Shown piece after piece: positions 1 through 20,000 of a DNA stretch of 20,000 nucleotides (its first letter is position 1; each line of letters begins with the position of its first letter). The notes beneath the pieces are model-generated. The model worked only from the letters and a program-made list of their open reading frames with translations, made no database searches and was not told the origin of the DNA. The DNA is from an uncultured virus (IMG/VR IMGVR_UViG_3300013297_000003) (lineage: Duplodnaviria > Heunggongvirae > Uroviricota > Caudoviricetes). The stretch is from the IMG/VR virus record IMGVR_UViG_3300013297_000003; one strand, given 5' to 3'. The position numbers and the translations under genes are program-made.

Positions 1-12
1 GAGCCTCTGACC

Positions 13-222
13 ATGCTGCACCCGCACCAAAACCCCGCCGTCTACTTCCTGATGGTCATGGTGATCATCAACCTGGCGGCGGTCTTTGTCTTCGACTACT
101 ACGCTTGGCGTTCCGAGATGGGCAGGGACGCCACCATCAGCGCCACGCTCAGCCGCCTGGCGCACGAGTGGCCGATCATCCCCCTGGGCGTCGGCCTGTT
201 TCTTGGCCATTTATTCTGGTGA
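13..222 (+). CDS. small membrane protein (2 hydrophobic segments), hypothetical
   Basis: 69-aa ORF with GC3-rich codons. Hydrophobic stretches AVYFLMVMVIINLAAVFVF and PIIPLGVGLFLGHLFW. The next gene starts 3 nt after the stop. Confidence 0.7.
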   Translation: MLHPHQNPAVYFLMVMVIINLAAVFVFDYYAWRSEMGRDATISATLSRLAHEWPIIPLGVGLFLGHLFW

Positions 223-225
223 AAA

Positions 226-420
226 ATGGACGATTGCACCGTTTACGAGTACCGCTCTCTTTCCAAGATCGTGCCCTTTCGGCGCGGCATGGAGGAGTTC
301 CTGGCCGAGCTGGATGGCATCATGAACACGGGCGGCTGGGAACTGGACGTGTTCGAGGTCCATCCTGGCCTCTTGCGCATCAGGTGGTTCGTCGTGGCCG
401 TCTTGCGGAGGCCGAAATAG
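226..420 (+). CDS. hypothetical protein
   Basis: 64-aa ORF tightly coupled to the upstream gene, with matching codon usage. Confidence 0.65.
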   Translation: MDDCTVYEYRSLSKIVPFRRGMEEFLAELDGIMNTGGWELDVFEVHPGLLRIRWFVVAVLRRPK

Positions 421-436
421 CCAATGGAAATTCTCA

Positions 437-1144
437 TTATTCGACATGGTTCCAAGACTGGCGATTGATGACTTTAGAGATGGTGGATTGAGGTACAGAA
501 AATTCTTTGGCGAGGTTGTACTGATAGATGCCACCAGAGGCGTAACGACGGCGAATTTCAATAACCTTGGCTTCATTTAGTTTGGCATTATGGCAGCTTT
601 CTCCCTTTTTCTGGCGTCCCTTTTTTGTCTTGTCTGCCATATTGGTGGCTTGATCTCCAATAAACAGATGAGCTGGGTTAACGCACGCAGAATTGTCGCA
701 AGCATGGAGAACGTGAGATTTGGTCATGCCATTTGCAATTTTCCAGGAAAGTCTGTGGGCAGCAATTTGTTTGCGGTTGGAGCCGATTCTTCCGTATCCG
801 TTTCCATCAAAAAATCCAGTCCATACCCAACATGGACCGAGTTCTGGGCAATGAGGTGGGATAGGCCCGTTTTTGTTTACATTTGCCCAAAACCTGTCTT
901 CAGTGGTTTCTGGACCATGAGCAGCGAAACATCCGCGAGAACAGAAAATGCCTCGTCCCACTTTGACGTTAAATTGATACGCAAGGAATGTTTTTCCACA
1001 ACGAAGACAAGTTCTGTCTACTTGGCGGCGAGGCGCAAAGTAACAATCCTGACTGCAATATTTGGAGGATTTTTTGGACGGGAAAGCGAAAAACTCTTTG
1101 CCGCATTGCTGACAGGTCAGCTTTATTTTCGTGTAGGTTTTCAT
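437..1144 (-). CDS. HNH endonuclease (phage HNH_3-type) with N-terminal zinc-finger repeats and C-terminal HTH; probable free-standing homing endonuclease
   Basis: CWVWTG..GYGRI..AHRLSW..VLHACDNSACVNPAHL..GDQATNMAD nuclease core. Two CxxC...[YF]CSxxC repeats at the N-terminus. C-terminal AKLNEAKVIEIR..LAKEFSVPQSTISKV HTH. AT-richer than and opposite in orientation to its neighbours. ATG at 1144 preferred over GTG at 1147. Confidence 0.9.
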   Translation of the reverse strand: MKTYTKIKLTCQQCGKEFFAFPSKKSSKYCSQDCYFAPRRQVDRTCLRCGKTFLAYQFNVKVGRGIFCSRGCFAAHGPETTEDRFWANVNKNGPIPPHCPELGPCWVWTGFFDGNGYGRIGSNRKQIAAHRLSWKIANGMTKSHVLHACDNSACVNPAHLFIGDQATNMADKTKKGRQKKGESCHNAKLNEAKVIEIRRRYASGGIYQYNLAKEFSVPQSTISKVINRQSWNHVE

Positions 1145-1150
1145 CACTAA

Positions 1151-1179
1151 ATTTTACAAAGGTAAAACCTCTGTGTCAA
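1151..1179 (-). promoter_or_regulatory. sigma70-type promoter for the HNH gene
   Basis: TTGACA (1179-1174), 17-nt spacer, TAAAAT (1156-1151) on the - strand. The predicted +1 falls at about the ATG at 1144. Confidence 0.75.
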
Positions 1180-1568
1180 TTCTTTTGATTATAAGTATTT
1201 TGGTCGGAATCATCGGCATCTGGCAGCGTTGCGTGCTTATGCGTGGCGTCACCGTCCTCTGGGCTATGCGCCATCCGACCGAGAAGCAGAGGAAGCAACT
1301 GACAGACCTCATTGCCGAGAAGGAAAAGGAAGTTGATTACGAGTCCAACGCCATGTACTTGGCCATCGAGGCTGACAAGGACAGCATCATCCGCGCGAAG
1401 GCCCAACAGATGCTCGACGCCGCCCAGGCCGCTGGCTGCAAGGCTCCGTCAGAGCCGAGCTGCATCGCCCTCTTCTGGGGCATGGCCACGACGCTGACAC
1501 TCAAGGACGTGCGCGGCATGATTGCCGAGTGCAACAAAGCGCAAAAGGCCAAGGCCAAGAAGAAATGA
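1173..1568 (+). CDS. hypothetical protein with N-terminal hydrophobic anchor
   Basis: 131-aa ORF with GC3-rich body; its stop overlaps the next ATG (ATGA at 1565-1568). The start codon is uncertain. Confidence 0.7.
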   Translation: MSILLIISILVGIIGIWQRCVLMRGVTVLWAMRHPTEKQRKQLTDLIAEKEKEVDYESNAMYLAIEADKDSIIRAKAQQMLDAAQAAGCKAPSEPSCIALFWGMATTLTLKDVRGMIAECNKAQKAKAKKK

Positions 1569-1702
1569 TCCTTCTCTCCCTATGTGGCATTCGCTGCATC
1601 TGGTGCGGAACGTGGTGGCCACTGTGGGGCCGTCCCAGCGTGACCAAGGAAAACAGACGGGCGTGCAAGCACTGCGGACGCAACGTATTCACCTTCTGGT
1701 GA
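1565..1702 (+). CDS. small zinc-ribbon-like protein (45 aa; not in ORF track)
   Basis: Translated by hand: MILLSLCGIRCIWCGTWWPLWGRPSVTKENRRACKHCGRNVFTFW*. Two CxxCG motifs, ATGA overlap upstream, next ATG 3 nt after the stop. Confidence 0.65.
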   Translation: MILLSLCGIRCIWCGTWWPLWGRPSVTKENRRACKHCGRNVFTFW

Positions 1703-1705
1703 TTC

Positions 1706-1891
1706 ATGAACGACGACATCAGTTTGGCGACCACGCTACTGTGGCAGTTCACAGTGCTGCTTTGCGCTTTGATGATCCGGGCGCAAGGCAGTGACGACGA
1801 TGACGACGACATCAACCCCGACGGGGAGGAAGTGACTCATGGCCAAGAAGATGACAAAGAAGAAACCTGCGGTCAAGTCGAATCAGTCTGA
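1706..1891 (+). CDS. small membrane protein with acidic tail, hypothetical
   Basis: N-terminal hydrophobic segment followed by poly-Asp. Overlaps the next gene by 53 nt. Confidence 0.5.
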   Translation: MNDDISLATTLLWQFTVLLCALMIRAQGSDDDDDDINPDGEEVTHGQEDDKEETCGQVESV

Positions 1892-2240
1892 GCTGGCCCA
1901 GCCGCTGCCGGACACGCTCAACAAGATCGCGGACACCATCCAGTTTTCCATCGAGGAACTGGACCCGCACGCCGTGGATTTCGTCGAGGCGCTGGGGGCG
2001 ACCAGCGACTTGGAGCTAATGGCCATCTTGGCGTTCCTCAAGATCAAGCGGCCCGACTCGACATTGACGCTGGACAAGATGAAAGTGATCCGCGACAAGG
2101 GTAAGGAGGTGATCGGCGCTGGGCACCTCTTGGTCGAGAATGGCGACGCCCAGAAGTACGAAGACGGCACTCGCCGCGTGGCCAGCAAGCCCAGTTGGTG
2201 CTGGGCGCTGGAGAAGCTGCTATTCAAGGGGCAGGAATGA
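1839..2240 (+). CDS. hypothetical protein
   Basis: 133-aa ORF with GGAGG upstream and an ATGA overlap with the next gene. Confidence 0.8.
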   Translation: MAKKMTKKKPAVKSNQSELAQPLPDTLNKIADTIQFSIEELDPHAVDFVEALGATSDLELMAILAFLKIKRPDSTLTLDKMKVIRDKGKEVIGAGHLLVENGDAQKYEDGTRRVASKPSWCWALEKLLFKGQE

Positions 2241-2455
2241 AAAACCTCCTCTTGGGCCTCTGGGTGGTCTTTTTCTCTTTCACAGTGCTCACCGGGAGCA
2301 TCTGGTTTGTGTTCCAGGGGACGCTGATCGGCGCTTTGGGCATTGTCGTGGGGCTGTGGTGGATCGTGGATTGGGCGCTGGAATGGAAGGGCAAGAAGAC
2401 CAAAACAATCACCCGTCCCAAGCCGCCAGATTGGGTGCCTGGCGAATACCCATGA
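2237..2455 (+). CDS. small two-TM membrane protein (holin-like topology possible)
   Basis: MKNLLLGLWVVFFSFTVLTGSIWFVFQGTLIGALGIVVGLWWIVDWAL followed by a basic tail. ATGA overlaps at both ends. Confidence 0.7.
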   Translation: MKNLLLGLWVVFFSFTVLTGSIWFVFQGTLIGALGIVVGLWWIVDWALEWKGKKTKTITRPKPPDWVPGEYP

Positions 2456-3060
2456 AATATGAAGACATCAGACCGACGATCCAAACGGGAGACATCGTAC
2501 TTTCGTCGGGCAACAGCACGTTCGCCGGCCTGCTCAAGAACGTCTACGGCCACAAACTGGACCACGCGGCCATTGCCATTTGGGGAGAGCATCTCGGCAA
2601 GGAACCAGGCAGGCTCTATGTTTGGGAGGCCGTGAGCCTGGGCGTCGGCGACAAGGACTTCGCAGAAGCCTGCGCTACGCCCAACGTCGATTTCTTATCG
2701 AGGGTCATTAGTCCCGGCGCTGGTGATGTCATGATCCGGCATTTGTATGCCGAGAGGACGCCGGAAATCTTGGTCAAGATCAAACTGCACTGCGACCTCA
2801 GCCGTGGCTTGCCTTACAAGCGCTCAACGCTGGCCCTCTTGCGTGCCGTGCCCTGGGTCAGGTTTTTGCCCTTCGTCCCAAAAGATGAGGATTTGGCTTC
2901 GCAGTTTTGTTACGAGGCGGCGGCCAGCCTCCTTCAGTCGGCGGGGTGGCTCAGTAGGGTCAAGCCGGCTGACTACTATTCGATTCTGGATTTCGTGGGC
3001 GCGTATATGCCCCTCGTGGGCTGCACCCTGAGCGACCTGATCCCAGTAGAATTTCCTTAA
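2452..3060 (+). CDS. permuted papain-like NlpC/P60 (YiiX/YebB-like) amidase/acyltransferase
   Basis: N-terminal IQTGDIVL..G and DHAAI (His), YVWEA, GLPY, C-terminal FCYEAAASLLQSAG (Cys). His precedes Cys, as in permuted papain-like enzymes. Start at ATG 2452 (ATGA overlap). Confidence 0.8.
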   Translation: MKYEDIRPTIQTGDIVLSSGNSTFAGLLKNVYGHKLDHAAIAIWGEHLGKEPGRLYVWEAVSLGVGDKDFAEACATPNVDFLSRVISPGAGDVMIRHLYAERTPEILVKIKLHCDLSRGLPYKRSTLALLRAVPWVRFLPFVPKDEDLASQFCYEAAASLLQSAGWLSRVKPADYYSILDFVGAYMPLVGCTLSDLIPVEFP

Positions 3061-3078
3061 CCCTTTTAGGAGCTTCTC

Positions 3079-3237
3079 ATGCCTGAAATGACCGCTGCGG
3101 AACAGTCCGCCGCCTGGACCACCATCTTGGACTTTCTCAGGGAAGCCTGGGCCTGGGCGCAGGTTCACCTGCCTGACTTGGTGGCGCTGATCGCTCTTTT
3201 GCGCAGGTTATTGACACCAACCCCAGTTCCGGCGTAG
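3079..3237 (+). CDS. small amphipathic/hydrophobic protein (52 aa; not in ORF track)
   Basis: AGGAG at 3068-3072. Translation: MPEMTAAEQSAAWTTILDFLREAWAWAQVHLPDLVALIALLRRLLTPTPVPA*. Confidence 0.7.
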   Translation: MPEMTAAEQSAAWTTILDFLREAWAWAQVHLPDLVALIALLRRLLTPTPVPA

Positions 3238-3317
3238 AAGTGGGGCTGAAGCTGCCTCGCTCCGACTGAGAGAGAGGATGATGACTTCTCCGGGGCAGCA
3301 TTTTTCGAGTCGCCATC

Positions 3318-3530
3318 ATGTCCGAGCCAGTGCAAAGCGTGCTCACGCATCAAGAGCTTCGTAAAAGAAAAATCCAACACGGAGGCATGCACAGACCGAC
3401 CTGGGCTGTCCTGGAGATCGAGGGTCGTTGGTTTGCTGCGCACGAGTGTCCCTCTGCACAAGCCGTGGAGATATTTATAAGAAAGCAGATTGATCCCAAA
3501 AAGGTCGTCTACGATTTGGACGACGAGTAG
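3318..3530 (+). CDS. hypothetical protein
   Basis: 70-aa ORF followed by a terminator-like hairpin. Confidence 0.6.
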   Translation: MSEPVQSVLTHQELRKRKIQHGGMHRPTWAVLEIEGRWFAAHECPSAQAVEIFIRKQIDPKKVVYDLDDE

Positions 3531-3546
3531 TTCACGCTCCTTGGGT

Positions 3547-3587
3547 TCCCGCTGACCGATGGGGTAGCTCGGCAGCGGGATTTTATT
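3547..3587 (+). terminator. putative intrinsic terminator
   Basis: TCCCGCTG-A-CCGA...TCGG-CAGCGGGA stem followed by TTTTATT, just downstream of the stop at 3530. Confidence 0.55.
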
Positions 3588-3815
3588 ACTGAGCCAGTGA
3601 TGATGCGGTGAGTAATCCGGCTATAACTGGCCTTTGGGGCTGGCTGCGGTTGCGGCTGCTTGTGGCAGGGGATGGCCGTGGCCAGTCCTTTTGAGTTGCT
3701 CGTGGAAATGACTGCTTGGTAGGCTCATAAAAGGCTGGCAGGGTCTCGCAAAGCTCCTGCCAGCCCTCAAATCTCAAGACGTGGACAAGTATACAAGGCT
3801 TGCTGCGTCGGTTCC

Positions 3816-4355
3816 ATGGGAAAATCACCCAAGTTGCCCTTTTGCCAATGGACTGGACAAAACCACTCCAAGGGAAAACCCTGTAACTGCCGGAAGTTTA
3901 CCGAGCGGCAGTTCTTGGCCCTCATGGCCCTGTCTTACGATTCCCCTGCCGATTGTAGTTGCAAGAAGGAACCTCCCAGGCCCGCTTGCACCATTGGGCT
4001 ACGGCCTTGCTCGGAGAGGGTGGCCACGGGCACTTGCGACTGTCCCCATGTGGTCCCGGCCTGCGCCTGCATCTTGGCCAAAGACCCCGACAACGACGTG
4101 TGGCTCTGCGTGGTGGAAGCCTTCCCGGAGATTTATAACCCCGACCTGGAGGTGCCAGAGCCTGACGTGGCCATCAGGAAGGAAGAGCGGGTGGCCCTCT
4201 ACTCCTTGCGCGTCCAGGCCCATCAGCAGCTTTTCAGCCCCGACGATGTAGTCAAAATCCCAGAGGGGGTCCACGTCACCAGCGAGACCTTAAAGAACGG
4301 CCATATCTCCATCTCCCAGATGACCAGCCGCATCACCTACGAGGAACTGAAATGA
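3816..4355 (+). CDS. Cys-rich hypothetical protein
   Basis: 179 aa with 12 Cys, including four CxC motifs. ATGA overlap with the next gene. Confidence 0.75.
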   Translation: MGKSPKLPFCQWTGQNHSKGKPCNCRKFTERQFLALMALSYDSPADCSCKKEPPRPACTIGLRPCSERVATGTCDCPHVVPACACILAKDPDNDVWLCVVEAFPEIYNPDLEVPEPDVAIRKEERVALYSLRVQAHQQLFSPDDVVKIPEGVHVTSETLKNGHISISQMTSRITYEELK

Positions 4356-4960
4356 ACCGCCTCAGTGCCACGCTAACGAGCGCTGAAGAGGAAGACCTGT
4401 CCAGACTCGAAAAAGTGGTCCGACGAAGCCTGGGACAGTTTATGGAGGTTGGCGCTGCCCTCCTGGAGATCAGGGAGAGAAAGCTATTCCGGGAGACACA
4501 CGAATCCTTTGAAGATTACGCTGCCGAAAGGTTTGGCATTAGTGAGCGGCATGCCAACCGGCTCATTGCTGCTGCGGAGGTTGTCGAGAATACGGGGGGA
4601 CCAAATTGGTCTCCCGTCGATAAAGAGTCACAGGCCAGGGAGTTAAGTCAATTTACGCCGGAGTTTCAGAAGAAGGTGGTGGCTCAGCTCAAGGGGCCGT
4701 CTTCGGCCACGGTGATTAGCGAGGCTGCGCTGGACCTTGGCAAGAAGATGTTCTCCAACTTACAGCCCCAGGACAAGGCGGCCATTGCCAAGTGCTCGTC
4801 CAAGAGGCTTACCAGCCAGGCCAGGGCGGTCAACCGTAAGATGCTGATTAACAACCTCATCCAGTCGATTGAGAAGATCAAGAAGCGGTCGAGGAGGCTA
4901 GGGAGCCAAGATTTGATTGACAACCTCGATATGGCCATTACGGTGCTGCGGTCTCTTTAA
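4352..4960 (+). CDS. DUF3102-like phage DNA-binding protein
   Basis: FMEVGAALLEIRERKLFRETHESFEDYAAERFGISERHANRLIAAAEV and ESQAREL motifs, typical of this phage helical domain. No methyltransferase domain is attached. Confidence 0.75.
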   Translation: MNRLSATLTSAEEEDLSRLEKVVRRSLGQFMEVGAALLEIRERKLFRETHESFEDYAAERFGISERHANRLIAAAEVVENTGGPNWSPVDKESQARELSQFTPEFQKKVVAQLKGPSSATVISEAALDLGKKMFSNLQPQDKAAIAKCSSKRLTSQARAVNRKMLINNLIQSIEKIKKRSRRLGSQDLIDNLDMAITVLRSL

Positions 4961-5096
4961 TAGGCTTTTTGAGAAAAGAGCAAAGATACGCTTCCACCGC
5001 TTGGTGGCTGCCCAACTTCACGAGTAGGTCAGCGAGAATATTGAGGATGGGCTTGTCTGACATCACAATGGCAAAGAGTTCTTGCTCTTGGGTCAT
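4938..5096 (-). CDS. hypothetical protein (52 aa; not in ORF track)
   Basis: MTQEQELFAIVMSDKPILNILADLLVKLGSHQAVEAYLCSFLKKPIKETAAP*. ATGA overlap with the upstream gene inside the 22-bp junction repeat; converges on the + strand block. Confidence 0.6.
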   Translation of the reverse strand: MTQEQELFAIVMSDKPILNILADLLVKLGSHQAVEAYLCSFLKKPIKETAAP

Positions 5097-5284
5097 GGCG
5101 TTTGGCCTTTCTCTGCAATAAACTTCCGTAGCCGGTCAGCAAGTCGCTTTGGAAGCTTGATGAAATTCCAGCACGTCTCGCCGTCCCGCTCGACGCCGAT
5201 TTGCAGGAGCAAACCGCCGCCGCGCTGATTATCGACGAGCAACTCGTCGCCTTTGCTGACGATGCGCAGGTCATGGTCGTTCAT
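5093..5284 (-). CDS. hypothetical protein
   Basis: MNDHDLRIVSKGDELL...EKGQTP*. Start placed at ATG 5284 (ATGA overlap). Confidence 0.7.
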   Translation of the reverse strand: MNDHDLRIVSKGDELLVDNQRGGGLLLQIGVERDGETCWNFIKLPKRLADRLRKFIAEKGQTP

Positions 5285-5302
5285 GGCGTTTGGCCTTTCT
5301 CT
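5093..5302. repeat. 22-bp perfect direct repeat at consecutive gene junctions (5093-5114 and 5281-5302)
   Basis: TCATGGCGTTTGGCCTTTCTCT occurs twice. On the - strand it reads AGAGAAAGGCCAAACGCCATGA, covering EKGQTP*, an RBS-like element and the ATGA overlap. Confidence 0.95.
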
Positions 5303-5649
5303 ACGTGTTCTCGAAACCATTCGTCCGCTTTAATCACAGCGTCAAACGGGTTATCGGCAAAGCGATCAGCTTCCGCCGACATAAGCCCGTCGTCGCCTCT
5401 CACGAACCACGATCCGTCTGGATAGGGCACGACGTACCATCTGCGCTTTACCATGATGGCCCAAGCATTGTGCTCGTCGGCAACGAGCTTCACCGCCGCA
5501 TCGCGTTCATCCGCCAACGGCCAGCGGCGGATGGCTTCGTATAGAGCGTCGATGTCGGCGATGCTCAGTCCATGCAGGCTGCCGTTGGGGTCGCACTCCG
5601 TTAGCTCTTGCAGCCGCTTGAGCATGTCGAGGGGTGGTTCTGGGGTCAT
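5281..5649 (-). CDS. hypothetical phage protein; paralogue of 8897-9259
   Basis: AAGGAG RBS upstream of ATG 5649. Shares LSIAD, NA..(M)xRxW and FAD-PF.A...AD.W..E..E with 8897-9259. Confidence 0.75.
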   Translation of the reverse strand: MTPEPPLDMLKRLQELTECDPNGSLHGLSIADIDALYEAIRRWPLADERDAAVKLVADEHNAWAIMVKRRWYVVPYPDGSWFVRGDDGLMSAEADRFADNPFDAVIKADEWFREHVEKGQTP

Positions 5650-5951
5650 GGGTTCTCCTTGGCATAACGGATGGCTGCTGTAGAGGTTGGAAACTTGCCC
5701 AGGCAGGCTAGGCGTCCACAGGTGGAGTCCCGGTAAACGCCCCACTCTGAGCCATCCAGGCAGATAAAGTATTGGCCCACACGGCACAGGGCTGCCTCAC
5801 GGAGGCTCTTATAGCCCTCCAGACGGGACGCACGGGCCATCTGGAGTTTTTCCTTGAAGTTCAGTTTGTAGCTCTTCTTGGGGATCATGGGAGGCTTTGG
5901 AAAGGATGCCAGCCGGGACTCCTTGAGTTGCCCGGCTGGCTGACCTCGCAA
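5646..5951 (-). CDS. hypothetical protein (start may be ATG 5888)
   Basis: Fills the gap between genes and overlaps the downstream ATG. Confidence 0.6.
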   Translation of the reverse strand: MRGQPAGQLKESRLASFPKPPMIPKKSYKLNFKEKLQMARASRLEGYKSLREAALCRVGQYFICLDGSEWGVYRDSTCGRLACLGKFPTSTAAIRYAKENP

Positions 5952-5953
5952 GT

Positions 5954-6529
5954 CTACGCGGTCACAAGTTCTTTCTTCTTGTCATACTCTTTCATGGCCA
6001 GATCGGCAGCCTTACGGAGGCCGGCACAGACCCGTTTCTTGCCTGCCTCCCGCTGCTCATCAATCTTCTCTTGAGTGTCGCCTGGGTAGTATCTATCGCC
6101 TATCTGGTACTTGTTTTCGTTGTCGTTCCAGCCGGCAATGACGTTCTCCAGGTTGTGGCCCGATAGATCGGCACCACAGCCATCGACCTCTCCGAGCCGG
6201 TCCAGGGCCTTGACCAGGAGGTATTCCGCCTCGACCATCTCAAAGTGGAGCTTCTTGGCCTTGGCGCGTTCCTCCGCCTCCCCTGGATCATCGTCAACAT
6301 CACAATCAATTCCGTAGGCGTCCAGGTCGGGAAACTTCTCGCTCTGGTAATCGTCGGCGGTTATGGCTTTTCCTGTGATCGCGTAGCTAATGGCTCCGAT
6401 GGCGCAGAAGGAGCCGTTCTTCTCCAAGTCGCCGTTGACCCAGCCGGATTTCTCCAGCCGGTCCGCTGCCCTCCGTAAGTTCTTGGCAGCTCGTTTCCAG
6501 TTGATCTTCTTCTTGTCAAAGACGTTCAT
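5954..6529 (-). CDS. DUF6197-like phage protein
   Basis: LRRAADRLEKSGW..G....GSFCAIGAI..A ... WND ... LRKAA pattern. RBS AAGGAG and ATGA overlap. Confidence 0.7.
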   Translation of the reverse strand: MNVFDKKKINWKRAAKNLRRAADRLEKSGWVNGDLEKNGSFCAIGAISYAITGKAITADDYQSEKFPDLDAYGIDCDVDDDPGEAEERAKAKKLHFEMVEAEYLLVKALDRLGEVDGCGADLSGHNLENVIAGWNDNENKYQIGDRYYPGDTQEKIDEQREAGKKRVCAGLRKAADLAMKEYDKKKELVTA

Positions 6530-6831
6530 CGAGACTCTCCTTTGGGGGTTTTGGATAGCGTGATCGTGATGCCCGTGGGCAGGATGCTCCGGGTGGTGCC
6601 TCGGAGGCTGATCTTGCCCTTCTTGGCTAGGGCTTTTAGGTGGACGTAGGCCCCGTTGGGGTTCTTGAAACCGAAGTGGCTCTGGAGGTCGCGGACGCTG
6701 GCGGGGATGCCGCTGGCCAGTCGGGCGGTGATCACCCGGAGAACGTCCGCTTGCCTTGGGGTTAAGCCCTTAAGCTCCAGAAGGTGATCGAACGCCTTGC
6801 TGACCGCTCTGGCAATCCCTGTGGATTTCAC
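6526..6831 (-). CDS. LexA-type winged-helix DNA-binding protein lacking the peptidase domain
   Basis: LTPRQADVLRVI..GIPASVRDLQSHFGFKNPNGAYVHLKALAKKGKI..RGTTRSI closely resembles the LexA N-terminal domain. Only 101 aa, with no S24 domain. Confidence 0.85.
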   Translation of the reverse strand: MKSTGIARAVSKAFDHLLELKGLTPRQADVLRVITARLASGIPASVRDLQSHFGFKNPNGAYVHLKALAKKGKISLRGTTRSILPTGITITLSKTPKGESR

Positions 6832-7049
6832 GTGGCTCTCTCCTTGGAGATGAGTCGGTAAAGTCGCTGCTGAAGCCTGCCAAGCACGATAGCGGCCATT
6901 TCGGTGGAGGTGAGGTCGTGCGTCAAAACCAATTGATGGAGTAGGTTGTCAAAATCCACCGAGGCGGACCGCATGATTCTCTCCCTGGGATGCTCGGTCG
7001 GCAGCGGCCCCATCTCCCAGGCCAACCTCTGTATTTCTTCGTTGCTCAT
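6828..7049 (-). CDS. hypothetical protein
   Basis: 73-aa ORF with a GTGA overlap downstream. Confidence 0.65.
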   Translation of the reverse strand: MSNEEIQRLAWEMGPLPTEHPRERIMRSASVDFDNLLHQLVLTHDLTSTEMAAIVLGRLQQRLYRLISKERAT

Positions 7050-7620
7050 GGCTTTTTCTTTCTCTTCTTAGGAGATGGTAGGTGCAGCAGCTTCCCACCG
7101 CCATCTATCTTCTTTTCCTATGAGGAGAGAAGGTGTGGTGGTAGAGGCTGCTGCAAACAATTTAGTGGGTCAAGCTAGTCGTATGCCTGCGGAGTCAGTT
7201 GGCCTTATGCCAGGTTTTTTTACTGATGGCTCTGGTGGACCAGGACGTAGCTGCGCATGCCGGATCGACTACCGGCCCGTTGCCTGGGAAAACCACAAAG
7301 GGAAACCTGTTTCAGCACCGACTAAATCCTCCCGCTCAAGGAATCCGCACCAGGCGAGGTTGTAAGCCTGGGACTCTACGTGCTCCGCTTTTTCGCCGGC
7401 GAGCGGTGCATCGAAACATAAACCGTCCTGTGGCTTTTTGCCACAGGGAGAACCCACTAATCCTCAGTGGTGTTCCTTGGGAGTTGTTTTCGGAGTTGCC
7501 AACAGAGGTGCTTCTGGATATGCTTTCTTCTGTTGGCACGTTTTTTGGGCAGCAGTTTTCTTTTCCGAGAGCTGCTGCCCAAGTCATTTCCACAGATTTG
7601 AATATATCTTTGTCACCGTT
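7050..7620 (+). other. long structured non-coding region (candidate replication origin or ncRNA)
   Basis: No credible ORF. At least seven stems or nested stems, with G-U pairs consistently on the + strand (see findings). Confidence 0.55.
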
Positions 7621-7626
7621 GCAAGA

Positions 7627-7950
7627 TCAAAATTTCACCTCCTTATCCTTCCACTCCCGCAGGAGCCGGACTCCTTCCTCCTGGGCATGCAAATCGCCAT
7701 CCAGCCACGCTTGGCAAAACACCTCCATCATCTCCATTTGTTCTTCCATGAATGCCTCGGCCTCTTGGCAGGCAGTTTGCATAACCTCCACGTTCATCTT
7801 GAGTTCCACGTTCTCCTTGGTGGCCTTGATGAGCTTGGCCAGGATCGAGGAGATATTCTTCCTGGAAGCCAGCCGGAGGAAATTGGTGTCATCGACTGTA
7901 TCGACGTTCACTACTTCCTGGGCCAGTTCGGTAAATTCCGCCATATTCAT
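7627..7950 (-). CDS. hypothetical helical protein
   Basis: 107-aa ORF with an AAGGA RBS. Confidence 0.75.
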   Translation of the reverse strand: MNMAEFTELAQEVVNVDTVDDTNFLRLASRKNISSILAKLIKATKENVELKMNVEVMQTACQEAEAFMEEQMEMMEVFCQAWLDGDLHAQEEGVRLLREWKDKEVKF

Positions 7951-7953
7951 TGT

Positions 7954-8154
7954 CTAGTCCTTATAGATGAAATCATGCCTTTCAAGCATGGATGCATGAT
8001 ACTCATACATGACTAAAGAGATCGTTTCGATCAGCGGCCTCTTGTCGGCTTCAGCAAAGGTTTCTTCCATCACCTTGACCTTGTGATACTTACAAAGCCG
8101 CTTCAGTTCGCTGACCACGTTATTGTGCAGTTCCTCAGCGCTGATTCCGTACAT
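7954..8154 (-). CDS. hypothetical protein
   Basis: 66-aa ORF with a GGAGG RBS. Confidence 0.7.
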   Translation of the reverse strand: MYGISAEELHNNVVSELKRLCKYHKVKVMEETFAEADKRPLIETISLVMYEYHASMLERHDFIYKD

Positions 8155-8332
8155 TTCGATCCTCCATGAGTAGGCGAATAATGTTGATTTGGGAGTTGGC
8201 GATGGCCGTGACGGCCATCGTCACGGCCAAGTTCAATCCGCATGGCTGCTTCTGGGCTTCGGCAGACAAAATCCTGATGGACTCCAAGATGGCGTTGGAG
8301 GTTTCCAGCGTCAGTTGCTCACCCTTGCTCAT
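8135..8332 (-). CDS. hypothetical protein
   Basis: 65-aa ORF with an AGGAG RBS. Confidence 0.65.
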   Translation of the reverse strand: MSKGEQLTLETSNAILESIRILSAEAQKQPCGLNLAVTMAVTAIANSQINIIRLLMEDRNVRNQR

Positions 8333-8335
8333 TTC

Positions 8336-8524
8336 TTAGCTCCTATGGGATTGGTACACGGTAGCCCTGGGCCTCCTGTAACTGGTGGCCCGGTTCATAA
8401 ATGCCAGAGACTTACGGTTTCGTAATACTTTGCCGCAGGCGGCGCTACAGGCCACCTGGGGGCGGAGCATCTTCCGCCTCTTGGGATCGGGTGTAAATTC
8501 TTGTTCACAGATAACGCACTTCAT
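8336..8524 (-). CDS. small zinc-finger protein
   Basis: MKCVICEQEF...ACSAACG (CxxC...CSxxC). AAGGAG RBS and ATGA overlap. Confidence 0.7.
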   Translation of the reverse strand: MKCVICEQEFTPDPKRRKMLRPQVACSAACGKVLRNRKSLAFMNRATSYRRPRATVYQSHRS

Positions 8525-8925
8525 ACCTGCTCCTTGGTCAGTGAAATACGGCAGTGAACAAAATGCCCGGCAATGTCCATGGACAACTCCATGCCGTCCG
8601 GCGCAGTCTTGTCGATCATAACATAGGCCCTCCTCAACAGGCTCTCGGCATTCTCGGCCCGCATCTTCATCCTCTGCATGGGCGAAGTTACCTTGTCGGG
8701 GTTAAAGCTATACCTCCGGGAGGAGCCAAGCTGGGCCAAGTATCCCCTCCTGGCCAAGCGGGCCATGAACATCCGTGCAGTATTCTGGCTCTTGAGGCCC
8801 ATGGCAAACTGCAAGTCCCTGGACGTGGGCATGTAGCCAAGCTCAAAGAACAGGTCTTCCAGGGTCGTCAGGACGATCTTGAGCTTGAGCGTCAGGTCAG
8901 GGCGACGGCGTTTCCTGTACTTCAT
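8521..8925 (-). CDS. second LexA-type winged-helix DNA-binding protein with helical C-terminus
   Basis: LTLKLKIVL..LGYMPTSRDLQFAMGLKSQNTARMFMARLARRGYL. Start placed at ATG 8925 (MKYRKRRR). No peptidase domain. Confidence 0.75.
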   Translation of the reverse strand: MKYRKRRRPDLTLKLKIVLTTLEDLFFELGYMPTSRDLQFAMGLKSQNTARMFMARLARRGYLAQLGSSRRYSFNPDKVTSPMQRMKMRAENAESLLRRAYVMIDKTAPDGMELSMDIAGHFVHCRISLTKEQV

Positions 8926-9259
8926 GGGCTTCAATGTTTTCGGCGTACCAGCGGTCAGCTTCGACGAGGGCGGTGAAGGGGTCAGCAAAATACATTTCCC
9001 CTCGCATCCACACGGCGGGCCATCTTTCACCAGTTTTTTGCGGGCAGGGAACGTACCATTTCTCGCCCTCTTCGTCCGGCACTTCTGATTCTGTTATTTC
9101 TGCCGTCCACCCCCGTCGCATGCACACGTCAAAAGCATTGCGAGCGAGAGCGATGAACTCGGCGTCGGCTATCGACAGGAAAGTACAGCCGGATTCCAAA
9201 TCCATCTTGAACGGCGCAGTTGTCCACGGTGCCGGCGTCAGATTGGCTACGTCCATCAT
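8897..9259 (-). CDS. Ead/Ea22-like phage protein; paralogue of 5281-5649
   Basis: TPAPW ... ADAEFIALARN resembles the Ead/Ea22 N-terminal signature (TPGPW...AEFIA). AAGGAG RBS. Confidence 0.65.
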   Translation of the reverse strand: MMDVANLTPAPWTTAPFKMDLESGCTFLSIADAEFIALARNAFDVCMRRGWTAEITESEVPDEEGEKWYVPCPQKTGERWPAVWMRGEMYFADPFTALVEADRWYAENIEAHEVQETPSP

Positions 9260-9618
9260 TCGGTCTCCTTGGGAGGCATTTTAAATCGCTCCAGTTCGCT
9301 TCTGAGCCACTCCATGAACTCATTTGGATTGGACATGGCCTGCATGGCCCTGGACCGCTCTACGAGGCTCCTATTGCGTCTATTGAGGGCATCAGCCTTA
9401 AGTTCTTCCAAGAGAGCATGGGCAGGGATGACGCCTTCGGGTATTTTAGCTATGCTTGAGATTGCTTCATCCACGCCTTCACCCTTCACCATGGCCTCCC
9501 AGATGGCCGCTTCTTTACCGTCGAACAACTTGACTCCATGTTCTTCTGCCCATTGGGCCATCTCCTTGAAAAGGGTACGGTTGCCCAGGAGCAAACCCAG
9601 GCAGATGGGTAAGAGCAT
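9256..9618 (-). CDS. hypothetical protein
   Basis: 120-aa ORF with CCAAGGAG RBS and ATGA overlap. Confidence 0.75.
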   Translation of the reverse strand: MLLPICLGLLLGNRTLFKEMAQWAEEHGVKLFDGKEAAIWEAMVKGEGVDEAISSIAKIPEGVIPAHALLEELKADALNRRNRSLVERSRAMQAMSNPNEFMEWLRSELERFKMPPKETE

Positions 9619-9633
9619 CCCATGCTCCTTGGG

Positions 9634-9891
9634 TTAATCGGCAGTCAGGGCCTCATCCACGATGTCTTGGGCGCGCTCCAGGGCGGCTAGAAAGATCAGC
9701 CGGACATCCTGGAAGCACATATGGGTGTTTACGGGCCGGTTGCCCCGCACTTGGTCGGTCAGTCGGACCACTTCCTCTTGGATGGACATAAAGGACGGAA
9801 TAGCCTCATGCTGGTCCAGATAGTAGGCGGCGCAGACGATCTCGGCGCACAGGCCCAGCACCTTGTCGGCAATATTAGGGTCGTTGGTCAT
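9634..9891 (-). CDS. hypothetical protein
   Basis: 85-aa ORF with an ATGA overlap upstream. Confidence 0.7.
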   Translation of the reverse strand: MTNDPNIADKVLGLCAEIVCAAYYLDQHEAIPSFMSIQEEVVRLTDQVRGNRPVNTHMCFQDVRLIFLAALERAQDIVDEALTAD

Positions 9892-10139
9892 TGGTCGATA
9901 TTCTCGTTAAAGATAACGACTTTCTTGCCATGTGGGACACCGCCTGCAAATGGATAGGCAATGTGGGTGACGTATTCGGCGGCTTTGTAGCCTCCGTAGC
10001 CAAGGCGATAGGCTGGCTTTACCTTCACATCGCGCATGGCGTGCCACCGAGCGTATTTGATCGTTTCAAAGAATCCAACTGGGATGCTGCTCACATCGTC
10101 GCCGCGACGAAGGATGATGCACAGGAGATAGCCGTTCAT
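9888..10139 (-). CDS. hypothetical protein
   Basis: Start placed at ATG 10139 (MNGYLL...), overlapping the helicase stop. Confidence 0.65.
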   Translation of the reverse strand: MNGYLLCIILRRGDDVSSIPVGFFETIKYARWHAMRDVKVKPAYRLGYGGYKAAEYVTHIAYPFAGGVPHGKKVVIFNENIDQ

Positions 10140-11599
10140 GTGGCCACCTTGCGTTTTTTGCCGAAGGTCGGGTAAAGAGCGGTGACGGCCATTTTCCACT
10201 GGTGATAGCCAGGCATGCACGGGAAGTCGCGATCAGGCCACTGGTTGTACTTCCTCTTGTAAATAACCGACGCCATGCCGAAGGTGCCGTTTTTGTTGGC
10301 GGCAGTGGCTAGGCAGCGAAACCAATGCTTAACCCTCTGGTCTTTTTCCCAATGATCCAGAGGTCCGCCACGCTCAGCCTCCGTGAGGATTTCGTTGGAG
10401 GTTTTCATTTGTGGTGCAAAGATCGACTTGGGTGGCTTGCTGGGCTGGCTTCCGCATTGGGGGCAAGCGAGTTGGCCATGATAAACAAGTTCGCAGTTTT
10501 TGCAGAAGCAAGCCTTGGCGGTCTCGCCATCTTTGTGTTTCTTGGCAAACGCCTCATCAGCGTTTCCTTCCAAAGTCCACTCCATGTCTTCGTCGGGGAA
10601 GCCATGTCGGAACACAGCGCCGGAGTGATCGATCAGGACGCCGTGTGTTTTTCCTTCATATGGCCTCATGATGCGACCAGTGGCTTGCATAAGGCGCACG
10701 CGGCTGTCCACCTCGCAAAAAAGTTGGCAACATCCTAGCGCAGGCACGTCCACGCCTTCGCCAATAATGCCGACATTGCTGACCACCTTGTATTTTCCGC
10801 TGACCATACCGTCGAAAATCTCGTCCCGAACGTCATCGGGCGTATCAGCATCGACATGGGCGGCTGGTATACCAGCCTCCTTAAAGGCTTCCACGGCGTC
10901 GATGCTGTGCTTGACACGCGAGCAGAACAGAACGGTTGGCATGTTTTCGGAGTAATCTTGCCATGAAGCCACGAGGTCGCCGGCCACTCCGCGCTTAGCC
11001 TTGCCGCCGCGCATTTTCCTGTCTGGTGCATAGCACTTGAGCGGCACCAAGTAACCCTGTCGGATCAGTTCGCTTGTTGGGGCAGCGCATTCAATAGCTT
11101 GTGCCCATGGGCCTAGTCCTTTGCCGTCTGGTCCGACTGGAGTGGCGGTCAGAAGGATGATGGTGGCCGATGGATACCGTTCTAAAATACGGCGGTATTC
11201 CGATTGTGGATCGGCGGCATGGTGGGCTTCGTCCACAAAGATGAGTCCAGCAGGGGGCAACTCGATCCAGTCGTTATTGAATCCCCTGGAGATGAAGGTG
11301 TCACGGCTGGCGACTTGGACGTTGACCTTGGGGTCGCGCATCTGGCCACGCATGATTATGCCGTGGTCAATTTGGAAGTCGTAAAGGGTGGCGGAAATCT
11401 GGTCTACAAGACGGCGACGGTGAACCAGCCATAAGGTCGGCGTTTCTTTCAAGGTTGCTTGTTTGGTAACGTAACTGCCCCACACCGTTTTGCCTGCTCC
11501 AGTAGCGGCCTGGACGACAATAATCCGGTGTCCTGCTCGGCGCGTGACGCAAACTCGGTGATAGAGGTCTTCCTGAAAGGGACGGATAATGGGGATCAT
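10136..11599 (-). CDS. superfamily 2 DEAH-type helicase (RadD/YejH-like) with C-terminal zinc finger
   Basis: RPFQ Q-motif, ATGAGKT Walker A, DEAHH, LTATP, GEGVDVP, QATGRIMR, then CKNC...CPQCG. Start at ATG 11599 (ATGA overlap). Confidence 0.93.
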   Translation of the reverse strand: MIPIIRPFQEDLYHRVCVTRRAGHRIIVVQAATGAGKTVWGSYVTKQATLKETPTLWLVHRRRLVDQISATLYDFQIDHGIIMRGQMRDPKVNVQVASRDTFISRGFNNDWIELPPAGLIFVDEAHHAADPQSEYRRILERYPSATIILLTATPVGPDGKGLGPWAQAIECAAPTSELIRQGYLVPLKCYAPDRKMRGGKAKRGVAGDLVASWQDYSENMPTVLFCSRVKHSIDAVEAFKEAGIPAAHVDADTPDDVRDEIFDGMVSGKYKVVSNVGIIGEGVDVPALGCCQLFCEVDSRVRLMQATGRIMRPYEGKTHGVLIDHSGAVFRHGFPDEDMEWTLEGNADEAFAKKHKDGETAKACFCKNCELVYHGQLACPQCGSQPSKPPKSIFAPQMKTSNEILTEAERGGPLDHWEKDQRVKHWFRCLATAANKNGTFGMASVIYKRKYNQWPDRDFPCMPGYHQWKMAVTALYPTFGKKRKVAT

Positions 11600-12453
11600 T
11601 TTTTGCCTTTCAGTTTGGTGTAAAGGTCGCGGTAAACCAAGCCAGAAAGGTTGCACTGGTCGCAGCGATTTCCTTGGCAGGCAGGACAGACGCCAGCAGG
11701 ACGGCGGGATTTGAGGTGGTCGATCAGTTGCTCAATGGTGTTGGAGACCATGCCGCAGCCGTCGATGAAGTCGCTGGCATTAAAGAATGGGTAGTGGCGC
11801 TTCCTCTTGTTCATGCCATCAGCCATCCGCTCTTGGCGAAACTGCTCGCCTATGGTGGCCAGAAAGTCGATGGTGTTTTGAATCCACGGGTCGCTATAGG
11901 CGTCACGGCATTTGGCGGGCAGAACGGTCCCATAAGCGTCCACTGGCTCCGGCGTTTCTTCTTCCTTTTTAGTCTTCTTTTTATTGGTAGGTTTCCCTAC
12001 CGGCTCGTAAGACTTACCATCTTTCCCTGTGATTTTGATGTCAGGTGAGTCATTTGTCTCACCTGAATCCTTAAGGTCGCGGCGAACGGTCATCTGGCTG
12101 ATGCCAACCGTTTCGGCGATGGCCCTGGTGCTGTGGCCATTGGTCCGCAGCTCAGCGACAATCTCCTGGCGCAGCGTGGGAGGTAGGTGCCGACGCCGGA
12201 TGTTGCGGCGGACGATGAAATCAACCACCTCATCGTCGGCTAGTTTGACTTCCTCCTCTTGCCATGGCAGACCAAGCTCGTCCGAGAAGGTAGAGCGGTT
12301 GCGGCCATCAACGTACTCCTTGACGCCATTCACCACCCGGTACAAGACCTTGATTTCCGGGCCTTTGGTCTTCTTGAGAGATGATTTGAATTGCTCAGCT
12401 TCGACGCCAACGAAGAGCGGAAACTTTTCCGCAAACGGGTGCCACTTCATCAT
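11596..12453 (-). CDS. ParB-like N-terminal domain + HTH + C-terminal zinc-finger protein
   Basis: HPFAEKFPL..VDGRNR..NIRRRHL ParB-like pattern, STRAIAETVGISQMTVRRDL HTH, GKDGKSY, CPACQG..CDQC. Confidence 0.8.
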   Translation of the reverse strand: MMKWHPFAEKFPLFVGVEAEQFKSSLKKTKGPEIKVLYRVVNGVKEYVDGRNRSTFSDELGLPWQEEEVKLADDEVVDFIVRRNIRRRHLPPTLRQEIVAELRTNGHSTRAIAETVGISQMTVRRDLKDSGETNDSPDIKITGKDGKSYEPVGKPTNKKKTKKEEETPEPVDAYGTVLPAKCRDAYSDPWIQNTIDFLATIGEQFRQERMADGMNKRKRHYPFFNASDFIDGCGMVSNTIEQLIDHLKSRRPAGVCPACQGNRCDQCNLSGLVYRDLYTKLKGKK

Positions 12454-12465
12454 CTAGCCTCACAG

Positions 12466-12537
12466 AAAAAAGGCCCCGGCGTGGGTGCGTTCATTCCGAG
12501 GCGGGTGCCGCCAAGAGGTGATTTCCACGCCAGGGCC
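12466..12537 (-). terminator. terminator/attenuator-like leader structure
   Basis: 13-bp stem GGCCCTGGCGTGG/CCACGCCGGGGCC (one G-U) followed by T6 on the - strand, 12 nt upstream of ATG 12453. Confidence 0.6.
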
Positions 12538-12583
12538 AGGGAGCCTGTATTTCTGTCTACCAATCGGAAGAAACGCGGAGGCT

Positions 12584-12611
12584 AGTTTAACAGGCTCTAG
12601 GACCGTTTCAA
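12584..12611 (-). promoter_or_regulatory. putative sigma70 promoter
   Basis: TTGAAA, 16-nt spacer, TGn-extended TAAACT, with an AT-rich upstream tract. Confidence 0.5.
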
Positions 12612-12665
12612 TAGGAAAAAAAGAACTATTTTTCTTTTGGTTTCAAGTCTCCATTCTCAGTGGTT

Positions 12666-13595
12666 TTACACCCCGCACATGCCCATGCCACAGTCTGGTT
12701 CGGAGCAGTCGTCCAAGAGCGGAGCCAGTTCAAACAGCGGCCTTTTCTTGCGAGCTTCCTCTTTCTTGATCTCATCCTCGATGTCCACCATTTCCAGTGG
12801 GATGCAATTTCTATGGAGATAAAGGGTGTGCTTGACAATCGAGGACTCAAGCCGCAGCGAACGGTCCACTTCCACCGCCCTGGACCATTCTTTTTGGCTG
12901 TCCTTGGTCTTCTTCCATTCACTGGCCTGCTTATAGGGGCAGAACACGCAGGCCGAACGCGGCACCTCATGGGGCACGCGGCTTTTGAGGTAGTCCTTGC
13001 AATCTTCCCTGGTCATCTTCTGTTCAATCAGGGGAAATTGCGGGACAGCCCAGGGCAACTTGTCGAAGGTGCGGCTGATGCGCTCGGCCCGGCCTTTCTC
13101 ATCCCAGGAGATGCCGAAGAGCTGAACTATGCTGGTGCCTTTGGGAATCCTCTGGCGATATTTTAGCCCCAGGATTTGGTATCTGATAATCCGCTCCACC
13201 ACGTCAACCTTGTACTCCTTGGTGCATTGGCGTCTGACCATGCCTTCGTCCACCCTCTTGCCGGTGACAATTCGGGTTTCGTGGTGCTCGGCCATGAATG
13301 CCGGGATGGAGGCAAACCGGGTGCTGCCGTCCGCACCCGGTTTGGTTTTCTTGTTGCCACGGTGGTCACAGCCTTTGACCAGATCGTCGCCCAACTTTCC
13401 GGCTGTGCCCACTAGGATGATCGGCACCGGGGCGGGCAGCGTTCGCATCCAAGTTAGGTGCTCGTAAACGGCAGCAGGTTCTTCTTGGGTGTCTGCAAAG
13501 ACAGAATAATCCACCGGCTCAATCAGCCCTTCGTGGGCCATGATAAAGAGAGTGGTTGACTGAACACCCAGACCATTGTTTTGCACCCTAATCAA
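12666..13595 (-). CDS. PAPS-reductase-like PP-loop (adenine nucleotide alpha-hydrolase) protein
   Basis: GLGVQST PP-loop-like motif, FADTQEE, RQCTKEYKV, GISWDE, FPLIE, PRSACVFCPY and C-terminal CGMGMCGV. TTG start with AAGGAG RBS. Confidence 0.82.
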   Translation of the reverse strand: MIRVQNNGLGVQSTTLFIMAHEGLIEPVDYSVFADTQEEPAAVYEHLTWMRTLPAPVPIILVGTAGKLGDDLVKGCDHRGNKKTKPGADGSTRFASIPAFMAEHHETRIVTGKRVDEGMVRRQCTKEYKVDVVERIIRYQILGLKYRQRIPKGTSIVQLFGISWDEKGRAERISRTFDKLPWAVPQFPLIEQKMTREDCKDYLKSRVPHEVPRSACVFCPYKQASEWKKTKDSQKEWSRAVEVDRSLRLESSIVKHTLYLHRNCIPLEMVDIEDEIKKEEARKKRPLFELAPLLDDCSEPDCGMGMCGV

Positions 13596-13761
13596 GAGGT
13601 TTCTCCTTGGGCCAGAGCAGAATCCTTTTGCCGTTGCCGTCCGTACCGTCAGTTATCTCATCGAGAGGACGAACTTCGTTGCCTTCTGGGTCACTGGTCA
13701 TCCATACAGGATAATCTTGTGGTGCCATTTTGAGGCAAGTAATTAATTCTTTGACGGTCAT
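13588..13761 (-). CDS. small phage protein (57 aa; not in ORF track)
   Basis: MTVKELITCLKMAPQDYPVWMTSDPEGNEVRPLDEITDGTDGNGKRILLWPKEKPLD*. The MTVKELI..L..P.D..V..DPEGN pattern is common in small phage ORFs. ATGA overlap. Confidence 0.75.
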   Translation of the reverse strand: MTVKELITCLKMAPQDYPVWMTSDPEGNEVRPLDEITDGTDGNGKRILLWPKEKPLD

Positions 13762-14012
13762 TTTTCATCTCCCTTGGGTTTGCGCATCTTCTGCCCATGT
13801 CGTTTGGCCCTGGAAAGACCGCCTTTCCTGCCAATTTCGGACATATGGGCTTTGTTCTTACTAAGGGCAATGCCGCCCAAACTGCCAGCCTGGGCGGCTT
13901 CTTCGGAGGTAAACTGGTGAGCATGGCCTAGTTCGTGGGCCTTCTTGCCGCCGCTGGCAGCGTGGGCCAATAGCTCATCTTTGGTCATGGCGGCAAAACC
14001 TTTCTTTTTCAT
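13758..14012 (-). CDS. KGG-repeat general stress protein (YciG/GsiB-like)
   Basis: KGFAAM..AASGGKKAHELGHAHQFTSEEAAQAGSLGG..HMSEIGRKGG. Start placed at ATG 14012. Confidence 0.85.
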   Translation of the reverse strand: MKKKGFAAMTKDELLAHAASGGKKAHELGHAHQFTSEEAAQAGSLGGIALSKNKAHMSEIGRKGGLSRAKRHGQKMRKPKGDEK

Positions 14013-14022
14013 GGGGGAGTCT

Positions 14023-14265
14023 CTATTTGGGTGGTGGTTGCAAATCGTCATCCTCCATGTTACTAAGTTCTTCATCGAGTTCTACAGCCTGTTTGTGGTC
14101 GGCCAGGATGGCACAGCGTATGGCCACATCCAGATCGGTGGAGTGGCCCACGGCGGCACGGAGTTTCACGGTATAGCCCACGCCCTGCTTATAGATGACG
14201 TAGCCATCGGCTCCAGCAATCAGTTCCAGGTGCTCCAGGGCGCTGTCCAGTTCGTCATGAATCAT
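14023..14265 (-). CDS. hypothetical protein
   Basis: AAGGAGGAG RBS before ATG 14265 (MIHDELDS...). Confidence 0.7.
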   Translation of the reverse strand: MIHDELDSALEHLELIAGADGYVIYKQGVGYTVKLRAAVGHSTDLDVAIRCAILADHKQAVELDEELSNMEDDDLQPPPK

Positions 14266-14749
14266 TGGATTGCTCCTCCTTGTCGATGGCCAACAATTCC
14301 CGCATGGCGGTACGCAGACCGCCAATGACATAACTGTCAGATTGCTGATTATGGTATTTGTCTTCGTAGATGGCAGCCAGGCGCAGGCCATACGCACGCA
14401 GAAGAGGCGATTTGAGAGTTCCCATGAAGAGTTCGCTTGATTCGTGGAGGGCCTTGGCGGTGGGGTAATGGAGGCCATCGCCATTGACCTCTAAGCTCCC
14501 CTCGCTATTGACCATGCCGTGCAGGCACTCGTTGAGAATCACCTGCCGCCCCCTACTCACCATGGTGTCGTGGTCGAGATTCTTGGGGCCACGCTTACGC
14601 AGGCAACTGCGGACAGCACTTTCAGGGGGGATCATGGGACCGACCAGGGAGAAAATATCCTCCCTGGAGAGCGGTCCCTTTTGGGCGATGGTCTTCATGA
14701 CCGAGTAGGCCGGTCCTTCATAGCCAGGTCGACTAAAACGCTTCATCAC
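14255..14749 (-). CDS. hypothetical protein, possible winged-helix DNA-binding fold
   Basis: 164-aa ORF with GPLSREDI..ILNECLHGMVNSEGSLEV pattern. GTGA overlap. Confidence 0.7.
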   Translation of the reverse strand: MMKRFSRPGYEGPAYSVMKTIAQKGPLSREDIFSLVGPMIPPESAVRSCLRKRGPKNLDHDTMVSRGRQVILNECLHGMVNSEGSLEVNGDGLHYPTAKALHESSELFMGTLKSPLLRAYGLRLAAIYEDKYHNQQSDSYVIGGLRTAMRELLAIDKEEQSNDS

Positions 14750-15696
14750 TCACCCCCTGTCAGAAGGGCCTTCATTTTGGTGGAAATCTTATCCCAGTAA
14801 CGGGCCACCAGAACTTCATCGCCAGACTCCAACTGAAGCTGGCTGGCGCTCTTGATGGGCGTTAAGAACTTATCGAAGCCGGTAATGAGCCGCATGAAGT
14901 CCGAGCGGTTCTTGGTCCGAAACGGCGCAGCCTTCTTGGAGCGGCGATCCTCCATGACCTGCTCCCACTTTTTAATCTCCCGGAGCGAGTCAGCCTCGGT
15001 GCTGGTTTTCTTCACATCGTCAATAAAGCGGTCGGCCTCGGTGAATCCCAGGTCGTGCTTCTTGACGAACCGCACCGTTTCCTTGAGCACATTGGTCTTG
15101 TCAAGGAGTGGGGAGAGCTTCAGGAGCAGGCTTTTGCTCATGCCGTTGATCGACACCCCTTGGGCAGTAGCCGTCTCGGCCACTTCGATGGAGCGGAGGT
15201 GCTGAACGATGGCGGTGTGCTGGACGTTAAACAACCGAGCCGCTTCTTTCGGCTCAACGCCATGTTCTTTGATGACCCAGGCAGCGTGGATCAGGGACTC
15301 ATCCTTTTTCTGCCCAATCGGCGACTCTAGCGCATTAACAATCCTGGGGATGATGTCCTGGATTTTCGGATCGGTGATGTTGACGACGTAGGCTTTCACC
15401 TTGTCGATGTCGGCTTCTTGGCAAGCGGCAATGCGGTGGTTGCCAGACCACAGGAAGCAGTATTTCTTGACCTTGTTGACAATTGGCATAGGGAAGGCGG
15501 CGTCGGGAGCCAGCATGCCCAGGGCGTACTGAAGCACCACGTCGGTGTCCAGTTTCTTGCCCAGACGCACTTGCCTCGCCAGGGACTCTTCTGTGTCGAT
15601 GTCTTTGACAAAGACATCCTCTTCGGTCCACTTGACGCCCATGCGCCGCAGTAGAGCTTCGGCTTTCGGATCAATGACCCACTTTAGGGTTGCCAT
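14746..15696 (-). CDS. ParB/Sulfiredoxin-like N-terminal domain protein
   Basis: FPMPIV...WSGNHRIAA (GxHR motif) followed by a putative HTH (PKEAARLFNV). CCAAGGAG RBS. Confidence 0.75.
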   Translation of the reverse strand: MATLKWVIDPKAEALLRRMGVKWTEEDVFVKDIDTEESLARQVRLGKKLDTDVVLQYALGMLAPDAAFPMPIVNKVKKYCFLWSGNHRIAACQEADIDKVKAYVVNITDPKIQDIIPRIVNALESPIGQKKDESLIHAAWVIKEHGVEPKEAARLFNVQHTAIVQHLRSIEVAETATAQGVSINGMSKSLLLKLSPLLDKTNVLKETVRFVKKHDLGFTEADRFIDDVKKTSTEADSLREIKKWEQVMEDRRSKKAAPFRTKNRSDFMRLITGFDKFLTPIKSASQLQLESGDEVLVARYWDKISTKMKALLTGGE

Positions 15697-15721
15697 TACA
15701 TTCTCCTTGGGTTGGGGTAGA

Positions 15722-15949
15722 TTACTTATTTAGCTTGTCAGCCACGAGCGCAGCCACGGAATTGAGCAAAATCTCCTGCATATCCACAATGCAGGACAAG
15801 CCGAAGAGAATAAGTCCGGTGTCAGTCGTATTGGAGGAATCAGGTCCGTGGGTGAGTGCTCGTTTATGGAGGGTGTCAGAAACGCCCTTCATGCACGCAC
15901 AGGCCATTTCGACGCCTTGCATAAAGTCTTCATCAAGATTCTTCATCAC
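15722..15949 (-). CDS. hypothetical protein
   Basis: GGAGG RBS and GTGA overlap with the upstream stop. Confidence 0.65.
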   Translation of the reverse strand: MMKNLDEDFMQGVEMACACMKGVSDTLHKRALTHGPDSSNTTDTGLILFGLSCIVDMQEILLNSVAALVADKLNK

Positions 15950-16377
15950 CAATTACCTCCTGATTGTTCCTTGGTTCCAAACTGGCATAATCCGCAAAGG
16001 GTGGTTTCTGGGATCGTAGGTAAAGCACCGCAGTTCTTACATTCTGTGGACCAATCTGGGTCTGACGCCTCAACCATCTTGCCGTTGACTTCGATCTTCT
16101 TGTGAACCTTGGCTCTTCGTGAGTCGCGCAGAAAGATCATCGCGCCGCTCTTAATAAACTCCACATGGTCTTTGAATCTCTGGAAGTGGCCCAACTCGAC
16201 GTGGACGTTCTCTTTCTTGTGCTGGGCATAGAGCTGCTTTTTGATCTTGTCGAGGTTCTTGATGTAGGCGAACTGCCTTGCGGGGGAAAATCCAGCTGGC
16301 CCCTTTCGCTTCATCGCCTCGATCAGTAATGGATGGCCCAAGTTCTGGGCCTCCTGAATGCCGCTGTTGACGTTCAT
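15946..16377 (-). CDS. hypothetical protein with C-terminal zinc finger
   Basis: CKNCG...LCGLC motif and ATGA overlap. Confidence 0.75.
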   Translation of the reverse strand: MNVNSGIQEAQNLGHPLLIEAMKRKGPAGFSPARQFAYIKNLDKIKKQLYAQHKKENVHVELGHFQRFKDHVEFIKSGAMIFLRDSRRAKVHKKIEVNGKMVEASDPDWSTECKNCGALPTIPETTLCGLCQFGTKEQSGGNW

Positions 16378-16748
16378 AATCCGCGCTCCGTTTTGGTTAG
16401 GTGCTCCATGATCGTATCTGCCATTTTCTCAGCCGCCTCTTGGCACATCATCATGACGTAGCCACTGGTATTTCGTGGGTTGCCGTAGCAATTGCGCAAG
16501 ATGCCGCCTGCGATGAGTTCCGGGAAGAAGTCGATACACAGCGTAAACCGTGAGTGACGATGGTAGTGGCTCCACTCCATTTCGCGGATATAGGCTTTGA
16601 TGCCGGCCAGTTCGGAGTAGTCGCGGCGCGGCCTGGCAGCCTGCAAGTCCGCGATTTGCTGGTTGGCGGCGACGATGACTTGGTTCTTGACCTTGTTGTC
16701 CTTCACGAGCTTGCGCATGAAGGCCAACATCTTTTCACGAGACTTCAT
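16374..16748 (-). CDS. hypothetical protein
   Basis: 124-aa ORF with CCAAGGAG RBS. Confidence 0.75.
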   Translation of the reverse strand: MKSREKMLAFMRKLVKDNKVKNQVIVAANQQIADLQAARPRRDYSELAGIKAYIREMEWSHYHRHSRFTLCIDFFPELIAGGILRNCYGNPRNTSGYVMMMCQEAAEKMADTIMEHLTKTERGL

Positions 16749-16771
16749 GCGTTCTCCTTGGGAGGATTAAA

Positions 16772-16928
16772 TGCGTGCCGACTTAGGGCGATCATGTCTG
16801 CCGTGCTCCAAAATGCTTACTCAGATTGGCGGCAGCCTGGGTTGTCATCGTCTTTGCCCTGGATGGAGTAAGCTCCCTAGTGGCGTTGACGAGGCCCACC
16901 GCTCCCAGGATGAGCGTGTCGGCACGCA
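16772..16928 (-). ncRNA. unclassified structured RNA module (multi-stem, probable pseudoknots)
   Basis: 11-bp perfect closing stem TGCGTGCCGAC/GTCGGCACGCA enclosing several hairpins and crossing complementarities. Confidence 0.55.
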
Positions 16929-16934
16929 ATATGG

Positions 16935-16997
16935 TTCCCCGTGCCCAGATTATCCATCTAGGAATCGGCGACAAAGCCGATTGCATGCCACGGGGAA
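16935..16997 (-). ncRNA. three-way-junction RNA element in the tRNA-Asn 3' trailer
   Basis: TTCCCCGTG/CACGGGGAA stem enclosing AATCGGC/GCCGATT and CCTAGAT/ATCTGGG hairpins. Confidence 0.5.
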
Positions 16998-16998
16998 A

Positions 16999-17070
16999 AG
17001 GCAGCGGTTGGAATTGAACCAACGACAACTTCTTTAACAAAGAAGCGCTCTACCACTGAGCTACGCTGCC
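16999..17070 (-). tRNA. tRNA-Asn (GTT), CCA not encoded
   Basis: Complete cloverleaf: GGCAGCG TA GCTC AGTGGTA GAGC G CTTCT TT-GTT-AA AGAAG TTGTC GTTGG TTCAATT CCAAC CGCTGCC T. Confidence 0.92.
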
Positions 17071-17267
17071 AATCCTGCCGAGGTGGCCACCTGCGGCAGG
17101 TAGTTGGGAGAGATGAAATGGGACGTGTGAAACGCTCAAAGAAGCAGTTCTTAATGTCTCCGATTTCCACGGAGTAGCCAGAACGGCGACTGACCGCCAC
17201 AGCCGATTTATTTTCCCTCGCAACGCAGAGAGATGCAGAGCTGGACGAATCCAGATGCTTCTCTCAG

Positions 17268-17372
17268 TGGAAAGGGCAGGAGTCGAACCTGCGACCTGAC
17301 GCTTGCGGCGTCCGCTCTACCGTAGATGGTTTCGTTTGCAACCTCCACCATCCAACTCTGAGCTACCTTTCC
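17268..17372 (-). ncRNA. tRNA-like RNA with D-loop insertion and 5-nt anticodon loop
   Basis: GGAAAGG TA GCTC [42-nt D-loop] GAGC G GACGC CGCAA GCGTC AGGTC GCAGG TTCGACT CCTGC CCTTTCC A. All four stems pair perfectly. Confidence 0.85.
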
Positions 17373-17376
17373 AAAT

Positions 17377-17462
17377 CCCGTCTGTCAGCGCTTATGCCAC
17401 CCAGTGACGGGCCTGGGCTGGAACGCACTATGCACATCTGCGTCGGCTACGCCAGCGCTGAC
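17377..17462 (-). ncRNA. unclassified multi-branch RNA module with probable pseudoknot
   Basis: GTCAGCGCT/AGCGCTGAC closing stem with three internal hairpins. Loop CCCGTC is complementary to the GACGGG just 3' of the closing stem. Confidence 0.5.
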
Positions 17463-17560
17463 TTGGACGACCGAGAATCGTGGCAAGCCGGACTACTGAA
17501 AGGCACAGCTAAAAGCAGCCGCTCCCACCTTAGCGCCTCACGGTTGGCGCTTCCACCGAA

Positions 17561-17908
17561 TCATCCAGTTCGTAATCGCTTCTTGTGATGCGGTTCGACC
17601 TCAAGAGGACCAAGCTGAGCCGTTTGATCCTCTTCCACTCTTTCTTGGGCCACCTGTGGAAGATGAAAGCCGGCCTCGGCTAGTTCCGCCTCAATGGTAA
17701 CGGCTCTCGTTAAGAGGATAACGGAGCCGCCAAAGCGAGCTTCAACCACATCTTCGCCCAATTTGATTTCATGGTTCTTGGGCACACGCTTGTAGATGCC
17801 AGGCTTGCCCTCCACGGCAAAGAGGCGGGTGGTAAAGCCGCCAACCGCATCCGGCAAGATAATATGCTCGAATTGGGCGGCACGACATCCTTCTTCATAG
17901 TGAATCAT
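17561..17908 (-). CDS. hypothetical protein
   Basis: AAGGAGGAG RBS; ATG 17908 overlaps the upstream stop. Confidence 0.7.
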   Translation of the reverse strand: MIHYEEGCRAAQFEHIILPDAVGGFTTRLFAVEGKPGIYKRVPKNHEIKLGEDVVEARFGGSVILLTRAVTIEAELAEAGFHLPQVAQERVEEDQTAQLGPLEVEPHHKKRLRTG

Positions 17909-18864
17909 GACCAAGGCTCCTCCTTTGGGGTTGGCGGCATACTCTCAATGGCCGCTTTTTGTTTATCCTTGATGGGTTTCAAATAGGCTTGGTAGACGCC
18001 CTTCTTGGGGTCGCCCTTGACGGCAGGGTCGGCCTTGACGATCTTGGCCCACACCTCCTTAAGCTCCGCCAGGGTGCCGCAACTGACCAGTTCGTTGTCC
18101 CAAGCGGTAATCATTTGCCGATCAATCCAATCGGGGAGGTCGTCGCCAGGATGCTTGCTTTTGGCCTTGGGAGGGTCGTCGGTGGGGTAGACCTGTTTGG
18201 GCGGCTCGGCTCCCGTGCGTTCGTTCATGTCGGGCATCTCTTCATCGAAGATGGACGAGCATCCGGTGACAATGCGGACGGCGGCGATCAAGGCCCTCTT
18301 CTCACTCATCCTAATGCACGTATTAAACTGATCGGCCACACGGTCATTTGGGATTTCGCCTTCTTGCTGATCGACGATGGCCGGTTCGTCGTCGTTGAAC
18401 TGCATGCCGCAGCCATCGCGCTTTTTCCAGCATAGCCAGCCTCCACCATAGTCAACCTTTCCTTTGATGATGGCCGGCTTGTTGCACACCGGACAAATCC
18501 TCTGAGCCTTCCGGTAGGCGTACTTACTCTCCCTGGTGGAGCAGACGGCGTTGGCGCTGCCCAGGCGAGTGCCGCTGGGGGCATGGAAGAGAATGCACTT
18601 GGATTCGACGGTCAAGTGGCCGTCATTGTGGAAGTTCTTCTGGGTTTCAAACTCCACGTCGAACTGAAACATCATGGCCAGCTTCTCGGCCCCTGCCTTA
18701 AGGAGCGTAGGCTTGCTGCCGGTGCCGGGGATTTTTCCATAGTCGATATTCTCGACCATAGCTCCCTTCATGAGTTCTTGTATTTGGCCTAGCCTCTGCC
18801 GGATTTGGTCCACGGACACCAGGGCGGTTCCCTGTGGCTCGCGGACGGCGATCTCGTCGCTCAT
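17905..18864 (-). CDS. putative phage ssDNA-annealing/recombination protein with zinc-finger insertion
   Basis: DYGKIPGTGSKPTLLKAGAEKL and NTCIRMSEKRALIAAV motifs of a widespread phage family (an annealing role is inferred). CPVC...CWKKRDGCG insertion. GAGGAGG RBS before ATG 18864. Confidence 0.65.
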   Translation of the reverse strand: MSDEIAVREPQGTALVSVDQIRQRLGQIQELMKGAMVENIDYGKIPGTGSKPTLLKAGAEKLAMMFQFDVEFETQKNFHNDGHLTVESKCILFHAPSGTRLGSANAVCSTRESKYAYRKAQRICPVCNKPAIIKGKVDYGGGWLCWKKRDGCGMQFNDDEPAIVDQQEGEIPNDRVADQFNTCIRMSEKRALIAAVRIVTGCSSIFDEEMPDMNERTGAEPPKQVYPTDDPPKAKSKHPGDDLPDWIDRQMITAWDNELVSCGTLAELKEVWAKIVKADPAVKGDPKKGVYQAYLKPIKDKQKAAIESMPPTPKEEPWS

Positions 18865-19076
18865 TAGATTTCCTCCTCGATTACATCGGTAATGGTGTAG
18901 ATGTCGCTCCAGCATTTGCCACAAGATGGGCAAGTTACGATCTCACGAAATCCTTGATCGTATTCGTAAGGCCCGTTGGCCTCTAGGCAATCGTGGGTGC
19001 CACAGAAATGACAATCGAAGTAGTCGGGATCGGCAGTCTTTCTGTCCAGGTATTTAATCTTGTCAATGTTGAGCAC
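18864..19076 (-). CDS. small zinc-ribbon protein
   Basis: CHFCG...CPSCGKCWSDIY motifs. GTG start with AAGGAG RBS. Confidence 0.7.
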   Translation of the reverse strand: MLNIDKIKYLDRKTADPDYFDCHFCGTHDCLEANGPYEYDQGFREIVTCPSCGKCWSDIYTITDVIEEEI

Positions 19077-19112
19077 AGGTAGTTCTCCTTGGTATTGTAG
19101 AGCCAGCCACAG

Positions 19113-19319
19113 TTAGCGGCCACGATTTTCAGATTTTTTGGCGGTAAACGAGTCCAATTCCTTTTGAAGTGTGCTCATCTCGTCTTCAAGATCGTAGATA
19201 CGTCCTTCCAAAGCGCCGCAATAGCAATCTTCGCACAGGCATGGACCTTCTTCGACTGGTGGGTCGCGCGGGTCTTCATATCCAACCTTCGTGCGCTGGT
19301 CGCATTCAACGCATTTCAT
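19113..19319 (-). CDS. small zinc-finger/coiled-coil protein
   Basis: CVEC...LCEDC motif followed by a heptad-like helix. ATGA overlap. Confidence 0.7.
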   Translation of the reverse strand: MKCVECDQRTKVGYEDPRDPPVEEGPCLCEDCYCGALEGRIYDLEDEMSTLQKELDSFTAKKSENRGR

Positions 19320-19516
19320 CGGCGACCTCGTTTCTTGTAGGTAAACCTGTTGCTGCCTCCCTTGCCGGTGATCATATCGAAGAGGAAGGCGAAGACAGAT
19401 GCGATGGACGAATGGGACCGGACAGGCTCGTCCTGGTGGCCACGTTCCACGACTTCATGGATCGCTGCTTTGGGATAATATAGTTGGCCGTAGTTACGGC
19501 GCTCGCGTTCATTCAT
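19316..19516 (-). CDS. hypothetical protein
   Basis: 66-aa ORF with AGGAGG RBS. Confidence 0.65.
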   Translation of the reverse strand: MNERERRNYGQLYYPKAAIHEVVERGHQDEPVRSHSSIASVFAFLFDMITGKGGSNRFTYKKRGRR

Positions 19517-19518
19517 GG

Positions 19519-19743
19519 CTATAGACCTCCTGTTTTGTAAATGACACGGCCTCGATCAAAACGGCGTTTGTCATTTGAGGCTGGTTTAGATTGTCGTTTT
19601 GGCTGGCAGGTGATGTGGCGAAGACGGTCGCCGTTTCCTTGGCGAGTTACTAATTCGCCTTCCGTGAATTTCTTGCCGCACACAAGGCACTGCCACGGCT
19701 TTTCAGGGTTTTTGGGTTTGTATGGATAGACAGGATTATCCAT
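19519..19743 (-). CDS. small zinc-finger protein
   Basis: CLVCGKKF...HITC motif and AGGAG RBS. Confidence 0.7.
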   Translation of the reverse strand: MDNPVYPYKPKNPEKPWQCLVCGKKFTEGELVTRQGNGDRLRHITCQPKRQSKPASNDKRRFDRGRVIYKTGGL

Positions 19744-19773
19744 GGGGATGCTCCTAGTAGGTTTTGATATGGT

Positions 19774-20000
19774 CTAATAAGACCCCGACCTCGACCTCGA
19801 CCTCGACCTCGACCCCGACCTCGACCCCGACCTCGACCACGACCTCGACCACGACCCCGACCTCGACCACGACCTCGACCACGACCTCGACCACGACCTC
19901 GACCACGACCTCGACCACGACCACGACCCCGACCTCGACCCCGACCTCGACCCCGACCTCGACCCCGACCTCGACCACGACCACGACCCCGACCCCGACC
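19774..20000 (-). CDS. 3' part of a Ser-Arg/Ser-Trp/Ser-Gly dipeptide-repeat protein (5' truncated)
   Basis: Frame TCG-[AGG/TGG/GGG] ends ...SRSGSY* right at the repeat boundary, 17 nt before the next RBS. Similar SRSWSG-repeat ORFs occur in environmental phages. The frame is not proven. Confidence 0.55.
   Translation of the reverse strand, partial: SGSGSWSWSRSGSRSGSRSGSRSGSWSWSRSWSRSWSRSWSRSWSRSGSWSRSWSRSGSRSGSRSRSRSRSGSY
19781..20000. repeat. tandem hexamer repeat CGACC[T/C/A], about 36 copies, running off the window end
   Basis: Directly visible; only the sixth position of each unit varies. Confidence 0.98.

Follow-up and report, generated by a model that had tools for sequence, protein, structure and literature searches.

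A candidate stem-closed RNA module between a tRNA-Asn gene and the following gene in an uncultured virus of the Caudoviricetes

The DNA analysed here (the window) is a stretch of 20,000 nucleotides from the uncultured Caudoviricetes virus IMGVR_UViG_3300013297_000003. It resembles the replication or early region of a phage, with genes for an SF2 helicase, a PAPS-reductase-like protein, and HTH and LexA-DNA-binding-domain proteins, together with many open reading frames without any family; the best match of the helicase to a cultured phage is at 32–34% identity. From 8.5 to 20 kb every gene is on the minus strand, and so are both of the tRNA-type genes. These lie within a segment of about 800 nt without a credible gene, bounded by the end of a 117-aa open reading frame at 17561 and by the start codon, at 16748, of a gene coding for a 124-aa protein. 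Read on the minus strand the order is a 188-nt leader, a tRNA look-alike, a 197-nt spacer, tRNA-Asn, a 63-nt Y-shaped fold and the 157-nt element that is our main subject (Table 1), and the linkers between the modules that tile the gap are 1–6 nt long. The element starts 71 nt past the tRNA-Asn gene and on the same strand, with one folded module, the Y-shaped one, in between.

Table 1. Positions of the tRNA-type genes, RNA modules and pairing segments in the window, and of the gene that follows them.
Feature	Coordinates	Strand	Description
tRNA look-alike	17268..17372	-	Rfam tRNA, 46.1 bits; 38-nt insert in the D region and odd anticodon loop
tRNA-Asn (GTT)	16999..17070	-	Rfam, 73.7 bits; also called by ARAGORN
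Y-shaped three-way junction, 63 nt	16935..16997	-	9-bp closing stem 1 nt past tRNA-Asn, then two 7-bp hairpins
Candidate module, 157 nt	16772..16928	-	RNA position p = window position 16929-p; RNA 1-157 = 16928 down to 16772
P1, 5' arm UGCGUGCCGAC	16918..16928	-	RNA 1-11; perfect 11-bp inverted repeat with 16772-16782; unique in the window
P1, 3' arm GUCGGCACGCA	16772..16782	-	RNA 147-157; ends 12 nt ahead of the RBS
P2, hairpin CGCUC-AUCCUGG-GAGCG	16900..16916	-	RNA 13-17 / 25-29
P3, GUGG / CCAC	RNA 30-33 / 46-49	-	Complementary segments
Arm closed by UCGUC / GACGA	16848..16892	-	RNA 37-41 / 77-81; in MFE and centroid; inner GGAG/CUCC hairpin
P4, UAGGG / CCCUA	RNA 50-54 / 141-145	-	Complementary segments
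P5, 5' arm GCUUACUC	16866..16873	-	RNA 56-63; 8-bp perfect complement of 16815-16822
P5, 3' arm GAGUAAGC	16815..16822	-	RNA 107-114; within the P6 loop
P6, hairpin CUGCCG...CGGCAG	16798..16835	-	RNA 94-99 / 126-131; CCAA/UUGG extension in MFE
RBS region	16754..16764	-	CUCC (16764-16761) can pair with GGAG (16757-16754) of the AAGGAG RBS
Downstream gene, 124 aa	16374..16748	-	ATG at 16748; AAGGAG at 16759-16754

The 124-aa protein, identical copies of which are on record from four contigs, matches no Pfam or PHROG family, and its comparison with a protein atlas gave no functional lead (best feature score 0.83, best TM 0.53). A single homologue (P0002), encoded on a 1017-nt contig, was found among 5.8 billion proteins; it has 43% identity by BLASTP and 47% by MAFFT, and its first 15 residues are identical, which hints that the leader and the start of the gene may be shared as a block. 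Relatives of the upstream 342-aa protein are at most 54% identical. At the ten closest of their loci (43–54% identity) there is no tRNA gene and no ORF-free gap just downstream of the homologue; the RNA array is particular to the present lineage.

The modules next to the element are clearly structured. The Y-shaped one has a minimum free energy (MFE) of -32.8 kcal/mol (z -4.48) that none of 200 shuffles equals, it ranks in the top 0.2–0.5% among 5696 windows of 70 nt, and it scores better than the 157-nt candidate itself. The spacer between the two tRNA-type genes (z -3.72) holds three hairpin modules. The look-alike, tRNA-Asn, spacer, leader and Y-shaped module all fold better as the minus than as the plus strand, and in a predicted fold of the 911-nt transcript the tRNA-Asn, the spacer, the Y-shaped module and the candidate each have no pairs to the outside and the look-alike has one. 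The 259-nt leader of the downstream gene is predicted to form two closed domains and a small 4-bp CUCC/GGAG hairpin at the ribosome binding site (RBS), with z -3.57 and none of 200 shuffles as good; the same CCTCCCAAGGAGA context is seen again before the gene at 9256. With default settings ARAGORN finds tRNA-Asn only, missing the look-alike, and reports no tRNA or tmRNA in the 157-nt element. Rfam 15 searched over the whole window at gathering thresholds gives just two matches, both to tRNA.

The element was first picked out in an initial annotation of the sequence, which described a compact minus-strand RNA with an 11-bp closing stem, several hairpins and three crossing pairings. All of the complementary segments that it listed are found where it placed them, and its observation that the element ends about 12 nt before the RBS is exact when counted to the AAGGAG. 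The closing stem P1 is perfect and is predicted to form with high probability both in the element alone and in the 911-nt transcript (pairing probability 0.82–1.0 in the latter). The candidate has an MFE of -64 kcal/mol (z -3.11), a value reached by two of 200 shuffles. The helices with a high pairing probability (0.92–1.0) in the nested ensemble are P1, apart from its terminal U-A pair at 0.54, P2 (0.92–0.95) and P6 (0.96–0.99), while the probabilities of P3, P4 and P5 are close to zero. The fold is thus likely to be a nested one, with P1 as the predicted closing stem, the P2 hairpin, an arm closed by UCGUC/GACGA and the CUGCCG/CGGCAG arm. We note that the P2 hairpin looks by eye like a tRNA D-arm, and it matches no tRNA model.

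How far such a structure exceeds chance depends on the background used. Dinucleotide shuffling of the 157 nt rarely yields either a perfect 11-bp helix (6 of 2000 shuffles) or a second helix of at least 8 bp (18 of 2000), and complements of 5 bp are abundant (9.2 ± 2.8 per shuffle). When P1 is held fixed and only the interior is shuffled, a helix of at least 8 bp (the longest-helix level) is present in 88 of 1000 shuffles and the number of helices of at least 5 bp is equalled in 83; the crossing-pair count is equalled in 10 of 1000, leaving it above the other 990, and the greedy count of paired bases in 29. The element is less exceptional against its own surroundings. Among 1985 overlapping 157-nt windows of the same DNA, 1.9% match or beat its longest helix, 5.0% its helix count, 5.0% its crossing pairs and 1.2% its greedy paired bases, and its MFE ranks at 2.8% raw, or 5.4% adjusted for G+C, among 3970 windows of both strands. 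The claim of more-than-chance structure therefore holds against shuffles, but against the window itself the element stands only in the top 1–5%, and the supposed density of pseudoknot-type pairing is at the 5% level of that background. There are four perfect helices of at least 11 bp with a span of up to 200 nt in the window, where 0.70 ± 0.84 are expected from 60 Markov simulations, and the other three are short hairpins (span 27–38) that account for all of the excess; chance would supply about one long-range 11-bp helix in 20 kb.

A simple explanation is then that the self-complementarity arose by chance, the element being spacer DNA, not under selection, that separates tRNA-Asn from the next gene and perhaps has an unrecognised promoter or other signal in it, and that helices of this kind are the expected yield of searching 20 kb at 55% G+C. 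The modest rank against the window's own background means that a striking spot could be picked from 20 kb without any biology, and the abundance of 5-bp complements, the better fold of the plus strand, a minus-strand fold without G-U pairs and the failure to find a homologue (see below) all agree with this. Pulling the other way are the rarity of the two longer helices and the high crossing-pair and paired-base counts in the shuffles, the clear structure of the neighbouring modules, and the fact that P1 encloses almost exactly the space from the Y-shaped module to the RBS. The spot is also made less trivial by its non-coding position abutting tRNAs. We conclude that the observation is accurate as sequence and of modest statistical weight, and that chance complementarity, a serious contender, is nearly as likely as the reading of the element as a module of the tRNA array.

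The initial annotation took the density of crossing pairings as typical of ribozymes, riboswitches and other compact RNAs, and the element as possibly cis-regulatory. On such a model a compact pseudoknotted ribozyme, riboswitch or protein-binding operator would control the gene 12 nt downstream, with P5 crossing P6 and the two hairpin loops docking on the strand at RNA positions 64–93. Every one of these pairings exists, and the place directly upstream of an RBS fits. CCUGG at 20–24 is complementary to CCAGG both at 67 and at 89, and extends to 6 bp with 88–93 (CCUGGG/CCCAGG); the energies of the crossing duplexes are -10.3 kcal/mol for P5, -10.0 for CCUGGG/CCCAGG and -4.8 for UCGUC/GACGA, and the crossing-pair count is high for an interior of this composition. 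However, the nested helices that go with this model (P1–P4 and P6) reach only -44.4 kcal/mol compared to the MFE of -64, and with the three crossing duplexes included the total comes to about -69.5 if no penalty is charged for the pseudoknots; with the usual penalties we estimate an energy well above -64, such that by this crude estimate the nested fold with P1, P2 and P6 is predicted to be ahead by more than 10 kcal/mol. When the pairs of the MFE structure are masked and the RNA is refolded, no second-layer helix appears on top of it, and UCGUC/GACGA, which had been taken as a crossing contact between a loop and a strand, pairs in the MFE structure as a normal nested helix. With a near-zero probability for P5, no second layer and these energies, the crossing pairings are present in the sequence and not favoured by any test. 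We therefore consider a knotted ribozyme, riboswitch or operator improbable. Much the same can be said of a phage-specific variant, in which a knotted RNA of an undescribed class would sit at the junction of tRNA array and early operon and either switch translation in response to a ligand or a protein or, by processing itself, separate the tRNAs from the mRNA; this seems a very doubtful reading.

Searches for known RNA families bear on the same question. At E≤10 Rfam gives six matches over 16600–17500, none of which touches 16772–16928, and the hammerhead, twister, twister-sister, pistol, hatchet and HDV-like models are not listed on the element at that threshold; the motif CUGANGA...GAAA, which we take to be the hammerhead core, is absent from it. 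The suggestion of a ribozyme or riboswitch is thus unsupported, with no such family matching even at E≤10. The only feature that could sequester the RBS, as an expression platform of a riboswitch would, is the 4-bp CUCC/GGAG hairpin, and no terminator was found. The cis-acting role that the initial annotation also proposed is reasonable for a leader element that ends just before an RBS. Several other kinds of RNA were considered. A tRNA with an intron or a tmRNA does not emerge from ARAGORN with relaxed settings, which gives poor models with ‘introns’ of 126–285 nt that span the neighbours, and no tmRNA. Loop-loop pairing is a feature of the phi29-type pRNA, for which there is an Rfam family, and this RNA was considered on that account; no Rfam model matches the element at E≤10, and the genome is far larger than that of a phi29-type phage (the longest contig with the neighbouring protein is 81 kb). 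A retron or an omega-RNA guide was rejected with no reverse transcriptase, TnpB or IscB among the scanned open reading frames.

The strand on which the element would act is a further consideration. The MFE of its plus strand is -71.2 kcal/mol (z -3.67; none of 200 shuffles as good), with a neat four-way junction as the structure, and whereas none of the 49 pairs in the minus-strand MFE structure is a G-U pair, 5 of 53 are in that of the plus strand, and these five are C-A mismatches on the minus strand. This predicted bias would speak against the element having been selected for a minus-strand RNA fold, or else for a signal that is strand-symmetric, acting in the DNA or as an antisense RNA. 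An antisense RNA made opposite the leader of the 124-aa gene would gain from the stronger fold and from the five additional pairs. It would nonetheless be on the opposite strand to every gene between 8.5 and 20 kb and to the two tRNA-type genes; moreover no plus-strand promoter was found, and two plus-strand terminator-like sites are within shuffle expectation (three found compared to 1.6 ± 1.1). We think that a plus-strand RNA is most unlikely.

A function in the DNA itself would account for the perfection of the repeats and for the purely Watson-Crick character of the helices in the initial annotation, which make the signal strand-symmetric, and the position directly upstream of an operon would suit it. 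The element would then be 157 bp of DNA between perfect 11-bp inverted repeats, such as an invertible switch, the relic of a small transposon, or the half-sites of a binding protein. An inverton is expected to have more than the inverted repeats that are present, but there is no promoter-like site inside on either strand and no recombinase catalytic domain in the 28 open reading frames scanned, in which only weak HTH matches were seen. As a MITE or small transposon it has the terminal inverted repeats, but there is no target-site duplication (the flanks are ...CATAT and TTTAAT...) and it is present in a single copy, both in the window and in all of the loci searched. There is little likelihood that the element works at the DNA level.

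The only open reading frame that overlaps the element has 64 codons (16986–16795, minus strand); it begins just past tRNA-Asn, and most of the element lies within it. Coding density is high in phage genomes, and this frame has an ATG and a hydrophobic stretch, as a gene for a small protein might. It lacks an RBS of the CCAAGGAGA type that precedes the neighbouring genes, however, and its codon score of -0.054 is between those of coding chunks (0.232 ± 0.121) and off-frame sequence (-0.263 ± 0.108). G+C content by codon position is 0.52/0.58/0.61, compared to about 0.57/0.41/0.68 in genes, and no homologue of the product was found; the product itself is missing from the protein collection, which does contain the neighbouring 124-aa protein. 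The stretch is non-coding, and a small protein gene is a very remote prospect.

Relatives of the element were sought at the nucleotide level and through its neighbours. A blastn search with 16300–17500 against 50,697 phage records, including T4, matched nine records through tRNA sequence only, and one with 16740–17000 against plasmids gave a single spurious 49-nt match in a restriction gene. Exact patterns run against viral contigs (a 29-mer and a central 20-mer of the element, and a 21-mer of tRNA-Asn) had no matches. A 21-mer of the tRNA look-alike had one, in L103, with which 30 nt of the T-arm and acceptor are in common and where there is no covariance-model match. Anchoring on the 124-aa neighbour returned nothing from viral, metagenome or genome contigs. 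Searches anchored on the 342-aa neighbour led to 13, 80 and 9 loci (33–54% identity), and blastn and nhmmer over the first 93 of these found no homologue of the element. We also built a covariance model (R1), consisting of the single sequence entered twice with its MFE structure, whose sole match in the window and 95 of the 102 syntenic loci (500,361 bases) was the element itself; it had none in five whole IMG/VR records. The loci outside this search are L023, L024, L032, L047, L056, L079 and L095, six of which duplicate searched contigs; L024 is a different contig for which the tabulated match statistics are the same as those of L023. In all, no homologue was found in the phage, plasmid, viral, metagenome or genome collections.

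The analysis shows the position, the strand context, the modular character of the predicted fold and the non-coding status of the stretch, and the reading that we tentatively favour, with less than even confidence, is that a tRNA-array and leader transcript ends its series of self-folding, stem-closed modules with this element, which would have a nested fold and either serve as a structured 5′ leader of the downstream operon or be released as a stable RNA. The support for a real RNA module comes from its neighbourhood, that is, the predicted folds of the Y-shaped module, the spacer and the separate closed domains. Several points weigh against it. There is no covariation to support it in the absence of a homologue, the rank of its fold in the window is modest, and its plus strand folds better while every neighbouring module favours the minus strand. 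In addition, no promoter or terminator that would delimit a transcript was found, and the relatives of the 342-aa protein have neither tRNA nor non-coding array at this place.

If the element is such a module, the tRNA look-alike, the three hairpin modules, tRNA-Asn, the Y-shaped module, the candidate, the RBS and the 124-aa gene would be read in this order as one transcript, from which RNase P and 3′-end processing presumably free the tRNAs. Flanking modules that fold alone would leave the folding of the tRNAs undisturbed. The modules could then have either of two fates. They may stay on the downstream mRNA as its base-paired 5′ end, shielding the processed end from 5′-end-dependent decay, or they may be set free as a stable small RNA. 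Both the transcript and its processing, like any influence on stability or translation, are inferred.

The first of these fates has a parallel in ompA-type leaders, whose 5′-terminal stem-loops stabilise bacterial mRNAs. The Y-shaped module and the candidate would similarly place paired structure at the start of a processed mRNA. The ompA-type stabilisers are, however, simple hairpins at the extreme 5′ end, whereas the candidate is a multibranch second domain of 157 nt. A second comparison is with the pseudoknot operators of phages, of which that of T4 gene 32 is an example (PMC3014915). As in these operators (PMC10690425), there is a structured element just ahead of a translation start, and its sequence can be drawn as an H-type pseudoknot. 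The candidate differs in that its pseudoknot is not energetically favoured, it has no known binding protein, and the downstream protein is without a family.

The closest likeness is to the RNAs at the end of the T4 tRNA region, which would correspond to the second fate. T4 RNAC (species 1, 139 nt) and RNAD (species 2, 119 nt) are also non-coding, non-tRNA species that come right after the last tRNA on the same strand. In T4, rnaD lies 1 nt past tRNA-Arg and rnaC follows 6 nt after rnaD; the linkers of 1–6 nt and the sizes are similar to those of the modules described here. Rfam has no family for either RNA; neither rnaC nor rnaD reaches any Rfam threshold, and a missing Rfam match is therefore no argument against an RNA of this kind. 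There are also differences. The T4 RNAs were detected experimentally while the candidate is known from sequence alone, blastn shows no similarity between them, and rnaC has a tRNA-like T-arm (GGGUUCGAAUCCC), whose absence from the candidate counts against the reading that we favour. T4 rnaD is itself not unusually stable (z -0.83). A T4 review describes RNAC and RNAD as transcribed from the tRNA region with roles that are unknown (PMC3014915), and an omics study of 2022 still gives their functions as unknown (PMC9697503). Taken alone, the present instance is an orphan, a data point and no discovery. If it is real, it would add to the cases in which phages place self-folding, stem-closed RNAs, like RNAC and RNAD of T4, at the ends and in the gaps of their tRNA arrays, and a clear role for these, whether in insulating tRNA folding, in protecting mRNA 5′ ends or as decoys, would account for a feature that recurs in phage genomes.

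A Y-shaped three-way junction starts 1 nt past tRNA-Asn and falls in the top 0.2-0.5% of the 70-nt windows in the window. It is a better structured-RNA candidate than the 157-nt element. Its closing stem is 9 bp and is followed by CCA. On the other side of tRNA-Asn, the spacer that separates it from the tRNA look-alike includes a tetraloop hairpin (CUGGA-UUCG-UCCAG), and a second hairpin (CCUGCCG...CGGCAGG) ends 3 nt short of tRNA-Asn.

The 124-aa protein and its sole homologue, P0002, share 43% identity overall and their first 15 residues are identical (window 16704-16748, - strand). This pattern suggests that a recombination junction lies a short way into the gene and that the block upstream of it is common to both. 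The translation-start context at this gene is recurrent, and related copies of the CCAAGGAGA type occur at 5646, 13601 and 15701. Through this context, two genes have an anti-SD-like CUCC 3 nt ahead of the SD.

Features of the window and of L103, an IMG/VR record found with a 21-mer of the tRNA look-alike
Feature	Position	Strand	Basis or detail
Y-shaped three-way junction	16935-16997	-	-32.8 kcal/mol, z -4.48
Spacer between two tRNA-type genes	17071-17267	-	three closed modules, z -3.72
Translation-start context CCTCCCAAGGAGA-N5-ATGA	16745-16765 and 9256-9276		recurrent
Strongest folds of the window	7083-7155 and 7497-7582	+	folding energy
Perfect hairpin, 11 bp	8203-8229		short; in 8016-8521 gap
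Perfect hairpin, 12 bp	13313-13344		short; within PAPS-reductase-like gene
Small protein with LexA DNA-binding domain	6526-6831	-	Pfam E 3e-13
Small protein with LexA DNA-binding domain	8521-9030	-	Pfam E 5e-7
Tandem repeats, ACGACCTCGACCACGAC-type	19739-20000		12- and 18-nt spacing; 12 copies in register
tRNA look-alike	17268-17372	-	Rfam tRNA 46 bits
tRNA-like unit of L103 (odd)	1413-1522	+	30-nt match to window look-alike

The strongest folds of the window are probably terminators or operators, and include a 70-nt imperfect hairpin (-40.8 kcal/mol, G+C-adjusted z -5.3) as well as perfect 10- and 11-bp hairpins. They lie in a region of lower G+C just beyond the minus-strand gene ending at 6831, and plus-strand ORFs 7075-7365 and 7199-7957 share the stretch with them. 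The two LexA DNA-binding domains belong to separate proteins. The tandem repeats continue past the window end and probably represent a repeat-peptide coding region.

The tRNA look-alike has a 38-nt hairpin inserted into its D region and a 5-nt loop closing the anticodon stem, and ARAGORN makes no call on it; Rfam at the gathering threshold reports zero tRNAs in L103 (49 kb, 10% complete), a record with no other relation to the window. The acceptor and T-arm are common to the look-alike and the L103 unit (30 nt, 93%), and the two otherwise differ. The L103 unit adjoins a second tRNA-like unit within a stretch of ~670 nt that is free of ORFs, a setting it shares with its counterpart in the window.
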